This document shows positions 1 to 64,000 of a DNA stretch of 64,000 nt, one piece after another. This stretch comes from Candidatus Saccharimonadales bacterium (GTDB lineage Bacteria > Patescibacteriota > Saccharimonadia > Saccharimonadales > SZUA-47): positions 205,437 to 269,436 of the forward strand of contig JBGSRU010000002.1 of NCBI GenBank assembly GCA_041737385.1, written 5' to 3'. Positions within the stretch are counted from its first letter, which is position 1. Each line of letters opens with the position of its first letter. The notes beneath the pieces were generated by a model. That model was not told where the DNA came from, searched no databases, and was given only the letters and a program-made list of their open reading frames with translations. Position numbers and translations under genes: made by a program.

Positions 1-2
1 GT

Positions 3-164
3 CACTTACGCATAGAACGAACAGTTCTTCGTCGTGGTGATAACGCGCAGATGGCTAAGTTATCATTTGTTGATGACTTGCAGACGGCTCCTGTTGCAAC
101 AGCAGTAAAAGAGACTAAGCCAGCAGTAGCTAAAAAACCAGCTGTCAAGAAGGAGGCTAAATAA
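3..164 (+). CDS. rplQ: 50S ribosomal protein L17, C-terminal fragment (gene starts upstream of window)
   Basis: Frame 3 is open from the window edge to TAA 162-164 and reads HLRIERTVLRRGDNAQMAKLSFVDD..., resembling the conserved L17 C-terminus. The stop overlaps the rplM ATG. Confidence 0.7.
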   Translation, partial: HLRIERTVLRRGDNAQMAKLSFVDDLQTAPVATAVKETKPAVAKKPAVKKEAK

Positions 165-631
165 TGAAAACTTCTATTGTCTCAAACCGCAAAACTTATA
201 GTGCAAAACCTTCAGATGTTACACGCACATGGTACGTTATCGATGCGTCACAACTTCCGTTAGGTAGACTAAGCACCGAAGCAGCACAGATGCTTACTGG
301 TAAAAAGAAACCGATGTTCACAACCAATATTGATTGTGGTGATTATGTTGTCGTGATTAATGCCGACAAGCTTATTGTTACTGGTCAAAAAGTAACTGAC
401 AAGAAGTACTATCACCACACTGGATTCCCAGGTGGTATCAAAGAGCGTTCTCTTGGTGAACAGCAACAAATCGACGCTACTAAAGTAATTGAAAAAGCAG
501 TTCGAGGCATGTTGCCTGTCAATAAATTACGCAAGGAACGACTAAAACGGCTAAAAGTCTATGCAGGCGCTGAACATCAACATGATGCACAGAAGCCAGT
601 TGTTCTTGATCTTAAGAAAGGAGCTAAATAA
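164..631 (+). CDS. rplM: 50S ribosomal protein L13
   Basis: 155 aa. TWYVIDA...LGRL...GKKKP.FT...DCGD.VVVINA is typical of L13, and the gene has the rplM-rpsI pairing. Confidence 0.95.
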   Translation: MKTSIVSNRKTYSAKPSDVTRTWYVIDASQLPLGRLSTEAAQMLTGKKKPMFTTNIDCGDYVVVINADKLIVTGQKVTDKKYYHHTGFPGGIKERSLGEQQQIDATKVIEKAVRGMLPVNKLRKERLKRLKVYAGAEHQHDAQKPVVLDLKKGAK

Positions 632-1026
632 TGGCTGCTGAACATTACACATATGCTATTGGACGTCGTAAAAGCTCAACAGCTAAAATTCGACTGACAA
701 ATGGTAAGGGAGTGATCACGGTGAATGGAAAGCCTGCAACCGACTATTTTGCGGGAAGTCCTATGTTTATGCACGATCTAGATACTCCATTCCGCGTTAT
801 CGAAGACAACAAGTACGATGTATCTGTTGTAGTCGACGGCGGTGGACACGCTGGACAGGTTGATGCAATTAAGCTTGGCATAGCTAAAGCACTTGCTGAA
901 AAGAACGAGTCACTCAAAGGTACACTTAAAAAAGCAGAACTTCTCGGCCGCGATCCTAGAGAGCGCGAGCGTAAGAAGTTTGGTCTTAAAGGTGCTCGAA
1001 AACAACGACAGTTTACGAAACGTTAA
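631..1026 (+). CDS. rpsI: 30S ribosomal protein S9
   Basis: 131 aa ending ...RERKKFGLKGARKQRQFTKR, the typical S9 C-terminus. The ATG overlaps the rplM stop. Confidence 0.95.
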   Translation: MAAEHYTYAIGRRKSSTAKIRLTNGKGVITVNGKPATDYFAGSPMFMHDLDTPFRVIEDNKYDVSVVVDGGGHAGQVDAIKLGIAKALAEKNESLKGTLKKAELLGRDPRERERKKFGLKGARKQRQFTKR

Positions 1027-1043
1027 ACTTTGCGTTTACTAAA

Positions 1044-1072
1044 AGCCCTGAGGAAATACAGGGCTTTTTTTA
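1044..1072 (+). terminator. Intrinsic terminator after rpsI
   Basis: AGCCCTG (1044-1050) pairs with CAGGGCT (1059-1065), followed by a T-run. Confidence 0.7.
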
Positions 1073-1096
1073 TTTCAGTTCACATGAGATATTAGG

Positions 1097-1672
1097 ATGA
1101 TGAAAGAAATAGCAGGTATTACAGCAATCGTACTATCGCTTGTCGGCTATGTACCGTATATTCGAGACGTTATTAAGGGAAAAACAAAACCACATGTATT
1201 TACGTGGATTGTTTGGACGATAATCACATTCGTAATAGGTTTTGCACAAATTGCTGCAGGTGCTGGTTGGTCTTCGGTACATAATATTGTAACTGGATTT
1301 GTCAGTCTATTTATTTTATATTTTGGCTTTAAATATTCCAGATCTACGATAAGTCTTTCTGATATATTCTTTTTTATTGCTGCTATATTCTCGATACCTA
1401 TTTGGATACTAACGAAAAGCCCTGTAGGTTCAATTATTTTACTATCGATTATAGATTTTCTAGCATTTGTTCCTACTTTCAGAAAAACTTGGAAAGATCC
1501 TACAAGTGAAACACTGAGCAGTTATATAATAGCTGGGTCAAAGTATATAATTTCGTTATTTGCAATTGCCGTCTACTCCTTTTCTACTATCTTGTATCCT
1601 ATAGTACTGATTGTATTAAACGTCATTATGGTGTTAGTCATCTCGAAGAAATACACAAATAAAGTTGCATAA
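1097..1672 (+). CDS. Polytopic membrane protein, unknown family (paralog of 30399-30977)
   Basis: 191 aa with about 6 hydrophobic segments. The N-terminal motif Y.R.V.KGKTKPHVFTW.VW is shared with the second copy (Y.HRVYRHGVKPHMYSW.IW). Confidence 0.7.
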   Translation: MMKEIAGITAIVLSLVGYVPYIRDVIKGKTKPHVFTWIVWTIITFVIGFAQIAAGAGWSSVHNIVTGFVSLFILYFGFKYSRSTISLSDIFFFIAAIFSIPIWILTKSPVGSIILLSIIDFLAFVPTFRKTWKDPTSETLSSYIIAGSKYIISLFAIAVYSFSTILYPIVLIVLNVIMVLVISKKYTNKVA

Positions 1673-1820
1673 AACTAAAAATACTGTATTATATTTCTTA
1701 TGAAACAAATTCAGAACTATTTTGACTTTTTCTGGTATACCACTCTAACCGAGGCGGCTAGTTTCTAATTTCATAAAATATAGATCAAATAGTAAACCGC
1801 CTCGAGCAGGCGGTTTTTTT
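1665..1820 (+). promoter_or_regulatory. Short-ORF leader 1: promoter, 22-codon ORF, antiterminator/terminator pair upstream of the LysE gene
   Basis: Promoter TTGCAT (1665-1670)-16 nt-TATTAT (1687-1692)-7 nt-ATG 1700. ORF 1700-1768 encodes MKQIQNYFDFFWYTTLTEAASF. Hairpin CCGCCT 1797-1802 / AGGCGG 1808-1813 is followed by T7. CGAGGCGG 1750-1757 is the exact complement of CCGCCTCG 1797-1804. Confidence 0.5.
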
Positions 1821-1849
1821 AATTATAAAGGAAATTTAAGGAGAAAATA

Positions 1850-2467
1850 ATGCAAGAATTACTATTAATAGCAGGGATACATCTCCTTGGCGTATCCAGT
1901 CCAGGACCCGATTTAGCGTTGGTGTTAAAAAACTCACTTTCAAATGGAAGAACAATCGGAATATTCACAGCACTTGGTATAGCATTGGGAATCAGCGTAC
2001 ATATAATATACTCTATGCTAGGCCTTGCGGTGGTAATATCTAAATCCATTGTGTTGTTTAACATTATTAAACTACTAGGAGCAGCATATCTGATATGGAT
2101 TGGTTTCAAAGCTCTACGTTCTATTAAACAAAACTCAGAAACACATAAAAATACAGGGTTAGGAAGTCTTACTAATATAGAGGCTTTCAAGCAGGGATTT
2201 GTAACTAACATACTAAACCCAAAAGTAACGTTGTTCTTCCTGAGTTTGTTCACGCAAGTAATAAGTCCTGATACGAGCTCTATACTAAAGCTTGTATACG
2301 GAATTGAAATGATGGTAGCTACATTCATATGGTTTTCTCTTGTTGCGACATTCATGACACAGAAACCAGTACAGAATGCTTACAATAGAGTAAAACATCA
2401 CGTGGATAGAATATTCGGTGCAGCGTTAATCACACTAGGAATTAAAGTAGCAACAGGGTCAAGATAG
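1850..2467 (+). CDS. LysE/RhtB-family amino-acid exporter
   Basis: 205 aa. N-terminal GPD motif region (SPGPDLALVL) and FKQGF.TN.LNPKV.LFFLSLF are typical of LysE/RhtB translocators. AAGGAG RBS. Confidence 0.85.
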   Translation: MQELLLIAGIHLLGVSSPGPDLALVLKNSLSNGRTIGIFTALGIALGISVHIIYSMLGLAVVISKSIVLFNIIKLLGAAYLIWIGFKALRSIKQNSETHKNTGLGSLTNIEAFKQGFVTNILNPKVTLFFLSLFTQVISPDTSSILKLVYGIEMMVATFIWFSLVATFMTQKPVQNAYNRVKHHVDRIFGAALITLGIKVATGSR

Positions 2468-2469
2468 AT

Positions 2470-2784
2470 ATGAGCGATAAACTAATACGACTCAAGGATC
2501 TAGTTGAGCCTATACTTAAAACAGATAGGGTATTAGATCCACAAATCGCAGGATTTATACTTAGCATTGCAGTAAATGCTGCTGATTCTGCTTTGGATCC
2601 AGCTAGGGCATGTGGAGGTATTAGTTTAGCCTGTATAGACTGTACTACCATCAGTAAGGTACTAGCAGAAGATACACCAAGAGTATGTGACGCAATTGAG
2701 TCAGCCGGCACAACTGTATACAGAAAAGTAACAAGAGAAGCAATGCCTCAAACTTTCGGACAAGAAAATAGAGCAAGTTATTAA
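2470..2784 (+). CDS. Hypothetical small acidic protein (104 aa)
   Basis: ORF starts 3 nt after the LysE stop. No recognisable domain. Confidence 0.55.
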   Translation: MSDKLIRLKDLVEPILKTDRVLDPQIAGFILSIAVNAADSALDPARACGGISLACIDCTTISKVLAEDTPRVCDAIESAGTTVYRKVTREAMPQTFGQENRASY

Positions 2785-2798
2785 ATAAGGAAGAAATT

Positions 2799-2921
2799 AT
2801 GAACATAGTAAAAAACATTTTTATAGGAAATTGGTATTTCAACAATTATAGTTGGCGGTATTGCTATGTATGAAAAATATACAAACAAATGATACATACC
2901 GCCTACATATGGGCGGTTTTT
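2799..2921 (+). promoter_or_regulatory. Short-ORF leader 2: 24-codon ORF plus antiterminator/terminator
   Basis: AAGGAAG RBS. ORF 2799-2873 encodes MNIVKNIFIGNWYFNNYSWRYCYV. Hairpin CCGCC 2899-2903 / GGCGG 2912-2916 is followed by T5. GGCGGTAT 2854-2861 is the exact complement of ATACCGCC 2896-2903. Confidence 0.5.
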
Positions 2922-2939
2922 AATTTAGAAGGAAGAATT

Positions 2940-3137
2940 ATGAACAAATTTATATCGCCTGAGGCATCTGAGCGGCTTATACGAGCTAACTCTGATGCTT
3001 CAGGCTCACTAGAGAGAACAGAACCAAACGAACCACGATCAATAAAGCTAGAAGTCGACATTGGTTCAGTCGCGTTAATAAAAGATAGGATGTGCTTCAC
3101 GCAACAAGAGTTGCTTGAAATGGGCGCGTTCGCTTAA
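2940..3137 (+). CDS. Hypothetical protein (65 aa)
   Basis: ATG 2940 is preceded by GAAGGAAG. The ORF-track start at 2889 would run through the terminator hairpin, so the internal start is preferred. Confidence 0.5.
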   Translation: MNKFISPEASERLIRANSDASGSLERTEPNEPRSIKLEVDIGSVALIKDRMCFTQQELLEMGAFA

Positions 3138-3154
3138 AAAATAGAATAGGAAAT

Positions 3155-4129
3155 ATGAAAATGAGTATTGAAGTAAATGGACTACGAGTAGATCATCCTC
3201 GTATGACCCCACAAGATTTAATTAATTTGAGCGCAGCAGGTGAATTGATCGAAAGGTCAGACCATGTTGGAAATCAGCATTTAGCTGCGCTCGTGACGAT
3301 GACAGATCCTAGAATAAGAGTTAGGCAACTGCTGGTCGATACAACTACTGGAAACGACCAAGAATACCGACCAAGATCTATTAATGTCCTAGGACAGAGC
3401 ATTAGCGTTGTTCCGAATAAGATGGCTTCACGTAATGTTCGACATTTATCAGCAGTAATTAGTCCAGAAAACGCACACAAGCTTGGGAAGGTGAAAGGTG
3501 TTACCGTCTTAACTGATGGAGCAGATGTAACTTCTCACCACCAGGGCGCACTTCAACAAGTTACAAATGGAAAATCTACTGTAGAGCTACTTACGGGTTC
3601 TATGCAGCGCACACCTAAGGTTGCAGAAAGTATAATGAAAGTACTAGCAGCAAAAAACCTATTGAAGAGGTCTGTAGGATCGGACGGTAGAATCATTCCT
3701 TTTGCTTCTATTGTAAAAAAAGATTTATCAATATTTGGAATGTTAAAGCCGGGTGAACCTTTAAAAAGTCGTGTTGAGGGTGTACTAATTCCGCTAGAAG
3801 GCATGTTAGCACTCGATCTAGCGCAAGCATCTTTAAGTGGGATTGATGTCGTACATCATCAGGCAGGCTGTGATATGCGTGTCTACACAAAAAACGAAGC
3901 ATTAATGTCTGTTGTAGCATCGGTTGCACTTGAAGCACTATCTGAGCATGTTGAAAATCCGCAATTACCTAACTATAGAGTCGTTGATACTACCAATATT
4001 GCAGTCCTCATGTCTGAATCGACAGCAGTGATGCCAGGCTCTCAGTATGACGAACAGTTACTTGTTTCACTCGGTGCAAAACCAACACAATTTCCAGAAA
4101 GCGTACTAGATAAACCGTTGTATACTTAG
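3155..4129 (+). CDS. Hypothetical protein (324 aa)
   Basis: Long ORF with an RBS-like TAGGA upstream. No domain recognised by eye. Confidence 0.7.
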   Translation: MKMSIEVNGLRVDHPRMTPQDLINLSAAGELIERSDHVGNQHLAALVTMTDPRIRVRQLLVDTTTGNDQEYRPRSINVLGQSISVVPNKMASRNVRHLSAVISPENAHKLGKVKGVTVLTDGADVTSHHQGALQQVTNGKSTVELLTGSMQRTPKVAESIMKVLAAKNLLKRSVGSDGRIIPFASIVKKDLSIFGMLKPGEPLKSRVEGVLIPLEGMLALDLAQASLSGIDVVHHQAGCDMRVYTKNEALMSVVASVALEALSEHVENPQLPNYRVVDTTNIAVLMSESTAVMPGSQYDEQLLVSLGAKPTQFPESVLDKPLYT

Positions 4130-4133
4130 TAGT

Positions 4134-4871
4134 ATGTCATTCATAGAAATCACGTCTAAAAGTGCGCTTCAAATGTATAAGCATACGGAGAGGCCTATGC
4201 TTAGCTTAGACACTCTAAGCATAGTAATCCCTATAGAAGAGTGCGGCGAACCTTTAGTACCGTTGAAAGACTCTGGTCTATTGCTTGAGCCATTCTGGGA
4301 GGGTGAAAGAAATATTGAAGGTGATGCATATAAAAAGTATATTGAGTCACATTCTGAATTCGGCTTGCAACTACGTGAATCAGTATTTAAAAGGTTAGTA
4401 AAAGCTCGTTCCAAGTTGCCAAATGATTGGAAAATTGTAGTAAAAGCCGGGTTCAGGCCATTAAGTGTGCAGAAGAGTCTTTTTAAAGACTTTAAGCTAT
4501 ATCTTAAGGATAAACATCCTGACTGGTCACAAGAGCGAATTGTTTCAGAAACACGTTTAATGGTTAGCGACCCGTCACTTTTAACGCCGCCCCATACAGC
4601 TGGTGCTGCGGTAGATATTGAAGTTCGTCATTCATCTGGTTCCCTTGTTGATTTTGGGAGTAGAGCAAACAGTGACGGAGAGGTAGCGCACACTTTTTCT
4701 GCCGCAATCTCTAAAACGCAACAGGAAAATAGGATTACCTTATTAGAAGCTATGATAGATGTTGGGTTCGCTAACCTTGCCCAAGAATGGTGGCATTTTT
4801 CTTACGGGGATCAGTATTGGGCTGTATTCTATGACAAGCCAACTGCACTCTACGACACAGTAGAAGAGTAG
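4134..4871 (+). CDS. D-alanyl-D-alanine dipeptidase, VanX/DdpX-like (M15D)
   Basis: 245 aa. ...SDPS...PPHTAGAAVDIEV... and EWWHFSYGD match the VanX-family metal-binding and catalytic regions. Confidence 0.8.
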   Translation: MSFIEITSKSALQMYKHTERPMLSLDTLSIVIPIEECGEPLVPLKDSGLLLEPFWEGERNIEGDAYKKYIESHSEFGLQLRESVFKRLVKARSKLPNDWKIVVKAGFRPLSVQKSLFKDFKLYLKDKHPDWSQERIVSETRLMVSDPSLLTPPHTAGAAVDIEVRHSSGSLVDFGSRANSDGEVAHTFSAAISKTQQENRITLLEAMIDVGFANLAQEWWHFSYGDQYWAVFYDKPTALYDTVEE

Positions 4872-4876
4872 GGTGC

Positions 4877-4915
4877 TTGACATATAGCATACTAGTATGC
4901 TAGTATATTAGTATG
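4877..4915 (+). promoter_or_regulatory. Promoter with three 8-bp-phased CTAG/TTAG repeats in front of the TrpR-family gene
   Basis: TTGACA 4877-4882, 18-nt spacer, TAGTAT 4901-4906, ATG 4913 only 6 nt later. Half sites ACTAGT 4891-4896, GCTAGT 4899-4904 and ATTAGT 4907-4912. CATACTAGTATG is a perfect 12-nt palindrome. Confidence 0.5.
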
Positions 4916-5161
4916 AGTAATTTTAGTTCAGTCGTAGAAATCATTAATGCTATCAGGGATAAGGAAGTCCTTGAAGATTTTTTAGTGGGTATAACAACGC
5001 CTAAAGAACGATTAGAAATAGGCCAAAGGCTGGAGATAGTTGAACGACTTCTCAAGAAAGAACCTCAGCATAAAATAGCTGAGGTTCTTGGTGTGGGTGT
5101 TGCTACTGTTACACGAGGCTCTAAAGAGCTACAAGCTGGAAAATTTAAGGTTCTTCGGTAA
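4913..5161 (+). CDS. TrpR-family (YerC/YecD-like) helix-turn-helix protein
   Basis: 82 aa. ...TPKERLEIGQRLEIV..L......QHKIAEVLGVGVATVTRGSKEL is typical of the YerC/YecD Trp-repressor-like family. Confidence 0.8.
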   Translation: MSNFSSVVEIINAIRDKEVLEDFLVGITTPKERLEIGQRLEIVERLLKKEPQHKIAEVLGVGVATVTRGSKELQAGKFKVLR

Positions 5162-5166
5162 ATGTT

Positions 5167-5300
5167 ATGAAAACGAGCATGACTATTACTAACTACGGTC
5201 AATTTGGCTCATGGCAAAACGTCACACTGCGTTGGCGGAGCTGCTCTATTTGATTTGAAATATAAATATAGAAATTATATCCGCCAACAGGCGGTTTTTT
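5167..5300 (+). promoter_or_regulatory. Short-ORF leader 3: 28-codon ORF plus antiterminator/terminator
   Basis: ORF 5167-5253 encodes MKTSMTITNYGQFGSWQNVTLRWRSCSI. Hairpin CCGCC 5281-5285 / GGCGG 5290-5294 is followed by T6. GTTGGCGGA 5231-5239 is the exact complement of TCCGCCAAC 5280-5288. Confidence 0.5.
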
Positions 5301-5359
5301 AATGTAAAGAAATATAGATAAAAATAATCATGAGGTGAAAACCTCAAAGGATAAATACT

Positions 5360-6403
5360 ATGAGTGACTTTGAAGTTAGAGAGCAAAATGAAGTAGAAGA
5401 ATTAGTGCAACAGTTAATTGTTGATCTTCCTAGCTTAAATACAGTCGAAGAACTGGAACAACTGGAAGAACAAGGATATAACGTCAGAAGGGGTCTTGGT
5501 AGCCGAATAGATCCTAGCTTGATAAGAACAGAAAGGGATAGAATGAAAATAGTTAACAAGTCCCAGATAACTAAGGCAAAAGAATTTCATTCTACGGTTT
5601 CAGATGATGAAGTTTCTGAAGCATACAATGCCGCTTCGATAATAGGAGCAGAAATAGTGCTAGATTTCACACTAGACGCTCCAGTGGGTATATCGGTATG
5701 CGAGCGTAATCCAAAATTTGAGTTACCACTGTTGGCAAGCTTCGGAACGATTGCTGCTTTTGATGGAGTGCCGGTGCACTTTGTGGTGCCGTGTTGTCCA
5801 GATAATGACCTATATAAGCTTGGTAGTGGTTTGGGTAGAATAGTGCCAAAAGGATTGTCGGCTTCAGAAATGATACATGATCGTATGTCTTTGTTTGGAA
5901 TAAAATCTATGTTTGATATCCAACTAGCCGATGTAGAAGCTAGTGATCCGGTTTTACTGCGTGCAATGAAAGAAACTACTGAGAGTTTCCTGGAAAAGGT
6001 TTCTGGCACCATGGACGCAACGCGCGCTGAGGTAGACCGAATGGGTGCGTCAGAGTATATGGCTGTCTCATCTATGCAAGATGCGTTTAATTTAAGAGGA
6101 ATTAACTATCTGCAAACTCAATCCAGAGCAGCAGACGCTGTAATAAAAACTAGCAACAAAGGAGTCAAAAACACTTATAACGAATTGTTGTGTGAGCGTG
6201 AAAAACTTAGAGATTTTGCGGGTTTTGATGAAAAAGAAAAGCGAGATCTAGTGGCCTCTGAGTTAGCAGGATACGCTGCATATGGTGAAATGGTTGACGG
6301 CAAGTCTATAATTCTTTCGCCTGATGCAGTTAGCGCAGTGCCTGCATACCACTATTTAATTACTGATAAAAAGGGCTATAGCCCCGTAATGTATATGAGA
6401 TAA
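5360..6403 (+). CDS. Hypothetical protein (347 aa)
   Basis: Long ORF with an AAAGGA RBS. No domain recognised. Confidence 0.7.
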   Translation: MSDFEVREQNEVEELVQQLIVDLPSLNTVEELEQLEEQGYNVRRGLGSRIDPSLIRTERDRMKIVNKSQITKAKEFHSTVSDDEVSEAYNAASIIGAEIVLDFTLDAPVGISVCERNPKFELPLLASFGTIAAFDGVPVHFVVPCCPDNDLYKLGSGLGRIVPKGLSASEMIHDRMSLFGIKSMFDIQLADVEASDPVLLRAMKETTESFLEKVSGTMDATRAEVDRMGASEYMAVSSMQDAFNLRGINYLQTQSRAADAVIKTSNKGVKNTYNELLCEREKLRDFAGFDEKEKRDLVASELAGYAAYGEMVDGKSIILSPDAVSAVPAYHYLITDKKGYSPVMYMR

Positions 6404-6407
6404 GCAA

Positions 6408-7181
6408 ATGAAAAAACTACATGAAGTAATAGGTTTAATAGAAAAATTTGCACCACCAAATCTTGCTTTTTTTGATTATGTTGGGCTTCTGCAGGGTTTA
6501 CCAAGCCAAGAAGTAAAGAAAATTGGCATCACTTTAGACTATTCACTGCAAGCAATAGATAAAGCAGTGAGTCAAAACTGTGACTTGCTAATAACTCACC
6601 ACGGACCAGAAAAAAAAGAAAATCGACATTATGGCAATGATTTAAAAAAGTATAAAGCTGCTCAAAAAAACTCGCTTGCAGTTTATAGATGTCATCTTAG
6701 CCTCGATTTTTGTAGCTCTGGGATTATTGAAGAATTATGCAAACTTCTTGGTATTCCTGCGTCTCCTGTCGGGATAACCTATAACAATATAAAGTTAAAT
6801 GGCGCAGTAAGGTTAGCGGAAAATTACCCTATGACGCTTAATGATTTAGTGAAGCGAACTAAGGTTTTAAATTACCCCTACCTAAGGCTTGCCGGACCTA
6901 TAAAAGAGAAATTTAGTAGGATTGCTATAACTTCTGGGCAGGGATTTATATCTGAGTTTTTTGATCAGCTTTTACCTGATATATACATTGCGGGTGAATT
7001 TGAACAAGAAGCAACAAAATATGCTGAAGATTTAGGTATAATGCTTGTCGAGATTTCTCATCATGCTAGTGAGTCAAAGCCACTCGAAAATGTAGCAAAG
7101 ACTCTTGAGAAGTACTTAGGAGTTGAAGTAGTACACGTTGAAGTACCTGATACTATTAGAGTAATACATACGGTTCATTAA
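6408..7181 (+). CDS. NIF3-family dinuclear metal-centre protein
   Basis: 257 aa. LLITHHGP near the N-terminus and EISHHASE near the C-terminus are typical of NIF3/YbgI proteins. Confidence 0.8.
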   Translation: MKKLHEVIGLIEKFAPPNLAFFDYVGLLQGLPSQEVKKIGITLDYSLQAIDKAVSQNCDLLITHHGPEKKENRHYGNDLKKYKAAQKNSLAVYRCHLSLDFCSSGIIEELCKLLGIPASPVGITYNNIKLNGAVRLAENYPMTLNDLVKRTKVLNYPYLRLAGPIKEKFSRIAITSGQGFISEFFDQLLPDIYIAGEFEQEATKYAEDLGIMLVEISHHASESKPLENVAKTLEKYLGVEVVHVEVPDTIRVIHTVH

Positions 7182-7200
7182 CAGATTAAGGAGTGTTACA

Positions 7201-8241
7201 ATGAGAGCAATGAATAAACAAGTAATATTAACTGGTCTTCGGACGAATGCTGACTATCATCTTGGTAATTATATAGGTGCACTACTTCCAATGGTGCAAA
7301 TGGTAGAGAAACACGCAGCTGACTATCAAATAAATCTGTTTGCACCCGACCTACACAGTTTTACTACACCTATTGAGCATTGTGAGTTTTACCAGCAAAC
7401 AATAGAAAACCTCAAACTGTTTGTCGCAGCTGGTTTCCCAATCGATAACGAAAATGTCTATTTGTACCGTCAAAGTCGTGTTCCTGCGCATTCGGAACTT
7501 GCTTGGATTTTGACAAATTTTACTGGTTTTGGTGAAATGGGACGGATGGTCGAATTTAAAGATAAAGCGGAACGACTCAGCGAAGATCGTGTATCAGTTG
7601 GACTATTTGAGTATCCAATACTCATGGCGGCAGATATACTTTTATACGGCGCAAAATATATACCTCTAGGTGAAGACCAGAGACAACACCTAGAATTTAC
7701 GCGGGATATTGCGCAAAGAATGAACAGCCAGTTTGGGGAGTTGTTTGTTGTTCCTGAAAATCTTGAAAATCAGCAAAAGTTTATCGATAGAGACTCTGCC
7801 CCGAGAATTAGAAGCTTACGAGATCCTACAAAAAAGATGAGTAAATCTGTTGAAGATCCTGCAGGAACGATTAAGCTTAGTGATTCATCTGATGATGCAA
7901 AGAAGAAGATTATGAGCGCTACAACAGATAATGTAGGCGCTGTTCATTTCGATTGGGATAATCAGCCTGGCGTAACGAATTTACTACAAATACTCGCACT
8001 TCTATCAGGGAGAGCTCAAACTGAAGTAAATGCTGAATGGGAAGGAAATGAACGCTACGGCGATCTAAAGAAAGCTGTAGCTGAAGTCGTTGCTAAAACG
8101 CTAACATCTATTCAAGAAAAGATGAAACTGATAGATGAGAACGAACTTATCATGAAAATTGAATCAAGCGAAGAGTTTATGAACGTGCAAGCAAATGACA
8201 CTCTTTTTAAAGTGCAAAAAGCTATTGGTCTTAGAGAGTAG
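7201..8241 (+). CDS. trpS: Tryptophan--tRNA ligase
   Basis: 346 aa. HLGNY (HIGH-type) and KMSKS motifs, with class I TrpRS length and layout. AAGGAG RBS. Confidence 0.95.
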   Translation: MRAMNKQVILTGLRTNADYHLGNYIGALLPMVQMVEKHAADYQINLFAPDLHSFTTPIEHCEFYQQTIENLKLFVAAGFPIDNENVYLYRQSRVPAHSELAWILTNFTGFGEMGRMVEFKDKAERLSEDRVSVGLFEYPILMAADILLYGAKYIPLGEDQRQHLEFTRDIAQRMNSQFGELFVVPENLENQQKFIDRDSAPRIRSLRDPTKKMSKSVEDPAGTIKLSDSSDDAKKKIMSATTDNVGAVHFDWDNQPGVTNLLQILALLSGRAQTEVNAEWEGNERYGDLKKAVAEVVAKTLTSIQEKMKLIDENELIMKIESSEEFMNVQANDTLFKVQKAIGLRE

Positions 8242-8244
8242 GAT

Positions 8245-9108
8245 ATGGCTAAAGAAACTATAATCATCACTGATGACGATGGAGTTGTTAGAGTAGATAA
8301 ATATTTAGCTAACAAGTTTCCTGAGTATTCTCGTGCAGCTTTAGCTAAGTTATTTACATTAAATCTAATTAAACTTAACGGTGAATCAATCCAGCCCGGT
8401 TATAAACTGAAGCCTGGAGCTGAAATAGAGTACGACCTTGGGCCTTTGCAAGAAAAACCTGAAGTTATACCACTTCCAATAATATACGAAGACAGTAATG
8501 TTCTCGTCGTTGATAAGCCAGTTGGAATTATTTCTCATGCCCGCGGTAAGTTCTGGCAAGAAGCATCAGTAGCTAGTTTTATCCGCGATAGAATAAGTGG
8601 GATGGACGGAGAGCGTGGCGGCATCGTGCATCGTCTGGATAGGGCCACGAGTGGTGTTATGATCTGTGCGAAGAACGAAGCTACATTGAAATTTTTGCAA
8701 AAACAGTTTAGTGATAGAAAAGTGCAAAAAACTTATATTGCAGTTGTTGCGGGAATACCTAAACTAGAAGAAGCAATCATAGATGCTCCTATTGGGCGAG
8801 ACTTCAAAGATCCAAAGCGGTTCAGGGTAAGTAGTGACGGTAAGCAATCACAAACAACGTATAAAGTTATTAAACATAATGAACATTTTGCGACGTTAGA
8901 ATTAACGCCCAAAACCGGTAGAACACACCAGCTGAGAGTACATTTGCAGTACATAAAGCATCCTATTGTCGGTGATCCGCTATATAGCGATAAGTCTTAC
9001 ATTCGGTTGCTTCTGCATGCAAGAAGCCTGACGATACAGCTACCTACTAATGAAATCAAGACATTTACTGCAGAAATACCTAAAGAATTTGAAGAAATAT
9101 ATACATAA
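8245..9108 (+). CDS. rluD: RluA-family pseudouridine synthase with S4 domain (RluD-like)
   Basis: 287 aa. N-terminal S4-like R.DK.L region, catalytic HRLDRATSGV motif, and TGRTHQLRVH. Confidence 0.9.
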   Translation: MAKETIIITDDDGVVRVDKYLANKFPEYSRAALAKLFTLNLIKLNGESIQPGYKLKPGAEIEYDLGPLQEKPEVIPLPIIYEDSNVLVVDKPVGIISHARGKFWQEASVASFIRDRISGMDGERGGIVHRLDRATSGVMICAKNEATLKFLQKQFSDRKVQKTYIAVVAGIPKLEEAIIDAPIGRDFKDPKRFRVSSDGKQSQTTYKVIKHNEHFATLELTPKTGRTHQLRVHLQYIKHPIVGDPLYSDKSYIRLLLHARSLTIQLPTNEIKTFTAEIPKEFEEIYT

Positions 9109-9932
9109 TGCTCCTGAACCAGAATACAAATAAAACAGTTGAAGCATTTTGTAATCGTCCAACGAGCTCTGTTCTAATAATAGGAGGCAAAGAGCACGGA
9201 TCAGATGAAGTGATTGATAACATTACTAAGAGATTACTTAAAGGTGAAAATAGACATAATTTATATCGAGTATCACCGCAAGAAAAAAATAGTATTTCTA
9301 TAGATGATATTAGAGAATTAAAAAACAATCTTAAAACTAAAGTTACTGGAAAAAAAGAAGTAGCTAGAATAGCGATTGTAGAATGCTTTGAGACTGCTTC
9401 AAGAGAGTCTCAAAATGCGCTGCTAAAGTTGCTAGAAGAGCCTGTTTATAAGACTGTCTTAGTCATTCAAACTACTGATGATCAAAGGCTGTTAAGCACT
9501 ATCCGGTCCCGTTGCCAAAGAATTGTATTACTTCCTATTAACGAGCAACAAGCAAATGAGTTTGGTAATGAGAATGGATTCGATAAAAGTGCGGTAAAGA
9601 AAGCCTATCTATTATCTGACGGAAAAGCTAAATTATTTCAGGATGTATTGCAAGATAGTCCAAGCTTTCAAACTAAAATTGATGATGCAAAGGCATTCAT
9701 AGGTACTAGCTCGCTTATAAGGTTATCAATGTATAAAAAGTATGAAAAGAAAGAGCAGTTTGAAGAGTTATTTTCTGGACTAGAAATAATTAGTAGTGCG
9801 GCACTGCATTCGCCTCAGACTTTACACATTCGTTGGAAAAAAATTGTTACTGAACTAAAAGTTTGTCGTTCGCTGCAGCAGAAGAATGTTCTGCAAAAGT
9901 TACTATTCATGCGTATATGTGTAAGTTTATAA
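9108..9932 (+). CDS. holB: DNA polymerase III delta-prime subunit-like clamp-loader protein
   Basis: 274 aa. NALLKLLEEP and SRCQ motifs of clamp-loader AAA+ subunits, without a canonical Walker A. Confidence 0.7.
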   Translation: MLLNQNTNKTVEAFCNRPTSSVLIIGGKEHGSDEVIDNITKRLLKGENRHNLYRVSPQEKNSISIDDIRELKNNLKTKVTGKKEVARIAIVECFETASRESQNALLKLLEEPVYKTVLVIQTTDDQRLLSTIRSRCQRIVLLPINEQQANEFGNENGFDKSAVKKAYLLSDGKAKLFQDVLQDSPSFQTKIDDAKAFIGTSSLIRLSMYKKYEKKEQFEELFSGLEIISSAALHSPQTLHIRWKKIVTELKVCRSLQQKNVLQKLLFMRICVSL

Positions 9933-9956
9933 GAATGGTACAATAGTAACCATCAT

Positions 9957-10613
9957 ATGACAGCTCTAATATTATTAGCTATTTTCGCGTTTGTTGCACT
10001 TGTGAGTAGCAAGCAGCGTGATTCTGAACTTTCACCGATTCCGCTTAAAGTGAGCGAGAAGCTTGGAGGCCTATGGGAGATTGCGCATAATGGCATGCGC
10101 GAAAATCGTTTCGTGCGAGCTGAAAAAGCCCTTTTAACAATATTGAATATCGACAAGAAGAACGCAGCGGCCTACAACCGGCTTGGAATTCTCTATGCAA
10201 AACAAAAAGAATTTAAAGATGCGATTGACTGTTTTGAGATAGCAAGCTCTATTGAACCTTCAGCTTCCTCGCTACATAACCTAGGACTCATATACTACGA
10301 GACTGAAAATTACGAAAAAGCAGGGACTGCGTTTGAACAAGCGCTAAAATTAGAAGATAGTATGGCTGCAAGACATATTGCGTTTGCTAAAGTCCAAGAA
10401 AAGCTGAGCAATCTACCACAGGTTATTAAGTCACTAGAAAAAGCCGTAGAAATTGAAGCGAATCGTGAAAGCCTTACACTGTTATATCAGGCGTACATTA
10501 GTGCAAATAGAGAAGAGGACGCGAAAATAATTGAGCGAAAGCTCAATAGACAGCAACAAACCAAAGGTCCGAAAGCCAAAGTAACTCGACCCGCAAGACG
10601 AGTTATTGTATAA
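9957..10613 (+). CDS. TPR-repeat protein with N-terminal membrane anchor
   Basis: 218 aa. Hydrophobic N-terminus, then repeated A.YN.LG..Y....(Y/F).(K/D)A...(F/L)E.A(L/S) units. Confidence 0.7.
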   Translation: MTALILLAIFAFVALVSSKQRDSELSPIPLKVSEKLGGLWEIAHNGMRENRFVRAEKALLTILNIDKKNAAAYNRLGILYAKQKEFKDAIDCFEIASSIEPSASSLHNLGLIYYETENYEKAGTAFEQALKLEDSMAARHIAFAKVQEKLSNLPQVIKSLEKAVEIEANRESLTLLYQAYISANREEDAKIIERKLNRQQQTKGPKAKVTRPARRVIV

Positions 10614-10628
10614 ATCTATCTTTTAACG

Positions 10629-10657
10629 TTGAAGAAATATACTAACACCGGTATAAT
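10629..10657 (+). promoter_or_regulatory. Sigma70-type promoter for the tRNA cluster
   Basis: TTGAAG 10629-10634, 17-nt spacer, TATAAT 10652-10657, about 17 nt upstream of tRNA-Tyr. Confidence 0.55.
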
Positions 10658-10673
10658 AGCCTAGACCTTTTAA

Positions 10674-10759
10674 GCAGGGTTAGTGAAGCGGTCAAACACG
10701 ACAGACTGTAAATCTGTTGGCTTATGCCTTCGTAGGTTCGAATCCTACACCCTGCACCA
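10674..10759 (+). tRNA. tRNA-Tyr (anticodon GTA), long variable arm, CCA encoded
   Basis: Acceptor GCAGGGT/ACCCTGC, anticodon loop CTGTAAA, T-arm GTAGG TTCGAAT CCTAC, 3' ACCA. Confidence 0.9.
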
Positions 10760-10781
10760 AATTGTTAATATTATGTAGAGT

Positions 10782-10846
10782 GCCACATAAGCTCAGTTGG
10801 AGAGCCTTCAGCGAATAATAATCGCAGTTGCTCTAACCAACTAACT
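10782..10846 (+). pseudogene. tRNA-Thr 5' fragment (acceptor plus D-arm) followed by an inverted D-arm copy
   Basis: 10782-10805 GCCACATAAGCTCAGTTGGAGAGC resembles the 5' 26 nt of the intact tRNA-Thr at 10903. 10830-10845 GCTCTAACCAACTAAC is a near reverse complement of the D-arm. No matching 3' acceptor strand follows. Confidence 0.5.
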
Positions 10847-10902
10847 CTAAAAGCAGCAACTTTAAAAATTAGAACAAATGCACTCAAGTTTAAATACTGT
10901 GT

Positions 10903-10979
10903 GCCACCTTAGCTCAGTTGGTTAGAGCAGCTGTTTTGTAAACAGCAGGTCGTCGGTTCGAATCCGACAGGTGGCTCCA
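10903..10979 (+). tRNA. tRNA-Thr (anticodon TGT), CCA encoded
   Basis: Acceptor GCCACCT/AGGTGGC, D-arm GCTC AGTTGGTTA GAGC, anticodon loop TTTGTAA, T-arm GTCGG TTCGAAT CCGAC. Confidence 0.9.
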
Positions 10980-11174
10980 AAAGTCTCATGGCGGATTTGA
11001 ACCGAAATAAGGTTCGCTATTGCCCAGCGGAATTTATTCCAGCAACGGCGCAATACCACACATCCGACAGGTGGCTCCAAGAGTCTCATGGCGGATTTGA
11101 ACCGAAACTAAGGTTCGCTATTGCCCGTAACACGTTGCTAAGGCGCAATACCATACATCCGACAGGTGGCTCCA
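10962..11174 (+). repeat. Three direct copies of the tRNA-Thr 3' end delimiting two structured units of about 80 nt
   Basis: ATCCGACAGGTGGCTCCA occurs at 10962-10979 (inside the tRNA), 11062-11079 and 11157-11174, giving periods of 100 and 95 nt. The two intervening units share both flanks and differ in a central 16-22 nt. Confidence 0.85.
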
Positions 11175-11185
11175 TTTTTATTTCA

Positions 11186-11260
11186 GCCCCGGTAGCTCAG
11201 TGGTAGAGCGCATCCATGGTAAGGATGAGGTCTCGAGTTCAATCCTCGATTGGGGCTCCA
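11186..11260 (+). tRNA. tRNA-Thr (anticodon GGT), CCA encoded
   Basis: Acceptor GCCCCGG/TTGGGGC (two G-U pairs), anticodon loop ATGGTAA, T-arm CTCGA GTTCAAT CCTCGA region, 3' TCCA. Confidence 0.9.
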
Positions 11261-11375
11261 TTTAACACTTGAGAAAAAGTTTGTAATCTGTTAATATAGG
11301 TTGAATCATTTAATATTTAAAATCCACCTCCACAGCTGAAAGCTAAGTGTAGCCGGAAGATAAAGCGAGAAAATC

Positions 11376-11582
11376 ATGGGAAAAAAATCAGATAAGCGTA
11401 AAATCATCGGTATGGTGTGTGAAAAATGTAGTTCTCGTAACTATTACACAAAGAAGAACACAATGAACACGCCTGATAAGTTGGCGCTAAAGAAGTTTTG
11501 TTCTCGCTGTAGAATCGGTACAATCCACACAGAGACTAAGAAGAACCTTGGACGCAACGAAGTTAAGCCCCGTAAGGGCTAG
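11376..11582 (+). CDS. rpmG: 50S ribosomal protein L33 (zinc-ribbon type, extended C-terminus)
   Basis: 68 aa. CEKC..RNYYT.KN..NTPDKL.LKKFC.RCR..T.H.ETK is typical of L33. Promoter TTGAGA 11269-11274, 17 nt, TAATAT 11292-11297. Confidence 0.9.
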   Translation: MGKKSDKRKIIGMVCEKCSSRNYYTKKNTMNTPDKLALKKFCSRCRIGTIHTETKKNLGRNEVKPRKG

Positions 11583-11603
11583 TAGAAGTTCAATCAGTTA
11601 CTA

Positions 11604-11640
11604 AATAAGACCTAGTTTTCTGACTAGGTCTTATTTATTT
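11604..11640. terminator. Bidirectional hairpin terminator between rpmG and the GH15 gene
   Basis: AAGACCTAGT 11607-11616 pairs with ACTAGGTCTT 11623-11632, flanked by an A-run and a T-run. Confidence 0.7.
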
Positions 11641-13553
11641 GTGTCCAAAATCGTATTGATAAGTTCAGCATGACTCCATACCAGTGGAGTTACCCCGACG
11701 ATACTACCATTTTCTGGCTCCACTTGCTCTGATAGTAGCCCACTGGGCATTGCGTGACTTAGTGACCACTCTATGTACTTTATTGCCTCTTCATTTTTAC
11801 CGATAGATGCATATATCTGTGCTAGCCACAAGGTTGTCACAAACCAAGGGTTGCCTTTATAGGCAGGTTCACTCTTGAAGTAATTATCATTTTCGTATCT
11901 TGCTGCTCCTCCGGATGGGGATATGTCTAATAGCTCAGATTGTATTTTAGCCATAGTACGCGCCATTTGCTGCTTTGTACCCATACCAAACATCCACACT
12001 GCATATACTGACGAAACGTCTAGAGTCTCATCAACTACCGTCTTATCGTCTGTGAGTAAAAATCCTTTGTTAAAATATCCTTTGTCTTCGTTGAAGTAGG
12101 TATTTGAATGTACGTTTATGCGCTCAGATGCTGCGCTCCATCGTTCTGCATCCTGATAGTTATCCAACTTTACTGCTATTTCTGCTCCTCTTGCAAGTGC
12201 TCGCATGGTGACAGCAGCGGTATAGGTGTTAGATAGAAATTTCTCTTCCCAAAGATCATAAGAAGCATGTGGCAAGTTACTTTCTAGATCAAAAAATTGC
12301 GCCATAAAATCACAGGCGGGCTTTAGTAATGAATCGTACATTTTAAGCACAAAATCTGTGTCGTTAGAGTAGTTGTAATACTCCGAAAGCATAAAGACGA
12401 CAATTGCAGTTTCGTCTTCTTGAATCGCGAGTTCCTGTCTTTTGCCGTGTATGAGAGGGTGCCATGTGCTGCCTATCGCTTTGTCTGGTTGGTATTTATG
12501 CATCATATAGCCATCTGGGTGGATAATGTTTTTACAGAATTCAAAAAACGCTCTTGGCTCATGCACATAACCGAGCTTAATAAGTGGCCACATAACAAAA
12601 GCGCCATCTCTTGGCCAAACGTAGCTGTAATAATCTCTTCCATAGTTATAAATTGATGAATCGCACGATGCAATGATACCGCCGTGACTATCTGTGTGGG
12701 CCTTTATAGTCATCAGTGATTTTTGCATAGCTGTTTTCAGCTCAGGCTTAATATTCTGCGTTTTTTCTACTGCTATCGATAGCCAGTCTCTCCAGTGTTG
12801 ATATGTCGCGTGTAGTCTAGCGTCGAAACCACCGTTGAGCATTTTTTTCTGTAACGATTCGAGCTGTAGTTGAGAATCAGCAACAGCCAGCCAGTATCTT
12901 ACGACTTTTGTGCTTTTTGGCTGAAGAGAAATCTGTACTCTGATTGTTGAATCAACTCCGGCGTGCTCTACGGCTGACATCGATAATTCTCCATCTACCG
13001 CATCCATAAAAGTACCCTGCTTGCCTTCAATACCTGCGTTACCGGCAGCATACTGATCAAAGGGCTTACCATCTTCATCTTCTGCGTATGCGAGTATGCT
13101 GCAGCGGCCTTTGTAATCAAGCATATAGTTGCCACCCGGAACAAACATTGCGGTATCAGAGCGACCAAGTGAACTAATCTGAAAGACTTGATGGAAGAAT
13201 ATACGAACGTCTTTTTCCGCGTCATCTAAATTCTCGATGTATAATTTACGGGCAAATATGTCATTATGGGGATCGACAAAATCTTTAAAATGAATTCTAA
13301 TGCCAACTGAAGAATTTTCTAGTACACTGTTGGAGACGAGAGCAGTATCTTCAAAATCTATAGTAGCGTGCCAAACATGATCACTTATCCAAGAAAAATT
13401 TCCATCAACCCATACGCCGATGTGATGTGGTTCTAATCGAGCTGAGGTTAAATTCTCCAAGCCAACATAGGGAAAATAAAAGTCATGTACCAAGCCTTTT
13501 TCGTTGAGACCAACAGTAAGACCGCTGTTACCCAGTATGATTGATCGAGCCAT
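11631..13553 (-). CDS. Glycoside hydrolase family 15 (glucoamylase-like)
   Basis: 640 aa. The N-terminal ILGN..L.V.....G...DFYFPYVG and the C-terminal (alpha/alpha)6 region (YSYVWPRD, W.E...) are typical of bacterial and archaeal GH15. Confidence 0.85.
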   Translation of the reverse strand: MARSIILGNSGLTVGLNEKGLVHDFYFPYVGLENLTSARLEPHHIGVWVDGNFSWISDHVWHATIDFEDTALVSNSVLENSSVGIRIHFKDFVDPHNDIFARKLYIENLDDAEKDVRIFFHQVFQISSLGRSDTAMFVPGGNYMLDYKGRCSILAYAEDEDGKPFDQYAAGNAGIEGKQGTFMDAVDGELSMSAVEHAGVDSTIRVQISLQPKSTKVVRYWLAVADSQLQLESLQKKMLNGGFDARLHATYQHWRDWLSIAVEKTQNIKPELKTAMQKSLMTIKAHTDSHGGIIASCDSSIYNYGRDYYSYVWPRDGAFVMWPLIKLGYVHEPRAFFEFCKNIIHPDGYMMHKYQPDKAIGSTWHPLIHGKRQELAIQEDETAIVVFMLSEYYNYSNDTDFVLKMYDSLLKPACDFMAQFFDLESNLPHASYDLWEEKFLSNTYTAAVTMRALARGAEIAVKLDNYQDAERWSAASERINVHSNTYFNEDKGYFNKGFLLTDDKTVVDETLDVSSVYAVWMFGMGTKQQMARTMAKIQSELLDISPSGGAARYENDNYFKSEPAYKGNPWFVTTLWLAQIYASIGKNEEAIKYIEWSLSHAMPSGLLSEQVEPENGSIVGVTPLVWSHAELINTILDTNK

Positions 13554-14767
13554 TACAACACCACGCCTTTATCCGCCATTCGTGCCAGTAGATCTCGGTA
13601 CGCATTCATGAAGTAACGAAAAGCATCATAGGGTGATTGGTAAGGGCTAAAGTAGGCGTGTACATCACCGTCTGAAAACCACTTGGTGCACATATAATAC
13701 ATATGATCACTTGTTTGCAACTTCCTCCAGTCCGCTAATAGTTCAGCATCCTGTAACTCCATAAGTGGTCTCTCAAGTTCGTACAGTGAGGAAATCGCAT
13801 CACGCTGCATTGCATTACCGACCCAAGCTGTAAGGTCACGTTCATTGTCTGCCCAAGTAATAGTTTGCGGAACGTCAACGAAATCCTTTTTCTCATATGA
13901 CATAGCCGCTTCAGTAATAGTTTTAAAGGTGTTCTGCTCAGTTTTTAACCACTCAGCAGGGAAGGCACGTAGAAAGTCGAATATGCCCGTATCCGCCCAT
14001 TGATGTTCACCAAATGTTTCATAATCCATGAAAAGATTGACAATATCGCTATCCTTCACACTTTCACTTAACCAGTGGCAGTATTTTTCTGTTGCAAGTG
14101 GCCACTCTGACCATTCCTGGTTAGAAAACCTAAATGCAATATCATCACTTAGTTTGTAGTTCTTCATTAAAAGTGCAATGTTTTCAGTGTAGCTAGGTTG
14201 GTAGACATAATTAGGCGATCTCCATCCAAGCACAGGATCCCAACCCTCTGTAATAATAGCTTTATAGCCTGCCTCATCTGCCCAGTAGGCGAGGTCATTG
14301 TTGTAGCTGAGCTCAGTGTTTCGAAATGCGGTTGGTCTTACCCCAAAAACTTCGTTAATTTTGTTACTGTGCATTGCAACTTGTTTTACGAACTCAGCTC
14401 TTGAGTAGAAGAAGGCAAGTGAGTGATGGTAGGTTTCAGCGACAATCTCAACTTTTCCAGTAGCGACAATTTCTTTGAATGACTGCAGAACGTCAGGTCG
14501 CCACATCTCCAGTTGCTCTATCAATGTTCCTGTTATAGAAAGGCTAATTCTGAAATCAGAATGTTCAAGTAGCAATTCTCTCAAAATATTGTTTGTTGGT
14601 AAGTATGATTTCTCAGACACTTTATCAATAATGAATTTGTTATTTGTCTCAGTATCCGGTGATTCGTCGTTGAAATAGTGATGATCACTGCCTGCCTCAA
14701 ATATTGAATAGGGTTTTACTCTGTACGGCTGATGAGCATGAAGGTATAGTACTATCGCCTTGCTCAC
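13553..14767 (-). CDS. Glycoside hydrolase family 57 (alpha-amylase / glucanotransferase-like)
   Basis: IVLYLHAHQPYR at the N-terminus and the ETFGEH region are typical of GH57. I prefer the GTG start at 14767 (GTGA overlap with the upstream stop) over the ATG at 14863, which would overlap the GT gene by 100 nt. Confidence 0.8.
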   Translation of the reverse strand: MSKAIVLYLHAHQPYRVKPYSIFEAGSDHHYFNDESPDTETNNKFIIDKVSEKSYLPTNNILRELLLEHSDFRISLSITGTLIEQLEMWRPDVLQSFKEIVATGKVEIVAETYHHSLAFFYSRAEFVKQVAMHSNKINEVFGVRPTAFRNTELSYNNDLAYWADEAGYKAIITEGWDPVLGWRSPNYVYQPSYTENIALLMKNYKLSDDIAFRFSNQEWSEWPLATEKYCHWLSESVKDSDIVNLFMDYETFGEHQWADTGIFDFLRAFPAEWLKTEQNTFKTITEAAMSYEKKDFVDVPQTITWADNERDLTAWVGNAMQRDAISSLYELERPLMELQDAELLADWRKLQTSDHMYYMCTKWFSDGDVHAYFSPYQSPYDAFRYFMNAYRDLLARMADKGVVL

Positions 14768-15975
14768 GCGTTTGCTCCAACAGCATGGTGGTAGCGCTGT
14801 TTCATAACACTTACGGATTTTTCCCAAGAGTGGTTTTGGCACTCTTTGTAACTTTCTTGCCACATAGTATTTGCTAGACTATCATTACTCGTCAGGCTCA
14901 CTATCATATCTGCCATACGATCAGTATCCCAAAAGTCGACCTTATAACAGTTCCTGATTACTTCGCCAACTCCAGATTGTTTCGATACAATTACTGGCGC
15001 CCCGTAACCAATCGCTTCAAGGGCGGCAATACCAAATGGCTCAGATACGCTCGGCATAATGAATACATCTGCAATTTTAAAGGTGTCTCTCCAGGGTTTA
15101 CCAGTGCCATTCATCCAGCCTTCAACAATTATATTTTTCGACAATCCATAATCAGCAGTAAGTTGTGTTAACTCGTCATTTTGTTCTCCACCACCTGCAA
15201 GGAGAAATATAACTTTTGGATGAATAGCAATCACTTTTCTGGCAGCATCTAGCAGGTGAGTGAGTCCTTTTTGAATTGTTTTTCTGCCGGCGCTTACCAC
15301 AACTTTATAGCCTTGAGCTTTCATTATCTCAAGATACCTGTACACATTTGAAGATTCATCTATTTCCATTGTTACGTCCATAGAATTATGTACAACGTGA
15401 ATTTTATTGGCTTCTATTCCATATTCTTTAATGATCACATTTTTCGTATATTGACTGACTGCGAATACTTGATCAGCCATCATAAGCGCTGCATGTTCGA
15501 TCTCTCGGACTTCAGGATTACCATGATTGCCGGCAGATTGATCGAACTGAGTAGCATGGACATGCGCTATCATTGGTTTGCCGGTCTTTTGTTTGGCTAG
15601 CATTGCGGCCTTGAAGGTCAACCAGTCATGAGCGTGAATAATATCGAACTCTCTAGATTCGACCAATTTAGCGACGTTATGTGCGTATAAGTCGTGTTGC
15701 TGACGTAAATCAAGTTTACCGATAATAGTTTTACTACTTTTTTTACCGTACATAGCGGTATCGTAAATCCCACCTGCAAACTGAACATATTCAACAGATT
15801 GATGATGAGCTGGCGTGACGGTCATAAAATCAATAGCAAAATCAGCAGTGTAGGGGAGTACGAATTCTATATCTATACCTTGAGCATGTAGATTTTTGCA
15901 CATTTGATAACATGCAATACCCATGCCTCCAGCGTGATTTGGCGGCAACTCCCACCCTAGCATCAAAACTTTCAC
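14764..15975 (-). CDS. GT4-type glycosyltransferase (glycogen-synthase-like)
   Basis: 403 aa. MKVLMLGWELPP..AGGMG N-terminus and the C-terminal E(P/S)FG...LEA motif of GT-B retaining transferases. Forms an operon with GH57 and GH15. Confidence 0.85.
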   Translation of the reverse strand: MKVLMLGWELPPNHAGGMGIACYQMCKNLHAQGIDIEFVLPYTADFAIDFMTVTPAHHQSVEYVQFAGGIYDTAMYGKKSSKTIIGKLDLRQQHDLYAHNVAKLVESREFDIIHAHDWLTFKAAMLAKQKTGKPMIAHVHATQFDQSAGNHGNPEVREIEHAALMMADQVFAVSQYTKNVIIKEYGIEANKIHVVHNSMDVTMEIDESSNVYRYLEIMKAQGYKVVVSAGRKTIQKGLTHLLDAARKVIAIHPKVIFLLAGGGEQNDELTQLTADYGLSKNIIVEGWMNGTGKPWRDTFKIADVFIMPSVSEPFGIAALEAIGYGAPVIVSKQSGVGEVIRNCYKVDFWDTDRMADMIVSLTSNDSLANTMWQESYKECQNHSWEKSVSVMKQRYHHAVGANA

Positions 15976-16155
15976 TAGTTTAAAAACTCCGTAATTTGCT
16001 TATGTTTGTTCTTCAGTAATAGTATATAGCTTTATATATAGCAAAACAACCAAATAACAGATGTATTTTAATGATTTTTATGCTATAGTTAATTAACTTT
16101 TTATATAAACTAACCAGCGTGCTTAGCGCAGCTGTACCAAGGATACCCGTAAGTA

Positions 16156-17976
16156 ATGAGTGATAAAATTAGAAACATTGCGATTATTGCTCATGTCGAT
16201 CATGGCAAAACTACTTTAGTAGATGGATTATTAAAACAGTCACATACATTTCGTGACAACCAAGCAGAGATGAGCCAAAGCCTGATAATGGACAGCGGCG
16301 ACCAAGAAAAAGAACGCGGTATTACCATCACCGCCAAGATTACTGCAGTTGATCATGACGGTTATCGAATCAATATCATAGACACTCCAGGACACGCTGA
16401 CTTTTCTGGTGAAGTTGAGAGAACTTTGCGTATGGCTGATGGTTGTATTCTGGTTGTTGACGCGCAAGAAGGACCTATGCCACAGACGAAATTTGTACTG
16501 AAAAAAGCACTTGAACTAGGTCTAAAGCCTATTGTTGTCATCAACAAAATTGATAAACCTGCTGCTAGAATTGTTGAAGTTGAAGATGAGCTCTCAAACC
16601 TGTTTTTGGAGCTAGCAGTTAATGAAGATCAGCTTCATTATCCTGTGTACTACGCTGTTGGGCGTGATGCTAAGGCATGGAAAACTGTTCCGGACGATGC
16701 TGAGTCTGACGACACAGATCTCTCAGTTATATTTGATGCAATTATTAACGAAGTATCTGCTCCGCATGTTGATGACAATGGTTCGCTCCAGTTGCTCGTA
16801 TCATCGCTTCGATACGATTCTTTCCAAGGAAAATACGCAGTAGGTCGTGTTGAGAGAGGCAAACTAACGAAAAAAGATCCAATTATTCTCTGTAGTGAAC
16901 ATGGTCAGATTAAAGGCAAAGTTGAGAAGTTGTATCGAACCGTTGGACTGGCATTTATCGAAGTCGATGAAGCAGTTGCTGGGGACATCGTGTCGGTGAC
17001 AGGCATACCTACTGCAAAGATTGGCGATACTATCGCAAGCGCCGATGATCCAGAAGCCCTTCCGCGTATCGAGGTCGAGCCACCAACACTTAAGATTTAT
17101 CTTGGCCCAAACACCAGCCCACTCAAAGGCAAAGAAGCGGAGTTTAACACGTCAAGACAGATTGGCGATAGATTGAAACAAGAACTCGAAACTAACGTTG
17201 GACTTGAAATTGAAGACCAAGGAATCGGTTTCTTGGTTGCTGGACGTGGTGAGCTTCATTTGTCAGTGCTTATTGAAACGATGCGACGAGAAGGTTTTGA
17301 ATTTGAGGTTGGAAGACCACAAGTTGTCACACATATTGAAGATGGCAACGAAGTAGAGCCAGTAGAAGAACTTACCGTTGAAGTTCCTGCTGAACATGTC
17401 GGTGCAGTACAGATGGAGCTCGGAAAACGCAAAGCTGAGTTGCTAGAACAAACAAGTTCGCCAAAGGGCGTGACTGAGTTGATCTACAAAATCCCAACCA
17501 GAGCACTACTTGGAGCACGTAACACATTGCTTACGGCCACCAAGGGTACAATTATTATGAATACACTACTTGATTCATACGCGCCACTCGGTGCAGCTCT
17601 CAACCAAATCCGTAATGGTGTCTTGATAGCTTGGGAAAACGGTGTTGCAACTCCTTACGCCTTGCAAAGTGCAGAAGAGCGCGGAGAACTATTTGTAGGC
17701 CCGACGCAGACTGTATATGCAGGACAAATCGTAGGATTAAACGTACGGCAAGACGACCTAGAAGTGAACGTATGTAAAGAAAAACACCTCACTAATATGA
17801 GAAGCTCATCGTCTGACGGCGTTGTGCAGCTCACTCCTTACACACAGTTTAGCCTTGAACAGTGTCTAGATTTCATCGAAAACGATGAGCTATTAGAAGT
17901 AACCCCAAAATCATTGAGGCTACGCAAAAAAGAGCTAGATCACAACAAGCGCAAACGCGCCGCAAAAAACAGCTAA
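16156..17976 (+). CDS. typA: Translational GTPase TypA/BipA
   Basis: 606 aa. [27 protein letters not shown] and NKID G-motifs, with BipA length. Confidence 0.95.
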
Positions 17977-17996
17977 TATACGCTATAATTAGACGC

Positions 17997-18209
17997 GTGG
18001 CAACAAAAGTGACTCGTTCAAGAAACATAAGAATCGGTGCAATCTGCTTGATACAGTTTGCGCTTCTCTGTGTGGTTCTCTTCGAATTCAACTTGTTCGC
18101 AATTTTTGTGTCAATTTGTTTAATTATACCCAGTCTTTTTGTATTGTACTCACCTAAACATGCAAAAGTTCTCATTAAATCGTTCATTGAGACTATTGGT
18201 ATTTGGTAG
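17997..18209 (+). CDS. Possible small membrane protein (70 aa, GTG start)
   Basis: Two hydrophobic helices. TATAAT lies 7 nt upstream of the GTG. No homology recognised. Confidence 0.35.
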   Translation: MATKVTRSRNIRIGAICLIQFALLCVVLFEFNLFAIFVSICLIIPSLFVLYSPKHAKVLIKSFIETIGIW

Positions 18210-18223
18210 TGAAGTAGTGTTCT

Positions 18224-19105
18224 TTATGCAACTTTTAACGGATTGAAACCATATGTCTCTTCAAATCGAACTAAATCTGGATGCTCAGGACTAGGCATGG
18301 GTAAGTCTACTAAATCATACAGCTCTACGGCTTGCTCTACCCCAATGCAACCAATTGAGATAACTGGAACGTGACGAGGGAAGTAATTAAAAGTGTCGTA
18401 TCTAAGCATATTTCTATAGAGCATTTGTGATGATCTGTCAGGTGTAACTTTAGTTGGATCAATTAAAAAAGCTATATCTGCAATCAACTGTTCATATGTT
18501 GGACTAGTGTTTTCGTCCACTAATCTCTCAGTCATCGTACGTAAGATAAAATCAAAAAGCCTAGGGCTTCTCAGGGCTTCAGACTGTCCAATCGTACCTA
18601 AGAGCTCTAAGTCCCCTCCCAAAAAACTTATATGTGCTTTAGCAAGCTCTGCATTTACTGAAGACTTGGATATGTCTCCAGCATCGACTACAGAAACTCC
18701 GTTTTTAGTGAGCTTAGCTGCCATTGTATCTTTAGAAGATTTTCGAGCTGAACGTACATAATCAGGAAAGACAATTACGCCACTTGCTATAGTTGACACA
18801 ATTGCGTCTAAAGGTCTGTCAGACTCTTCTATCAAAAGAGAAGCTTCGTCTATGATTGCAACACCGGAACCAACTAAGTCTATATTTGCTATGTGTCGCC
18901 CGTCCATTATAGGAGCTTTGTAGTGCGATGCAAGTGGCTCTAAAAAGCCTCTTGTCTTTCCAATACCAAACATACCAGATAGCAGAACAACATTTCCATT
19001 ATTAATGTCTGTAATTGTCCTATCGACTAGTTCATTCATAGCTGTTATTGGTCGCTCTGACCAAAAAGCATGATTTGAGTCGAGGAGCTCAGTAGGAGTG
19101 GGCAT
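18224..19105 (-). CDS. P-loop NTPase, unknown family (294 aa from ATG 19105)
   Basis: Walker A LLSGMFGIGKT and Walker B VAIIDEASLL. The ORF-track N-terminal 55 codons look like translated AT-rich promoter sequence. TATAAT 19120-19115 lies 9 nt upstream of ATG 19105. Confidence 0.65.
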   Translation of the reverse strand: MPTPTELLDSNHAFWSERPITAMNELVDRTITDINNGNVVLLSGMFGIGKTRGFLEPLASHYKAPIMDGRHIANIDLVGSGVAIIDEASLLIEESDRPLDAIVSTIASGVIVFPDYVRSARKSSKDTMAAKLTKNGVSVVDAGDISKSSVNAELAKAHISFLGGDLELLGTIGQSEALRSPRLFDFILRTMTERLVDENTSPTYEQLIADIAFLIDPTKVTPDRSSQMLYRNMLRYDTFNYFPRHVPVISIGCIGVEQAVELYDLVDLPMPSPEHPDLVRFEETYGFNPLKVA

Positions 19106-19176
19106 AATAAGTCTATTATACAATATAAATGAATTGTATACAATTTTACTAAATGAATACACTGCAACCATCAGCT

Positions 19177-19428
19177 TTACAAACTTCTGATTATTCTTAG
19201 AATTGTTATGCAAATGACTGCAATGCTCCAAAATACAGTAAGCGTAAATAGAGCCAATATCAGCGACCAAGATAAATCGCCTTGAATTGTGTTTGCTGAG
19301 TTACACAAGCTATCATCGATGAAACACGTGTCATTTCCGTAACTTAGTTGCCATATAAATATCCCTACCCACCAAAAAAACGAAATCAACAGTCTAATTT
19401 TTAACGCTTTTCTGTTTGGACGACTCAT
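19177..19428 (-). CDS. Possible small membrane protein (83 aa)
   Basis: Two Trp/Phe-rich hydrophobic segments. No homology recognised. Confidence 0.4.
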   Translation of the reverse strand: MSRPNRKALKIRLLISFFWWVGIFIWQLSYGNDTCFIDDSLCNSANTIQGDLSWSLILALFTLTVFWSIAVICITILRIIRSL

Positions 19429-19552
19429 AACCTAGTACGCGCTCGCCTTGACGCCGAAATACTGATCAAGCGTGCTGCCACTATTCTTTATAGTAGTGGC
19501 TGTTATCGCGCTTACTATATAAATACGTATCATAAGTGATAGTAGTACACAC

Positions 19553-21001
19553 TTACATATCTCGAATTTGGCCGAAGGCGATGCGGTCGAGGATTTCACC
19601 TGACATATCTAGCATAGTTGCTGGCGTGACGATAAACTCTCCATAACGGTTATTAATAGCGTCAACTGCGTCAGATACTCGCTTTCCGGCTTCGTAGCTC
19701 CGGTAGTTTGAATCCCCGATTTCTCGTCCCCAATCATCGTTTTGCTCGAACAGGCTCATCTGAACCGGATCCCAATCTTCTAGCCCGAAGACAGTTATCG
19801 ATAGAACTTTTACGTTCAAAGGTATATCAGCCTGATAGAGAAGCCGCTTGGCCGCGTCATAGATGTCAGCGGTAGAGTAAAGGCGGTGGGCGACTTTCTC
19901 CCCATGACTCCATTTGCGAAAGTTGTGTAGGTTAAACCCTCCAGCTTCCTTAACTGGCTGATCGTGTGTCCTGACAGCATCATGATAGACATCAAAGCTT
20001 AGGTGTAGATGGATGCCAGTAGCATATAGATTATTTTTACGTAAACGACGGCCGGTTTTTTCAGACAGTTTCATGAGTAATCTCTCAAGTTTGCTCAAAT
20101 CTCTTGTCTTGTCGGACAGAGCAACTTGATGACCGATGCTCCGTCGCTGCGTTTGATAATCTTCGGTCTCATAGCCGCGTAGTTTCATATACCAGTGATA
20201 GCCATTGATACTTTTGAACACCCTTTTGGTGAGCGTGTTCATGTCAGCCTCCAAGAACTCTAGTGGTGTGTATATACCAACTTGGCGCAGTCGAGCTCGA
20301 AAACGGGTGTTTATACCTGGTAGATCAACCAGCGTTACTCCCTCATACATAGCACGTACGTTGGTGTGATCGATGAGCATCATCCCATCTGGCTTGCCGA
20401 ACCCTGCTGCATACTTGGCTAGGAATCGATTCGGTGCGATGCCGATATTGACCGTCACCCATTCACCGAGACGTTCTTTAATCTTTGCCTTCATGTCATT
20501 ACCAATGTCGAGCATGGCTTTGTTGTGCAGCTGACGTTCTAGGTCAGATATTTGATGCTTGCTATTTGATGCTTGAGAAGGAGCGGCCACACCCTTGTTC
20601 ATTATTTCTTGTACCTTATTTTTCAAAATTATTGATTTTGACATGTCTAGCACGAATTCATCTATAGACTTAGGTACAACGTCTGGGGTGTACTCTAGCA
20701 TCAGTTCTTTGAACAGTCGGTGCGCCTCGCGGTACTTAGCTGGATCTGGCGTCATGATGATAATCCCCGGTGCCAGAGACCGCGACTGCTGCACGTTTAC
20801 TCCCAGTTTCACTCTCTTGGCCTTTGCTTCATAGCTGGCAGCGATAACGAAGCCTCGCGGCGTATCATAGGCAGCAACACCGACAGGACGCCCACGGAGT
20901 AGTCGGTTGGCTTGCTGTTCGATAATCGCGAAGCACGAATTGAGATCGATGTGCATAGTCATCGGCAGTGCTGTGTTGAGTAGAAAATTCTCTTTTATCA
21001 T
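19553..21001 (-). CDS. Y-family DNA polymerase (UmuC/ImpB-like)
   Basis: 482 aa. HIDLNSCFAIIEQ (UmuC-type D-x-N...E), SIDEFVLDM catalytic motif, little-finger-length C-terminus. Confidence 0.85.
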   Translation of the reverse strand: MIKENFLLNTALPMTMHIDLNSCFAIIEQQANRLLRGRPVGVAAYDTPRGFVIAASYEAKAKRVKLGVNVQQSRSLAPGIIIMTPDPAKYREAHRLFKELMLEYTPDVVPKSIDEFVLDMSKSIILKNKVQEIMNKGVAAPSQASNSKHQISDLERQLHNKAMLDIGNDMKAKIKERLGEWVTVNIGIAPNRFLAKYAAGFGKPDGMMLIDHTNVRAMYEGVTLVDLPGINTRFRARLRQVGIYTPLEFLEADMNTLTKRVFKSINGYHWYMKLRGYETEDYQTQRRSIGHQVALSDKTRDLSKLERLLMKLSEKTGRRLRKNNLYATGIHLHLSFDVYHDAVRTHDQPVKEAGGFNLHNFRKWSHGEKVAHRLYSTADIYDAAKRLLYQADIPLNVKVLSITVFGLEDWDPVQMSLFEQNDDWGREIGDSNYRSYEAGKRVSDAVDAINNRYGEFIVTPATMLDMSGEILDRIAFGQIRDM

Positions 21002-21519
21002 AATGCTCCTGCACGCGCTTGAATAGCGCTGGATTCTTCTATTTTTGATTGAGCAAAAACAGAAGCAAAAAACTCACACCCAGCCAAGAAACATGACTCA
21101 GTCCAGATACCAGGTGCTTCCGTGCAGCCAAGGACTCCCGTTGGTCGCCCCTCACTTATCGGTTTTACGTGTTCGGGGTTTAGGCTTGCTGCTTTACTCG
21201 GAAGTACCTGATTGAACTGAATCAGTTTCTTAGAGGGTGTATGGCTGCAGGAGCTGCGTGAGTTGTGAGCTACGGTAGCTCCGGGGTATGGGGCATAAAG
21301 AAGAATGTTCTGATTTAGATGTTGCTCAAAAACACATGATAAAAAAGCATGAGGAGGAAGTCCGCCATAGCCTGCGCTATAGGCCGGACGCCTTGCTTTT
21401 GTCATGTGTTTATTAACAACAGATACGTCACGAATATTTTTTCTGGCCCCATGTTTTGGATACTTTATCAAAAAGTATCGGGGGAAAAAAGATAATTGGT
21501 GAATTGCAGTTATTGACAT
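20998..21519 (-). CDS. Hypothetical protein translationally coupled to the Y-family polymerase
   Basis: ATGA overlap with the polymerase start. It is the only ORF of 60 aa or more listed in the ORF track for this segment (21002-21519). Ser/Ala/Pro-rich, with no S24 peptidase (UmuD/LexA) motifs visible. The true start may be Met39. Confidence 0.45.
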   Translation of the reverse strand: MSITAIHQLSFFPRYFLIKYPKHGARKNIRDVSVVNKHMTKARRPAYSAGYGGLPPHAFLSCVFEQHLNQNILLYAPYPGATVAHNSRSSCSHTPSKKLIQFNQVLPSKAASLNPEHVKPISEGRPTGVLGCTEAPGIWTESCFLAGCEFFASVFAQSKIEESSAIQARAGAL

Positions 21520-21630
21520 TTCATTAATAGTTTATATTTGTATCCTGAATTAAACCCCCAACTGCACCACCCCCTCGCTAAGTGTGATGGTTTTTTGTTT
21601 GTTCTATCCTTAATTCTCATCTATCATTCC

Positions 21631-21918
21631 TTATGCCTGTGAGTAGCTCACGTCATTAGCGCCGGCCATCATGTATTCTTCTAGCGTCCAGTGCAGGTTG
21701 TTGGCGTCAAACAGTAGTTTGAAATAGACCGCGTTATCTTTGCTGGCGAGAGAGAAATGATGCAGGGTGGTCAACCCCTGCTTCGTCTTGTGGTAAAAGT
21801 CTACTTTTCCTAAAGAGTAGTCGATGTTTTTCCACGTCAGAATCAGTGGCTTAAAGACTTTGTGCTTCTGTGAATACCCCGCGAGCACTGACACAGGTTC
21901 GTGCATACCCTCACGCAT
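21631..21918 (-). CDS. Hypothetical protein (95 aa)
   Basis: ORF whose ATG overlaps the stop of an upstream 59-codon ORF (ATGCGTGA). Confidence 0.5.
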   Translation of the reverse strand: MREGMHEPVSVLAGYSQKHKVFKPLILTWKNIDYSLGKVDFYHKTKQGLTTLHHFSLASKDNAVYFKLLFDANNLHWTLEEYMMAGANDVSYSQA

Positions 21919-22090
21919 CTTGGTAGTGCCTCACGACAAAAGCCGTCTTCTGCTTGGGTGCATAGATAGTATAGTCGTCGCGACTTTTGATGATGTCACC
22001 GACAAGGGTAGGTTCTGAGGTCTTTTGTAGAGTGTTTTTGTTTGCAGGTTCGTAGGCGCCAACTAGTTCGCCGAAGTAGTATATAGACAT
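21911..22090 (-). CDS. Hypothetical protein (59 aa, below the ORF-track cutoff)
   Basis: Hand translation from ATG 22090: MSIYYFGELVGAYEPANKNTLQKTSEPTLVGDIIKSRDDYTIYAPKQKTAFVVRHYQDA, stop TGA 21913-21911. GGAG lies 9 nt upstream. Confidence 0.4.
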   Translation of the reverse strand: MSIYYFGELVGAYEPANKNTLQKTSEPTLVGDIIKSRDDYTIYAPKQKTAFVVRHYQDA

Positions 22091-22464
22091 AGTAATAACT
22101 CCAATTATTGTTATAAGAGAGACACAGTTTTTACGGAAATCTGCGAAAACGTATGGAGCTTAGTTCGTGTGGATTTCGTTTCAATACGGTGTGTCTAGGA
22201 AAGAGTTAGAAGCTATTTTCTTTAGAGGAGACATATCTTTGGAGATACGTTAACGTAGAAAAAATTGTTTATAAACTTTTCTGGCACTTCATATGAAGCG
22301 TAAATTTGCACTGGACTGAGCTTAAAATTGGAGCAGGCAAGTGTTACCTCGGCTACGAATGTAATAGAGTTTGCGAGGAGGAATCATAAGAAGCCCTCAC
22401 ACAACTTACATATAATTATACATCGCAGATCGACAAAACGCTAGATACTTTGCGTCTTTTTAAA

Positions 22465-23091
22465 TTACTCAAACAGAGGCTTGGCTACTTCTGAACCTTG
22501 TTTTAGTTCCAGCGTGGTTGATTCTATTCCGAAATCTTGTAGCATTTCAGCTACTAAGTTAGTTGGCAGGCCAATTATTGTATCAAGCCGACCATCGAAA
22601 TGCTTGATATATGGTGCTATAAGTGGGTGCTGAATCGCATAGCCGCCAGCTTTGTCATAAGTTGTGCCAGTCGCTACATATTCATCGATTAGCGACTCTG
22701 GAAGCTCGTCAAACGTTACGTATGATGTGTCTGTCAGTACTTTTTGGTAGTTTTCTGCTAGACATACAACTGCTACTGAACAAATTAACTCGTGGGTTTG
22801 GTTGCTAAAATCACGTAAGAGTTGCTTTGCTTCTGCTTCGTTTTCTGGTTTGCCGATTTGTTTTCCTTTGAAAACAATAATGAGGTCACTGCCTATGACG
22901 ATGTCACGGTTGTGGTCTTTGGCAACGTCGAGCGCTTTGCCGAGCCCTAGCTCTTTAACGACATCAAAAACAGGGCGATCATCGTCAAAATATTCTTCGA
23001 AGTTGCTCGGAATCTGCGAAAAGGTAACCCCCATTTGATCTAATAGATATTTACGTCTAGGAGATTGTGAAGCGAGGATTATTTGCTTCAT
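22465..23091 (-). CDS. maf: Maf-like nucleoside-triphosphate pyrophosphatase
   Basis: 208 aa. ILASQSPRR..LL N-terminus and YDKAGGYAIQ motif. Confidence 0.9.
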   Translation of the reverse strand: MKQIILASQSPRRKYLLDQMGVTFSQIPSNFEEYFDDDRPVFDVVKELGLGKALDVAKDHNRDIVIGSDLIIVFKGKQIGKPENEAEAKQLLRDFSNQTHELICSVAVVCLAENYQKVLTDTSYVTFDELPESLIDEYVATGTTYDKAGGYAIQHPLIAPYIKHFDGRLDTIIGLPTNLVAEMLQDFGIESTTLELKQGSEVAKPLFE

Positions 23092-23093
23092 TT

Positions 23094-23801
23094 TTACAGC
23101 TCAAAGTCTGCCCAGATAAGCGGGTGATCTGACCCATAATTTAGAGAATACTGAGCGTTTGATGATTGAATCTCAGGCTTGTGATAAATAGCGTCGATGC
23201 TAATAGTCGGCAGCCACAATGGGATATTTTTGCCTCTGTATTCTTTTGAGGGAAACGGTGGACGGTTTTTGGCGTGGGTTTCTTTGTAGTGCCGACTAGC
23301 GCGTAACCGCGTAATAAAAATAGGGGTTGCATTGAGATCACCCATAAAGATGTCGGGGTTTGTGGCCAAGATCGTACTCATATGTTTGTTCTTTGACCTT
23401 GTATGCCGTATCAGCCTCCACGGTGAGTGACAACCGATGAGCGATAGTTCTGGAAGCTTCAGGTAGAGTACTTTATTGCGTGGCTCTTTTATCACTTCGA
23501 TGGCTTCCGTCGTTGCTACTTTGGCAGTTATCGGATCAGCCAAGAACATTGAAAATTCTTTAGGATTGCTACGGTAATTAATAGGCTTACCAACGGCAAC
23601 GAGGCCGGTTTCTTTAAGGATTGTGTCGATGATTTCGAGGTTCGATACTTCACATAAAAACATAATGAACTTGTCGCCAACAGTATAGATGCTCTTGATC
23701 TCATTAATAATTAAATCTGATCTGTCGGTTTGTGTGGCATGCTTAGGTACTGCCCAGTCATTCAATATGTTCCAAGAAGCAATTCTTATATGAGCACTCA
23801 T
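23094..23801 (-). CDS. Endonuclease/exonuclease/phosphatase (EEP) family protein
   Basis: IASWNIL N-terminus, GDLNATP, and GSDHPLIWADF C-terminus. Confidence 0.8.
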   Translation of the reverse strand: MSAHIRIASWNILNDWAVPKHATQTDRSDLIINEIKSIYTVGDKFIMFLCEVSNLEIIDTILKETGLVAVGKPINYRSNPKEFSMFLADPITAKVATTEAIEVIKEPRNKVLYLKLPELSLIGCHSPWRLIRHTRSKNKHMSTILATNPDIFMGDLNATPIFITRLRASRHYKETHAKNRPPFPSKEYRGKNIPLWLPTISIDAIYHKPEIQSSNAQYSLNYGSDHPLIWADFEL

Positions 23802-23803
23802 AA

Positions 23804-24376
23804 TTACATCTCTACTTCTAGGAGTTCAATGTCAAATATCAGTGTTGAATTTGGTGGTATAGGGTCTTGTCCCGTTGGACCGTACCCAAATGCTGATGGG
23901 ACTATAAGTCGTCGTTTGCCGCCAACTTTCATGCCTTCGATTGTCTGCTCCCATCCAGCGATAACCTGTCCAGCACCTAGCTCAAACACAAATGGTTGAA
24001 TTTGACCTGTCTCATCAGCCCTTGACTGGTCAAACAACTCTCCGTTCGTCAGCCAACCTTTATAAAGCATTGCCACACGCTTGCCAATAACTGCAGGAGC
24101 TCCTTGGCCAACCATTTCATCAATGAACAGAGCTGATTCAGTATTTGCATATTCTTCGTATATTGAGAACTCTATAGGCAGCGGAAGAGCAGTAGCAGGT
24201 GTATTAGGTAGTAATTCGGTAGAATTTAGCGGGATTGTTAGCTTTTCATTTGCTGGCGTTGAGCTAACTGTAAGAACTTCTTTAGGCTGTTTAGCGGGAG
24301 CACGATATAGGTATAACGAAAGCCCTCCAGCAAAAATCACCAACACAAGGCTGTAAATCATGACACGTATCTTCAT
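23804..24376 (-). CDS. FKBP-type peptidyl-prolyl isomerase with N-terminal membrane or signal anchor
   Basis: V...Y.G.L.NG..FD.S...PF.F.LG.G.VI.GW...I.GMK.GG.R.L.IP...YG....IPPNSTL.F.IELL. Confidence 0.9.
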   Translation of the reverse strand: MKIRVMIYSLVLVIFAGGLSLYLYRAPAKQPKEVLTVSSTPANEKLTIPLNSTELLPNTPATALPLPIEFSIYEEYANTESALFIDEMVGQGAPAVIGKRVAMLYKGWLTNGELFDQSRADETGQIQPFVFELGAGQVIAGWEQTIEGMKVGGKRRLIVPSAFGYGPTGQDPIPPNSTLIFDIELLEVEM

Positions 24377-24383
24377 AGAAGTT

Positions 24384-25709
24384 CTAAAGGTTCCCTATAT
24401 AGGTTGATGGAGTGAGTTCTAGCAAACGCTGTTTTTCAGAAGCGTTAATTTCTAGAGTGTTGATGAACTTATGCAAATCATCCTTGGTGATTGTTTTCCC
24501 TCTGGAGATAGATTTCATTTGATCGTACGCGTCAACAATGCCGTTTTTACGCATTACCGTTTGGACTGCTTCAGTGAGTAGCGCCCATTGATCGTCAAGC
24601 TCTGCTTCCATCTTTTTAGGATTACCAGAAACTTTAGTTAGACCTTTTTGAAGTGATTTTAATGCAAGCAATAGGTGACCATATGCTTCGCTCAGGCTTC
24701 TCATGGCTGAAGAATCACTCAGGTCTCTCTGTAGCCTAGATATAGGCAGTTTGGATGACAAGTGATCAAATAGTGCATTGGCTATTCCGAAATTGGCTTC
24801 TGCGTTCTCAAAATCAATAGGATTTACTTTGTGTGGCATCGTAGATGAGCCGACTTCACCAGCAACGATTTTTTGTGTCAGATACCCCATAGATATGTAC
24901 TGCCAGAAATCACGGCTGAGACCTATTAATATCGTTCCGGTCAGTGATAAATCATTGTTGAGACGTGCAAGCCAGTCGTGTGAATCAATCTGAGTAGTCA
25001 GTGGGTTGTAAACAAGACCGAGCGATTCAACGAAGTTCTCCATTTCCCGAGGCCAGTCAATCTCTGGATAGGCGATAGTATCAGCAGCATAGGTACCTGT
25101 TGCGCCGTTACATTTACCGAATATGACTAGACTGGCGATATTTTCAATCTGCATGTTTACTCGGCGCTCAAACACTGCAACTTCTTTGCCGAGTGTCGTC
25201 GGTGTCGCTGGTTGGCCGTGAGTGTGTGACATCATGACTGATCGTTCTTCTTGCAAGGACAGCTCATGCAACCGTGAGGTTATTTTATGTAGTTCAGGTA
25301 CAATCACTTCGTCTCTGGCATCTTTGAGCATCAGTGCATAGCTCAGGTTGTTGATGTCTTCGCTCGTGCGACCAAAATGAATATACGCCTGCACGTCAGA
25401 AGAAACTCCTGCTCCTTCAAGCTTGTTTTTTATCCAAAGTTCAACTGCTTTTACGTCGTGATTTGTTTCTGCTTCGATCTTTTTTATTTCTTCAACATCC
25501 TTGTTGCTGAACAAGTCCATGATTATTTTAACTGCTGAACGTTTCTCTTCGTCAAACGGTTTTCCAACAATATCAGTGATGTAGCTAAGCCATGAAAGCT
25601 CAACTTTCACCCGATACTTTATGAGCGCATTCTCGGAAAAATATGGCACTAATTCTTTCACTCTATCGTAATAACGTCCATCAAGTGGCGTCAAAGCTGG
25701 CTGGTTCAT
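24384..25709 (-). CDS. purB: Adenylosuccinate lyase
   Basis: 441 aa. LTPLDGRY N-terminus and the fumarate-lyase signature GSSTMPHKVNP. Confidence 0.95.
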   Translation of the reverse strand: MNQPALTPLDGRYYDRVKELVPYFSENALIKYRVKVELSWLSYITDIVGKPFDEEKRSAVKIIMDLFSNKDVEEIKKIEAETNHDVKAVELWIKNKLEGAGVSSDVQAYIHFGRTSEDINNLSYALMLKDARDEVIVPELHKITSRLHELSLQEERSVMMSHTHGQPATPTTLGKEVAVFERRVNMQIENIASLVIFGKCNGATGTYAADTIAYPEIDWPREMENFVESLGLVYNPLTTQIDSHDWLARLNNDLSLTGTILIGLSRDFWQYISMGYLTQKIVAGEVGSSTMPHKVNPIDFENAEANFGIANALFDHLSSKLPISRLQRDLSDSSAMRSLSEAYGHLLLALKSLQKGLTKVSGNPKKMEAELDDQWALLTEAVQTVMRKNGIVDAYDQMKSISRGKTITKDDLHKFINTLEINASEKQRLLELTPSTYIGNL

Positions 25710-25792
25710 ATATAAAACTATACAGGTTTTAGGGCGCAGCGTGTACTATATTTAAGGATTATTAAAAAAACTATAAGCGATCCGAGGGTTTT

Positions 25793-27085
25793 ATGAGTGC
25801 AGTGGCGGTAGTTGGCGGGCAATATGGCGATGAAGGTAAGGGCAAATTTGTCCATTATCTTGTGAACAAGGAGCAAATTAATATTGTTGGTCGTGGAAAC
25901 GGTGGCTGCAATGCAGGACACAACGTCCATGACCCTGAGAAAAACATAAACATTGCGCTTCATTTGATGCCTTCCGGTATTTTAAACCCTGATACGATCA
26001 ACATCGTCGGGTGTGGCACCGTTATAAACCCTCACAACTTTATAGAAGAGATTATTGAAGTCGAAGCTGCTGGGGCTAAAGTGACACCTAACAACCTACT
26101 ACTCAGCACTCGTGCTCACGTCACACTACAGACGCAGCGCTCTCTAGACAGTGCTACTGATAAAGTTGGCAGTACGGCACAAGGAATCGGCCCAACATAT
26201 TCAGATAAGATGAAACGTATTGGGTTGCGTCTTGAAGTGTTTTTGCGTGATTCATGGCGTGATGAAGTCGTGAAGCTCATTGAACAACATAATAACGAAC
26301 TGGCTTACTTAGGCCGCGCAGACCTCATCATTGAACCTAATACTGAGATAGAACGACTAGAATCACCCGTGACGCGTCTACAGCCCCACATCACCGATAC
26401 TGTTAGTTATCTCGCAGCTGAACTTACAAAGAATAAAACGGTTCTTCTTGAAGGTGCTCAGGCAACGATGCTTGATATCAACCATGGAACTTATCCTTAT
26501 GTGACCGCATCCAGTACGACGAGCGGGGGCTTGGCGCTCGGGCTAGGTTTACCCCCAACCGCAGTTACCCGAGTTGTTGGAGTGTTTAAGCTACCGATGA
26601 CTAGAGTTGGAAAGGGGCCGTTTACAACTAAGCTAACTGAAGCCGAACAAGGCATTCATGACTCGCTTGCAGGACTGAAAGGCTCTAAAGGCTCAGAGTT
26701 TGGTGCAACGACTGGACGAGCGCGAGACATAGGTTGGATGGATCTCGTCATGGCAAAATACGCCCACCTTGTAAATGGTTTCACCGACTTGGGACTAACA
26801 AAGTTAGATGCGTTAAGTGGCATTAAAACGCTGAAAGTCTGCACGGCTTATGAGCTAGATGGTGAAATCATAGCGTATCTTCCAGCAGATACCGCTGCAA
26901 TTGAGCGCTGCAAACCCGTTTATACCGAGCTAGCAGGCTGGGAAGATAACATTGATGGCTTCACTGACTTTGAGAAGCTACCAGATAATGCGAAAAACTA
27001 CGTTACATTCGTCGAAGAGTATATTGGCGTTAAAGCCTCAATGATCGGCACTGGCCCAGATAACGCAGATATGATACTACGATAA
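25793..27085 (+). CDS. purA: Adenylosuccinate synthetase
   Basis: 430 aa. GGQYGDEGKGK P-loop, GNGGCNAGH-type region, and TTGRARD.GW. Confidence 0.95.
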   Translation: MSAVAVVGGQYGDEGKGKFVHYLVNKEQINIVGRGNGGCNAGHNVHDPEKNINIALHLMPSGILNPDTINIVGCGTVINPHNFIEEIIEVEAAGAKVTPNNLLLSTRAHVTLQTQRSLDSATDKVGSTAQGIGPTYSDKMKRIGLRLEVFLRDSWRDEVVKLIEQHNNELAYLGRADLIIEPNTEIERLESPVTRLQPHITDTVSYLAAELTKNKTVLLEGAQATMLDINHGTYPYVTASSTTSGGLALGLGLPPTAVTRVVGVFKLPMTRVGKGPFTTKLTEAEQGIHDSLAGLKGSKGSEFGATTGRARDIGWMDLVMAKYAHLVNGFTDLGLTKLDALSGIKTLKVCTAYELDGEIIAYLPADTAAIERCKPVYTELAGWEDNIDGFTDFEKLPDNAKNYVTFVEEYIGVKASMIGTGPDNADMILR

Positions 27086-27661
27086 CGAAGCTATTGATTC
27101 GGCAATTTTTTTTATATAGTTTTCATTTGTTACGTCATGATCCGCGTTAGATGCGACGAGCAATTCGCTCTGTTTAATCTTCTTGGTTGCTTCTTGGCAT
27201 CTAGTTTTCAGCATTTCATATTTTTCTAGTTCAATTTCACCGATAAATATCTTGGTAGGACAATTGATTCGTTTCGTTAATAGATTGAAGTTAACTAATT
27301 TGAACTGTTCAACGCGACGCATACCAATGTTTTTCTTCCATGACTTTTTGAGGTGAGGTATATCTTCTGCAAAATAAGGTGATAATGAGAACAGCCAAAG
27401 CTCTGATGGATTAAGTTTTGCTGCAGCTACGAAAGCCGTATAAGAGCCATACGAAAATCCAGCTAGAATTATATTTTTGGGATCGTGCTTTTCGTATTCA
27501 TGTTCAAGCTGTGCTACCCAGTCGACCACAGTAGTTCTATCCCAGATAATAGGAACAAATACCGTTTTGTAACCTTTGCTTTCAACCGACGTTAAAAGAC
27601 TTTTGTAGTCATGGGTATGCAAACTCTGTCTAAAGCCTGGGACGAATAGTACAGTTTTCAT
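27077..27661 (-). CDS. Alpha/beta hydrolase (small, YdeN-like)
   Basis: 194 aa. Nucleophile elbow GFSYGS and a late HD pair. Confidence 0.7.
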   Translation of the reverse strand: MKTVLFVPGFRQSLHTHDYKSLLTSVESKGYKTVFVPIIWDRTTVVDWVAQLEHEYEKHDPKNIILAGFSYGSYTAFVAAAKLNPSELWLFSLSPYFAEDIPHLKKSWKKNIGMRRVEQFKLVNFNLLTKRINCPTKIFIGEIELEKYEMLKTRCQEATKKIKQSELLVASNADHDVTNENYIKKIAESIASLS

Positions 27662-27771
27662 GACGTAACTGTAGCAATAAACTACTACGTTTACATAATA
27701 TCCAATTTTTGAGTGCTAAATTGACAAACTAAAAAAGGGCTAATATATATACTGTAGAGTTTTTGTGTTTT

Positions 27772-28674
27772 TTATGAAAAATAGGGGAAACCCCACCATT
27801 CATTTGCATTACACGTTACCATTTTTTTGTCGAGATTATCTATTGCAGACATTTCTTCGCCTGTTAACTCAAAATCGTTAATTTCGAAGTTTGACTTAAT
27901 CCTATCGTAGCTTGTGGCCTTGGGTATGGCTGGTGTCGAGCGCTGTTTGGCCCATCTCAAAGCAATTTGTGCAAAAGTTTTATCATGAGCTGAAGCGATA
28001 TTCAGTATCACTTGATCATTAAGTGCTAGATTCCGTGTAGAACTTAATGGTGAATAGGCTGTCACAACAATATTTTCACTGCGGCAAAGTCTTAATAAGT
28101 CTTGTTGAGAATGATACGGATGAACCTCAACCTGATTGATAACCGGCTTAATTCTTGCATAACATATCAAATCTAATAAGTGAGTTGCACTGTAGTTAGC
28201 GACTCCAATAGATTTCACGAGATTATCGTCAACTAGTTTTTCCATCGCCTGCCATGTGTCTTGAAGCGATACGTAAGAAAAAATCGCCAACCCTTTATCA
28301 TCGATGGGTTCAATATCGTCACCTTGTTTAAAAGAAACCGCCCAGTGGACGAGATACAGGTCGAGGTAGTCTATTTGTAGATTATCGAGTGTTTTTTGCA
28401 ATGCGATTTTCACGTCTTGAGGTGCATGGTCAGTGTTCCAAAGTTTGCCTGTTATAAATAACTCATCACGTGAAACTAATCCTGATGAGATAGCCTCGTT
28501 GATTGCTTCTCCGACTTCTTTCTCGTTTCCGTAGACAGAAGCGCAATCTATGTGCCTGTAACCAATCTTTATAGCGTCGATGACTGATTGTTTTGCGCTA
28601 TCATTTTGTAGTCTCCACGTCCCAAAGCCTTGCAATGGAATTTCAAACCCGTTTGATAGTTTTATTGAATTCAT
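27772..28674 (-). CDS. Aldo/keto reductase
   Basis: 300 aa. G.GTW, HIDCASVYGNE and LYLVHW are typical AKR motifs. Confidence 0.9.
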   Translation of the reverse strand: MNSIKLSNGFEIPLQGFGTWRLQNDSAKQSVIDAIKIGYRHIDCASVYGNEKEVGEAINEAISSGLVSRDELFITGKLWNTDHAPQDVKIALQKTLDNLQIDYLDLYLVHWAVSFKQGDDIEPIDDKGLAIFSYVSLQDTWQAMEKLVDDNLVKSIGVANYSATHLLDLICYARIKPVINQVEVHPYHSQQDLLRLCRSENIVVTAYSPLSSTRNLALNDQVILNIASAHDKTFAQIALRWAKQRSTPAIPKATSYDRIKSNFEINDFELTGEEMSAIDNLDKKMVTCNANEWWGFPYFS

Positions 28675-28785
28675 GAATTTAAGTATCTCAAAATAATGAA
28701 TAAAAATACAGAGCTTATGCTTGGCAGCTTCTAGTGGACGAGCTTCGCAAAATCAACTAAGGCTTAAGTTATTCGATGGAACTAT

Positions 28786-29313
28786 TCACTCTCCAATATT
28801 AGTGCCATTTAGCTGCATTATCTGGTTAATAGTAGCGACAACAACGGTGCTTGTTGCTGTTAACGGAGCTTCTTCAGGGCTAAGACAATCCGGTGGTGAT
28901 TCAGTGCTTTTTGATGTCACGAACATAACTTTGGTACTCATACCAAGACCGAACCGCGCAATGTTATGTACTTCTGCCGCCCTGTCTATGCCACTGCGTA
29001 CTTCATGGACGAACCGATCAATAGCCGGTTGTCCTGGATGTTTGCTACAGCGTAGAGCATCGTTATCCGTCAAAGCTACAGCACTACCATCAGGATTTGT
29101 TTCATAGTATTGCTGAAGTAAGTTATCAGCTTGTTCGCGATCACTGTAAGGTACATCTTTTACGAACGATAGAGTGAAAGGCAACATACCGTCATCACTG
29201 CGAAGAGCTCGACTTACTAGGACCTCTGCGCGTTTGGCATGTCTTTTCACTCTTTTCTCTGCATGTGAAGCTGTTCTAAATCTGCGTGGAATTGTTATAG
29301 ATTCTAGTGACAT
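28786..29313 (-). CDS. Hypothetical protein (175 aa) in a GC-richer patch next to the tRNA-Trp array
   Basis: Longest ORF of an overlapping sense/antisense pair. One hand-counted 60-nt line (28981-29040) has 32 G+C, against 19 in a typical line (9121-9180). Confidence 0.5.
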   Translation of the reverse strand: MSLESITIPRRFRTASHAEKRVKRHAKRAEVLVSRALRSDDGMLPFTLSFVKDVPYSDREQADNLLQQYYETNPDGSAVALTDNDALRCSKHPGQPAIDRFVHEVRSGIDRAAEVHNIARFGLGMSTKVMFVTSKSTESPPDCLSPEEAPLTATSTVVVATINQIMQLNGTNIGE

Positions 29314-29381
29314 ATATCACATTACTTTAATATATAAAACACTGTATTGTCAAATTGATTATTAGACATATACATAATGAC

Positions 29382-29530
29382 TAATTTTGGCAGGGGTGAG
29401 CGGGACTTGCCCACACTATGCGGGCCCAGAACTTATTTACTTTCAACAAGTTGAAAATCATTAAGATTCTCTTGCGAAAGTTCTCTGGACTTTCTCACCT
29501 GCAACAACTCCGTTGGTTGACATACAAGTC
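29382..29530 (-). pseudogene. Decayed tRNA-Trp-like copy: degenerate anticodon-arm remnant, T-stem GCAGG, 88-nt insertion A, then T-loop/acceptor 3' end plus CCA
   Basis: Minus strand reads ...GGAGTTGTT GCAGG [TGAGAAAGTCC...AGTGTGGG] CAAGT CCCGC TCACCCCT G CCA. 29382-29399 repeats 29576-29593 exactly (18 nt). Confidence 0.5.
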
Positions 29531-29542
29531 ATGCACGCCCAC

Positions 29543-29573
29543 AAAATCAAAAATCCGACTCTATGGCCGGATT
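29543..29573 (-). terminator. Intrinsic terminator after tRNA-Trp
   Basis: Minus strand: AATCCG GCCATAGAGT CGGATT followed by TTTTTGATTTT. Confidence 0.6.
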
Positions 29574-29581
29574 CTTAATTT

Positions 29582-29657
29582 TGGCAGGGGTGACAGGACT
29601 TGAACCTGCGACACCTGGTTTTGGAGACCAGTGCTCTACCAACTGAGCTACACCCCT
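29582..29657 (-). tRNA. tRNA-Trp (anticodon CCA), CCA end encoded
   Basis: Minus strand: AGGGGTG TA GCTC AGTTGGTA GAGC A CTGGT CTCCAAA ACCAG GTGTC GCAGG TTCAAGT CCTGT CACCCCT G CCA. TATAAT (29672-29667) lies 9 nt upstream. Confidence 0.9.
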
Positions 29658-29690
29658 ATATTGATGATTATACTGTGAAAAGTTCAAATC

Positions 29691-29984
29691 TGACAGGACC
29701 CAGCACCAGAATGAATTCGGTGCGAGGCAAGCTTGCCCACATTCTGTATGCTTAGAACTTTCGTTACTATCAACAAGTTGTTAATCAGAAAGGTTCTCTT
29801 GCAATATGCTTCAGGCATATCTCACCTGCAACACCTGGTTTTGGAGACCACCCCACGGTCTTACTTGAAATGAATTCCAAATCAGCCGTCGGCACGTCTC
29901 ACATCTGGCGCTAATGTGCGCAGGTGCTCCGACCTTGCATACTGCCGCTGGCAGTCTTCACTCTATCAATTGAGCTACACCCCT
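29691..29984 (-). pseudogene. tRNA-Trp-like copy interrupted at three sites and truncated at the 3' end
   Basis: Minus strand: acceptor plus D-arm (29984-29959), about 108-nt insertion I1 (29958-29851), anticodon arm with CCA anticodon plus T-stem (29850-29825), 89-nt insertion B (29824-29736), CAAG, 33-nt insertion (29731-29699), TCCTGTCA (29698-29691). There is no acceptor 3' strand. Confidence 0.6.
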
Positions 29985-30100
29985 TCGTTGCTAATATTTA
30001 GTAGTCGTTAACAGTTTACAATTTTCTTCATTAACTCACAAATTAAAGTCCTATGAGCAATATATTGTAAATATATGTACATCATAGTATAGTTTGTTTA

Positions 30101-30328
30101 ATGGAAATTTTCGACGAGCAGCAACGCGTTAATGCTACGGAACCAACACAAGTAATACCAGATGATATGTATCATCCGAGTTATGACGGATCAGCTCATT
30201 GGGTGCGCTTTGCAGCAGATGGAAGTATTGATAGGGAGAGTACTGCTGAAACCATAGCTAGACAACGTGCAGCTGAAGCGGAACGAGTACAGCCACCGCG
30301 CATGCAAACGATTATTGATCCCGTTTAG
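30101..30328 (+). CDS. Hypothetical protein (75 aa)
   Basis: ORF only. Acidic, with no recognised domain. Confidence 0.4.
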   Translation: MEIFDEQQRVNATEPTQVIPDDMYHPSYDGSAHWVRFAADGSIDRESTAETIARQRAAEAERVQPPRMQTIIDPV

Positions 30329-30398
30329 TAAAATCAGTTGCAATAGCCTTGTAGTGCAATTTGGCAATAAAAATCTCTTTCTTTGTTACTATTCATGG

Positions 30399-30977
30399 AT
30401 GGATACAAAAACAATACTTGGCTTTATCCCGCTATTGTTAGCTGTTCCATCATATGGGTACTATATACATAGAGTTTACAGGCACGGCGTCAAGCCTCAT
30501 ATGTACTCATGGCTTATATGGAGTATTTTAGCTGGAGTAGGGTTCGTCGGCCAGCTCAGTGATAACGCAGGCCCAGGTGCTTGGAATACTGGCATAACTG
30601 TAGTGGGTTGCTTTAGTATTTTCATCGTTTCAATAAAGCATGGCCAACGGAAACTAACCCAACTAGACAAATTGCTTCTAACAATTGCTGTTTTTGCAGT
30701 TCTTGTGCTGTTGGTTTCTGAAAATTACGTTATTTCTACACTGATGGCGGTAGTAGCAGCACTAATAGGGTTTGCACTCACATTTATCAAGGCATTTAAA
30801 AAACCAAACGAAGAAACCCCAGTTACGTTTTTTGTGAATTCATTACGAAACTTCATCTCATTATTCGCGCTTAACTCGATATCGTTTCTTACTTTTTTCT
30901 ATCCGTTCGTAGTGATGATTGCAGGACTATCCATCGTTTTGGTCGTTTTAATCCGCCGTAGAATATCACCTCGTTGA
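30399..30977 (+). CDS. Polytopic membrane protein, paralog of 1097-1672
   Basis: 192 aa from ATG 30399, matching the 191-aa paralog in length. Shares the KPH(V/M)(F/Y)(T/S)W motif and the hydrophobic pattern. Confidence 0.7.
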   Translation: MDTKTILGFIPLLLAVPSYGYYIHRVYRHGVKPHMYSWLIWSILAGVGFVGQLSDNAGPGAWNTGITVVGCFSIFIVSIKHGQRKLTQLDKLLLTIAVFAVLVLLVSENYVISTLMAVVAALIGFALTFIKAFKKPNEETPVTFFVNSLRNFISLFALNSISFLTFFYPFVVMIAGLSIVLVVLIRRRISPR

Positions 30978-31016
30978 TTGAATCATCGCTACTCATCTGT
31001 TATAAATAATACTAAT

Positions 31017-31679
31017 ATGTCAGCAAAAGTTCAGACCAATAAACCGTTACTCGTGCTTCTCTATGGTTTTCCAGGAGCGGGTAAGACTCATTTCTCTAGA
31101 CAACTATCAGAGAACTTGGCGTCAGCTCATGTGCACGGCGATAGAATCCGCTACGAACTGTTTGATGACCCACAATATGATCGACAAGAAAACGCTATCG
31201 TAACGCAGCTCATGCAGTATATGAGCGAAGAATTCTTATCTGCAGGAATCAATGTTATCTATGACATGAATGCTATGCGTAAAGGACAAAGATCTGCTCT
31301 GCGAGAAATGGCAAGAAAAAAGAACGCTAAAACTATAGTTGTTTGGTTCCAAATGGATGCAGACACCGCATTTGATCGAACTCAAAATCGAGACAGACGC
31401 AAAGCTGATGATAAGTACGCAACGGAATACACGCACGATGTCTATAAGAGATACATTAGCCATATGCAACACCCGCAACTTGAAGATTATGTTGTAGTGA
31501 GCGGTAAACACACTTATCCTAGTCAACAAACAGCGTTCTTCAAGAAACTTATGGAAATGGGTTACATTGACACCCAAAACGCACAGACTAAAGTTGCAAT
31601 GCCGGGGCTCGTCAATCTCGTCCCTCGAATGACCAATGGTCGAGTAGACATGAGTCGACGAAACATCTCTATTAGATAA
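31017..31679 (+). CDS. P-loop kinase-like protein (AAA_33 / zeta-toxin-like fold)
   Basis: LLVLLYGFPGAGKTHFS Walker A close to the N-terminus when started at ATG 31017. Confidence 0.7.
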   Translation: MSAKVQTNKPLLVLLYGFPGAGKTHFSRQLSENLASAHVHGDRIRYELFDDPQYDRQENAIVTQLMQYMSEEFLSAGINVIYDMNAMRKGQRSALREMARKKNAKTIVVWFQMDADTAFDRTQNRDRRKADDKYATEYTHDVYKRYISHMQHPQLEDYVVVSGKHTYPSQQTAFFKKLMEMGYIDTQNAQTKVAMPGLVNLVPRMTNGRVDMSRRNISIR

Positions 31680-31687
31680 TTGCAATT

Positions 31688-32395
31688 ATGCTCAAAACAA
31701 TAACTATTGAGGGCTTAAGCCAACCTGTTGTTCTTGCCCGTCGAAAGGGAACGAAGAGTTTGCGTCTATCGATAAAAAGTGATGGACAAGTGCGAGTGTC
31801 TGTCCCGTATGGTGTTCCGGAGTTATTTGCGCGGCAATTTGTGACGAGCAAAGTTAGCTGGATACAGAAACACCAGAAAAAACCAAATCACATCCCGCAA
31901 AATGCGCATATCGGCAAAAACCATAGACTAGTAGTGAGGTCTACAGCTGCTGCACGACATCATACGACTATAACTGACACGGGAATAATTGTGACACTGC
32001 CTGAAACGGTTGATATGAATTCGTCAGAGGCGCAAAAAATTATCAAGTCGGCTTGCGATAAAGCTCTCATTAAACAAGCAAAAATTCTTTTACCTCAGAG
32101 ACTTGCTACTATAGCAAAGCAAAAAAATATCAGTTATAAATCTTGCTCGATAAAAAAACTTAAAAGTCGTTGGGGAGCCTGTGATAATCACGGTAACATC
32201 ACCCTTAACAGCTATTTAATACAACTAGACTGGACGCTAATAGATTATGTGATCTGTCACGAACTCGCCCACACCATACATCACCACCATCAAAAGTCAT
32301 TCTGGGATTTAGTTATGATGCTGAGTCCTCACTATAAAGATCTAAGAAAATCGCTTAAAAACACCCCAACCGACGTTATCGTGACAATGTTCTGA
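31688..32395 (+). CDS. YgjP/DUF45-type zinc metallohydrolase
   Basis: 235 aa. RWGAC... and the C-terminal HELAH motif (ICHELAHTIHHHH). Confidence 0.8.
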   Translation: MLKTITIEGLSQPVVLARRKGTKSLRLSIKSDGQVRVSVPYGVPELFARQFVTSKVSWIQKHQKKPNHIPQNAHIGKNHRLVVRSTAAARHHTTITDTGIIVTLPETVDMNSSEAQKIIKSACDKALIKQAKILLPQRLATIAKQKNISYKSCSIKKLKSRWGACDNHGNITLNSYLIQLDWTLIDYVICHELAHTIHHHHQKSFWDLVMMLSPHYKDLRKSLKNTPTDVIVTMF

Positions 32396-32402
32396 TACAA
32401 TT

Positions 32403-33542
32403 ATGCTAATGGCTACAAAAAAAAATAAAGTACTTCCTAAAACAGTTAGCAAAGTAAAGAAAAAATTGAGCGCTGACGCTGAGCTTGAGCACCAAAGGCT
32501 CGAAAGCCTCGTCAATAGTATGGCTGACGGTGTTATCGCGATTGATGAAAAGGGCAACATTGCTTTATACAACGGCGCTGCACTATCTGTACTAGACGTA
32601 AACGCCATCCAAAAAGGCGACGGAATAGAGCGAGTTCTGAAGCTAACAAACGAACGAAACGATCCGCTCGATACGAGAAGTATCGTGCTAGATACTAAAG
32701 TGCAGATTATATCTAGAGACTACAAAATAAAATATACAGACGACAGCGTTGTTAGCGTCTATTTAAGTATCTCTCCGGTTCATCTCGGCTACGGAAAAGA
32801 AGGTGAAAAAGGCTTTGTGTTGATCATCCGAGACATCACTCGGGAGAAATCACTCGAAGAAGAGCGTGATGAGTTTATATCAGTTATAAGTCACGAACTA
32901 CGTACTCCAGTTGCTATCACAGAAGGCGCCGTCAGCAATGCGCAGTTTATTGCAGAAAAGACCGGTGATCTTGAGAAAGTAAAAGACGCACTTGATAATG
33001 CCCACAAGCAAACAGTTTTCTTAGAGGATATGATAAACGACTTATCAACACTTTCTCGAGCTGAGCGAGGCGTACTAGAAGAAAATATAGAAGATATTAA
33101 TGCACATGATTTCGTTGAACATCTACTATCACTCTACTCCGCTGACGCTGAACGAAAAGGCCTTAAACTTTACGCTGATATTGATCCTGAGCTAGCGTTG
33201 TTGCGCAGTTCTAGACTGTACGTCCAAGAAATTATGCAGAACTTCATCACTAACTCAATCAAATACACAGAAGAAGGTAGTGTCACCATCCATGCCAAGC
33301 AGAAGAAAGATGGTGTTGAATTCGCCGTCAGTGATACTGGTATTGGCATCAGTAAAGGTGATCAAGCAAGAGTGTTCGATAAATTCTTCAGGAGCGAAGA
33401 TTACCATACTCGACAACAAAATGGCACCGGACTCGGGCTGCACGTCACGCGCAAGCTCGCTCAGTTAGCGAAAGCAGAGATTAGTTTGGACTCTGAACTC
33501 GGTAAAGGCTCAACATTTACCATATACTTCCCTAATTTATAA
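32403..33542 (+). CDS. Cytoplasmic PAS-domain sensor histidine kinase
   Basis: H-box FISVISHELRTPV, N-box QNFITNSIKYT, G-boxes DTGIGI and GTGLGLHV. No transmembrane segment, and no response regulator adjacent. Confidence 0.9.
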   Translation: MLMATKKNKVLPKTVSKVKKKLSADAELEHQRLESLVNSMADGVIAIDEKGNIALYNGAALSVLDVNAIQKGDGIERVLKLTNERNDPLDTRSIVLDTKVQIISRDYKIKYTDDSVVSVYLSISPVHLGYGKEGEKGFVLIIRDITREKSLEEERDEFISVISHELRTPVAITEGAVSNAQFIAEKTGDLEKVKDALDNAHKQTVFLEDMINDLSTLSRAERGVLEENIEDINAHDFVEHLLSLYSADAERKGLKLYADIDPELALLRSSRLYVQEIMQNFITNSIKYTEEGSVTIHAKQKKDGVEFAVSDTGIGISKGDQARVFDKFFRSEDYHTRQQNGTGLGLHVTRKLAQLAKAEISLDSELGKGSTFTIYFPNL

Positions 33543-33821
33543 TCAAGCTAGTTCTTTTTCTACTATACGTGCTGTTACTACCAGCACCTACTACAGTTCC
33601 TAATAACTGAAAACTGGACAGTTTAAGCTCTCTAAAGCAAGCGTACACGACTTATGCATTTAGAAAGCACGCAAGCGACACAGTTAAGATCTACTGCTAC
33701 GATAATCCCCTAAAACTGCTCGTCTACTAAGTTAGTAGTTGGGCTTTGGTAAATAGTAGTTGGGGTAGCTACGAAATGCTACTGCTTTTAGTTTGTTTTA
33801 GGAGAGTTTATAATAAAACAA

Positions 33822-34253
33822 ATGAATACAATAGATTGCCTTAATGATCTTACAATTCCTGTTCAGAATCGGATTTTTATAGCAGGTAGTGCATTATTAC
33901 GAATTGCAGTTGAAAAAGGCCAGAGACCGGATCCAAATTATAAGAAAAGACAGTACTCATTTCGAATGCTTGATGGATCACCAATAGATGTGAGGCCACT
34001 CAAAGTAGAAGCCGGAGACGAAGCCCACAACCGTAAACCATTATTTAGTAACGATCCAACAATGCTAAGAGGTCAATATTCATCACAGAATTCTTTTTAC
34101 TATCGAAATGCACACGTAACTTTAGAGGTTGGTAGGCCAATTAATCCTCTGCATGTCTGGACAACAAGAAACGAACAAGGGGCTACCATGATAAACGAAG
34201 CTTGGCTACCACATCAAGAATTGATAATAGATTTCATAACTACTCAAGTATAG
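33822..34253 (+). CDS. Hypothetical protein (143 aa)
   Basis: ORF with an AGGAGA RBS. No recognised domain. Confidence 0.5.
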   Translation: MNTIDCLNDLTIPVQNRIFIAGSALLRIAVEKGQRPDPNYKKRQYSFRMLDGSPIDVRPLKVEAGDEAHNRKPLFSNDPTMLRGQYSSQNSFYYRNAHVTLEVGRPINPLHVWTTRNEQGATMINEAWLPHQELIIDFITTQV

Positions 34254-34339
34254 TTATTGATAAGTACTCTTGCCAATGATATACTGTTGCTATTGACGTC
34301 TGAGGAAACTCAGACTTTTTAATTTGAGAGGAAAAGCAA

Positions 34340-34741
34340 GTGGCTAAAGATAGTAAAAAAACAGATGAGAAGGCTAAAAAGCCAAAAACAAGTTTAAGAG
34401 AGCGTAACCTTAAGGCTGCAGAAGCAAAAGATAAGCCGAAGCGCATACGTAAAGCTGCTGAAAATGCAGCGAAGCCAGTTGGAAAAGCGCGCGCTGCATT
34501 AAAGACAGAGTTTCATGTCATCCCGCAGAAAGAAGACGCAGGGTTCTTTATGAAGAGCAGAAAAGCAACTCCGTCCTATTTCACAAAATCACTTGGTGAA
34601 CTAAAGTTCGTCACGTGGCCTGGACGTAGAGAAACATGGAAGCTTGTCTTCGCAGTGTTTGTTTTTGCGCTAACAATGGGACTATTCATCGCAGTGCTTG
34701 ATTTTGGACTCGAAAAACTATTTAGAACAATAATATTGTAA
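34340..34741 (+). CDS. secE: Preprotein translocase subunit SecE with Lys-rich N-terminal extension (GTG start)
   Basis: C-terminal ELK.V.WP.R.ET.....V.VF plus a single TM helix, directly upstream of nusG. Confidence 0.85.
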   Translation: MAKDSKKTDEKAKKPKTSLRERNLKAAEAKDKPKRIRKAAENAAKPVGKARAALKTEFHVIPQKEDAGFFMKSRKATPSYFTKSLGELKFVTWPGRRETWKLVFAVFVFALTMGLFIAVLDFGLEKLFRTIIL

Positions 34742-34750
34742 GGAAAAATA

Positions 34751-35293
34751 ATGAGTAAACGATACGACACTAGTAAACAATGGTACGCGATTCATACCTA
34801 TAGCGGCTATGAAGAAAAAGTTGCAGAATCAATTCGGCAACGTGCTGAGTCCCTAGACATGAAGGACAAGATCTTTCAGGTATTAGTACCTAAAGAGAAG
34901 ATGATTGAAATCAAAAACGGTAAACGAAAAGTCGTTGAGAAGAAAATATTCCAAGGCTACGTGCTCGTGCACATGAAACTGTCAGAAGACGCTTGGTACA
35001 TCGTACGTAACACTCCATCTGTTACTGGTTTTGTCGGTTCTGGCAATGATCCTAGCCCAGTTGAAGACGACGAGATTGAAAAGATCATGAAACGAATGGG
35101 TAAAGAAGATCCAAAGCACAAGATCGATTTCAAAGTTGGAGAAATTGTCAACATTATCGACGGTCCGTTCAAAGGCTTCGATGGTGCTATTAATGAAATT
35201 GATCCAGCTAAAGGAAAACTCAAAGTTCTCGTCAATATGTTCGGACGTGAAACACCGGTTGAACTTGACGGGCTACAGGTTAAGAAAAGCTAA
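34751..35293 (+). CDS. nusG: Transcription termination/antitermination factor NusG
   Basis: 180 aa. KQWYAIHTYSGYE NGN domain and a KOW motif (GE.V.I.DGPF.GF.G.I.E). Confidence 0.95.
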   Translation: MSKRYDTSKQWYAIHTYSGYEEKVAESIRQRAESLDMKDKIFQVLVPKEKMIEIKNGKRKVVEKKIFQGYVLVHMKLSEDAWYIVRNTPSVTGFVGSGNDPSPVEDDEIEKIMKRMGKEDPKHKIDFKVGEIVNIIDGPFKGFDGAINEIDPAKGKLKVLVNMFGRETPVELDGLQVKKS

Positions 35294-35303
35294 GGATATA
35301 ATT

Positions 35304-35654
35304 ATGTCTTCAATACCGAGAAATATGTATGTAGGCCAATCACCCAACGGGGTTATTCCTATTGGAGGTGAAACAATTGAAGGCATGTTTACCGAGCAAG
35401 ATCGAAGGTAAGCTTACAAAGCACTTGCAGCAGATACACCTGCTGAAGCTGTCATCCGAATTAAAAGTAGGTTATCTAACTTAGCTTTAGCAGGATGTTA
35501 TGAAGACCCTTTTACTTCTTTGAGTCTATTGGGTATGCTTGCTGACGCTCATCCTAGAGTTGATAACCCGCTATCTGAGGAGCTCCTAGCTCACGCAGGT
35601 CAGGTTTCTTCTCAAGATATAAGATCTAGATTCATGCTGGCTGCTGGACATTAG
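35304..35654 (+). pseudogene. 117-codon reading frame between nusG and rplK interrupted by one in-frame TAA
   Basis: ATG 35304 with a TAAGGA RBS. 35 codons, then TAA at 35409-35411, then 79 further sense codons in the same frame to TAG 35652-35654. Confidence 0.5.
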
Positions 35655-35740
35655 ATCTACTTTGTAGTAATATATACCTCAAGTTACGCACATATTACAC
35701 CCGAGAGCTTCAAACTCGGTGTTATTTAAGGAGAAAACAC

Positions 35741-36172
35741 ATGGCTGGTAAACCAGTTAAATCAACACTAAAAATGAAACTTAAAGGCGGACAAGCATCT
35801 GCTGCTCCTCCTGTGGGCTCAACACTCGGTCAATACGGCGTCAACATGATGGACTTCATCACACCATTCAACGAGCAAACCAAAGATATGATGGGGCAAG
35901 ACATCACTGTGCACATCTTTATTCATGATGACAAGTCTATGAGCTGGAGAGTCGTTGGTACACCAACTGATGATCTAATCCGAAAAGCGTTGAATATCAA
36001 AAAAGGTTCAGGCACGCCGAATAAAGATAAAGTTGAGAAGAAGCTGACTGATGCTCAAGTGACTGAAATCGCAGAGACTAAGATGAAAGATATGAATACT
36101 GCAAGACTAGAATCAGTGAAGAAAATGGTTGCAGGAACTGCACGAAGTATGGGTGTGGAGATCGAAGGCTAA
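35741..36172 (+). CDS. rplK: 50S ribosomal protein L11
   Basis: 143 aa. GG.A.AAPPVG..LGQ.GVN.M.F is typical of L11. Confidence 0.95.
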   Translation: MAGKPVKSTLKMKLKGGQASAAPPVGSTLGQYGVNMMDFITPFNEQTKDMMGQDITVHIFIHDDKSMSWRVVGTPTDDLIRKALNIKKGSGTPNKDKVEKKLTDAQVTEIAETKMKDMNTARLESVKKMVAGTARSMGVEIEG

Positions 36173-36173
36173 A

Positions 36174-36545
36174 ATGGCTCTTGAGACACCAACTACTATT
36201 GATTCACCGCGGACTCTTGAGAGAAATGCGGTTGAAACTTTAAATAGAGATGTTTCGCATGTAGGACATAGTATTGCTGATGCAGTCGGTGCTATTAGGC
36301 GTATTCTACATTTGGTAGATTCTGGCGACGAGGACTCTATGGGTTTAAGGGATTCAGTAGGATCAAACCTCGCAAGTATTACAGCACTTACGGCGTTGGC
36401 CATCAACGATTTAGACCCAAATGTTTCAGAAGCTTTCTTTGCTCCAGTAGACCAATCAGAATTCCTATTAGCGGGTGGATATTTAGGTCCAGATGCTAAT
36501 AATGCTTTGTTAGGTTTATCAAGAGCAGTTACAATAGAGATATAA
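36174..36545 (+). CDS. Hypothetical small acidic protein (123 aa) inserted between rplK and rplA
   Basis: ATG 36174 lies 2 nt after the rplK stop. The ORF-track start at 36129 would overlap rplK. Confidence 0.6.
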   Translation: MALETPTTIDSPRTLERNAVETLNRDVSHVGHSIADAVGAIRRILHLVDSGDEDSMGLRDSVGSNLASITALTALAINDLDPNVSEAFFAPVDQSEFLLAGGYLGPDANNALLGLSRAVTIEI

Positions 36546-36604
36546 GTTAATTAAGTAATTTGTGGGAGGTCTATAAGACCGATTGCACCACGAGAGGACC
36601 AATT

Positions 36605-37627
36605 ATGGCTAAAAAAGCCGAACTACTACAAGAAGCAAAGACACTAAACCTAGACGTGTCTGAAAAGGATACTATTAAAGAGATTGAATCAGCACTATTA
36701 GATGCTCGCGCTGAAAAAGGTGAGCCAACTATTAAAGCAGTAGCAGAAGAAGCAGTTGAGTCGACAGATGCAACTGATCCTACAGACGAAGTAAAGGTTG
36801 CTAAAGCAGGAAAGCGCTCAGCTAAAGCTCTAGCAGAAGCAGATGAAAAAGCAGCTAAAGAAGAGAAGAAAGCTGGTACAGACACAACCGAAGATGAAGC
36901 TAAACCAAAAGCTCCTGTAACTCCTGCTCGACCAAAAATAGAACGCGCTGGCAAAAAACTACGAGAAGCAGCAAAATTAGTAGAGAAGTCTAAAGAATAC
37001 AGCATCAAAGAAGCAACTGAGCTGGCTATTAAAACTGCTACAACGAAGTTTGATAGCACGGTAGAACTACACGTCAGACTAAACGTCGATCCTAAGCACG
37101 CTGATCAAAACATTCGAGAAAACATCGTATTGCCTGCAGGAACAGGTAAAACAATTCAAGTTGCCGTTTTCGGTGAGCCTGATGACGTTGCTGCAGCTAA
37201 AAAAGCCGGAGCTGACATCGCTGGAGCTGATGAGTTCTTGCAACAACTAGACAAAGGAGTCGTTGACTTCGACGTATTGATTGCGACTCCGACAGTTATG
37301 GTAAAGCTTGGTAAATACGCAAGAATTCTCGGTCCAAAAGGACTTATGCCTAACCCTAAGAGCGGAACGGTCACGACAGACGTCGCTAAAGCCGTTGAAC
37401 AGGCGCGAGCTGGTAAAGTCGAAGTAAGAGTCGATGAAACCGGAATCGTCCACCTCGGCGTGGGTAAAGTGAGCTTTGGAACAGAAAAACTAATGCAGAA
37501 TGTGCAATCAGTGTTTGCGAGCTTAAAAGCGGCTAAACCAAGCTCTATAAAAGGCAACTACGTTACCTCAATCTATATGAGCTCAACAATGGGTCCAAGC
37601 ATCCGAATCGCTTCTTCAGAACTTTAA
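36605..37627 (+). CDS. rplA: 50S ribosomal protein L1 with an N-terminal extension of about 110 aa
   Basis: GAGAGGA RBS before ATG 36605. The C-terminal 230 aa match L1 (FD.TVELHVRL.VDP...DQ.IR, GP.GLMPNPK.GTV). The N-terminus is Lys/Glu/Ala-rich. Confidence 0.9.
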   Translation: MAKKAELLQEAKTLNLDVSEKDTIKEIESALLDARAEKGEPTIKAVAEEAVESTDATDPTDEVKVAKAGKRSAKALAEADEKAAKEEKKAGTDTTEDEAKPKAPVTPARPKIERAGKKLREAAKLVEKSKEYSIKEATELAIKTATTKFDSTVELHVRLNVDPKHADQNIRENIVLPAGTGKTIQVAVFGEPDDVAAAKKAGADIAGADEFLQQLDKGVVDFDVLIATPTVMVKLGKYARILGPKGLMPNPKSGTVTTDVAKAVEQARAGKVEVRVDETGIVHLGVGKVSFGTEKLMQNVQSVFASLKAAKPSSIKGNYVTSIYMSSTMGPSIRIASSEL

Positions 37628-37663
37628 GTTCATCTTACTTACAATACATAGTATATTGTTGCT

Positions 37664-38290
37664 ATGTATACTCCCTATCAGCCTATGACTGAAGGCGTCG
37701 ATTTTTACTTGGAGCGTGCTATTGCTAGCGAAAGGGTACATAGGGTACATTTTCCTCTGCTGATTGTATGTGCTGGTAAAGTACTTTTACGAGATATGTC
37801 GACAGTAGATGCTGTTTTTGCAGATCCTACAATAAAAGGGGATGAAAAGAACGCTATTGCACTTCCTCAACAGCAACGACGGAAGCTTGGGAGAGCAACA
37901 CGTTTTGAGCGCACTATACGGAACTTTGTCTCTAATGAAGTATTAACCAACAAACTCACTCCTAATATGCTAAACATTGAGCCACTTGGTCTAGTTAAAT
38001 CCTTTTCTTCAGATCATGAAGGCGTACAACATACTACGGTTACGCAGATACCGACTATAGTAGGAATTAAAGCAACAGAACCGATTGAACCACATCGTGA
38101 TTTCAGATTTTTTAATGGTCAGACATTTTGGGAAGAACCAATGGTTGCGTTTGACTTTTTAACCACACATGCTGAAATGAACCCTACCAGTAATTTAACT
38201 ATGGACGCGCTCGATGCAGTCGAAGCTCTAGCAAGACGAACAAATCCTGAACACTTTATACAAATTGATAGCACGAGAGAGGTAGCGTAA
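37664..38290 (+). CDS. Hypothetical protein (208 aa)
   Basis: ORF directly upstream of the NUDIX gene. No recognised domain. Confidence 0.6.
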   Translation: MYTPYQPMTEGVDFYLERAIASERVHRVHFPLLIVCAGKVLLRDMSTVDAVFADPTIKGDEKNAIALPQQQRRKLGRATRFERTIRNFVSNEVLTNKLTPNMLNIEPLGLVKSFSSDHEGVQHTTVTQIPTIVGIKATEPIEPHRDFRFFNGQTFWEEPMVAFDFLTTHAEMNPTSNLTMDALDAVEALARRTNPEHFIQIDSTREVA

Positions 38291-38292
38291 CT

Positions 38293-38778
38293 ATGGCACA
38301 CATTCATGAATTATACGATTTTACGGTAAGTTTTTTGATACTGCATCCGACTGAAAAAAAGCTGCTGCTCCACTATCACCGTAAACTGAAATGCTGGAAT
38401 CAGCTTGGTGGTCATATTGAGCTTGATGAACACCCTATTGAAGCATTGGAACGAGAGATCGAAGAAGAAGCGGGGCTGAAGAAAGATCAATACACAATTA
38501 TAGAGACCGGTACGAGGTTGCAACCCCGCGGAACTGTTAGTCTGCCGCTTGGGTTTGGGCTATTCATCTACAATTATGCTGATAGCGGTCATAAACATAT
38601 TGATATCCCCTATATAATTCAATCTCATACAACGGAAATAAACCCTGCAGAAGGCGAGTCTAAACAAATAGACTGGTTTACTCTAGAAGAAATACGAACT
38701 ATGAACGAAAAAGGGCTAATCGATAATAGTATGACTGACATATGTGAGTGGGTGCTGTCAGGTAATTATCGAGTGTAA
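38293..38778 (+). CDS. NUDIX hydrolase
   Basis: NUDIX box GGHIELDEHPIEALEREIEEEAGL. Confidence 0.85.
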   Translation: MAHIHELYDFTVSFLILHPTEKKLLLHYHRKLKCWNQLGGHIELDEHPIEALEREIEEEAGLKKDQYTIIETGTRLQPRGTVSLPLGFGLFIYNYADSGHKHIDIPYIIQSHTTEINPAEGESKQIDWFTLEEIRTMNEKGLIDNSMTDICEWVLSGNYRV

Positions 38779-38845
38779 AAACTACGGCGTTTTATTAGTG
38801 CTTATGGTTGCGGTTGCCGAGTGAAAAATACTAAACTATAGCTAC

Positions 38846-39625
38846 ATGGATGAAGGAAGCTCGCAAGCTTTCACCCAGCCACCGGCTATGCCACCACAGG
38901 TAGCGTCTAGTACACCACCTGTAGCGGTTAGCGAAGCGTCTGGTGTGTATAGCAACATACAAATTAAATCCGCTATTGAGCGCGGGCATATTGTATTTCA
39001 CCCTTATATTGAAGAGCATATTGCAGGAAGTAGCATAGACGTCACACTTGGCCACTGGTATTACCGAACGGAAAAGAATAGTAACGGTGGCTTCTATAAT
39101 CCTTTCGACGAAGGAGACGTTAAGAATTATTTTGATGGTGCGCTGAACGCCGAAACACATGAAATATGGGCTGAGAAGAATGGACGCAAAATGTTTGCTG
39201 GCATCCCGCCCGAACATCCAATCATTGTGCTCGCACCAGGGGAACGAATACTTGCTCATACACACGAATTCATAGGTATAAAAGCACCCGGAACAAGCAC
39301 AATGCAAGCGAGAAGTACTTGGGGACGGAATGGCGTTGCTGTTTGTTTAGACGCGGGCTGGGGAGATCCTGGCTATATCAATCGGTGGACAATGGAAATT
39401 TATAATATGAATCAGCATCATAGTGTAGTGTTGCCCGTCGGTGAGCGAATAGCACAAATTGTGTTTTATCATACTGGCCCTGTTGACGGACAATACAAAC
39501 AGATCAGTGGCAAATACCAGAGCGATACTGACAATGATCTCACCAAACTCATGCAAGATTGGCGCCCCGAACATATGTTGCCGCGAGGCTATAAAGATAA
39601 ACGAAGAAAGCCGGAGTCACTATGA
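38846..39625 (+). CDS. dcd: dCTP deaminase / dUTPase-superfamily protein with Pro-rich N-terminal extension
   Basis: SSIDVTLG, the LAPGE..LA.T.E region and GW.GPG..N.WT.E are typical of the Dcd family. Confidence 0.8.
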   Translation: MDEGSSQAFTQPPAMPPQVASSTPPVAVSEASGVYSNIQIKSAIERGHIVFHPYIEEHIAGSSIDVTLGHWYYRTEKNSNGGFYNPFDEGDVKNYFDGALNAETHEIWAEKNGRKMFAGIPPEHPIIVLAPGERILAHTHEFIGIKAPGTSTMQARSTWGRNGVAVCLDAGWGDPGYINRWTMEIYNMNQHHSVVLPVGERIAQIVFYHTGPVDGQYKQISGKYQSDTDNDLTKLMQDWRPEHMLPRGYKDKRRKPESL

Positions 39626-41946
39626 GCGATACAGCAAAGCAAACAAACGGTAAATTCTTTGTTATTGAAGGAACTGATGCAAGTGGTAAAACAACTCAGT
39701 TCACCATGCTCGCTGAAAAACTCGCCAAAGAAGGCTATGATGTCGTGACCTTTGACTTTCCGCAGTATGATCAAGAGTCTAGTTTCTATGTTCGCGAATA
39801 CCTTGCAGGTAAATACGGTGAGGCCGACCAAGTTGGCCCGTATACCGCAAGTGTCTTCTACGCGCTTGATCGTTATGCGGCGAAGGATGCCATTGCCCGT
39901 GCACTAGCAGACGGGAAAATAGTACTCGCAAACAGGTTTACTGGCAGTAATATGGCGCATCAAGGCACGAAGTTCGATCATCCGGAAGAACGAAGAGGTT
40001 ATTTTATTTGGTTAGATAACCTTGAGTACCAAATGCTTGGAATCCCTCGACCAACAGTGAGTGTCGTACTACGCGTTGATGCTGATACAAGCAAAGCATT
40101 ACTTGACGAAAGAGCAGCTGCAAACCCAGAGCGAGACAAAGATATTCACGAAACAAACCTCAGTCATCTTAAACGATCGGTGGACGTCTATGATGACCTA
40201 TGCGCTTTGTTTCCAAAAGACTTCTACAGAGTCGACTGCGTGCGCAACAAACAACTACTCACTAGAGAGCAAATACACGATTTAGTGTGGGGGACCGTCG
40301 AACCTTTTTTACCCCAGCCAAATAGTGAAAAAGGCTCCTTAAGCAAAGGCGCAGACAGCCACGCTCCATATGTCGGCAAAGACGCACTTGGTAATCCGTC
40401 AATGACTGAAGCCGGCAAGGCATTCTTAAAAGGTGCGGTGACCAATACAGATGACAACGTCTATGCGTTTAGTGATGCAATGAGCCCTATAACGATCGCA
40501 GCTGCCATGGCGAGGCTCAGTCGACGAGCTGACGATATGCGCATCACGATACTTGATGAATTTGCCAATGCTGCGACTAAAAAGGATGATGCGCTACTCC
40601 GCCGTGTTATTACTGCCTACGGTGATGACTCAGTACAGCAACTCGTTGGACAACATGTTGTGGTAGAAGGAGCAAGCAATCTGCTCACTAAGAAGCTAGA
40701 ATGGGGAAGACTCGCATCATATTTAGAGCAATCAACTCGCTACATATTCTTTGACCAAAAAGATGAAAACGGTAATTATAAGTACGTTGTACCGTCACAT
40801 TTTGATAAGAAAACACTACAGTCATACGTCGAAATTAACGATGAGATATTTGATACCTATTCAGAAATGGTGCGGGAGTTAACTGAATACGTTCGAAATA
40901 ACTCTAACACTCCTAAAGATGAGCGAGATTTTGCATGGAAGGGTGCTACTAAAGCGCAAGCTTGTGACGCAATACGCTCTGTCTTGCCTGTATCTACCAA
41001 GTCAACTGTCGGTATATTTGCATCAGGGCAAGCACTAGAGAGCCTCATCATGCATTTATTGAGCGACGAACTACCAGAATCGCGCGAAACGGGCGAAAAG
41101 ATGCTCCGAGAAGGCCGAAAAGTATTAAGTACTTTCTTAGAGCGTGCAGATAAGCCAGAGCGTGGTGGTGCGACAGTTGCCTATACTGCTACTACTCGTT
41201 CGTCTGTGAGAGAACTCGCCAGTAGGATGTTGCCAGCAACGCACACCTCTACTTCGCAAGCGGTTGATCTTATTAACTACTGGCCGAAAAACGAGCTCGA
41301 TCTTGTGCCTGACATGTTATATGAGCACAGCAATTTATCACTTCGAGATATCCAAAAGGCAGTGAATACTTGGGACTACAGTGAGAAAGAAAAAGTATTT
41401 CAGGCTTATATGGGTGAGCGATTAAACAGACGACATAAACCTGGGCGTGCTATCGAAAAAGCTCATTATTCATGGGATCTTGTCTGCGATTACGGTATAT
41501 TTCGTGACTTACAGCGCCATAGAATGGTCGACGACCTAACGTGGCAAGATTTGACACCACGATATGGCTACGATGTGCCTGAGCTCGTCGAAGAAGCAGG
41601 CCAAACGGAGAAGTTTCAACACTGTTTTGATCTTAGCTTAAAGTTGCACAGCATTCTCGTATCTGCTGGATTTGAAAAAGAAGCACAGTATGCGACACTA
41701 CTTGGTCATAAAATGCGTTGGAAAATCACCATGAATGCTCGTCAATCGTTCCATTTTAATGAACTACGCACAACGCCGCACGGACATCCGGGCTACCGTA
41801 AGCTAGTAAGAGAAATGCATGAAAAACTATCTGAAAAACACCCACTACTTGGCGCGGCTATGAAATTCGTCAACCAAGATGAAGATCCAGAATTAACAAG
41901 GCTAGCAGCTGAACGCGCCACGCAGTTTAAATTAGAAAATATGTAA
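39622..41946 (+). CDS. tmk/thyX: Fusion protein: dTMP kinase (N-terminal) plus enlarged FAD-dependent thymidylate synthase ThyX (C-terminal)
   Basis: 774 aa. FFVIEGTDASGKTTQ P-loop and Tmk fold in the first ~215 aa. ThyX signature FRDLQRHRM near aa 640 with ThyX-like flanks. ATGA overlap with dcd. Confidence 0.85.
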   Translation: MSDTAKQTNGKFFVIEGTDASGKTTQFTMLAEKLAKEGYDVVTFDFPQYDQESSFYVREYLAGKYGEADQVGPYTASVFYALDRYAAKDAIARALADGKIVLANRFTGSNMAHQGTKFDHPEERRGYFIWLDNLEYQMLGIPRPTVSVVLRVDADTSKALLDERAAANPERDKDIHETNLSHLKRSVDVYDDLCALFPKDFYRVDCVRNKQLLTREQIHDLVWGTVEPFLPQPNSEKGSLSKGADSHAPYVGKDALGNPSMTEAGKAFLKGAVTNTDDNVYAFSDAMSPITIAAAMARLSRRADDMRITILDEFANAATKKDDALLRRVITAYGDDSVQQLVGQHVVVEGASNLLTKKLEWGRLASYLEQSTRYIFFDQKDENGNYKYVVPSHFDKKTLQSYVEINDEIFDTYSEMVRELTEYVRNNSNTPKDERDFAWKGATKAQACDAIRSVLPVSTKSTVGIFASGQALESLIMHLLSDELPESRETGEKMLREGRKVLSTFLERADKPERGGATVAYTATTRSSVRELASRMLPATHTSTSQAVDLINYWPKNELDLVPDMLYEHSNLSLRDIQKAVNTWDYSEKEKVFQAYMGERLNRRHKPGRAIEKAHYSWDLVCDYGIFRDLQRHRMVDDLTWQDLTPRYGYDVPELVEEAGQTEKFQHCFDLSLKLHSILVSAGFEKEAQYATLLGHKMRWKITMNARQSFHFNELRTTPHGHPGYRKLVREMHEKLSEKHPLLGAAMKFVNQDEDPELTRLAAERATQFKLENM

Positions 41947-43515
41947 CTAAGCCACTACAGGTTGACCAAATACAGCTATATTACCAATATTTTCAGCTTT
42001 TACTTTAAGTCTGTTTCTTGATTGACCATTTATTTCAACCGTTGTTGATTTAAGTCGGGTTTTTCTATCATGAATTGAAGCAAGAGAAGTTATAGTATCT
42101 TTTAGGTCAAAATCCAACCCTGCTTTACGTAGTTTATATAGAATATGAGCCGACAAACCGAGTCTGCTATCGTTACGAGCATCTTTTGTTAGAACTTGAA
42201 TCTCAACTGGTACAGCAATCCTCTCCCCGATTGCATTAGTAGTTTGAACAACAATTGTCTGTTTGGCAACTTCAAAATCAAATAAACCAGTTTCTGTCTC
42301 GATGTTTTCGGAATAGCCACTTAGCGCAGTTGCTTGTCTGATAAACTTCTGCGAACCTTTTACATACCTACTACTATTTTTTGAAGCTGCTATAGTAGCA
42401 TCAACTCCATCAATTTGAGTCAAACTCTTCATTCGTTTGAAAACTTGACCTGTTTGTTCTAAGGTATCTGTAATTATTGTAGTTGCAAATATATCTGCAA
42501 TATTAGCACTCTTATATGTGTCGGTAAGTAGTTTTCTCGCAATTGATGCTTTTGATTTTAGCCTCCACACAGTAACAAGGTGATCTAAAGACTGATTTCC
42601 TAGGTCTAACGCTAGAAGTGCATCCCCGATTTTCCTGTCAGGATCAGTTACTACATGTTCAAGCTCAAACCCATCTTTAAGGTGTAATTTTTCATAAATT
42701 CCATATATAGCTTCATCGTCAATACCGCGTAGAATTACATCTGCTGCAACAAGCTTATCTCCATTGCCAGACTTTTCTAATCTTGTTGTCCACGCTTGAT
42801 CAGTTAACGACATAGCGATACCATCATAACCAAGTATCTCACAAAGAGGAGCGTAAAAATATTCAGCTTCAAATACATCCTGTAACAGAGCTGCGTCTCT
42901 TTTAGGTGGGTTTCGAAGATTATCTAATATTTCCAGTGCCTTAATAACTACCGATTCAAGATTTACGTTTTTTAGTAACGTCAGCATTTCTTTTGGATTA
43001 CATATACCTGAAGGCACGAGCCAAAATTCTTCAGGCAAAGCATCTTTTTCACCATTTTGAATTGCATTAATAAATTTAGCTTCTAGCTCTTTATTTCCTT
43101 CAAATGAGCTTCCAGCCGAAATAGTAGAACTTGCACTGCGTCTATAGCCTTCTGCTTGGTGCTCGATATCATCCATATCGTTCACTAAGGCTGACACATA
43201 CTCCTGAGTACTTGGATCAACCGATTCAAAAAAAGTATATAAAGAATTGTAAAATGCATCAGATTTTCCATCTCTATCAGGAATATCATGTAAAATTGCT
43301 GCAAGAATTGATTCTTTTGGAAAAATTGATGGACCATACTGTTCTAGTAGCGTGCTGACTCTTCTAGGATGAGCGTAGTCTCGATTATGTGTGTCCCCAT
43401 TAACTAAAGCCAGCATAACATCATCAACACTAGCTATTGCTTGGTCTATGGTTGGTACTTCAGGATGTTGCTCTATCGCATCAAAAGCAGGTTCTAGTTG
43501 TTGTAATTCACTCAT
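41947..43515 (-). CDS. RelA/SpoT-homolog (HD hydrolase plus (p)ppGpp synthetase domains, no C-terminal regulatory domains)
   Basis: 522 aa. HD motif AILHDIPDR, and synthetase-like WRLKSKASIARKL and VPVEIQVLT (EIQIRT-type) motifs. Confidence 0.75.
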   Translation of the reverse strand: MSELQQLEPAFDAIEQHPEVPTIDQAIASVDDVMLALVNGDTHNRDYAHPRRVSTLLEQYGPSIFPKESILAAILHDIPDRDGKSDAFYNSLYTFFESVDPSTQEYVSALVNDMDDIEHQAEGYRRSASSTISAGSSFEGNKELEAKFINAIQNGEKDALPEEFWLVPSGICNPKEMLTLLKNVNLESVVIKALEILDNLRNPPKRDAALLQDVFEAEYFYAPLCEILGYDGIAMSLTDQAWTTRLEKSGNGDKLVAADVILRGIDDEAIYGIYEKLHLKDGFELEHVVTDPDRKIGDALLALDLGNQSLDHLVTVWRLKSKASIARKLLTDTYKSANIADIFATTIITDTLEQTGQVFKRMKSLTQIDGVDATIAASKNSSRYVKGSQKFIRQATALSGYSENIETETGLFDFEVAKQTIVVQTTNAIGERIAVPVEIQVLTKDARNDSRLGLSAHILYKLRKAGLDFDLKDTITSLASIHDRKTRLKSTTVEINGQSRNRLKVKAENIGNIAVFGQPVVA

Positions 43516-43591
43516 CTCAACTGTATATTATATCATAGTTATGCTTACTATGTCAAGAGTTATATAGACTTTTATTTCAACGAGATTGCTG

Positions 43592-43749
43592 TATACTGTA
43601 TTAACAATGACAACATACATGCAAAACGACACCCTCATTCTCGTTAGCCTCAATGGGCTGTGCTCAAAGCATGGTTGTAAGTCTCGCGTTTAAATAACGC
43701 AATCACAGTCCAAACAAAAGTAGACTTCCAACCAAAAGGAAGTTTTTTT
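43592..43749 (+). promoter_or_regulatory. Short-ORF leader 4: 28-codon ORF plus antiterminator/terminator
   Basis: TATACT 43592-43597, 9 nt, ATG 43607. ORF 43607-43693 encodes MTTYMQNDTLILVSLNGLCSKHGCKSRV. Hairpin ACTTCC 43724-43729 / GGAAGT 43738-43743 is followed by a T-run. GTAAGTCT 43677-43684 pairs 7/8 with AGACTTCC 43722-43729. Confidence 0.45.
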
Positions 43750-43771
43750 AATTTGTAGAAAGGAAATAGAT

Positions 43772-44101
43772 ATGTTTGTTAATGCAGATATGCGGCCACT
43801 CACACCGAGTAATGAAGAGGTGGATGGTTGTACACAGGATTGGAGCAATAGATCAGGACACTCGTATAAAAGATTAGGTTTTGATGAAGGAGCTTCAGAA
43901 GCAGGTCATTCGTTTGATGGCTTAACTGATGAACAAAGAGAAATCCAGCTAATTGATTTCGAAAAAGACATGCGGAAGTGGAAAGAACAGAACGATCAGT
44001 GGGTATACGCACATAACGTCGTTCGACCAAAAAGAGAAGTAGTAGAGTTTTACAGAAAAATGGATATTGAATCAAAAAACATAACCAGAGGAGACGAATA
44101 A
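43772..44101 (+). CDS. Hypothetical protein (109 aa)
   Basis: ORF with an AAAGGAAA RBS just after leader 4. Confidence 0.5.
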   Translation: MFVNADMRPLTPSNEEVDGCTQDWSNRSGHSYKRLGFDEGASEAGHSFDGLTDEQREIQLIDFEKDMRKWKEQNDQWVYAHNVVRPKREVVEFYRKMDIESKNITRGDE

Positions 44102-44406
44102 TGAGTCCAGTAGAATTTACAGAAATCGGAGAGGCAATTGTCCCTACATCGAAACAAGATCAAGGAAGGATTATTACTAGCGTGATGCGTTCTGGGGGCC
44201 GTTATCGTCAATTCTTGCAGACACATGGCGTTGAATTAGCTACAGATGATTGGGTTGGATTACCTGGTGCAGAAGTGGCAGCAACTATTTTAGCTCAAGT
44301 AGTAGAAACTGTTGATTCAATTAACCCTATTGGAGCTCGTGAGACTACGCTACGAACTGAAGCAGTACATTCATTGGGGCGCTTAGGTGTTGGGATCGTA
44401 GAATAA
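44101..44406 (+). CDS. Hypothetical small acidic protein (101 aa)
   Basis: TAATG overlap with the upstream ORF. Confidence 0.5.
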   Translation: MSPVEFTEIGEAIVPTSKQDQGRIITSVMRSGGRYRQFLQTHGVELATDDWVGLPGAEVAATILAQVVETVDSINPIGARETTLRTEAVHSLGRLGVGIVE

Positions 44407-44433
44407 AGCTACTTACATGATTAAAAACACTTG

Positions 44434-44462
44434 TTGAGTCAACTATCTGCATATGTTATAAT
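44434..44462 (+). promoter_or_regulatory. Promoter of the rplJ-rplL operon
   Basis: TTGAGT 44434-44439, 17-nt spacer, TATAAT 44457-44462. Confidence 0.55.
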
Positions 44463-44790
44463 TGTTTTGTTACCGAAGACAGTGGCTGCCATAGAATAAG
44501 GCTTAATTGTGCCACCGAGGCGATATGATTAGCAATAATCATAATTGTATTCGAGCACTAGGATGCGTCTTCTGGATTAACCCAAGGAGACGTTTTTTAT
44601 TTCTCGGTAACAAATCACTAAAATAGGTCGATAGATTAGTGAAAAAACTAATGACAAAGGAAGGATGCTTTACTGCAGCTCTTGTAGCCAATAGGAAAAA
44701 GAGCAGCCGGAAGAGAAGATTCATTCGACTCTACCGCGCGCCTAAGAAAAAACCATAGGTTTTGTCTTGAGTAGCGAAGCGGAATATTAA
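44463..44790 (+). promoter_or_regulatory. Long rplJ 5' leader with internal terminator-like hairpin (candidate L10-type autoregulatory leader)
   Basis: About 320 nt lie between the promoter and the rplJ ATG. CGTCTTC 44566-44572 pairs with GGAGACG 44586-44592, followed by T6. Position is analogous to the L10 leaders of other bacteria. The family assignment was not verified. Confidence 0.4.
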
Positions 44791-45312
44791 ATGGCATTAA
44801 CCAAAGAAAAGAAGAACGAAATAGTCAAAGAGCTTACCGAACTACTAGGTTCAGCGAAAATGACTGTTGTCGTTAAATACGAAGGTACTACTGTAAAAGC
44901 GATGCAACAACTTCGAGCGAAAGCAGAAGAAAACGGCACTGTTGTTAAAGTAGTGAAGAACCGTTTGGTTCAAAAAGCTTTCGAAAGCACTGACACACAC
45001 AAAGACGTTGATACAAGCGCAATGCAGGGAATGCTTATGTATGCTTTCAACGCTGATGACGAAGTCGCACCTGCTCAGGTTATTTATGAAATAGCCAAAA
45101 GCGAGAAACAACTAGAGTTTATCGGTGCATTTGATGCAACCGGAAAATCTCTTGGTGCTGACGAAGTTAAAGCACTCGCACAACTTCCATCACGTGAAGT
45201 AATGATTGCGACTGTAATAAACACGCTTAAATCACCTGTAAATGGTGTGATGAGTGGATTAAAAGGAAACTTACACGGCTTGCTTGATGCAGTCGCTGCA
45301 AGCAAAGCGTAG
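44791..45312 (+). CDS. rplJ: 50S ribosomal protein L10
   Basis: 173 aa with a typical L10 N-terminus (K...V.EL...L......V...Y.G.TV..M..LR), upstream of rplL. Confidence 0.95.
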   Translation: MALTKEKKNEIVKELTELLGSAKMTVVVKYEGTTVKAMQQLRAKAEENGTVVKVVKNRLVQKAFESTDTHKDVDTSAMQGMLMYAFNADDEVAPAQVIYEIAKSEKQLEFIGAFDATGKSLGADEVKALAQLPSREVMIATVINTLKSPVNGVMSGLKGNLHGLLDAVAASKA

Positions 45313-45390
45313 GCTTTGTATAACTGATATCTAATAGTTGATAGCTAAAATAGCTCACTCAAATATAATTAACGAAGGAAATTTAATATT

Positions 45391-45771
45391 ATGGCAACAG
45401 ATTTGAAAAAATTTGCAGAACAACTAGTCGGTTTAACCGTTCTAGAAGTAAACGAACTACAGACAATACTAAAAGATGAATATAACATCGAACCAGCTGC
45501 TGCTGCAGTTGCAGTTGCAGGTCCTGCTGCTGATGGCGGTGCTGATGCAGAAGACGCAAAGAGCGAATACGACGTTATTCTTAAAGACGCTGGTGCTCAA
45601 AAAGTAGCAGTTATCAAAGCTGTTAAAGACATCACAGGCCTCGGTCTTGGTGAAGCAAAAGCTATCGTTGATGGTGCTCCTAAACCAGTACTAGAAAAAG
45701 CTCCTAAAGAAGATGCTGAAAAAGCTAAAACAGCTCTAGAAGCTGCTGGCGCAACAGTAGAACTAGCGTAA
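45391..45771 (+). CDS. rplL: 50S ribosomal protein L7/L12
   Basis: 126 aa. Ala-rich hinge and C-terminal KI.VIK.V...TGLGL.EAK..V. Confidence 0.95.
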
Positions 45772-45811
45772 CAATAAGATTTTTAGAATTTAGATTCTAG
45801 ATTTTAGATAA

Positions 45812-45847
45812 AAAACCGCTTAGATTAAAATCGAAGCGGTTTTTTGT
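45812..45847 (+). terminator. Intrinsic terminator after rplL
   Basis: AACCGCTT...AAGCGGTT hairpin followed by TTTTT. Confidence 0.7.
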
Positions 45848-45891
45848 GCATCAGTAATTCAATTTACGACGAACATGTTACACTTTAGTTC

Positions 45892-47163
45892 ATGGATAAT
45901 GGTAAATTAATAGAACTCAATAATGGACTAAGAGTTTTATGTTTTCATAAAGAAAATTTTAAAACATCATCTGTTAGAATAGAAGTATTTGCAGGATCAT
46001 TGCATGAAATAGTTCCAGCTTCCGCTCATTTTTTCGAACATATTTGTTTTCAAGGAACCAAAAAATTCCCCTCACAAAAAGCACTTAATTCATTTGCAGA
46101 CATAAATGCTGTTTATAAAAATGCTTACACTAACCAAACGGAAACGGTCTTTTCTACCGATGGCCCAGAACTAGAGTCAGTACTTGAGTTGGCAACACAG
46201 ATAGCATTCTATCCTCTGTTAACCGAAGAATGCCTAGAGAAGGAAAGAGCTGCTGTTATAGACGAGGCAAGATCTGTACAATATTCTCCAGGTATTACGG
46301 CAAATCAGAAACAGTGGACGGCTTTAGGTGGTGAGAAGTTTGCTAGGTTAGTCACTGGAACCATAGAGCAAATTGAAAATGTGACGCATAAAGACCTTAC
46401 AGCGTTCCATCAAGCACAATATCGCCCAGGAAATACGTTGATTGTCGTCTGTTCAAATGAATCTACTGAAAAGCAATTAGAGCGAGTGAAACACTACACT
46501 AAAAGTGTTAAAAGGTTAGCTAACAGCAAGCCAACAGAAGTTAATCTGAATTGGTTAGAACACAAAACTGTTTTATCGCTTCAAAAAAATGAACTTGATA
46601 TACAATCTCAAACGTACATAAAGCTTTGTTATAAGCTGAGTGAACCGATAGACTATAGAACCTATTTGCTTGAAGTTACTGCAACGAATGTAATGCGCGC
46701 TAAGGCTCACGAACATATACGACAGAATTTAGTTTTGGCGTATGATGCTGGCTGTAATGTTAGTTATTTGAATAATAGGAACTTTGGATCGAATGAAAAT
46801 TATCAATCTTTAACTCTTTTTTCTAGTGTAGCAGGCGAACTTGCAAATAAGTGTATCGAAGAACTTAAAAAAATACCTACACTTGCCTACGATGACACTG
46901 TATTAATACAAAATAAAATCAATAATATACGCTACAGTGGGGCGCTAGATGTTGAAGCTAACACAATAGATTCTGCAAATACTATAGTCAACTCTGTCCA
47001 AACCGAATATGAAGGAGTTTTTATTCCTTCAAAATTCGTCGATATAGTGCAATCTTTTTCTGTAGAAGACATCAAACAAGAGATTAAAAAAATTACTCAA
47101 AATATAAAGTTAATCCAGGTGACAAGTCCATCTAATGATGTTTTAAAAACTATTAAAGCATAG
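45892..47163 (+). CDS. M16-family (pitrilysin-like) zinc peptidase
   Basis: 423 aa. Inverted zinc motif HFFEH (HxxEH) near the N-terminus. Confidence 0.8.
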   Translation: MDNGKLIELNNGLRVLCFHKENFKTSSVRIEVFAGSLHEIVPASAHFFEHICFQGTKKFPSQKALNSFADINAVYKNAYTNQTETVFSTDGPELESVLELATQIAFYPLLTEECLEKERAAVIDEARSVQYSPGITANQKQWTALGGEKFARLVTGTIEQIENVTHKDLTAFHQAQYRPGNTLIVVCSNESTEKQLERVKHYTKSVKRLANSKPTEVNLNWLEHKTVLSLQKNELDIQSQTYIKLCYKLSEPIDYRTYLLEVTATNVMRAKAHEHIRQNLVLAYDAGCNVSYLNNRNFGSNENYQSLTLFSSVAGELANKCIEELKKIPTLAYDDTVLIQNKINNIRYSGALDVEANTIDSANTIVNSVQTEYEGVFIPSKFVDIVQSFSVEDIKQEIKKITQNIKLIQVTSPSNDVLKTIKA

Positions 47164-47279
47164 TTATCCACAGAAATAACTTATTTAACATTTTGACTTG
47201 TTCTTGAGTTCGTGATAGTTTGAAGTAGAGTTAATATATTTAAAAAAAGAGACAAAGAGAAAAGTGAGGGCAGTGCGAG

Positions 47280-47792
47280 ATGCCAGACCTACCAGACAAA
47301 CAAGCAAAACGCTTAAAAGCATTAATAGAAGAAGCAGAGACATCACTAGCAGCGGCAAAAGAGTTGTTGATTAGTTTAATTGGTGACGATCCTATAGCGA
47401 CAAAGATAAATACTGAAGAAAACATCGGTAAAATCGTTGAAGGTGTATTCGATGGCCAAAACATGGTTGGCGGCGACGGTAAAATGTACCCAGTACCAGC
47501 AAACTATGCAAGTAAATCCAAACTAGTTCAGGGTGACATCCTTAAACTGAGCATTTCTGAAGATGGATCGTTCATGTATAAGCAAATTGGTCCTATTCCA
47601 CGTAAACAACTTGTTGGCGGACTTGAACAAAAAGAAGGTCACTATTTCGTCAACGTCGGCAAGAAAGAGTACCGTGTACTATTAGCTAGCGTCACTTACT
47701 TCAAAGCAAAACCTGGCGATCAGGTGAGTATTAACGTACCAGAAGACGAGACGGTTGATGTTGAGTGGGCAGCTCTAGAGGCCGCTCTTTAA
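47280..47792 (+). CDS. Hypothetical protein (170 aa)
   Basis: ORF only. N-terminal coiled-coil-like helix and a beta-rich C-terminus. Confidence 0.6.
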   Translation: MPDLPDKQAKRLKALIEEAETSLAAAKELLISLIGDDPIATKINTEENIGKIVEGVFDGQNMVGGDGKMYPVPANYASKSKLVQGDILKLSISEDGSFMYKQIGPIPRKQLVGGLEQKEGHYFVNVGKKEYRVLLASVTYFKAKPGDQVSINVPEDETVDVEWAALEAAL

Positions 47793-47807
47793 AAACTGGA
47801 GTTTTAA

Positions 47808-48392
47808 GTGGCTAAATTGTTTTTTAGATATGGAGCAATGAATAGCGGCAAGAGTACCGCTATATTACAAGTTGCTCATAATTATGAAGAGCGCGGAATG
47901 AACGTTATGCTCGTTAAACCCAAAGTTGATAGTAAAGGTGATGATAAAGTCATTGCAAGAATTGGCATTGATCGTCAAGTCGATATTCTTGCTGAAGAAT
48001 CATTGAATATGAGAGAAGCTGTTTTAAATTGGAAAGATAAAGTCAACTGTGTTTTGGTTGATGAGGCTCAATTCCTAACACAGCGACAAGTTGATGAGTT
48101 ATTTGAACTAACTGTTAAAGACAACATACCAGTAATCTGCTACGGGCTTCGAACAGATTTCCAAACTAAACTATTCCCTGCAAGCGAAAGATTGTTTGCA
48201 TTAGCACATAGTCTAGAAGAGCTAAAAACTATCTGTCGTTGCGGTAAAAAAGCTATGATGAATGCAAGAAAAGTGAACGATAAGTTTGTTTTTGAAGGTG
48301 ATCAAGTAGCTATCGATGGCTCCCAAGAAGTAACCTATGAATCTCTATGCGGAAGTTGCTACTATAAGGAACAAACCAGCTCTATAGAATAG
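47808..48392 (+). CDS. tdk: Thymidine kinase (GTG start)
   Basis: GAMNSGKST P-loop, VDEAQF, and C-terminal zinc-ribbon cysteines (C.CG...C..C). Confidence 0.9.
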   Translation: MAKLFFRYGAMNSGKSTAILQVAHNYEERGMNVMLVKPKVDSKGDDKVIARIGIDRQVDILAEESLNMREAVLNWKDKVNCVLVDEAQFLTQRQVDELFELTVKDNIPVICYGLRTDFQTKLFPASERLFALAHSLEELKTICRCGKKAMMNARKVNDKFVFEGDQVAIDGSQEVTYESLCGSCYYKEQTSSIE

Positions 48393-48455
48393 TTGTCCAC
48401 TAATTTTTGTTGTAGATTAGAAGTTTCAAATACGATGACTATACTGCATAATTGT

Positions 48456-49985
48456 ATGTCCATGGGGAAAGCACTATATAGGTCACATAGACCGCGGAAT
48501 TTTGATGGGGTTATCGGACAAGAACATATTACCGATACGCTCAAAAACGCAGTCAAAAAGGGTGCAATTAGTCACGCTTATCTGTTCACTGGTCCGCGAG
48601 GTACAGGTAAGACATCAATCGCCAGAATACTTGCGCACGTTATAAACGGTATAGATTATGACGATGAATCAATGCACCTAGATATTATTGAGATCGATGC
48701 GGCGAGTAACAGGCGAATCGATGAAATCCGTGAGTTACGCGATAAAGTACATATCGCACCAACTAGTTCAAAGTATAAAGTCTACATAATCGACGAAGTG
48801 CATATGTTGACTCGCGAAGCGTTTAACGCCTTATTGAAGACGCTAGAAGAGCCACCAGAGCATGCAGTCTTTATCTTGGCAACCACAGAAGCTCATAAAG
48901 TTCCCGAGACTATCGTCAGCCGCACTCAAAAGTTCACGTTCAAGCCAATCGATCAGTCAAAAGTAATTGAACATCTCAGAAGTATTACTAAAAAAGAAAA
49001 AATTGTTATCACAGATGAGGCGCTGCGGCTGCTTGCAGAGCATGGGCAGGGAAGTTTCCGTGACAGTATAAGCATGCTCGACCAGCTAGCCGGCTTTGAA
49101 AAAGATACATTAGAGCTAGCTGATGTCCAAATGCTCCTTGGCATCCCTGATAAGGCCCTAATTGAACAGACAATGACAAGCTTACTGGCAAACGATACAA
49201 AGGGCTTGTTTGACTCTATCCAAGAGCTGAAAGTGCAAGGAGTGGATTCAGGACGAGCCGCCATGAGCATAAGTAGCTATTTACGCTCTGAAATCATGAG
49301 TGGCTCTCAGTCGTTACCCTATGCAGATTCAGTACGATTGCTCAAAAACCTCTTGCCGCTGACTCTAAGTTCTAGTGATTTTCTAGGATTAGAACTGGCT
49401 TTGCTCGAACAGATGAAACCAGCAGAGACGCTTGGAGCTGTTAAACCTATAGGAAAAAAAGAAAAAGAAACGACGAAAACTGTGCAATTAGCAGCAAAAT
49501 CAAATGACGAGATAGTTGCACCCAAAAAAGAAGTAAAACCACCTGAACCTAAGCCAGAAGAAGTCAAATATACAGCCTTACCGCTAGAGAATATAGAATC
49601 GACATATTCCCACGAAACAGAAGAAGCTATAACAGTAGAGAAAAATTCCCTCAACAAGGAAGTATGGGAAGAACTGCTTAATGATATAAAAAAGAAACAC
49701 AATACTCTCTACGGTGTACTGCGCATGGCAGAACCTATCTATGACGGAAGCTTAACTCTACGTTTTCAGTTCGGGTTTCATAAAAAACAAATAGATATAC
49801 CACAAAATACAGCTACTTTGCGAAAATATATAGAACTGTATTTTAATACGTCGAATTTTACCGTTGTCGTGTCAAAAGATTCAAAAACTCCTGTCGCTCC
49901 TATAACTATCGCTGAGAAATCTGATGAAGAAAATGCTGTTACAAGCGTGAGCAATATATTTGGTGGCGCGGAACTGCTAGAGTAG
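48456..49985 (+). CDS. dnaX: DNA polymerase III gamma/tau subunit
   Basis: YR..RP..F..V.GQEH, GPRGTGKTS, the IIDEVHMLT box and SRTQ. Start placed at ATG 48456. Confidence 0.9.
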   Translation: MSMGKALYRSHRPRNFDGVIGQEHITDTLKNAVKKGAISHAYLFTGPRGTGKTSIARILAHVINGIDYDDESMHLDIIEIDAASNRRIDEIRELRDKVHIAPTSSKYKVYIIDEVHMLTREAFNALLKTLEEPPEHAVFILATTEAHKVPETIVSRTQKFTFKPIDQSKVIEHLRSITKKEKIVITDEALRLLAEHGQGSFRDSISMLDQLAGFEKDTLELADVQMLLGIPDKALIEQTMTSLLANDTKGLFDSIQELKVQGVDSGRAAMSISSYLRSEIMSGSQSLPYADSVRLLKNLLPLTLSSSDFLGLELALLEQMKPAETLGAVKPIGKKEKETTKTVQLAAKSNDEIVAPKKEVKPPEPKPEEVKYTALPLENIESTYSHETEEAITVEKNSLNKEVWEELLNDIKKKHNTLYGVLRMAEPIYDGSLTLRFQFGFHKKQIDIPQNTATLRKYIELYFNTSNFTVVVSKDSKTPVAPITIAEKSDEENAVTSVSNIFGGAELLE

Positions 49986-49989
49986 TAGT

Positions 49990-51348
49990 ATGGCTCAAGA
50001 ATTAAAGGAACAACCACAATCCGTCGATGTCGAAGCGAGCTTGCTCGGATCTATACTAATTGATCCTGATGCTATTGTAAAAGTTGCAGATACAGTCAGA
50101 CCAATTGATTTTTATGACAATAGACACCGATTAATATACGAAGCATGTACGAGACTTTACGAAGAAGGTTCTCCAATTGATGTCATTACTCTTAGCGACA
50201 ATCTAAAATCAGAAGGACAACTTAAAGAAGTAGGAGGTCCATCATATCTAACAGAACTTACCAATACTGTTCCGACCGCGACACATGCTGAACAGTACGC
50301 TGCAATTGTGTCTACGAAATCAATTCGAAGAAGACTCATTGCTGCAAGTAACGAAATTGCTCAGATTGGTTTTGACGAAAAACGAAGTATTGCTGAATTA
50401 GTTGAACAGGCTGAGACAAAGCTATTTGAAGTATCTCAGCGTCATGTTAAAAACGATATTGTCAGCATGGAGACAATACTAAGCGATAGCTTTGAACGAC
50501 TAGATGGACTGCATAAAGACAAAGGGGCGATGCGTGGTATCCCGACTGGGTATAAAGATATGGATAATTTGCTCGCTGGGTTTCAGAGAAGTGATTTGTT
50601 GATTCTTGCTGCTAGACCTTCGATGGGGAAAACTGCACTAGCGCTTAACCTTGCTCAAAACGTGGCTGTTGATTCAGGTGCCTCTGTGCTAATGTTCTCT
50701 CTCGAGATGAGTAAAGAGCAGCTTGTTGACCGTCTACTCGCTTCTGAAGCTGGTGTAAACTCTTGGAACCTACGAACAGGCAATCTCTCTGATCAAGATT
50801 TTGAAAAAATTGGACATGCAATGGGAGTCTTAAGTGAAGCTAAGTTGTTTATCGACGATACTCCTAGTATTACCGTTAGCGAACTACGGACGAAAGCCAG
50901 AAGAGAAGCCCATAAAAGCGAGCTTGGGTTAATCGTCGTTGACTATTTGCAACTCATGAGTGGCGGTGCTAAATTTGGTGGCAGTGATAACCGTGTACAG
51001 GAAATATCTGAGATATCCCGCGGGCTTAAAGGCATTGCGAGAGAACTTAACGTACCAGTACTAGCATTAAGTCAGTTAAGTCGATCAGTTGAATCTAGAA
51101 GCCCGCAGATACCACAACTTGCTGATTTGCGTGAATCTGGCTCTATTGAGCAAGACGCAGATGTTGTTGCGTTTATATATCGTGAAGACTATTACAATCC
51201 TGAAAGCGAACGACCGAACATCATGGACGTTTTGATTAAAAAACATAGAAATGGCCCAACCGGTAAGGTTGAGCTCTATTTTGACCGAGAACGACAGAAA
51301 ATTAAAAGCCTTGATACAAAACATTCTGCACCGAAATTCGATTCTTAA
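49990..51348 (+). CDS. dnaB: Replicative DNA helicase DnaB
   Basis: 452 aa. EASLLGSIL N-terminus, Walker A ARPSMGKTA, and DYLQLM. Confidence 0.95.
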   Translation: MAQELKEQPQSVDVEASLLGSILIDPDAIVKVADTVRPIDFYDNRHRLIYEACTRLYEEGSPIDVITLSDNLKSEGQLKEVGGPSYLTELTNTVPTATHAEQYAAIVSTKSIRRRLIAASNEIAQIGFDEKRSIAELVEQAETKLFEVSQRHVKNDIVSMETILSDSFERLDGLHKDKGAMRGIPTGYKDMDNLLAGFQRSDLLILAARPSMGKTALALNLAQNVAVDSGASVLMFSLEMSKEQLVDRLLASEAGVNSWNLRTGNLSDQDFEKIGHAMGVLSEAKLFIDDTPSITVSELRTKARREAHKSELGLIVVDYLQLMSGGAKFGGSDNRVQEISEISRGLKGIARELNVPVLALSQLSRSVESRSPQIPQLADLRESGSIEQDADVVAFIYREDYYNPESERPNIMDVLIKKHRNGPTGKVELYFDRERQKIKSLDTKHSAPKFDS

Positions 51349-51384
51349 CCACACTAAACAAAAATTTTGTTATAATAACCATAA

Positions 51385-52590
51385 GTGAAAAATCAAGCAA
51401 TTTCAGTCCTGAGTGCGTTAGGAAGATTACGGAGTCGTCACACACTAGTAGTCGTAGCCGTTGCTCTTTTTTCTATTGCCGTACTTACAGTTTTTACAAA
51501 TATACCTGACAGTGCTGCATCTGAGGAGCGGGCAACAATTGCGTCAGCTCAAAGCTTTTCACAAATAATCAATAATCCAGTAAATGCTCCTTATAAAATT
51601 GGAGTATATATAGCTACGTCTATCAGCCCGTCAGTACGCGCTGCTCGTGCAATAAGTTTCATTTTCTATGTTGCAGCTTGCATCGCTATGTTCTATGCGC
51701 TTAAACATTGGCATACACTTCAAACATCCCTACTTACAACCGCTGCATTCGCAACTAATTCTATCGTTCTTGGTGTGAGCAGGCTAGGAACACCACTCAT
51801 AACTGCGATGAGTTTATTCATTTTTTCAGGACTTTTGCTGTGGCAGCTACACAGTAAATCGAACAAGTTTGTACCGTATATCGTATTGGTAGCACTTGGT
51901 TGTCTCATATATACTCCAGGAGTTCTATGGTTTATGGTAATTATTGGAGCTGTTTATTGGAATCGATTTAAAAAGTTATTTATAAATGTCAAGAAACAAA
52001 TAGTGATGCTCGGTGCTATTACTACACTGCTAATAGTAACTCCACTTATCCTTAGTTTTATAAGTAGTCCTTCGGTTCTAAAAGAGTGGTTACTGTTACC
52101 TGAAACGTTTGTGTGGTCAGAGGTAGCGCAATCTATACTGCAGGTACCGTCAGCATTTATCTATCGTATGCCTGGAGCACCACTCATAAACACTGCGAGG
52201 CTGCCTGTGTTTGATGTCGCAAGTGGGCTATTGTTTTTAATCGGACTTAATGCTTATCGCAGAAAATTAAAATTAGACAGAACAAGAATAATGCTTGGTA
52301 GCGTCTTAATGGGAACAATAGTCGGTGCACTTGGGCAAACTGTAATCGCGGTTATACTAATAGCACCATTTGCTTATAGTGTCATTGCTGCTGGTATAGA
52401 GTTCATGCTTGATGAATGGCACGGAGTATTTCCCAAGAACCCTTTTGCTTGTAGTTTTGGAGTTGTTTTTATAAGTACCGTAGTTTTGTTTAGTATGTAC
52501 TACCAGATTACTCGTTTCTTTGTTGTGTGGCCTCAAGCTGCTGATACGAGGGCTACGTATAATCAAAGCCGAATTATCCAAGATCAGTGA
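51385..52590 (+). CDS. Polytopic membrane protein (401 aa, GTG start), function unknown
   Basis: At least 9 hydrophobic segments. Topology resembles GT-C/ArnT-like transferases, but no motif was verified. Confidence 0.6.
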   Translation: MKNQAISVLSALGRLRSRHTLVVVAVALFSIAVLTVFTNIPDSAASEERATIASAQSFSQIINNPVNAPYKIGVYIATSISPSVRAARAISFIFYVAACIAMFYALKHWHTLQTSLLTTAAFATNSIVLGVSRLGTPLITAMSLFIFSGLLLWQLHSKSNKFVPYIVLVALGCLIYTPGVLWFMVIIGAVYWNRFKKLFINVKKQIVMLGAITTLLIVTPLILSFISSPSVLKEWLLLPETFVWSEVAQSILQVPSAFIYRMPGAPLINTARLPVFDVASGLLFLIGLNAYRRKLKLDRTRIMLGSVLMGTIVGALGQTVIAVILIAPFAYSVIAAGIEFMLDEWHGVFPKNPFACSFGVVFISTVVLFSMYYQITRFFVVWPQAADTRATYNQSRIIQDQ

Positions 52591-52629
52591 GTAACTGATA
52601 CAATAGAGCTAGAAAAAGGAGAGTGATAT

Positions 52630-52923
52630 ATGAGTAAGTTCGATCAGGCAAAAATGGTAATGAAAATGAGAAAAGTTCAAAAAGAACTTCAAAAAGAAAT
52701 TATTGAAGTTGAGGCTGGCGAAGGTGCTGTTCGCGTTGAGATTAACGGTGAAATGAAAATTAAAAATATTCATATTGATCCTGAAACAGTCGATCTTGAC
52801 GATATTGGACAGCTCGAAAATTGGGTTGAAGAGGCCGTGAAAGCTGCGATAGCACAAAGTCAAAAACTAGCTGCAGAAAAGATGCAACCGATGATGGGTG
52901 CGCTAGGCAATCTTGGCCTGTAA
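52630..52923 (+). CDS. ybaB: YbaB/EbfC nucleoid-associated protein
   Basis: 97 aa. M.KM.K.Q.EL......E...G.G.V.V..NG is typical, and the gene is paired with recR. Confidence 0.9.
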   Translation: MSKFDQAKMVMKMRKVQKELQKEIIEVEAGEGAVRVEINGEMKIKNIHIDPETVDLDDIGQLENWVEEAVKAAIAQSQKLAAEKMQPMMGALGNLGL

Positions 52924-52949
52924 CCAAAAAGGTTAACGAAGGAAATATA

Positions 52950-53555
52950 TTGTCAGCATTACCAAAAGCACTTGAAGATTTGATAACAGCTCTTGGTCAA
53001 TTACCAGGAGTAGGGCCAAGAAGCGCTGAAAGATACGCTTATTTTCTACTGAAAAATGATACTCACAAAAGTCTTAAACTCTCTCAAGCGTTAGATACAC
53101 TGCATAGCGGCGTAAAGCAGTGCCCTAAAACTTTTGCGCTAATAGATGCCAAAGATGACGTGTCATCTCTTTATGCTGATCCGAGTAGGGATAAAACTGT
53201 TGTTGCCCTTGTTGCTGATCCCTTCGACATTATTGCACTCGAAAAGACATCTTTGTTTAGGGGCACTTATCATGTGCTTGGTGGGCTTATTTCTCCAATA
53301 GACGGTATTGGGCCAGAACAGCTGCACATACCAGAGCTAAAAACTCGTATTGAAACTGACGAGGTTAGAGAAATAATTCTGGCTACAAATGCAAGTGTAG
53401 AGGGTGAAACGACTTCTTTGTATATCCAACAAGAACTTAATGGCTTTGATATTGCAGTGACAAGACTTGCCCGTGGGCTGCCAATTGGTGTTGATTTAGA
53501 ATATGCAGACCAAATCACTCTAGGAAGAGCTTTAGAAGGCCGGCAAAGTTTTTAG
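52950..53555 (+). CDS. recR: Recombination protein RecR (TTG start)
   Basis: LPGVGPRSAER.A helix-hairpin-helix and Toprim region (DP.D..A.E.T..F.G.YHVLGG.ISP). Confidence 0.9.
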   Translation: MSALPKALEDLITALGQLPGVGPRSAERYAYFLLKNDTHKSLKLSQALDTLHSGVKQCPKTFALIDAKDDVSSLYADPSRDKTVVALVADPFDIIALEKTSLFRGTYHVLGGLISPIDGIGPEQLHIPELKTRIETDEVREIILATNASVEGETTSLYIQQELNGFDIAVTRLARGLPIGVDLEYADQITLGRALEGRQSF

Positions 53556-53574
53556 AAGTGTTATACTAGCTACA

Positions 53575-54567
53575 ATGAACTATACAGACGTAAATGACGC
53601 TTTGCGGGATGCGCAACATGTTCTTGTTCTGCAGGCCGATAATCCTGATGGTGATTCAATTGGATCAGCCCTTGCGCTTGAAGCAATTTTATCTGAACTC
53701 GGAAAACGAGTAACACTTTCTTGTGCTGTTGATATTCCAGCCCATCTACGTTATCTAGATGGTTGGGCACGTGTCCAGAAAGAGCTACCTAAAGACGCAG
53801 ATGTCACTATAATCGTCGATACAAGCACCGAAACACTGTTTGAACACTATGAGAACAGTGGGAATATGGCATGGCTCAAGACAAAGCCTATTATTGTCAT
53901 TGATCACCATACCGAGACTGAAGGCATCTCCTATGCCACTACATCGATTATTGAAGGGGCCGTTGCAACAAGTGAAATAATTTATAGAATTGCCTTAGAG
54001 CTTGAATGGCCCCTACCAATCGATGCTTGCGATATGATGGCTGTATCAATAATGAGTGACAGTTTAGGACTAACTACAGATGCAACAACTCCAGAAAGCT
54101 TCCGTGTTATGGCAGATCTAGTTGAGCGTGGGGCGAGTTTAGCAAAGCTAGATAATGCCCGCCGAGAACTAATGCGTAAAGAGCCAGAACTCATTCCTTA
54201 TAAAGGACAGTTATTAGAGCGTGTTGCATTCGATGAATCGGGAAGAATTGCAAGTGTCGTCATTCCCTGGAAAGAAATTGAACGATACAGCCCGCTCTAC
54301 AATCCGTCTATGCTCGTTATGGATGATATGCGTTTGGTGGTTGGTGTTGATATCGCTATAGCCTACAAAGTCTACTTAGACGGTAAAATAACCGCTAAGA
54401 TACGCTGTAACTTTGGTAAAGCGATAGGATCAGATCTTGCTAAAGAATTCGGTGGAGGCGGTCATCCTTATGCATCTGGATTCAAAATAACTGATGGTCG
54501 TAAAATCGAAGATATTCATAGAGCTGTTACAGAAAAAGCCGGACTTTTACTTGACGAGGTGGCTTAA
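53575..54567 (+). CDS. DHH-family phosphoesterase (NrnA-like)
   Basis: DGDS.GS, VIDHH, and C-terminal GGGH..ASG motifs. Confidence 0.8.
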   Translation: MNYTDVNDALRDAQHVLVLQADNPDGDSIGSALALEAILSELGKRVTLSCAVDIPAHLRYLDGWARVQKELPKDADVTIIVDTSTETLFEHYENSGNMAWLKTKPIIVIDHHTETEGISYATTSIIEGAVATSEIIYRIALELEWPLPIDACDMMAVSIMSDSLGLTTDATTPESFRVMADLVERGASLAKLDNARRELMRKEPELIPYKGQLLERVAFDESGRIASVVIPWKEIERYSPLYNPSMLVMDDMRLVVGVDIAIAYKVYLDGKITAKIRCNFGKAIGSDLAKEFGGGGHPYASGFKITDGRKIEDIHRAVTEKAGLLLDEVA

Positions 54568-54571
54568 AAAA

Positions 54572-55981
54572 ATGATTAAATTATATAACACCCTCACTCG
54601 ATCAGTTAATGAACTACAGACTATTGATGATAAGAAAGTTCGTTTTTATACTTGCGGATTAACCGTATATAGTCAGCCACATATCGGCAACTGGGTAGGC
54701 TATATTTATTGGGACGTTCTCACTAAAGTGTTAGAAGCAGCCGATTACGAAGTAGACCGCGTCCAAAATATAACTGACGTTGGGCATCTTGTGAGTGATG
54801 ATGATAACGGTGAAGACAAAATGGAAAAAGGTGCACAGCGCGAAGGATTAACCGCTTGGGAGGTCGCAGATAAATACATAAAGATCGCCGAACATGAAGG
54901 ATATGAACTGCTTGGTTTAAAACACCCCCGCTTAGTACGAGCAACTGATTGTATTGCTGAGCAAATACAATTCGTCAAGAAACTTGAAGAAAAAGGCTTT
55001 ACGTATGTAATACCAGATGAAGGGGTATATTTTGATACAAGCAAGCTAAATGATTACGGTAAACTTGCTCGAATAGATGTCGATGGGTTAGAAGCTGGCA
55101 GTAGAGTTGCCTTTAAAAATAAGCGTACTATTACTGATTTTGCACTGTGGAAATTTTCTCCGTCGGACCAGACAAGAGACATGGAGTGGGAGTCACCGTG
55201 GGGCAAAGGATTCCCAGGCTGGCATCTTGAATGCTCAGTAATAGCTATGGAAAATTTAGGAAGTAGCATAGATATCCACGCTGGTGGCGTCGACCATATT
55301 CCAATTCATCATACGAATGAAATAGCTCAGACTGAATCTTTAACAGGGAAGACATTTTCTACGTTCTGGATTCACAATAATCACCTCAAGGTAGATGGTA
55401 GAAAAATGTCAAAGTCACGCGGTAACATTTACACCCTAGAAGATATTTTAGACAGGGGATACAACATAGAAGCTTTTAAGTTGCTCATATTGTCAAAAAA
55501 CTATCACACAGAGGGAAATTTTACTTGGGAGATCATGGACGCCGCACAGAATAGACTAAAAGAGCTTTACGCATGGGCAGATAGAAGGCATCAACCAACA
55601 ATCGATGAAATGCCTGAGGAACTAGATCTTTTATGGAAAAGGACGAGAGAGACCATCGACGAGCGATTAAGTGATAATCTAGATACTTCTGGTGCTCTAG
55701 CGGCGCTGTCAAACATAGTTAACTGGATGAAAGATCGAGAGATCCCAAGGAATGATGGTAAATATAGTGATGGTTCGCTTGCAAAGTTAGATAGTATTTT
55801 CGGTCTAGGACTTAACAATAGACCAGATATTACTGAAGCTCAGAAAGAACTACTTCAGAAGCGATATGCTGCAAGAGTTAATAAAGACTGGGCTGCTGCT
55901 GATGATATTAGATCGCAATTAGAGAGTGAGAACTTAGGTGTACGAGATGTGAGCTTCGGACAGATTTGGTTTAGATTGTAA
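54572..55981 (+). CDS. cysS: Cysteine--tRNA ligase
   Basis: MIKLYNTLTR start, HIGN and KMSKS motifs. Start placed at ATG 54572 rather than the overlapping upstream start. Confidence 0.95.
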   Translation: MIKLYNTLTRSVNELQTIDDKKVRFYTCGLTVYSQPHIGNWVGYIYWDVLTKVLEAADYEVDRVQNITDVGHLVSDDDNGEDKMEKGAQREGLTAWEVADKYIKIAEHEGYELLGLKHPRLVRATDCIAEQIQFVKKLEEKGFTYVIPDEGVYFDTSKLNDYGKLARIDVDGLEAGSRVAFKNKRTITDFALWKFSPSDQTRDMEWESPWGKGFPGWHLECSVIAMENLGSSIDIHAGGVDHIPIHHTNEIAQTESLTGKTFSTFWIHNNHLKVDGRKMSKSRGNIYTLEDILDRGYNIEAFKLLILSKNYHTEGNFTWEIMDAAQNRLKELYAWADRRHQPTIDEMPEELDLLWKRTRETIDERLSDNLDTSGALAALSNIVNWMKDREIPRNDGKYSDGSLAKLDSIFGLGLNNRPDITEAQKELLQKRYAARVNKDWAAADDIRSQLESENLGVRDVSFGQIWFRL

Positions 55982-55985
55982 GTTT

Positions 55986-57080
55986 TTAAACTTCTTTTAT
56001 CTCTTCTTTGTTCTCAAGGTAGTTATCGAGTAACACTTTCAGACAGCCAGCGGCAGGTATGGCGACGAATGCCCCGAGGATGCCACCAAACCCAACACCG
56101 AGAATAGCTGCAATGAACACTAACAGAGGGGTTAATTCATTGCCTTTCGATTGTATGTACGGTTGGATGGTAACATTTTCAACCTGTTGATAGATTATAA
56201 AATAAGCAGCCATAACAAGCGCAAGTGGGACACTCGCAAACAAACTAAATAAAACAACAGCAGCAGCCCCGAGAGTTGCTCCAAACATAGGAATCAACCC
56301 AAACAAGAATACAAGGCCACCAAGCGCAATTGCATTTATAGAGTTTACATCAAATATGGTTGTCGTTATGAGAATAGCGACAATTGCGAAGCTAGAACCT
56401 ATACCAGCTATGACCACCTGACCGTTAACATAGTTTTTCACGATACCGTACATTTTCAAGGCAATTTTTTTAGATCGAGCACGATTTTTGTGCGGAACTC
56501 GTTTCCAAAATGTTTCTGTCCATCGAGGACCCTCTATCAGCATCATAAACGTTAAGACTAACACGGTAAGTATAGAAATAAGGTTTGACACTACTCTGTT
56601 TGCGAGGGATACTGCTTGACCTCCAACAGATGAAAAATCTGAAGCCCAGTTTCGTGCAAATTCATTCACTTGGTCTTCAAGTTCATATCTTCTTACAAAA
56701 TCTCCAACAGCACCCTCGTTGTTATTTAAATCTTCAACAGTCTGAGGCACGTCGTTGATGAATTCTCTTGTTTGATTTATTAGAGGAGGTAAAACGAGGA
56801 AGAAAAAACCAATGAGAACAGACATAACTGCAACATATGCGATTGCTGTTGCTTTAGTTCTATCTTTACTTTTTAGCTTTTTTGATACCCAATTTACCGC
56901 TTGATTTAACGCCAGTGCTAGGAAAAAAGACACAAAAATAAGCGTCAGAGGGTGAATAATATTCTCAAAAAATCGTACTAGTAAAATAGTTGCTATACCA
57001 AACCCAATAACTCTCACAATTGTATTATTAGAAATAGTTATTTCTAGCGCTTTTTTATCTTTATTAAACATATAGGCCAT
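55986..57080 (-). CDS. AI-2E family (PerM-like) transporter
   Basis: 364 aa with about 8 TM segments and the typical family layout. Confidence 0.8.
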   Translation of the reverse strand: MAYMFNKDKKALEITISNNTIVRVIGFGIATILLVRFFENIIHPLTLIFVSFFLALALNQAVNWVSKKLKSKDRTKATAIAYVAVMSVLIGFFFLVLPPLINQTREFINDVPQTVEDLNNNEGAVGDFVRRYELEDQVNEFARNWASDFSSVGGQAVSLANRVVSNLISILTVLVLTFMMLIEGPRWTETFWKRVPHKNRARSKKIALKMYGIVKNYVNGQVVIAGIGSSFAIVAILITTTIFDVNSINAIALGGLVFLFGLIPMFGATLGAAAVVLFSLFASVPLALVMAAYFIIYQQVENVTIQPYIQSKGNELTPLLVFIAAILGVGFGGILGAFVAIPAAGCLKVLLDNYLENKEEIKEV

Positions 57081-57116
57081 TATCGCTTGGTTTTATAATA
57101 AGCGCAAGTAGAAAAG

Positions 57117-58205
57117 TTATGTACCGTACGCGATAAGTAGTTGTTTAGTAATGGATTTTACATCATACAACTTAACTACGTCGTGCTGCGACCGACCAAT
57201 AGTTTCACGTTTTTTAACGTCAACTACAAATTCTTGTAGCTTCTCTGCGAACTCATCTAAATTGTTAGGATCAAATAATGTCTCAGGCCACTGTTCAAGT
57301 ACGCTTGTATAGCCAGGATTATTGCCTCCAATCGTAATACCAGCTCCAGCCGCCATTGCTTCTGCAAGCACTATCCCGAAGCTCTCACCACCCGTAGAAG
57401 GAAATACTGCAATATCTGCACTCGCGAGATACTGAGCTTTTTGTTCGTCTGTGACAAAGCCAGTAAATTGTATTCCGAGTTGTAATGCTTTTGATTCATT
57501 TTCTAGATTCTTCATAAGCGGACCTTTACCACAAAGAATAAGCTCAATGTTTTCCTTGCGTTTGACTATTTTATAAGCTTCTACTAACTGCTTCACTCCT
57601 TTACGCTCGTCGAAGCGTCCTAAGAATACAATTCTCGTTCTTGTATTCTTATTAGTAGTAGCGTGTTTGTTAAAAAAATTATAATCAACCGGATTAGCAA
57701 TGACTCTTCCGTCCAATCTAAATGTGTTTTTCATGAATAATAGGGCGGGTGGAGATACCGCGAAAACAGCGTCAAATCTTTTGTTACTACGATATAAAAT
57801 TGCCCCAAGTATTTTTGTGCCGATACGAGACACTGTACTGTAGGGAAGAATATGAAACGTACCAAAGATTTTGGTCGTTTTTGGCGCCATCTTCATAACG
57901 CGTGCTGACATTATTGGAGAGTAGGGCATCTGTACATGCAACACGTCAAAAGTTACTTCTTTGAATAATTTTTTAATAACTTTCTTAGATGACCAAATGG
58001 GTGTTCTAGTAGAGTTACCGTTAAATTTTAACGATATAATTTTTGCAATTGAATGAATGTTCTCAAGATCTGTTCTCTCTGTGTAAGGCACAATATAATG
58101 AACTTCATGACCAAGGCTGCGCATATTCTCAGCGATAGCTATTACTGCTTGCTGTACGCCATCACTCTTATCAAGCGTGTCGTCAAGTACATAGCCTATT
58201 GTCAC
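57117..58205 (-). CDS. GT4 glycosyltransferase
   Basis: 362 aa. C-terminal GGESFGIVLAEAMA motif of GT-B retaining enzymes. Confidence 0.85.
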   Translation of the reverse strand: MTIGYVLDDTLDKSDGVQQAVIAIAENMRSLGHEVHYIVPYTERTDLENIHSIAKIISLKFNGNSTRTPIWSSKKVIKKLFKEVTFDVLHVQMPYSPIMSARVMKMAPKTTKIFGTFHILPYSTVSRIGTKILGAILYRSNKRFDAVFAVSPPALLFMKNTFRLDGRVIANPVDYNFFNKHATTNKNTRTRIVFLGRFDERKGVKQLVEAYKIVKRKENIELILCGKGPLMKNLENESKALQLGIQFTGFVTDEQKAQYLASADIAVFPSTGGESFGIVLAEAMAAGAGITIGGNNPGYTSVLEQWPETLFDPNNLDEFAEKLQEFVVDVKKRETIGRSQHDVVKLYDVKSITKQLLIAYGT

Positions 58206-58846
58206 CTGAACTTCACTCCCGTTTCTACAGATGCATTCGGCCCGTTTACAATTAGTACTTGATCGTCGTTTAACTTGATGACATTTCTTCCTTTGGAGGC
58301 GTGCGTTTTTTGCATCTTCCTAACAATATCCTCATCTTCTGGATCGTCACAGTGTGGTATGACTACGTCATCAATTATTGCAAGGCCCTCATAAGGAAAT
58401 TCAGGCAAACCAATAAGATAGTCGTTGTCCTCGTAAACCTCAATCGAAGGCCCAGTGATATACGCACCGGCACTTTCTCCAATATAGGTCTTGCAAGCTT
58501 CTAGAAATTCGTCAAGTATGTTGTCAAATCCGCTATGAACCATCGCTATACGAAGTGCCGGTGTACTCCCACCCGCGCAAAATAGTGCATCAGAAGACAA
58601 CAAAATACTTCTCAGTTTTTGTTGATCTGCATAGTAATCACGTAAATCAACGTAGGTAATTTTCTTGAACCCTAACTGTTTAAGATCTACATCAAGTAAA
58701 TCGTGCTTTTCTGATCTTGATTCTGCGTCTTTATAATCTTTTGCATTTTCAACAACTGCTAGCTTTATTTGTTCGAATGGAGCTCCTAGTAAATTAACCA
58801 GCTTCTTGGTTGTAGGGATTCTATAAGAGCTTAAGTACAACTTCAT
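58202..58846 (-). CDS. Peptidase S51 (dipeptidase E-like) / class I glutamine-amidotransferase-like protein
   Basis: 214 aa. GGSTPAL and GESAGA motifs. 4-nt overlaps with both neighbours. Confidence 0.65.
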   Translation of the reverse strand: MKLYLSSYRIPTTKKLVNLLGAPFEQIKLAVVENAKDYKDAESRSEKHDLLDVDLKQLGFKKITYVDLRDYYADQQKLRSILLSSDALFCAGGSTPALRIAMVHSGFDNILDEFLEACKTYIGESAGAYITGPSIEVYEDNDYLIGLPEFPYEGLAIIDDVVIPHCDDPEDEDIVRKMQKTHASKGRNVIKLNDDQVLIVNGPNASVETGVKFR

Positions 58847-59955
58847 GACAAATGTTTTTTATATAGTGCTTCGTATTGATCGACAACACGTTCGTAATCA
58901 AATTGTTTGACGTACTGTTTTGCCCATTTTTGCCACGTAGCCCGCAACTTATCATCTTCCATCATGAGCTGTAATCTATCTGCGTATGCTTTTATGTCGT
59001 GCACATCAACGAGCGAAAGTCGACCTGTTTCTTTCAGGACCCATATGTAACCTTCGTTTTGGTGCGCGACAGTCGGTGCTTCGAACGCCATTGCTTCTGC
59101 GAGTACAATTCCAAAGCTTTCGCCGTAAAGAGCAGGGGAAGTATATACTCCACATGTTCTCATATAATGAAACTTTTCTTTGTCGGTAATTCTTCCAAGA
59201 AACGTTACATCTTCTATATCATTACGCTCAACATAAAACTCTAATGATTCTCTTAGTGGTCCTGCACCTGCGATAACTAACTTTGCGTCAGGATTTCTTT
59301 CTTTGACTTTTTCAAAGGCCTTGATTGCATAAAGCGCACCCTTGCGTTTTTCTAATCTACCGATAAAGAAGATCATATTTTTATCACGCTGTTCAGCATT
59401 TTTGGATTTCATTTTATCGAGCATGATTCCGTTTGGAATATAAGTGATATCATCAGGATCAACAGCCCCATTAATATAGCCAATTGCAGCTGGTGTTACT
59501 GCAGTAATAACATCAATGTAGGGCATAACTGTTTTAAAATAAGTTCGATATGTTCGGACTAGTGTTTTGCCGATAGTATTTCCAGGAAGCGCAGCGTGAA
59601 AAGTTCCAACCCTCAAACAATCAACTCTCGGCAAAATTTGCCTAGCTAGCAACGGTATTGCAGGTTCATGCACGTGAATAACATCATAGCCTTTAGAAAG
59701 TTCTGCATCTACTGCGTCTACGTCAACTGATATTGATATATCTCCGCTTGTCGCACTGGGCGTCTTTATTCTGGTTGAGCCACCGACAAAAACAACTCCT
59801 CTAGGTATTTTTTTATCCTCATGCCCTCGAGGTTTTGGAGTGATTATAGAAACCTTATGACCACGTTTTCGTAGTATTTGCGCTTGGTACTGGACATGTT
59901 CTTGTACACCGCCTGGCTGAAAAATGTTGTAAGGACAAACTATGCCTATCTTCAT
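58843..59955 (-). CDS. GT4 glycosyltransferase
   Basis: 370 aa. YGESFGIVLAEAMA motif. Confidence 0.85.
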   Translation of the reverse strand: MKIGIVCPYNIFQPGGVQEHVQYQAQILRKRGHKVSIITPKPRGHEDKKIPRGVVFVGGSTRIKTPSATSGDISISVDVDAVDAELSKGYDVIHVHEPAIPLLARQILPRVDCLRVGTFHAALPGNTIGKTLVRTYRTYFKTVMPYIDVITAVTPAAIGYINGAVDPDDITYIPNGIMLDKMKSKNAEQRDKNMIFFIGRLEKRKGALYAIKAFEKVKERNPDAKLVIAGAGPLRESLEFYVERNDIEDVTFLGRITDKEKFHYMRTCGVYTSPALYGESFGIVLAEAMAFEAPTVAHQNEGYIWVLKETGRLSLVDVHDIKAYADRLQLMMEDDKLRATWQKWAKQYVKQFDYERVVDQYEALYKKHLS

Positions 59956-60890
59956 GATAATAACTTCCTCAGCTTCTTCGGAACGAACGGTGCTGCTTCT
60001 TCTTTTGATGCAACAACACTTGGTGCATGGTTCGGAAGAATCGCTTTATATTCAGTATAATCTGTAAAAATAACACGCATATGTTGTTCGACGACAGCAT
60101 TATCAAAGTACTGGTCACCATTAACTGACACATGATGAACTGGGAGGTTTATCTGTTTATGGCAATTATCTAACGTTATCATTGCAATCAGCATCTCCAT
60201 ATATGTTCGTACGTCGTTTTCTCTCCACAATATAACTTCAAACTCTTTTGCTCGCCTCGCTTCATCCTTGGTTAAATGAGCAAATTTCTTTCGTGCATTT
60301 GGTGTTTGAGCGTAAAATGTCCCAACTATTGAAGGGTGTAGAATGACATTATAAAAAAACGCTGCCGGAATACGACGTTTGAATACTTGTCCGAATACCC
60401 AGTATAGGTTACCAACACGTTGGCTGACTTTAAAATCATCTTTTCTGGTGAAGCCAACCATGCTCACAACAACATCAACTTTTTTTTGTAGTTCAGGATA
60501 TCTCTGAAGCATCCTGGTTGCTATAACAAATCCGAGCGACATACCAATTATCGTCACCTTTTTTCGGTTATATCGCAACTTAACAAATGTCGCTAAGTAA
60601 TCAGCCATAGTATCTAAAGTTGGCTTCATACCTATGGTGTAGAAACTATCCATACCGCCACATCCAGGAAGATCTGGTAGAGTAATATTGCCGTATTGGC
60701 TGAACTCGTCGGCTAGGCCATACACTCTTTCAATGCTGGCATGGTGGCCATAAAGCATTAATATCTCTCGCTTCGATGAACTAGAGCTTTTAATTCGAAG
60801 CATCCGGCCTTTGAGCCCGTTGATATTCAATGGTTGAATGTTTGAATTAATTTCAGTATAGTTACTGAAAATACGACTTTTTTGCATCAT
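59952..60890 (-). CDS. Alpha/beta hydrolase
   Basis: 312 aa. MLYGHHAS region and nucleophile elbow GMSLG. Confidence 0.6.
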   Translation of the reverse strand: MMQKSRIFSNYTEINSNIQPLNINGLKGRMLRIKSSSSSKREILMLYGHHASIERVYGLADEFSQYGNITLPDLPGCGGMDSFYTIGMKPTLDTMADYLATFVKLRYNRKKVTIIGMSLGFVIATRMLQRYPELQKKVDVVVSMVGFTRKDDFKVSQRVGNLYWVFGQVFKRRIPAAFFYNVILHPSIVGTFYAQTPNARKKFAHLTKDEARRAKEFEVILWRENDVRTYMEMLIAMITLDNCHKQINLPVHHVSVNGDQYFDNAVVEQHMRVIFTDYTEYKAILPNHAPSVVASKEEAAPFVPKKLRKLLS

Positions 60891-60980
60891 AATTATTTAT
60901 ATAACAGATTACAGTAAAAATGATTTGTTTACTAGTCTTGAGTAATAGTTAATAAGAGTTCTTGCTATACTAGATACTAC

Positions 60981-61763
60981 ATGAAACAAAAGAAACTATA
61001 TTTCTATGCAACATTTATACTTGTGCTGATTGGGAGTGTTTTGTTATTTATGAGTTCTCGCTCAGCTGAGCGAATCACCGAGTCCTCATTACAGGATGAA
61101 TCTTCGCAAGAAATTTCAGGTTCAAAAGATCAAGCATCCAACGCATTTGATGCAGAACAGTTCAGCTTAACTAACCCATCAAGTGTATGGTTTGTGGCGA
61201 ATAAGCATTTCTCATTACCTCAAGATTACGTCCCCGCTAATCTTGTTGTTCTTGATGTGTCGTTACGGTTGGCACCGAGTGCAGAGCAAATGCAGATTAG
61301 CGACGTTGCCGCAGAAGATCTAATAAAATTATTCGAAGCTGCAGAAGCAGAAGGATTGCAACTACAGTTTGGAAGTGGTTACCGTTCGGCAAGTTTACAG
61401 AAGCAATTTTACGATGCTTATGTCGCTACTGATGGAGAATCTGCAGCAGACACCTACAGCGCTCGTCCTGGGCATAGTGAGCACCAGACAGGCCTTGCAA
61501 TCGATTTCACAAGAATTGACGGAAGCTGCCATTTAGAGGCGTGTTTTGGTGAGCTTCCTGAAGGCACATGGTTGGCTCAAAATGCTCATTTATATGGATT
61601 CATCCTACGCTACCCAGAGAATCTAGATATTATTACAGGATATACTTTTGAACCATGGCACTTCCGCTACGTCGGTATTGATCTGGCAACTGAAATGTAT
61701 AAACAAAACATACAAACCCTTGAAGAGTTTTTTGAGCTAGCACCAGCTACTACTTATCTTTAG
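60981..61763 (+). CDS. D-alanyl-D-alanine carboxypeptidase, VanY/M15B-like, membrane anchored
   Basis: SGYRS...Q, HSEHQTGLAIDF and EPWHFRYVG motifs. Confidence 0.8.
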   Translation: MKQKKLYFYATFILVLIGSVLLFMSSRSAERITESSLQDESSQEISGSKDQASNAFDAEQFSLTNPSSVWFVANKHFSLPQDYVPANLVVLDVSLRLAPSAEQMQISDVAAEDLIKLFEAAEAEGLQLQFGSGYRSASLQKQFYDAYVATDGESAADTYSARPGHSEHQTGLAIDFTRIDGSCHLEACFGELPEGTWLAQNAHLYGFILRYPENLDIITGYTFEPWHFRYVGIDLATEMYKQNIQTLEEFFELAPATTYL

Positions 61764-62987
61764 CTACAATCCAAAATCTTTTAGATACAGTCGCTTCACT
61801 TCAGTAAATGAGTTTAGGATAGTATCGATTTTTGCTTCTTGTTCAGCTAATGTCGTCTGTGATGATAATTGTGATTTTGCAAACAACTCTGCAGAACGCT
61901 CGACAGGCAATAGTTCGAAATTCTTTCTTTTAAGTAAGTCTTCTCGTACCGCTTCATCGGCTGTCCATTCATAATGCATGTAAATCGGGACGTAGCCTAC
62001 TGACTGGACAACTCCAGTTGTAGAATCAATATCGATGACACCCACACTACTAAAAAGTGATTCTGCGCCAATTTGCGTCTGTAGAAAGTTCCCGAGGCTA
62101 TACCAAACAACTGTACTGTTCCCATTGGTGCCTTGGAGACGCTTGACTGGCTCTAATACATGCGGACCGTGCCCAAGTACTAGTGATACCCCTATATCAG
62201 CAAGATACTGGCTCTCTTGCTCCTGTTGCGCGTTTATGGTCTGTGAATATTCGGTGCCCCAACGCATGCTGGCAATAACGAACTTCACACCATTTTGCTT
62301 TGCTTCTGCTACTTGAGCGCTCACTACTTCTCGACTGTACATATTCACGGAGTAGGAGGTGCTAGGAGCAGTGTTACTATACGTTGTATAAGCGAGAAAC
62401 GCATATTTCAATCCTTTAACTTCGAAATATTTTATCTCTTTTTGCTCAGCCTCACTACGGTTCTGTCCAGCTACTGCGAGTATGTTTGGGATTGTCTCCC
62501 AGAGTGCAGTATTGGCATCTATAACTTTTTGGGTTTTATCACTGCTATGGTTTGATGCGGTGTTGATAAGGTTACACCCTACAGCTGCTATATCTCGAGC
62601 AAGCGCTTCAGGAGCATTAAATGAAGGGTAGCCAGTGATAGGGAACTGTTCTCCGCCAATGAGTGTCGATTGATTGCAAAACCTAATATCTGCAGACTCC
62701 AAAATTGGCTTCATCTGATCCATAAATGACGTGTAGCTATAAGTATCATCATCTAATTCTGCAGCGAGGTTCAAAGAATCATGGCCGATAATGTCTCCTG
62801 CTGCAAGAAGGCGTGTTGTGTTGCTGGGAGATTTCTGTAGTGATGTTTGGTCTGAAGCAGCATCAATGGAGCTAGACGCAGATTGGTCAGAAGAGTTTGT
62901 ACTAGTGACTCGAAAATATACAAAAATACCGAATGCAATAATTAGTAGGAAGCTTCCGAGGCTCACAAATTTTTTTTTAGTAGTCAT
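61764..62987 (-). CDS. CapA-family metallophosphatase-like protein (PGA_cap)
   Basis: 407 aa. N-terminal anchor, AAGDI..H... region and GHGPHV motif. Confidence 0.75.
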   Translation of the reverse strand: MTTKKKFVSLGSFLLIIAFGIFVYFRVTSTNSSDQSASSSIDAASDQTSLQKSPSNTTRLLAAGDIIGHDSLNLAAELDDDTYSYTSFMDQMKPILESADIRFCNQSTLIGGEQFPITGYPSFNAPEALARDIAAVGCNLINTASNHSSDKTQKVIDANTALWETIPNILAVAGQNRSEAEQKEIKYFEVKGLKYAFLAYTTYSNTAPSTSYSVNMYSREVVSAQVAEAKQNGVKFVIASMRWGTEYSQTINAQQEQESQYLADIGVSLVLGHGPHVLEPVKRLQGTNGNSTVVWYSLGNFLQTQIGAESLFSSVGVIDIDSTTGVVQSVGYVPIYMHYEWTADEAVREDLLKRKNFELLPVERSAELFAKSQLSSQTTLAEQEAKIDTILNSFTEVKRLYLKDFGL

Positions 62988-62991
62988 AGTT

Positions 62992-63870
62992 TCATTCTAA
63001 CAGACGGTCTCTCCCTACCCAGACTAGCTCCCACGGTTCCGGATCAGGGCCAAGGAACTGAGCCGTCTCAGGATAGCTTGGAATCCAGCCAAATTCTTTC
63101 AATTGTAAAAAGTTTTCTGCAGTGAACCAGCTATAGCAAGCTGTTTCTTTTAAGTTGTAGCTACCAACACCGTTACAGGCTATATCAATAGTGTAGCCAG
63201 TGTGATGTTTTGAATATCCGGGAGGAGCTGCTCGCTTCAGCAGCGTGTATACTGCTTCATCAGCATTACCAGCAGCCACTGAAGCAACTGATATTCCTGC
63301 GCTGCGTAGACTTTGCAAAAACAACACCCGTTGATCATCTACAGAACGGTAAGCAGAAGTTAACTCTAGTTTATAGCCTGCAGCAGTGGCTGATTTTTTA
63401 AGGGAATTCCAGTCAAGCACTGCTAGTGTCTGCATTGTAAATCCATCAATCATCTGCAGTTCAGCACTTGGTAAATTCTGCAGTTGATAGCCTCTGTCTT
63501 CAGCAATTTTTCTAATTCGTACATCAGCTTCATCGTTTCCAGTAATTGTAGGCGGATTCTCTACTCGCTTCAGATCAGGGAGCAAGACATTATTGAAAAA
63601 TACTTTGAACTCATCGTCCGTAAAAACACGAATTGTATCTAGAACTACGTCTATCGGTACTTCTGTATTTGGTTCAACAACAGGACTACTTACAGAAACA
63701 GCATCGACTAATACGCTAGTTTTTTCAATAGTTTGTTGCGAACGGTAGATCAATAAAACCGTAAGAAAGCTCACGAACAGGAAAATAACAAATGTAGTTA
63801 TAAGTTTAATCCTTGGACGCTTAGTAACTGATTTTCTATTATTGAAATCTCTCGGATCAATTAAACGCAT
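62992..63870 (-). CDS. VanY/M15B-like D,D-carboxypeptidase, membrane anchored
   Basis: SAYRS...Q, YSKHHTGYTIDI and EPWELVWVG motifs. Confidence 0.75.
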   Translation of the reverse strand: MRLIDPRDFNNRKSVTKRPRIKLITTFVIFLFVSFLTVLLIYRSQQTIEKTSVLVDAVSVSSPVVEPNTEVPIDVVLDTIRVFTDDEFKVFFNNVLLPDLKRVENPPTITGNDEADVRIRKIAEDRGYQLQNLPSAELQMIDGFTMQTLAVLDWNSLKKSATAAGYKLELTSAYRSVDDQRVLFLQSLRSAGISVASVAAGNADEAVYTLLKRAAPPGYSKHHTGYTIDIACNGVGSYNLKETACYSWFTAENFLQLKEFGWIPSYPETAQFLGPDPEPWELVWVGRDRLLE

Positions 63871-63925
63871 TATCTAAAGTATACACGCTTGTGCTAACAG
63901 AGGACAGCGTGCTACCATAAAGCTA

Positions 63926-64000
63926 ATGATTAGAAAAAAAGTACTAGTGGTGGGTGGTGGTTTTGCTGGGGTAAAAACAGCACTTGAATTATCAAATGAC
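63926..64000 (+). CDS. FAD/NAD(P)-binding oxidoreductase (type II NADH dehydrogenase-like), 5' fragment
   Basis: MIRKKVLVVGGGFAGVKTALELSND is a Rossmann GGGxxG start. The gene runs off the window. Confidence 0.6.
   Translation, partial: MIRKKVLVVGGGFAGVKTALELSND

Follow-up and report, generated by a model that had tools for sequence, protein, structure and literature searches.

What does the short intergenic region in front of a TrpR-family gene control in this genome, and to what signal does it respond? The gene, here called trpR, lies near one end of the 64 kb stretch of Candidatus Saccharimonadales DNA that we analyzed (hereafter the window). A reading made from the letters alone, hereafter the sequence-only reading, had treated it as a stand-alone gene that might repress itself through phased repeats; it missed a leader ORF with Trp codons, an attenuator and a link to trpS, all of which lie downstream.

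Our analysis leads us to consider it likely, with good confidence, that positions 4877-5300 form a two-stage tryptophan switch heading an operon of trpR, trpL, a 347-aa orphan gene, a NIF3 gene, trpS and perhaps others (Table 1). A sigma-70-type promoter (TTGACA-18-TGnTAGTAT) would start transcription at the trpR ATG or no more than about 1 nt from it, yielding a leaderless mRNA. We infer that tryptophan acts as the corepressor, and that Trp-bound TrpR dimers sit in tandem on CTAG-type half-sites spaced 8 bp apart (core 4889-4906; flanks 4883-4890 and 4907-4914). By overlapping the spacer, the -10 box and the start point, bound TrpR would shut out RNA polymerase, and repression would then strike trpR itself and all genes co-transcribed with it.

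The second stage would depend on ribosomes that have finished trpR and reinitiate 6 nt further on, at a 28-codon leader ORF with two Trp codons. When charged tRNA-Trp is scarce, the ribosome would stall at the first leader Trp codon (5212) and leave 5231-5239 free to pair with 5280-5288, so that no terminator would form and transcription would read through into the downstream genes, including trpS. When tryptophan is plentiful, a ribosome at the leader stop (5251) would cover the 5231-5239 strand, and the CCGCC/GGCGG hairpin with its T6 run would terminate transcription. Two tryptophan-sensing switches would in this way probably control the downstream genes, trpS among them.

Table 1. Elements of the trpR control region and operon, in window coordinates
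Feature	Position	Strand	Basis
-35 box TTGACA of the trpR promoter	4877-4882	+	Direct reading and promoter scan
Operator array, four 8-bp units TATAGCAT / ACTAGTAT / GCTAGTAT / ATTAGTAT	4883-4914	+	Direct reading and Tandem Repeats Finder
Conserved operator core ACTAGTATGCTAGTA, two CTAG steps 8 bp apart	4891-4905	+	80/80 homologous loci, at most 2 mismatches
Extended -10 box TGcTAGTAT, inside the operator	4898-4906	+	Direct reading and promoter scan
trpR, 82-aa TrpR-family repressor	4913-5161	+	Pfam PF01371, NCBIfam TrpR and PDB matches
trpL-like leader ORF MKTSMTITNYGQFGSWQNVTLRWRSCSI	5167-5253	+	Homologous leader ORFs in 28 Saccharibacteria loci
Antiterminator 5' strand GUUGGCGGA, including the second Trp codon	5231-5239	+	Minimum-free-energy pairing with 5280-5288
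Intrinsic terminator: CCGCC (5281-5285), loop AACA, GGCGG (5290-5294), T6 (5295-5300)	5280-5300	+	Terminator scan
347-aa orphan, first gene past the attenuator	5360-6403	+	Predicted fold like class-I aaRS, cyclodipeptide synthase and isonitrile synthase
NIF3/DUF34-family gene	6408-7181	+	Pfam PF01784, NCBIfam TIGR00486; 4 nt after the orphan gene
trpS (tryptophan--tRNA ligase)	7201-8241	+	NCBIfam TIGR00233, 269.5 bits against a cut-off of 176.75; 19 nt after the NIF3 gene

The repressor and the genes that follow it

The trpR start codon is backed by the aligned N-termini of homologues, and the product scores 63.5 bits against Pfam PF01371 (Trp_repressor; gathering threshold 27) over residues 4-76. 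The best NCBIfam model is TIGR01321 (TrpR) at 53.0 bits, a score that lies below the equivalog cut-off of 67.25, while the YerC/YecD model TIGR02531 reaches 21.1 bits against a cut-off of 42.2. The nearest PDB structures are those of E. coli TrpR (1tro/1trr, E = 5e-8), the YerC-like 3frw and 3g1c following at only E = 3e-4. YerC/YecD proteins belong to the same Pfam superfamily and are similarly small, and the sequence-only reading had labelled the protein YerC/YecD-like; the scores of 21 against 53 bits, and 3e-4 against 5e-8, rule this identity out. Judged by similarity, the 82-aa protein is closer to true TrpR and is not to be filed under YerC/YecD.

The corepressor-pocket and DNA-reading residues of E. 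coli TrpR, T44, R54, T81, T83, R84, G85 and S86, have T29, R39, T65, T67, R68, G69 and S70 as their aligned counterparts, which are invariant or nearly so in 28 homologues. In addition to its family, the protein shares with E. coli TrpR a near-identical recognition helix (ATVTRGS against ATITRGS). It differs in its length, in the absence of the N-terminal arm, in its score below the equivalog cut-off and in two substitutions, R69 to H53 and S88 to E72; R69 of the E. coli protein presumably contacts the outer G. The window protein contains no Trp residue.

Downstream of trpR, the terminator scan returned no + strand terminator from 5300 to 8600. Among 81 homologous loci, the four genes that follow trpR include trpS (26 loci), trpB (17), trpE (15), trpC (11), trpA (10) and trpG (6), and trpS lies within 4 kb of trpR in 27 of 80 loci, being downstream on the same strand in 26. 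This co-occurrence with trp genes suggests a TrpR-controlled set of tryptophan-related genes at the level of the family, to which the window would contribute trpS as its linked gene. Because trpS is essential, some constitutive expression of it must exist, either by basal read-through or from an internal promoter; no internal promoter for trpS scored above chance in the window. The tRNA genes past the operon are those for Tyr and Thr, not Trp.

Leader ORF and attenuator

The leader ORF begins 6 nt past the trpR stop codon and runs for 28 codons, with Trp codons at 5212-5214 and 5233-5235 and its stop codon at 5251. Homologous leader ORFs, ending in GAWWNSxYxWESI and a stop codon and containing two or three Trp codons, have their ATG between -7 and +7 nt of the trpR stop in all 28 Saccharibacteria loci. 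A leader start held within 7 nt of the trpR stop indicates that translation of the leader may be coupled to that of trpR.

The 5' arm of the terminator (hairpin energy -9.0 kcal/mol) also serves as the antiterminator 3' strand UCCGCCAAC at 5280-5288, and pairing of this strand with 5231-5239 is the minimum-free-energy structure of the window leader. Complementarity between the window antiterminator strand and its own terminator extends over 9 bp, whereas with the terminators of relatives it averages 3.7-4.6 bp, and a three-strand compensatory change from GGGAG/CTCCC/GGGAG to GGCGG/CCGCC/GGCGG has taken place in the window. We judged compensation from codon-anchored tables and from own-versus-cross helix lengths; formal covariation counting was dropped, MAFFT having placed the window GGCGG one column off the GGGAG of the relatives. 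In every locus, the 3' part of the leader complements the terminator 5' arm.

For the window leader, constrained folding predicts the antiterminator if the RNA is free or a ribosome occupies W16; moving the ribosome to the stop codon gives the terminator, which forms only when 5231/5236-5266 is masked, as it would be by a ribosome at the leader stop. Counted from the end of the antiterminator strand, that stop is 11 nt further on, whereas most relatives have it at 4-6 nt, so masking by the terminating ribosome would be only partial. The relatives L004, L007, L009, L021 and L204 form a classical 1:2 hairpin that includes UGGUGG codons. In the window the Trp codons are single rather than tandem and the 1:2 hairpin is absent, a weak 4-bp hairpin being found at the first Trp codon. 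In folds that place a ribosome at that codon, the terminator is still the minimum-free-energy structure in 18 of 25 loci. Among relatives, only a minority show clear predicted thermodynamic support for the antiterminator, as the window does, and the attenuation model needs a kinetic, order-of-synthesis argument of the kind used for E. coli trpL.

This persistence of the terminator speaks for another arrangement, in which operator and autoregulation exist as described, whereas the small ORF and hairpin only close a trpR unit of one gene. No Trp-dependent attenuation would then take place, and a separate promoter would serve the downstream genes, trpS among them. Such a promoter could be held by the AT-rich stretch 5301-5359 with its hairpin, and the downstream cargo, which differs between close relatives, could be a set of unrelated neighbours. 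Against this stand a conserved leader ORF with two to three Trp codons and an ATG within 7 nt of the trpR stop in 28/28 loci, and a leader 3' end that everywhere complements the terminator 5' arm and does so in the window through compensatory changes. The 1:2 hairpins over UGGUGG codons in relatives and the enrichment of trpS and trp biosynthesis genes among the cargo point the same way, as does the finding that in other lineages different Trp-sensing leaders (other Trp-codon ORFs, a T-box-like element) occupy the same place. We therefore regard the single-gene arrangement as unlikely and favor tryptophan-dependent attenuation ahead of the downstream genes.

Searches with Rfam gave no leader family matching 4700-5500 at E <= 1, none over the whole window at gathering score except an unrelated L10 leader, and no known leader or riboswitch family in the loci L099, L119, L137 and L149. 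In the window, a further hairpin at 5331-5346 lies in the AT-rich 60 nt (5301-5359) past the terminator.

Promoter, leaderless start and operator

Direct reading confirmed the promoter layout given in the sequence-only reading: an 18-nt spacer (4883-4900) separates TTGACA from TAGTAT (4901-4906), and 6 nt (ATTAGT) separate the latter from the trpR ATG at 4913. A TG at 4898-4899 makes the -10 box an extended one, and a consensus scan rates the promoter as a 10/12 match with TG. The whole intergenic region upstream of trpR measures 41 nt. Among homologous loci, TTGACA with at most one mismatch stands 5' of the operator core in 66 of 81, in two fixed spacing classes, and the distance from the -10 box to the start is 6-7 nt in both classes; Saccharibacteria loci keep the -10 box 17-18 nt from TTGACA and 6 nt from the ATG.

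No Shine-Dalgarno motif is present at 4897-4909, and a Shine-Dalgarno-like GGAG, GAGG or AGGA occurs upstream of trpR homologues in only 2 of 79 loci. Only 15 of the 53 long ORFs in the window carry such a motif, a modest use overall that makes its absence at trpR weak, non-discriminating evidence. It is the constant 6-7 nt between -10 box and start in both spacing classes, taken together with the count of 2/79 and the 41-nt intergenic region, that indirectly supports a trpR mRNA that is probably leaderless or nearly so, as the sequence-only reading had suggested.

Were most trpR transcripts instead to originate further upstream, for example as read-through of the peptidase gene at 4134-4871, the mRNA would not be leaderless and the repeats would lie in a 5' UTR, to act at the RNA level or as a roadblock. 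The terminator scan indeed returned nothing from the upstream stop codon (4871) to trpR, and the 18-bp palindrome described below could fold as an RNA hairpin too. Against this, a near-consensus promoter, TTGACA-17/18-(TGn)TAGTAT or TATAAT, keeps its register with the repeats in 66/81 loci, although the genes upstream of it are unrelated from locus to locus; the distance to the ATG is fixed, and Shine-Dalgarno motifs are nearly absent. On a long transcript, an internal start codon that lacks a Shine-Dalgarno motif would be translated poorly. We consider transcription mainly from upstream to be improbable, and a start at or next to the ATG remains our preferred reading.

The operator array extends from the spacer across the -10 box and into the trpR start codon, of which it takes in the first two bases. 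The three repeats on which the sequence-only reading was built, ACTAGT-AT / GCTAGT-AT / ATTAGT-AT, are exact at 4891-4914 (Tandem Repeats Finder: period 8, 3.0 copies), but a fourth, weaker unit, TATAGCAT, precedes them at 4883-4890, so that TAGYAT recurs four times at exact 8-bp spacing (4885-4914). Likewise the 12-bp palindrome that had been noted is present, but is only part of a perfect 18-bp palindrome, TAGCATACTAGTATGCTA, at 4885-4902. The interval 4889-4906, with ATACTAGTA and TGCTAGTAT as its halves, contains the core and is symmetric at 16 of 18 positions, centred between the two CTAGs. Allowing up to three mismatches, the four-unit pattern was found once in the window and never in 100 dinucleotide-preserving shuffles, in keeping with the uniqueness already claimed for the phased repeat; CTAG-N4-CTAG by itself is not significant (1 found in the window, 0.96 expected).

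No other good copy of the core occurs in the 64 kb. The best other match in the window, at 56976 with two mismatches, was rejected as a second operator, as it lies inside a coding region; a site at 7151, just before trpS, has three mismatches and is at chance level (13 found, 7.6 expected).

Comparison with the loci of homologues having 48-72% protein identity to the window protein places the operator on firmer ground. The motif ACTAGTAT[GA][CA]TAGTA is found with at most two mismatches upstream of 80/80 trpR homologues, in Saccharibacteria and other Patescibacteria, flanked by a TTGACA box on one side and, on the other, by a start codon 6-7 nt past the -10 box. Upstream conservation is restricted to this element: information content is highest in the core, where positions reach up to 2.5 bits, and falls to about 0 outside -8..+16. 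The units conserved in relatives are 1-3 (4883-4906). Unit 4 (4907-4914), which the sequence-only reading had counted as the third of its array, is missing from the closest relatives. The 16-nt stretch 4889-4904, which contains the core, is identical at 12 of 16 positions to the E. coli TrpR motif GTACTAGTTAACTAGT (PMC2811016).

When the window and 620 kb of related loci were scanned with a weight matrix, the only hits were sites upstream of trpR and one weak site (L071:2060), before an unrelated membrane-protein gene. The motif recurs in L149, whose trpR is not the first gene: there it stands before a predicted leaderless trpL-trpBA operon that follows trpS-trpR, and L099, L119 and L137 have a similar arrangement. 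By itself, the operator motif is not diagnostic of TrpR loci, because the exact 16-mer TACTAGTATRMTAGTA occurs in many metagenome contigs without a TrpR gene: only 13 of 80 sampled loci encode a TrpR homologue and 67 do not, most of the latter looking like chance or repeat-rich matches in unrelated DNA of 23-65% G+C. That scan was useful only for exposing the arrangement of L099, L119, L137 and L149.

These comparative data, namely the element in 80/80 loci, conservation confined to it and its recurrence before trpL-trpBA in one lineage, strongly support autoregulation of trpR from a putative leaderless promoter; with the 12/16 match to E. coli, they uphold the TrpR-style operator proposed in the sequence-only reading. 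It is very improbable that the repeats are only promoter architecture (-10, extended -10 and AT-rich spacer) or the site of another factor, since although the units hold the -10-like hexamers TAGTAT and TATAAT, and promoter function could explain part of the conservation, conservation is strongest at the C and G of both CTAG steps (2.5 bits each), bases that sigma-70 promoters do not need, in a dyad-symmetric element that has the 8-bp CTAG spacing of E. coli TrpR operators, stands beside TrpR homologues in 80/80 loci and recurs before trpL-trpBA.

Relation to known tryptophan switches

The window operator resembles those of E. coli TrpR in its CTAG steps 8 bp apart, its dyad symmetry and its overlap of the -10 region, and in both organisms the repressor gene is preceded by an operator of its own. 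Lawson and Carey reportedly showed in 1993 (PDB 1trr) that TrpR dimers bind 8-bp-phased half-sites in tandem. The differences from E. coli are a predicted leaderless mRNA and up to four phased units, and the position of trpR, which in E. coli is a separate single-gene unit and in the window is the first gene of a putatively regulated operon.

The candidate attenuator likewise shares with E. coli trpL a short Trp-codon leader ORF, alternative antiterminator and terminator pairings and a U-run terminator before the regulated genes, to which relatives add the full 1:2, 2:3 and 3:4 pairings with UGGUGG in segment 1; joined to promoter repression, attenuation would amount to two-level control as in the E. 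coli trp system. It departs from trpL in that the leader, in the window and relatives, has no ribosome-binding site of its own and starts no more than 7 nt from the trpR stop. In the window, furthermore, the 1:2 hairpin is lacking, the Trp codons are not adjacent and the second falls within the antiterminator strand, and instead of trpEDCBA the cargo consists of trpS and unknown genes.

In the trpRBA operon of Chlamydia trachomatis, trpR comes first and is TrpR-controlled at PtrpR, with a putative Trp-codon leader in the intergenic region before the cargo (PMC7755916). The window has the same promoter-proximal trpR, upstream operator and leader-containing intergenic region. The Chlamydia TrpL is, however, an atypical 59-aa peptide with non-consecutive Trp codons and a poor predicted attenuator, is unvalidated, and attenuation there is ascribed to YtgR (PMC7755916), whereas the leader described here is short, conserved in many genomes and apparently coupled to trpR. 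The cargo differs as well: it is not trpBA in the window, although trpBA is the cargo in relatives such as L029, L034 and L071. Streptomyces has a predicted classical Trp-codon attenuator upstream of its tryptophanyl-tRNA synthetase gene (PMC1262725), and shares with the window a Trp-codon attenuator 5' of trpS. That system belongs to another phylum and has neither a TrpR repressor and operator nor coupling to an upstream ORF, and trpS follows its attenuator directly, in the window only after two other genes.

Repression combined with attenuation and, in Chlamydia, trpR-first operons are thus already known. The predicted leaderless, translationally coupled trpR-trpL version in Patescibacteria did not turn up in the literature that we could search, and our search of the literature on Saccharibacteria and Patescibacteria found nothing on TrpR, a trp repressor or an attenuator. 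Saccharibacteria and other Patescibacteria have tiny genomes and mostly live on other bacteria, and to our knowledge almost nothing is known experimentally of their gene regulation. Four elements of the locus lend themselves to standard assays: a repressor whose ligand can be predicted, a precisely delimited operator kept in at least 80 genomes, the predicted leaderless promoter and the candidate leader-peptide attenuator. Our findings suggest that the TrpR/CTAG recognition code is common to Proteobacteria and Patescibacteria, and that the classic scheme of repression plus attenuation was reassembled here around the repressor gene, now the ORF translated first. They further indicate that tryptophanyl-tRNA synthetase is tuned to the tryptophan supply in these organisms.

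It is tempting to speculate, though only tentatively, that the trpR-trpL cassette is a portable tryptophan-starvation switch of Patescibacteria, in which the trpR ORF itself delivers the ribosome to the leader peptide, and in which a leaderless 70S start, termination and reinitiation couple repressor synthesis to attenuation mechanically. In Saccharibacteria, which obtain amino acids largely from their hosts, such a switch might control trpS together with changing uncharacterized enzymes, and these could form new routes of tryptophan scavenging or recycling. The cassette flags a set of unknown genes as possibly tryptophan-responsive, and hence gives a lead on how host-dependent bacteria get tryptophan. 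The uncharacterized cargo includes amino-acid racemases, PPDK_N-like proteins, DUF3182 with an aspartoacylase-like partner, and the aaRS/cyclodipeptide-synthase-like 347-aa orphan of the window. The orphan has no Pfam or NCBIfam match and only four clusters in the protein database; its AlphaFold2 model has a pLDDT of 83, and the likeness of fold is a prediction from Foldseek-PDB alone. Its sole homologue among the loci, in L027, likewise follows trpR-trpL.

The repressor and its phased promoter

The 82-aa product of ORF 4913-5161 scores 63.5 bits against Pfam Trp_repressor and 53 bits against the NCBIfam TrpR model (under the equivalog cut-off of 67.25), compared with only 21 bits against the YerC/YecD model. 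Among solved structures, those of E. coli TrpR match it best (E = 5e-8; the operator complexes 1tro and 1trr belong to this set), while YerC-like proteins follow at E = 3e-4. The label 'YerC/YecD-like', which the sequence-only reading had attached to it, was therefore wrong; judged by these matches, the protein is a short TrpR. Its N-terminus aligns at approximately residue 16 of E. coli TrpR, leaving it without the N-terminal arm. The alignment shows equivalents of E. coli T44, R54, T81, T83, R84, G85 and S86 to be retained, R69 to be replaced by H and S88 by E; the recognition helix reads ATVTRGS against ATITRGS in E. coli. The closest homologues with a named organism belong to Candidatus Saccharibacteria and other Patescibacteria, and 521 stretches in a species-level genome collection encode a relative with an identical recognition helix.

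Read directly, the DNA preceding trpR runs GTAGAAGAGTAG GGTGC TTGACA TATAGCATACTAGTATGC TAGTAT ATTAGT ATG, and a consensus promoter scan returned a 10/12 match with an extended -10 box. Both confirm the promoter layout proposed earlier. The 41 nt between the upstream stop codon and the trpR ATG are wholly occupied by promoter and repeats (see table). The three repeat units described previously are present with their exact 8-bp period, and are in fact preceded by a fourth, weaker one. The claim that the phased array was seen only here in the window also holds: the four-unit pattern occurs once and in 0/100 shuffles, even at 3 mismatches. CTAG-N4-CTAG by itself occurs at chance-level frequency in the window. 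Positions 4889-4906 (ATACTAGTA followed by TGCTAGTAT) are symmetric at 16/18 about the midpoint of the two CTAGs.

Features of the trpR locus and its downstream genes (window coordinates)
Feature	Position	Strand	Detail
Upstream gene, M15-peptidase-like, stop codon	4871		
-35 box TTGACA	4877-4882	+	direct reading
Weaker unit TATAGCAT	4883-4890		5' of the three stronger units
Perfect 18-bp palindrome TAGCATACTAGTATGCTA	4885-4902		
Units ACTAGTAT / GCTAGTAT / ATTAGTAT	4891-4914		period exactly 8 bp
-10 box TAGTAT	4901-4906	+	TG at 4898-4899 before it; 18-nt spacer from TTGACA
trpR start codon ATG	4913	+	direct reading
trpL-like leader ORF MKTSMTITNYGQFGSWQNVTLRWRSCSI	5167-5253	+	28 codons; starts 6 nt after trpR stop
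Leader Trp codons	5212, 5233	+	in leader ORF
Terminator CCGCC-AACA-GGCGG-T6	5281-5300	+	3' of leader ORF
Orphan gene, 347 aa	5360-6403	+	first after attenuator
NIF3 gene	6408-7181	+	4-nt gap from orphan gene
trpS	7201-8241	+	TIGR00233 269.5 bits; 19-nt gap from NIF3 gene

Conservation and probable identity of the operator

Comparison with the best 80 loci of the genome collection (protein identity 48-72%) revealed a 15-nt core, ACTAGTAT[GA][CA]TAGTA, upstream of trpR in 80/80 loci with at most two mismatches and in most cases none. An information-content profile anchored on this core confines conservation to -8..+16, where the C and G in each of the two CTAG steps reach as much as 2.5 bits, and shows approximately zero elsewhere, including immediately 5' and in the first codons. 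At 66/81 loci TTGACA (at most one mismatch) is found 5' of the core, at one of two spacings: in Saccharibacteria it is 7-8 nt from the core and the -10 box is TAGTAT with TG upstream, whereas in the Microgenomates-type class the spacing is 12 nt and the core ACTAGTATAATAGTA supplies a perfect TATAAT. The distance from -10 box to start codon is 6-7 nt in both, so that the fixed promoter-to-ATG distance needed by a leaderless start is kept in two different registers. A Shine-Dalgarno-like motif was found upstream in only 2/79 loci. The widely conserved units correspond to window positions 4883-4906; the third of the units singled out earlier (4907-4914) does not occur in the four closest relatives (80-83% identity) and seems to extend the array locally.

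The earlier idea of autoregulation through a TrpR-style operator is well borne out at the sequence level, and four lines lead us to regard the phased element as the TrpR operator: its association with the repressor gene, reuse of the motif before trpL-trpBA, E. coli geometry and the nearly unchanged recognition helix. No genome examined has the repressor gene without the element, and 620 kb of flanking DNA holds no second copy, bar one weak site. A metagenome scan for the exact operator 16-mer returned 80 loci, 67 of which lack a TrpR gene and for the most part resemble chance matches; the 16-mer is meaningful only in context. The same scan recovered a lineage (L099, L119, L137 and L149) in which trpS and trpR overlap with no operator between them, the operator sitting instead 3' of trpR in a TTG..-N17 promoter. 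Here the ATG within TAGTATG starts a small ORF, predicted to be leaderless, that contains tandem Trp codons (e.g. MMILSKNQQNKKQEIYKLNSWWGAKVNVFALFC). Terminator hairpins come next, and in L149 these precede a small zinc-ribbon ORF, trpB and trpA. This is an E. coli-type operator-trpL-trpBA operon, putatively under the same motif.

In the 1TRO/1TRR work, one TrpR dimer is reportedly centred between two CTAGs, with further dimers binding in tandem 8 bp away. On this geometry the window offers two good predicted dimer sites, one with its centre at 4897.5 (symmetric at 16/18 positions) and the other at 4905.5 (at 14/18), besides a weak one at 4889.5. Repressor bound there would occupy the promoter between a point just past the -35 box and the start codon. 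The window motif has the geometry of E. coli TrpR operators. It is identical at 12/16 positions to GTACTAGTTAACTAGT, which PMC2811016 gives as the E. coli TrpR motif.

Some further observations concern the comparison loci. A DnaA-box sequence, TTATCCACA (TTTTCCACA in L149), lies ~20-35 nt 5' of the trpL -35 box in L099, L119, L137 (2823-2831) and L149, perfect or near-perfect in all four. On metagenome contig L158 (6919-6990), TTGACA is followed by four phased TA(C/T)TAG units and the ATG of a 142-aa protein that has no match to the TrpR profile; it contains an LT.EE....KRL motif and may be a distant TrpR-like autoregulator. Contigs labelled 'uncultured Gammaproteobacteria' (L037, L050, L052-L055, L058, L060, L061, L065 and others) also carry trpR cassettes, with operator type and leader peptide close to Roizmanbacteria/Microgenomates loci (e.g. 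L037 against L043/L044); these taxonomic labels are doubtful.

A proposed repressor-coupled leader and attenuator

The sequence-only reading treated trpR as a single gene and missed a probable second switch, the leader ORF and terminator at 5167-5300. A homologous leader ORF (consensus ..ITNFGQQGAW(W/R)NSxYxWESI*) occurs in 28 Saccharibacteria loci, and in 28/28 its ATG lies -7 to +7 nt from the final base of the trpR stop, with overlaps such as ATGA and TAATG, a placement that indicates translational coupling to trpR. In all these loci the last-Trp codons UGG GAG UC are complementary to the terminator 5' arm GACUCCC. The window has all three strands altered jointly, from GGGAG/CTCCC/GGGAG to GGCGG/CCGCC/GGCGG, and its leader strand pairs over 9 bp with its own terminator against ~4 bp with those of relatives.

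Folding of window positions 5205-5302 gives the antiterminator as the minimum-free-energy structure (5226-5239 paired with 5280-5295, -24.8 kcal/mol); the isolated terminator hairpin has -9.0 kcal/mol. In constrained folds, the terminator hairpin forms once the footprint of a ribosome at the leader stop codon is masked, while masking a ribosome stalled at the first Trp codon retains the antiterminator. Relatives possess an additional 1:2 hairpin, in which UGGUGG codons pair with the GGGAGU strand, as in the classical four-segment attenuator design. In 18/25 loci the terminator is still the minimum-free-energy fold when the model places a ribosome on the first Trp codon; hence, outside the window, the attenuation model depends on order of synthesis, like E. 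coli trpL. The window leader is unusual in three respects: its Trp codons are single instead of tandem, it lacks a 1:2 hairpin, and its stop codon lies 11 nt past the antiterminator strand.

In the model we propose, Trp-TrpR would repress the leaderless promoter, limiting its own synthesis and the operon, and ribosomes completing trpR would reinitiate on trpL. When charged tRNA-Trp is scarce, stalling at codon 16 would favor the antiterminator and allow RNA polymerase to proceed into the orphan gene, NIF3 gene and trpS; when Trp suffices, the ribosome would reach the stop codon and the terminator would form. Because trpS is an essential gene, basal read-through or an internal promoter must exist. 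A promoter-like site at 6285-6312 does not exceed chance expectation, and the terminator scan found no + strand terminator between that of the attenuator and 8600.

A further hairpin, TGAGGT-gaaa-ACCTCA (5331-5346), lies between the terminator and the next gene's ribosome-binding site; it has no T-run on the + strand and is terminator-like only on the - strand. Rfam returned an L10 ribosomal-protein leader at 44455-44607 (RF00557, 63.6 bits) and no other curated cis-regulatory RNA in the window.

Precedents, cargo and alternative leaders

In E. coli, TrpR is autoregulated and repression is combined with attenuation. A trpR-first operon with a putative leader peptide in the intergenic region occurs in Chlamydia trachomatis, its TrpL being described as atypical and unvalidated (PMC7755916), and classical attenuators have been predicted upstream of trpS in Streptomyces (PMC1262725). 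These components are thus textbook or published; the window differs in its predicted leaderless start inside the operator, its putative coupling of leader peptide to repressor ORF, its phylum and its cargo. Our literature search, incomplete in coverage, found nothing linking Saccharibacteria or Patescibacteria with TrpR, trp repressor or tryptophan attenuator.

Clustering of the four ORFs 3' of trpR at 81 loci revealed trpS (26 loci), trpB (17), trpE (15), an amino-acid racemase (13), trpC (11), trpA (10) and trpG (6), with several uncharacterised families likewise recurrent. Representatives of trpS, trpB, trpA, trpG and the racemase exceed NCBIfam cut-offs, whereas trpE and trpC are best matches under equivalog cut-offs. 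At 27/80 loci trpS is found no more than 4 kb from trpR, on the same strand downstream in 26. This recurrence of trpS and trp biosynthesis genes argues that the repressor family is a genuine tryptophan regulator. In L068 (5057-6568), a 504-aa TrpRS carries a fused N-terminal YbaK/ProRS-editing-like domain.

The 347-aa orphan has no Pfam or NCBIfam match, and a search of 5.8 billion protein clusters places it in a family of just four clusters, with three other relatives only. AlphaFold2 gives a confident model (pLDDT 83, pTM 0.82), and Foldseek against the PDB returned an IsnA-type isonitrile synthase with bound L-tyrosine (9dh4, E = 6e-4), together with many cyclodipeptide synthases and TyrRS/TrpRS catalytic domains, at TM-scores of 0.4-0.6. 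These matches suggest an aaRS-like Rossmann fold, with an aromatic amino acid or aminoacyl-tRNA possibly the substrate, a lead more than a functional assignment; the protein may be such an enzyme under Trp control. Its sole homologue among the loci (L027, 43% identity) likewise directly follows trpR-trpL. In close relatives the same cassette precedes other cargo: uncharacterised 294- and 357-aa proteins with a racemase, or a PPDK_N-like protein with His_Phos_1 and trpS.

Other elements occupy the leader position elsewhere. Microgenomates-type loci (L042, L046, L047, L057, L061, L067, L080, L077, L072) have another conserved small ORF within ~120 nt 3' of trpR, MER..N.N.G.SGS..EGQGLVWL*, with one Trp as penultimate residue and no obvious T-run terminator; it could be a nascent-peptide/translational attenuator, or a conserved RNA read as protein. 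A T-box-like leader lies 3' of trpR in the Patescibacteria locus L048 (4251-4407; 36 bits, E = 1e-6, below the Rfam gathering score of 93), and UGG occurs within the stretch that aligns with the specifier loop. Such an element would represent a third type of Trp-sensing leader at the same position. Finally, in some Saccharibacteria trpR is followed directly, without a leader peptide, by trpC-trpB-trpA (L002, L003, L005, L025, L026, L033) or trpB-trpA (L029, L034), the start codons falling between -19 and +13 nt relative to the trpR stop, which would place the late Trp-synthesis steps of these reduced genomes under the operator alone.

Follow-up and report, generated by a model that had tools for sequence, protein, structure and literature searches.

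Two tandem units lie directly behind tRNA-Thr(UGU) in the window, the whole 64-kb stretch of Saccharibacteria DNA that we analysed, and by its sequence each unit is a fold-back copy of the 3' part of that tRNA in which a hairpin (hairpin B) takes the T-loop place of the direct copy. The first-pass annotation of this DNA had described a triple direct repeat of the tRNA-Thr 3' end, and we recovered the 18-nt sequence ATCCGACAGGTGGCTCCA in three exact copies on the plus strand; no further match was found in the 64-kb window with up to two mismatches allowed, and none in shuffles. Infernal alignment places the first copy at positions 59-76 of tRNA-Thr(UGU), so the repeat begins directly after T-loop A58 and takes in the encoded CCA. 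Upstream of rpmG, in the stretch from tRNA-Thr(UGU) to tRNA-Thr(GGU), the three repeats delimit one unit of 100 nt and one of 95 nt (Table 1). Gene order is holB, the TPR-protein gene, tRNA-Tyr, tRNA-Thr(UGU), unit 1, unit 2, tRNA-Thr(GGU) and rpmG, with the tandem order of the two units taken from one assembly and relatives having one unit. A single promoter-like site stands upstream of tRNA-Tyr, and no terminator was found between tRNA-Thr(UGU) and the units. Homologues of L33 and of the TPR protein carry names that assign this genome to Saccharimonadales (Saccharibacteria, CPR).

Table 1. Positions of the tRNA genes, the two units and their parts, and related features in the window.
Feature	Position	Strand	Remark
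Promoter-like site	10629-10657		Upstream of tRNA-Tyr
tRNA-Tyr(GUA)	10674-10759	+	First gene of tRNA operon
Pseudo 5' fragment of tRNA-Thr	10780-10808	+	Confined to this lineage
Inverted copy of tRNA-Thr D-arm/anticodon-stem region	10825-10842	+	After 5' fragment; confined to this lineage
tRNA-Thr(UGU)	10903-10979	+	Holds repeat copy 1 (10962-10979)
Unit 1	10980-11079	+	100 nt
Unit 1 5' arm, inverted pseudo-copy	10982-11005	+	19/24 against tRNA acceptor 3' strand and T-arm
Unit 1 hairpin A, GAACC GAAATAA GGTTC	10999-11015	+	Turn between inverted and direct T-loop copies
Unit 1 hairpin B, stem TATTGCCC / GGCGCAATA, bulged C	11018-11055	+	21-nt tip at 11026-11046
Repeat copy 2 (tRNA positions 59-76)	11062-11079	+	3' end of unit 1
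Unit 2	11080-11174	+	95 nt; T-run after it
Unit 2 5' arm	11081-11105	+	
Unit 2 hairpin A	11099-11116	+	
Unit 2 hairpin B	11119-11150	+	15-nt tip at 11127-11141, unrelated to unit 1 tip
Repeat copy 3	11157-11174	+	3' end of unit 2
tRNA-Thr(GGU)	11186-11260	+	Next operon gene
rpmG (ribosomal protein L33)	11376-11582	+	
tRNA-Trp with downstream unit	29388-29657	-	tRNA at 29582-29657; degenerate copy of its own 3' end at 29388-29408

Comparison of the two units gave 96% identity in the left part and 93% in the right part, with central segments of 21 and 15 nt that are unrelated, in agreement with the earlier description of a shared left arm, a shared right arm and two different centres. That description had also read TGGCGGATTTGAACC as a reversed T-arm joined directly to CCA, a reading we replace: the whole of AGTCTCATGGCGGATTTGAACCGA copies the tRNA-Thr acceptor 3' strand and T-arm in imperfect, inverted form, matching at 19/24 positions in unit 1 and 20/25 in unit 2, which has an extra G (z = 6.1 against shuffles), and the TGG inside the inverted arm is part of the degenerate acceptor portion. 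After a turn of 7-8 nt the sequence resumes with GGTTCG, the start of the T-loop in direct orientation, which with the end of the inverted copy makes hairpin A (GAACC/GGTTC). As first reported, the hairpin GAACC-N7/8-GGTTC is present in both units, and these are its only two sites in the whole window. The rest of the unit consists, in order, of hairpin B (TATTGCCC ... GGCGCAATA, with a bulged C and a variable tip), a short linker and tRNA positions 59-76. The tRNA-derived inverted and direct pieces of the unit, like the RtT precedent considered below, are points absent from the first-pass annotation.

Folding predictions for RNA made from the sense strand give a three-way junction, with P1 as the closing helix, hairpin A as P2 and hairpin B as P3. 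In the predicted fold the 5' arm and the terminal tRNA copy join as P1, with CA or CCA left unpaired (duplex energy -12 to -15 kcal/mol in the window units), an arrangement predicted to imitate the stacked acceptor and T stems, or 'top half', of a tRNA with CCA at its end. Sense-strand folds were more stable than those of shuffled sequences (z = -2.2 and -1.9 for the window units, with a further value of -2.5, and -2.6 for an element in the more distant relative L010, which folds into the unit architecture), whereas antisense folds were not (z = -0.5 and -1.3). The 5' arm fits the 3' end of its own tRNA across different tRNAs (window Thr, L010 Thr and E. coli Tyr), a fit that shows in inverted-copy matching (z up to 7.2) and also in duplex energy.

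Other readings of the region were dropped. A 72-aa ORF spans the units at 10988-11206, but its frame stops after 7 codons in the relatives L034 and L156, and we rejected it as a gene because it is not conserved. A CRISPR-like array of 18-nt repeats and 80-nt spacers was set aside because the 'spacers' are homologous to one another. Neither ARAGORN nor Infernal found a tRNA on the minus strand, where the fold is no better than shuffles.

To follow the units across species we used contigs carrying homologues of the TPR protein as informative loci, and read three relatives that keep tRNA-Thr(UGU) (L034, L156 and L010). The protein collection contained the window's own TPR protein (100% identical, on a 531-kb contig) but had no entry for its L33. 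Comparison with relatives had been proposed as a check in the first-pass annotation, and it found one homologous unit after tRNA-Thr(UGU) in both L034 and L156. In L156, whose TPR protein is 81% identical, gene order is unchanged and the unit lies between tRNA-Thr(UGU) and tRNA-Thr(GGU). In L034, with a TPR protein 83% identical, the tRNA-Tyr/tRNA-Thr(UGU) block is inverted, yet the unit is still directly 3' of tRNA-Thr(UGU) and is followed by tRNA-Tyr, indicating that it travels with the tRNA. Cross-species identity of the unit is 70-85% in the left part and 59-93% in the right part, and the terminal 18 nt are 100% identical in 4/4 copies (two in the window, one each in L034 and L156). Between the window and L034/L156, DNA identity is 70-72% for the TPR gene and rpmG and 15-61% for other spacers; set against this coding DNA and these spacers, the identity of the unit argues that the element is under constraint. 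The contigs of several relatives end exactly in this tRNA region, as repeats would cause.

None of these four units has lost hairpin A or the hairpin B stem, and the bulged C is kept. The claim of a common fold with a variable tip holds as a description, but covariation behind it is weak: the four Thr units contain one compensatory pair, a G-C to C-G change in L156, and 110 of 500 shuffles reach as many. In L034 and L156 the P1 duplex reaches just -7.9 and -5.7 kcal/mol, and this decay shows that a tRNA-like acceptor helix is not strictly maintained.

Elements of similar build were found behind other tRNAs and in more distant relatives. In L010, tRNA-Thr(UGU) is followed by a longer, divergent element in which hairpin A is extended and a hairpin GCAGGAGC-UUG-CUCCGA is present, together with a degenerate copy (14/18) of the local tRNA 3' end, whose sequence differs from that in the window. 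A Saccharibacteria MAG, L001, has a unit after initiator tRNA-Met that ends in CCCGCTACCA, the end of that tRNA, and carries hairpin A as in the Thr units together with a related hairpin, GCAGGAG-UUUA-CUCCGAG. L010 and L001 have in common both hairpin A and a tip hairpin, GCAGGAG-N4-CUCCGA, and the tip of unit 1 (GCGGAA-UUUA-UUCCAGC) resembles these tip hairpins. Within the window, a terminator hairpin stands behind tRNA-Trp, and past it come a second, direct copy of the variable region and of the 5' strand of the T-stem, ~110 nt of inserted sequence and a degenerate 3'-end copy; a paralogous pseudo-tRNA-Trp lies upstream. The tRNA-Tyr unit of L026-L033 combines two copies, one inverted (z = 4.1) and one direct (GCCTTCGAAGGT, 12/12), with an insert and ATCCTTCACTCTGCACCA, and L004 has tandem 155-nt units ending in GGGCTCCA upstream of rpmG. 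In L034 an insert of ~350 nt with a 90-aa ORF, bounded by CTGCACCA repeats of the tRNA-Tyr end, lies between tRNA-Tyr and its older unit. Since a terminator-like hairpin stands between tRNA and unit in L001, in L010 and in the Tyr and Trp units, co-transcription is not assured for these. As a control, ~45 tRNAs in unrelated loci were without such copies, the best matches having 3-8 mismatches in 16.

Rfam returned tRNAs only, both for the window (gathering thresholds) and for the region (E <= 10), with no RtT, YrlA, tmRNA or ribozyme, and the same searches of L001, L010 and other relatives likewise returned tRNAs only. Scanning 185,579 species genomes with TGGCGGATTTGAACCN{7,8}GGTTC gave 2 matches, about the chance expectation, one in an Acaryochloris coding sequence and the other in L001; the source genome itself was not among the unit-pattern matches in species representatives. 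The L001 match was retained only because of its context, a tRNA-Met with a copy of its 3' end. A looser pattern run on JGI metagenomes gave 14 matches, all unrelated, so the window-type 5' arm is lineage-specific, and GAGAACCGAGAATAAGGTTCG is more conserved than this 5' arm.

The closest counterpart in construction is RtT (Rfam RF00391), which to our knowledge has been an orphan since 1991, coming from enterobacterial tyrT operons and without a clear function. For reference we used the tyrT-tyrV-rttR locus of E. coli K-12. Each 178-nt RtT repeat of E. coli ends with AATCCTTCCCCCACCACCA, the 3' end of tRNA-Tyr from A58/A59, so that in RtT and the Thr units alike the tRNA 3'-end copy with its CCA starts at a matching T-loop boundary. 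Farther 5' in each repeat, GGGGAAGGATGAGAAGCTTCGA matches TCGAAGGTTCGAATCCTTCCCC in inverted orientation (19/22, z = 7.2), and the closing duplex has an energy of -20.3 kcal/mol. CTTCGACCAAGGTTCGA repeats the variable-arm/T-arm region in direct orientation as far as A58; GC-rich hairpins of ~80 nt then interrupt the direct copy, which resumes at A59. In both systems the repeats stand in tandem directly behind a tRNA gene, on the tRNA strand, with a direct copy broken in the T-loop by structured sequence, and P1 of the Rfam RF00391 consensus joins 5' arm and terminal tRNA copy, as in the Thr units. A TC-to-GA change in the inverted T-loop copy (GGAUGAGAAC) is common to RtT, L010 and L156. The passages of PMC3318445 and bioRxiv 10.1101/2024.07.17.603846 that draw on Bosl and Kersten 1991 report rtT RNA as released from the tyrT transcript and as possibly linked to the stringent response.

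The two systems also differ. The tRNA is Thr here (Met, Tyr and Trp in the related units) and Tyr in RtT, the hosts are CPR bacteria and Enterobacteria, units of 95-100 nt compare with repeats of 178 nt, the inserted hairpins are unrelated in sequence, and the Thr units have no conserved ORF where E. coli has tpr. The Rfam RtT model, with a gathering score of 45 bits as family cut-off and control scores of 134-138 bits for the E. coli units, gave no match to region 10600-11400 even at E <= 10. A covariance model of the four Thr units, which proved too narrow, recovered its own units and matched neither RtT nor L010, and pairwise local alignments of the units with RtT were not significant (p = 0.05-0.25). 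We considered GGAUGAGAACC...AAGGUUCGA, common to the units and RtT, as a sign of homology and rejected it; short motifs in common are better explained by descent from the universal T-arm sequence, from which both derive. Judged on sequence, the link between the units and RtT is therefore one of architecture rather than of demonstrated homology. The E. coli tyrU-glyT spacer, also considered as RtT-like, was discarded as having no tRNA 3' copy and no clear unit.

We favour, at about even chances, a reading of the units as RtT-like, tRNA-derived spacer RNAs of a tRNA operon that imitate the tRNA top half and were duplicated by unequal recombination. The units would be transcribed within a polycistronic tRNA precursor, and their mimicry of the top half and 3' end would lead to excision by tRNA maturation enzymes; we propose that these enzymes handle the units because the units imitate the acceptor/T-stem stack and the CCA end. 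RNase P might cut a few nucleotides past the preceding CCA, at G10983 and G11083, with 3' trimming halting at CCA, and excision would both punctuate the precursor and give stable RNAs of ~95 nt. The second unit would have arisen by unequal recombination or slippage between identical tRNA-3' repeats, of which unequal recombination is most likely, and the tip of hairpin B would be free to vary by indels. A small tRNA-linked ncRNA cassette had been one of the alternatives in the first-pass annotation, and it is now the best supported of them: a single copy is conserved in L034 and L156, more strongly than neighbouring coding DNA, and its build is RtT-like, while its release by processing would follow by analogy with E. 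coli.

Known RNA mimics offer a partial parallel. The t-elements of plant mitochondria, mascRNA-type mimics and acceptor-T-arm minihelices are like the units in having a stacked acceptor/T-stem helix with a 3' CCA, and the modelled helix of the units likewise has a position within a precursor from which it could act as a punctuation mark for RNase P and 3' processing. Unlike these mimics, the units have no intact T-loop, and their helix is imperfect and decayed in two relatives.

The order of the pieces, namely tRNA 3' part, inverted copy and direct copy with the turn exactly at the T-loop sequence, is also what a snap-back template switch at the T-arm palindrome would leave. Such a switch would produce a direct-inverted-direct triplication of the tRNA 3' part, comparable to tandem inversion duplications, and the units would then be non-functional DNA kept alike by gene conversion with the tRNA. 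Consistent with this, a mirror-image arrangement lies 5' of tRNA-Thr(UGU), where a 5' fragment is followed by an inverted D-arm copy, a matching pattern occurs at several tRNAs, and P1 has decayed in two lineages. Gene conversion, however, cannot account for the conservation of hairpins A and B, because both lie outside any tRNA homology and are still 70-85% conserved where other spacers are unalignable. E. coli shows this layout as well, and there processing yields the RNA. Template switching accounts for origin and not for persistence; we regard it as a plausible way for the units to arise and as an improbable explanation of the units as they stand.

We judge it similarly improbable that the units are recombination scars, either of two serial integrations at a T-loop-to-3'-end att site of tRNA-Thr with the cargo since lost or, in a variant of that idea, of miniature elements that were mobilised in trans and then built up by accretion in the manner of CIMEs beside ICEs. 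The repeat does span the classical identity block from T-loop (A59) to CCA, and three repeats around two inserts resemble tyrosine-integrase attL/attR sites with CIME accretion. Relatives have rearrangements and other genes in the interval from the TPR gene to rpmG, 3'-end copies occur at other tRNAs, and the ORF-bearing insert of L034 is bounded by its CTGCACCA repeats. Against att sites and CIMEs, the inserts are ~80 nt long, gene-free and without an adjoining integrase, they are conserved across species and built of tRNA-derived inverted and direct copies, and no matching mobile element was present in the collections searched. No integrase, transposase or reverse transcriptase domain was detected in any scanned ORF of the 64-kb window, in line with the earlier remark that no integrase lies nearby; for this check we looked through all 62 ORFs of 140 aa or more and scanned every one except obvious ribosomal and RNA polymerase genes, and 10 were without a family.

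Comparative evidence points away from integration as well. No empty site was seen in the relatives read, every one of which that keeps tRNA-Thr(UGU) has the unit (n = 3, with the L010 version longer and divergent), and conservation above that of coding DNA is unexpected of dead att arms. The sequence to the left of the terminal copy (CCACAC, CCATAT or CGTGTA) lacks the T-stem half-site expected at attR, and a circle of 95-100 bp is too small for a plausible recombination substrate. The first-pass annotation had named homology of the arms to a known integrative element as the finding that would make them ordinary att remnants; neither the unit nor its arms matched anything in IMG/VR, GenBank phages or PLSDB plasmids. 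Scans of viral contigs gave chance matches only for a 14-mer, which is too short, one coding match for the right-arm pattern, and only real tRNA genes and a coding match for an 18-mer. The many dispersed copies expected of a MITE or other non-autonomous transposon were not seen: the covariance model of the unit matched only this locus in the window, and the pattern scans of species genomes and metagenomes gave L001 as the one plausible relative beside chance matches. The integrase-scar and deletion-remnant readings offered earlier are not supported, although an integration may conceivably have been the remote origin of the units. Least probable is a folded-DNA recombination site of the integron attC kind, with the tRNA 3' end as acceptor and small cassettes captured behind tRNAs, since the imperfect palindrome with its conserved extrahelical C and hypervariable centre, and the repeat-bounded small inserts behind tRNAs in relatives, one with an ORF, are set against unit borders with no RYYYAAC/GTTRRRY core sites by eye, a window with no IntI-like or other recombinase detected, two units without cargo, and G-U pairs and fold statistics that RNA explains equally well.

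Returning to the units as tRNA-derived spacer RNAs, we raise as a doubtful further step that RtT and the Saccharibacteria units might form one unrecognised cross-phylum class of tRNA 'top-half' mimic RNAs. Its members would be fold-back copies of the tRNA 3' part with a branch at the T-loop, kept through their handling by tRNA enzymes, whether as RNase P punctuation or by uncharged-CCA mimicry towards stringent-response or tRNA-surveillance factors.

As far as sequence can tell, an element with the construction of RtT stands behind other tRNAs in a distant, genome-reduced phylum and is more conserved there than neighbouring genes. In both, the tRNA 3' part is copied once inverted and once direct, with an insertion splitting the T-loop and the encoded CCA retained. 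That this layout recurs suggests either that one shared mechanism gives rise to it at tRNA genes or that it is selected for one shared use. The findings also carry a warning that tRNA 3'-end repeats are not always integrase scars, and such repeats break metagenome assemblies at exactly these loci. The shared construction gives a concrete rule by which such elements can be searched for in any genome, and it opens an RtT-like function to comparative and biochemical tests.

The spacer separating tRNA-Tyr from tRNA-Thr(UGU) contains GTGCCACATAAGCTCAGTTGG, a pseudo-copy of part of the tRNA-Thr 5' end that lies 121 nt before the true 5' end of tRNA-Thr(UGU). After it, the D-arm/anticodon-stem region is repeated in inverted orientation, 94% complementary to the corresponding stretch of the gene. 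This combination of fragment and inverted copy mirrors the two 3' units. It is absent from both related species that carry one homologous unit after tRNA-Thr(UGU), L156 and L034, and the gap from tRNA-Tyr to tRNA-Thr in L156 is 3 nt.

Coordinates of tRNA-derived repeats and other features in the window and in compared loci
Feature	Locus	Position (strand)
Pseudo 5' fragment of tRNA-Thr with inverted copy	Window	10780-10842 (+)
Region complementary to the inverted copy	Window	10916-10933
tRNA-Trp with upstream pseudo-tRNA and downstream unit	Window	29388-29984 (-)
ORF with a weak RelA/SpoT domain match	Window	41947-43515 (-)
Two tandem units	L004 (GCA_035920005.1, JAMHOH010000005.1)	1-315
tRNA-Tyr with its unit	L027	4655-5147
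tRNA-Tyr with its unit and insert	L034	4880-5460
tyrU-glyT spacer	L166 (E. coli)	358-473

At the tRNA-Trp locus of the window, the downstream unit ends in a degenerate copy of the tRNA's own 3' end. Upstream lies a paralogous pseudo-tRNA-Trp comprising a 5'-end copy (1/16 mismatch) and an anticodon-arm copy, with a ~110-nt insert in its T-loop of the same kind as that of the downstream unit.

Among relatives, a ~180-nt unit on tRNA-Tyr in L026-L033 and L034 contains inverted, direct and terminal copies of the tRNA-Tyr 3' part; in L034 it is displaced by a ~350-nt insert, flanked by CTGCACCA repeats, whose ORF specifies a 90-aa membrane protein. L004 carries two tandem 155-nt units (90% identical) upstream of rpmG, both terminating in ...GTTCAATCGACGAAACTGGGCTCCA, a tRNA-Thr(GGU)-like 3' end, and its contig begins inside the array.

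The region spanning the TPR-protein gene, tRNAs and rpmG looks like a rearrangement hot spot. Among close relatives, the tRNA-Tyr/tRNA-Thr(UGU) block of L034 and L026-L033 is in the opposite orientation to that of the window, L025 and L156. In the more distant L008 and L010, the interval from the TPR-protein gene to rpmG is filled by other genes (GIY-YIG, DHH, DUF1801, RNase T and PspC).

Near-perfect palindromes of T-arm-like sequence, such as GGTTCAAATCCGCC ctctgag GGCGGATTTGAACC, occur on high-GC metagenome contigs (L016, L019, L023 and L024), with no detected tRNA adjoining. A loose likeness to the units' hairpin A/B junction, ATAAGGTTCGCTATTGCC, is seen in GAGACGATAAGTTCGCTTACCGG from the tyrU-glyT spacer of E. 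coli, at the equivalent tRNA cluster; it is probably due to chance.

Finally, a 522-aa ORF in the window gave a weak RelA/SpoT domain match, which may matter if RtT-like RNAs affect the stringent response.

What the first reader, a model, noticed from the sequence alone, without database searches (positions are those of the whole stretch)
29410..29960. Three related structured insertions with conserved termini and covarying hairpins (TGAR-hairpin-GCAAG ... GTGGG)
On the minus strand the three insertions start alike:
- A (29497-29410): TGAG-AAAGT-ccagaga-ACTTT-c-GCAAG
- B (29824-29736): TGAG-ATATGC-ctgaa-GCATAT-t-GCAAG
- I1 (29960-29851): TGAAG-ACTGCC-agc-GGCAGT-at-GCAAG

The first hairpin sits at the same position in all three, but its sequence is entirely different in each. 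That is covariation.

A and B continue with a long second hairpin. Its outer helix keeps a bulged base and changes compensatorily (A: AGAA-t-CTTA with TAAG-TTCT; B: AGAA-c-CTTTC with GAAAG-TTCT). Its inner helix, around CAAC-TT-GTTG, shows one further compensatory pair. I1 has a different long hairpin at this place (GTCGG-AGCAC...GTGC-CGAC).

All three end in GTGGG(G). I1 and the tail after B share GAATTCATT shortly before a terminal TGGGG (I1) or CTGGG (tail after B).

They sit at two different positions of tRNA-Trp-like scaffolds (D-arm/anticodon junction and T-loop). They have no terminal inverted repeats and no coding capacity.

This looks like a family of small structured RNAs or intron-like or mobile insertions selected for fold rather than sequence. 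I cannot match it to a known class by eye.
Basis: partly seen in the sequence, partly recalled or inferred. Interest (0 to 1): 0.85.

Follow-up and report, generated by a model that had tools for sequence, protein, structure and literature searches.

The report
Structured RNA modules in tRNA-Trp paralogs
The three "insertions" are real, base-paired, non-coding modules that sit inside degenerate copies of the tRNA-Trp gene flanking the working tRNA-Trp; the same arrangement recurs, with compensatory base changes, in related Saccharimonadia (candidate phyla radiation) bacteria and matches no described RNA family.

Summary
A (29497-29410), B (29824-29736) and I1 (29960-29851) each fold as three consecutive hairpins, P1-AG-P2-GG-P3. 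All three begin with the motif UGA(A)G-hairpin-GCAAG, which occurs nowhere else in the window (0.09 expected).

A and B are not independent insertions: they belong to a 327-nt local duplication.

The key new result is comparative. In six further Saccharimonadia lineages with shared gene order, an intact tRNA-Trp plus terminator is followed by the same unit: a tRNA-like 5' part, a T-stem whose loop carries the A-type module, then a copy of the tRNA-Trp 3' end with CCA.

- 93% of predicted pair cells are paired.
- 11 pairs show compensatory changes (5.0 +/- 1.3 in shuffles).
- G-U outnumbers A-C 17 to 6.
- There is no conserved ORF, no Rfam match and no dispersed copy in 532 kb.
- I1-type modules recur in tRNA 5'-half copies upstream of tRNA-Trp in three lineages.
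- Some relatives lack the units.

Best reading (0.45): conserved non-coding RNAs derived from tandem tRNA-Trp paralogs, function unknown. Rivals: intron-like or mobile module, miniature att-flanked cassette, tRNA-Trp leader/trailer element, neutral debris.

The parts
29961..29984 (-). F1: copy of tRNA-Trp nt 1-24 (acceptor 5' strand + D arm); start of the upstream paralog ('U unit')
   Evidence: 22/24 identical to the intact tRNA. Equivalent 5'-half copies lie upstream of tRNA-Trp in L153, L162 and L090.
29851..29960 (-). I1 module: three hairpins (P1 with a UGA..GCA base, AG, P2, GG, P3) inserted at the D-arm/anticodon-arm junction of the U unit, replacing CAC
   Evidence: Fold z = -2.7; motif test. 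The 3' 41 nt are 83% identical to L153, by my count from the sequences, with a compensatory change in the hairpin. An L090 counterpart shares GCAAGG-YCGGAGC and folds the same way.
29824..29850 (-). F2: copy of tRNA-Trp nt 28-54 (anticodon arm with CCA, variable loop, T-stem 5' strand)
   Evidence: 26/27 identical to the intact tRNA.
29736..29824 (-). B module: A-type three-hairpin module in the T loop of the U unit; a decaying paralog of A (P3 and 3' tail degenerate)
   Evidence: Covariance model 98 bits, against 117 for A. 69% identical to A over the module, with hairpin 1 fully replaced but still paired.
29697..29735 (-). Degenerate tRNA 3'-end remnant (CAAGCTTGCCTCGCACC) plus the hairpin GCACC-GAATTCATTCT-GGTGC
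   Evidence: Alignment with the flank of A. No relative has this part, so its status is unclear.
29667..29696 (-). Promoter-like site of tRNA-Trp (CTGTCA-18-TATAAT)
   Evidence: 10/12 match. The block TCCTGTCAGATTTGAAY..TATAAT is conserved upstream of tRNA-Trp in L148.
29582..29657 (-). Intact tRNA-Trp (CCA), with encoded CCA end
   Evidence: ARAGORN; Rfam tRNA 72 bits. Identical tRNA in L013, L022, L044 and L095.
29543..29581 (-). Terminator-like hairpin (UCCGGC-CAUAGA-GUCGGA) followed by a U run
   Evidence: Read from the sequence. The hairpin is drawn as a terminator-type stem in the weak AgrB and rnk alignments. The consensus scan did not list it. A similar sequence follows the tRNA in L095 and the A unit in L162.
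29498..29542 (-). 5' domain of the A unit. It is tRNA-like: GGGCGTG (acceptor 5' strand), TGAC-TTGTAT-GTCA (D arm), CAAC-GGA-GTTG (short hairpin with no anticodon), GCAGG (T-stem 5' strand)
   Evidence: Read by hand from the sequences. Pair 6:67 is U-A here, A-U in L133 and C-G in L022. The D stem is TGAC/GTCA here, CAGA/TCTG in L133, GGAC/GTCT in L162 and GTGA/TCAC in L022. Not statistically tested.
29410..29497 (-). A module: P1, P2 and P3 in the loop of the T-stem-like helix
   Evidence: Fold z = -4.0. Consensus structure and covariation. Covariance model 117 bits.
29388..29409 (-). 3' tail of the A unit: copy of tRNA-Trp nt 56-76 (CAAGTCCCGCTCACCCCTGCCA). The next 6 nt (AAATTA, 29387-29382) also repeat the tRNA's 3' flank
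   Evidence: 28 nt at 93% identity, and 18 nt identical including the flank. The same tail occurs in all relatives.

Best explanation
The 790-nt gene-free stretch holds the working tRNA-Trp gene flanked by two diverged tandem paralogs of that gene. These paralogs have become hosts, or scaffolds, for a structured three-hairpin RNA module.

The downstream paralog (A unit, 29542-29388) keeps a tRNA-like layout: an imperfect acceptor stem, a D arm, a stub in place of the anticodon arm, a T stem, and the acceptor 3' strand with CCA. Its T loop is expanded by the 88-nt module P1-AG-P2-GG-P3. The upstream paralog (29984-29697) keeps the tRNA 5' part. It carries a related module (I1) after the D arm and a decaying duplicate (B) of the A module.

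Shown: the units are old, inherited with the tRNA-Trp block across a Saccharimonadia clade, and under selection for RNA structure on the tRNA-sense strand.

Inferred: they are transcribed with or after tRNA-Trp. Their tRNA-like ends let tRNA-processing enzymes (RNase P, 3' trimming, CCA maintenance) release and stabilise an RNA of about 150 nt. Its conserved junction, the invariant P3 and the conserved CUUG apex of P2 would then form a binding or catalytic surface.

The cellular role is not known. Units are lost or reshuffled by recombination between the repeated tRNA 3' ends.
For: 1. The same unit follows tRNA-Trp plus terminator in L022, L028, L090, L133 and L162-L167. Gene order is shared for the KTI12/PSTK-like kinase, YgjP-like protein, His kinase, purA and purB.
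2. Window 29690-29382 aligns with L162 4862-5170 at 76% nucleotide identity, against 71-73% for the neighbouring genes. Blocks such as GGGCCCGCAGAATGTGGGCAAGTC are identical in four lineages.
3. Structure: 34 pairs, 93% of cells paired (84% in shuffles, 24-51% when partners are slid). 11 pairs carry compensatory changes, against 5.0 +/- 1.3 in shuffles (0 of 500 shuffles reach this).
4. G-U outnumbers A-C 17 to 6 in paired cells. This favours the tRNA-sense strand.
5. No frame stays open in L162, so the element is not coding.
6. tRNA-like 5' domain: the acceptor pair 6:67 and the D stem covary among lineages (sequences; read by hand).
7. Modules found in other contexts fold the same way: the L090 U unit, the second L028 module and I1.
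8. A second kind of unit in the same place has the same 3' end, a covarying hairpin and a closing helix GGACUUG/CAAGUCC.
9. No Rfam family matches.
Against: - No expression data. No convincing promoter of its own, and a terminator-like hairpin lies between the tRNA and the A unit, so transcription would need read-through.
- The unit is dispensable. It is absent in L044 and L148/L149 and reduced to a remnant in L153.
- The acceptor stem is imperfect (5-6 of 7 pairs) and is not recognisable in L162, L028 or L090.
- The near-identity of the 3' tail to the resident tRNA could reflect gene conversion or att-type recombination rather than function. In L162 both carry U67.
- Only 7 sequences from about 6 lineages are aligned. 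P3 and most of the closing helix do not vary, so they say nothing either way.
- No function can be named.
Confidence: 0.45

Rival explanations
1. Miniature integrative cassettes or att-site relics. Each unit (terminator + 5' region + module + copy of the tRNA 3' end) would be what remains of, or a tiny non-autonomous version of, an element that a tyrosine integrase inserts into the T-loop-to-3'-end region of tRNA-Trp. Arrays would build up by repeated integration.
For: - Direct repeats of the tRNA 3' end start in the T loop, and in the window include 6 nt of flank.
- Units occur as arrays: type 1 then type 2 in L162.
- Presence or absence varies among relatives.
- Terminator types are swapped between tRNA and unit in different lineages.
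- Accessory genes downstream vary: an orphan ORF, an aldo/keto reductase whose closest relatives are at most 68% identical, and HTH-Fic in L022.
- T loops are known integrase targets (Ms6, PMC1762012).
Against: - No integrase or other mobility gene was found in the proteins scanned near the window locus or in the 10 kb of L022.
- No match to the conserved A-type blocks in viral contigs, and only the tRNA part matches phage records.
- An att remnant starts at the crossover. Here tRNA-derived sequence lies on both sides of the module, and a tRNA-like acceptor 5' strand and D arm covary.
- The interior is kept with RNA-type compensatory changes and G-U pairs.
- DNA arm sites would not evolve that way.
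- Differential loss by recombination between the repeats explains presence/absence without integration.
Confidence: 0.2
2. Intron-like or RNA-level mobile module. A new small class of bacterial tRNA intron or ribozyme would colonise loops of tRNA-Trp genes (D-arm junction, D loop, T loop) and be removed or self-cleaved from the transcript. The interrupted copies survive because an intact copy is present.
For: - Related modules sit at three different loop positions of tRNA-like hosts.
- L028 carries two modules in series.
- Junction nucleotides are conserved while stems vary, as in ribozymes.
- Every 5' junction follows G-U and the modules end in GGG.
- Patescibacteria are unusually rich in tRNA introns (PMC13011429).
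Against: - Excision never restores a tRNA. One to three nucleotides are missing and the host has no anticodon arm (sequences).
- In every lineage seen, the host is a degenerate paralog and the functional tRNA-Trp is uninterrupted.
- No group I, group II or small-ribozyme model matches at E <= 10.
- No copies in other tRNA genes of the window or in 532 kb of related loci.
- No bulge-helix-bulge motif could be drawn by hand.
Confidence: 0.15
3. Cis-acting leader and trailer of the tRNA-Trp transcript. The units would act only in cis, for example to control termination, processing or stability of pre-tRNA-Trp. They could do so by offering competing copies of its 5' half and 3' end, or sequences complementary to its T loop.
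For: - The units are always adjacent to and co-oriented with tRNA-Trp.
- In L090 the upstream unit abuts the tRNA with no room for a promoter, so there it must be a 5' leader.
- The 5' regions of both unit types contain GACUUG, complementary to the CAAGUC of the T loop and tail.
- No unit has a promoter of its own.
Against: - Relatives manage without the units (L044, L148).
- The most conserved parts (P3, base of P2, junction) have no evident complementarity to the tRNA.
- A terminator separates the tRNA from the A unit.
Confidence: 0.1
4. Neutral debris: tRNA-Trp pseudogene fragments and filler DNA from local duplications, with no selected structure.
For: - Unit 1 lacks an acceptor 3' strand. 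B has lost P3 and its fold is no better than shuffles.
- The L153 downstream unit is a remnant.
- Quasi-palindrome template switching can keep hairpins complementary without selection (general knowledge).
Against: Nucleotide conservation equals or exceeds that of neighbouring genes across lineages whose kinase is 62-89% identical. Compensatory changes occur in three helices. Blocks of 24 nt are invariant.
Confidence: 0.05

Closest known systems
tRNA-like non-coding RNAs built on an acceptor/T-arm minihelix (tmRNA; bacterial Y-RNA-like YrlA)
   Same: A tRNA-derived or tRNA-mimicking end with CCA, joined to a large non-tRNA structured domain. No anticodon. Plausibly matured by tRNA enzymes.
   Different: - In tmRNA the extra domain replaces the anticodon and variable region. 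Here it sits inside the T loop, or after the D arm.
- There is no tag reading frame, and ARAGORN finds no tmRNA.
- YrlA (RF02553) scores only 13.7 bits, on a different stretch.
- The 3' end copies tRNA-Trp, not tRNA-Ala.
- The units are tandem paralogs of the resident tRNA gene.
[quoted passage not shown]
   Same: Same phylum. Structured, non-coding interruptions of tRNA genes that annotation tools miss.
   Different: Those introns are at least about 200 nt, have the group I catalytic core, sit in the anticodon loop (35/36 and others) and splice precisely. These modules are 85-110 nt, have no Rfam intron hit, sit in the T loop or D-arm region, and do not leave a tRNA when removed.
Non-canonical archaeal and red-algal tRNA introns (bulge-helix-bulge) in D and T arms; split and permuted tRNA genes (PMC4090602, PMC3978253)
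   Same: Interruptions at D-arm and T-loop positions. Separate 5'-half-like and 3'-half-like gene pieces near each other.
   Different: Those are removed by a protein endonuclease at a BHB motif and restore an exact tRNA. Here the organism is bacterial, no BHB could be drawn, the exons do not restore a tRNA, and an intact gene lies alongside.
tRNA 3'-end direct repeats left by integrases that target the T loop (e.g. mycobacteriophage Ms6, PMC1762012)
   Same: A repeat of the tRNA sequence from the T loop to the 3' end lies downstream of an intact tRNA. The neighbourhood is variable.
   Different: Only about 170-290 nt lie between the repeats. There is no integrase. The interior is conserved as an RNA fold, and tRNA-derived sequence also lies 5' of the module.
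Engineered 'tRNA scaffold' RNAs (recombinant RNAs inserted into a tRNA body; from my own knowledge, not checked here)
   Same: A foreign structured RNA is carried inside a tRNA-shaped body that would give processing and stability.
   Different: That is a laboratory design with the insert in the anticodon arm. This would be a natural case with inserts in the T loop or D-arm junction. The parallel is an analogy only.

Membership tests
Group I intron | Conserved catalytic core (P3-P9) detectable with the Rfam Intron_gpI model; length usually above 200 nt | tested here: not met
   No hit at E <= 10 in the window region, L162 or L090. The modules are 85-110 nt.
Group I intron | Excision joins the exons into a functional RNA | tested here: not met
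   ARAGORN finds no tRNA after removal of the modules. It finds one only when CAC and T are added back.
Bulge-helix-bulge (archaeal-type) tRNA intron | BHB motif at the exon-intron junctions and exact restoration of the tRNA | tested here: not met
   Restoration fails. No 3-4-3 bulge-helix-bulge could be drawn from the junction sequences (by hand). Presence of a splicing endonuclease gene was not tested.
Small self-cleaving ribozymes (hammerhead, twister, twister-sister, pistol, hatchet, hairpin, HDV-like) | Match to the family covariance model | tested here: not met
   cmscan at E <= 10 on three lineages lists none of them. Catalysis itself is not testable here.
IS200/IS605-type ends, PATE, MITE | Many dispersed, near-identical copies with family-specific end hairpins; a transposase somewhere in the genome | tested here: not met
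   No other copy in the 64 kb window or in 532 kb of related loci. Hairpin sequences differ in every copy. The rest of the genome was not available.
Integrase att remnant at a tRNA gene | Direct repeat of the tRNA 3' part bounding the inserted DNA | tested here: met
   28 nt at 93% identity, 18 nt identical including 6 nt of flank. The same holds in relatives.
Integrase att remnant at a tRNA gene | Integrase or other mobile-element genes, or an element body, between or next to the repeats | tested here: not met
   Pfam, PHROGs and NCBIfam scans of neighbours in the window and L022 show none. Only 166 nt lie between the repeats.
tmRNA | tRNA-Ala-like ends plus a tag reading frame | tested here: not met
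   ARAGORN tmRNA search is negative in the window and relatives. No conserved open frame.
tRNA gene paralog or pseudogene from tandem duplication | Colinear homology to the neighbouring tRNA gene, including flanks | tested here: met
   F1 is 92%, F2 96% and the 3' tail 93% identical to the intact tRNA-Trp, in gene order. The covariance model ends match true tRNA T-arm/3' ends at 24 bits.
Any Rfam 15 family | Score at or above the gathering threshold | tested here: not met
   In the window, only tRNA and the L10 leader reach threshold.

The most novel reading that the evidence does not exclude
The three-hairpin module (UGA..GCA-based P1, AG, P2 with a CUUG apex, GG, invariant P3) is a new class of autonomous RNA element in candidate-phyla-radiation bacteria. 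It would be either a small ribozyme or intron that colonises tRNA loops, or the working part of a natural tRNA-scaffolded RNA with a dedicated partner. The tRNA-Trp locus would serve as its nursery.
Probability: 0.3. Interest if true: 0.9.

Novelty: categorically new. Interest (0 to 1): 0.72.

Why it matters
Candidate-phyla-radiation bacteria have tiny genomes with little spare DNA. Even so, this clade keeps about 150-300 nt of structured, non-coding sequence beside its single tRNA-Trp gene.

If these are working RNAs, they would be a new tRNA-derived RNA class, and the first natural case I know of in which a structured domain is carried in the T loop of a tRNA body. This would show how duplicated tRNA genes can be recruited for new RNA functions.

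If they are instead intron-like or cassette-like, they would reveal a new way of interrupting or decorating bacterial tRNA genes.

Either way, the covariance model made here allows a direct survey of genomes, and the hypotheses are testable with one small-RNA-seq data set.

Tried and rejected
- Genome-collection scan with the neighbouring aldo/keto reductase. The best hit was a Saccharimonadales MAG at 65% identity with no shared gene order. It served only to place the organism.
- The 175-aa ORF next to the locus is an orphan. Its only contig breaks inside the repeat.
- First metagenome pattern, taken from the interior shared by A and B: 0 hits. Viral-contig scans: 0 hits, or one chance hit in a 5' UTR.
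- Phage blastn: only the tRNA part matches.
- Weak similarities of A and I1 to 56.0-56.2 kb lie inside a membrane-protein gene and are chance matches.
- The idea that the 236-aa neighbour and the P-loop kinase form an RNA-repair or splicing pair: the 236-aa protein looks like a membrane protein with no Pfam match.
- The idea that the 110-nt I1 is homologous to the 110 nt at the same offset in the second repeat: identity is at random level.
- Hidden tRNA similarity inside the modules: none.
- Integron attC, hairpin ribozyme, hammerhead and group II 5' end (GUGAG) resemblances, considered by eye: none is conserved across lineages or supported by Rfam.
- A loop-tail pairing between the P2 apex (CUUG) and CAAG: no covariation in L090 or L028.
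- Kinase-anchored look-ups in several lineages (P0125, P0135, P0139, P0134, P0136, P0126) returned loci with no tRNA-Trp detected near the kinase.
- MAFFT/RNAalifold on the I1-type units failed to align them. Their comparison is by hand and by single-sequence folds.
Full report
**What is at the locus**

All features below are on the minus strand of the gene-free stretch 29314-30100. In order:
- a promoter-like site;
- a copy of tRNA-Trp nt 1-24 (29984-29961);
- I1 (29960-29851);
- a copy of tRNA-Trp nt 28-54 (29850-29824);
- B (29824-29736);
- a degenerate tail;
- a promoter-like site (29696-29667);
- the only intact tRNA-Trp (29657-29582);
- a terminator-like hairpin with a U run;
- a 45-nt stretch ending in GTTGCAGGT;
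- A (29497-29410);
- a 22-nt copy of the tRNA 3' end with CCA (29409-29388), followed by the same 6 nt that follow the real tRNA.

**Check of the observation**

The stated sequences, hairpins and termini are present. The composite motif TGA(A)G-hairpin-GCAAG occurs three times in 128 kb of sequence (both strands), only at A, B and I1. Shuffles give 0.09. The motif was defined after the fact, so this is indicative rather than a formal probability.

A and I1 fold better than shuffles (z = -4.0 and -2.7). B does not (z = -0.9).

Four corrections are needed:
- A and B, together with part of their 5' flank, are exactly 327 nt apart, as are the two tRNA 5' fragments. They are paralogs from one local duplication, so they count once.
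- I1 shows no significant overall sequence similarity to A or B.
- The shared GAATTCATT is not significant.
- Removing the elements does not give back a tRNA.

**Organism**

The closest relatives of neighbouring proteins are annotated as Candidatus Saccharimonadales, Saccharibacteria or Patescibacteria. The window therefore comes from a Saccharimonadia (candidate phyla radiation) genome. The source contig is 531 kb.

**Relatives**

Patterns taken from the interior of A and B found nothing. Anchoring on the slowly evolving tRNA 3' part did find relatives.

Among the 120 loci returned, those whose tRNA-Trp is identical or nearly identical to the window's showed the same architecture. Further loci were reached through homologs of the neighbouring P-loop kinase.

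Gene order is shared around these loci: kinase, YgjP-like protein, histidine kinase, purA and purB.

The A-type unit follows tRNA-Trp plus terminator in six further lineages:
- L133 (kinase 89% identical);
- L162-L167 (73%);
- L028 (63%);
- L022;
- L090.

Its layout is constant: about 40-70 nt, then ..GGU | GAGA-hairpin-Y-GCAAGRRAAYCUU-long hairpin-AAGUUCYGG-GCCCGCAGAAUGUGGGC | AAGUCCUGUCNCCCCUGCCA.

**Structure**

RNAalifold on seven copies gives four elements:
- a closing helix made by the T-stem 5' strand;
- P1, whose base (U-A, G-C, an A/G mismatch) is invariant and whose top differs in every lineage;
- P2, with a conserved base that includes a bulged pyrimidine, a variable middle and a conserved AACUUGUU apex;
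- P3, which is invariant.

Counting pairs:
- 93% of cells are standard pairs, against 84% in column shuffles and 24-51% when partners are slid.
- 11 pairs carry changes on both sides, against 5.0 +/- 1.3 in shuffles (0 of 500 shuffles reach this).

The closing strand can pair equally well with the T-stem 3' strand (88.6% of cells) or with CCUGC at the 3' end (85.7%). In L022 all three segments changed together.

G-U pairs outnumber A-C 17 to 6, which points to the tRNA-sense strand. No reading frame is conserved, and L162 has none longer than 39 codons.

**tRNA-like 5' domain (read by hand)**

I read this from the sequences; it has not been tested statistically. The 5' part of the unit keeps a tRNA-like order:

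| Feature | Window | L133 | L162 | L022 |
|---|---|---|---|---|
| Acceptor 5' strand | GGGCGUG | GGGUGAG | not recognisable | AUGGCCG |
| Pair 6:67 | U-A | A-U | - | C-G |
| D stem (4 bp) | UGAC/GUCA | CAGA/UCUG | GGAC/GUCU | GUGA/UCAC |

These are followed by a short hairpin with no anticodon. The acceptor 5' strand also cannot be recognised in L028 or L090.

**Other module copies**

- I1-type modules lie in tRNA 5'-half copies just upstream of tRNA-Trp in L153 and L090. The 3' 41 nt in L153 are 83% identical to the window's I1 (my count), with a compensatory change. The L090 copy shares GCAAGG-YCGGAGC and sits inside the D loop.
- L162 has only a 16-nt hairpin at that place.
- The L090 insert, the second module of L028 and I1 each fold alone as P1, P2, P3 (z = -2.5, -4.5 and -2.7).
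- A second kind of unit ('type 2') occupies the same position in L013 and L095, and follows the type-1 unit in L162. It has a closing helix GGACUUG/CAAGUCC, a hairpin with six covarying pairs and the same 3' tail.

**Distribution**

A covariance model built from the seven copies was run over the window and 65 loci, 532 kb in all:
- It hits only these units (98-130 bits; L028 55 bits).
- It hits true tRNA T-arm/3' ends at about 24 bits, as expected from its ends.
- It hits type-2 units at 15-19 bits.
- There are no dispersed copies.

Units are absent in L044 and L148/L149, and the one in L153 is reduced to a remnant. In other kinase-anchored loci (for example L138-L147 and L160-L161) ARAGORN found no tRNA-Trp.

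The two terminator types after the tRNA and after the unit are exchanged between lineages. The L095 arrangement equals that of L162 minus the type-1 unit. This is as expected from recombination between the repeated 3' ends.

**Known families**

- Rfam 15 gives nothing but tRNA at E <= 10 in three lineages.
- Phage, viral and PHROG searches give nothing beyond the tRNA.
- No integrase or transposase was found in the proteins scanned near the window locus or in L022.
- Full-text searches found only the group I introns in anticodon loops of Patescibacteria tRNAs (PMC13011429), which are a different thing.

**Interpretation**

Shown: a conserved, non-coding, base-paired unit derived from tRNA-Trp lies beside tRNA-Trp in a Saccharimonadia clade. 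Its module recurs at other loop positions of tRNA-Trp-like copies.

Inferred: it acts as an RNA. tRNA-processing enzymes handle its ends. The arrays arose by tandem duplication of the tRNA gene with its terminator, followed by differential loss.

I put 0.45 on this reading. The rivals are:
- att-flanked miniature cassette, 0.20;
- intron-like or mobile RNA module, 0.15;
- cis-acting leader/trailer of pre-tRNA-Trp, 0.10;
- neutral debris, 0.05 (still plausible only for B and the tail at 29697-29735).

The remaining 0.05 is for something not considered.

**Limits**

- No expression data.
- Only about six lineages.
- The tRNA-like 5' domain and the I1-type comparison rest on hand alignment.
- The rest of the source genome could not be searched.
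- The motif statistic is post hoc.

Noticed in passing
L013 461-612; L095 5350-5478; L162 5203-5333: A second kind of structured unit ('type 2') lies downstream of tRNA-Trp. It has a 5'-3' closing helix GGACUUG/CAAGUCC, a hairpin with six covarying pairs, a conserved UUUUCCYUGCUUGGCYGA block, and the same tRNA-Trp 3' tail. In L162 it follows the type-1 unit in tandem.
   Followed up: partly
window 29667-29696; L148 2866-2896: The promoter-like region of tRNA-Trp (TCCTGTCAGATTTGAAY...TATAAT) is conserved between lineages. It contains a 9-nt match to the tRNA's own T-stem/acceptor (GTCCTGTCA). The GATTTGAA part recurs in the 5' regions of the units and inside I1.
   Followed up: partly
window 30978-31679 (+) and homologs in L028, L044, L095, L133, L153, L162: A P-loop kinase lies within a few kb of the tRNA-Trp block in several lineages, always followed by a YgjP-like metallopeptidase and a PAS histidine kinase. 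It hits AAA_33, KTI12, PSTK (L-seryl-tRNA(Sec) kinase) and the polynucleotide kinase domain of Pnkp. KTI12 and PSTK are tRNA-binding kinases. The kinase also occurs in lineages where no tRNA-Trp was found nearby, so the link is loose.
   Followed up: partly
window 27772-29313 (-): The genes just downstream of the A unit look like accessory content. One is a 175-aa ORF with no homolog among 5.8 billion clusters. The other is an aldo/keto reductase whose closest relatives are only 64-68% identical. Relatives carry other genes at this place, for example HTH-Fic in L022.
   Followed up: partly
window versus L133 and L162: The whole tRNA-Trp block is inverted relative to the kinase gene: divergent in the window, co-oriented in L133 and L162.
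   Followed up: no
L068 906-981: In an unrelated AT-rich contig, a 3' fragment of a tRNA-Trp begins in the anticodon loop and is preceded by unrelated sequence. This is the classical look of an integrase att remnant and a useful contrast to the units studied here.
   Followed up: no
L001 (Logan contig of the same organism), end at window 29638: The short-read contig carrying the same orphan gene stops inside the tRNA-Trp. This fits an assembly break at the repeated tRNA fragments. Such loci are likely to be under-represented in short-read assemblies.
   Followed up: no
window 10674-11260 and 44455-45771: The usual bacterial cluster is broken up here. tRNA-Tyr/Thr/Thr are not followed by a long same-strand ORF where tuf would be expected. 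rplJ-rplL, with the L10 leader, are preceded by two small ORFs of the wrong size for rplK-rplA. Several relatives carry secE-nusG (and in L160/L161 also L11) a few kb from the kinase.
   Followed up: no
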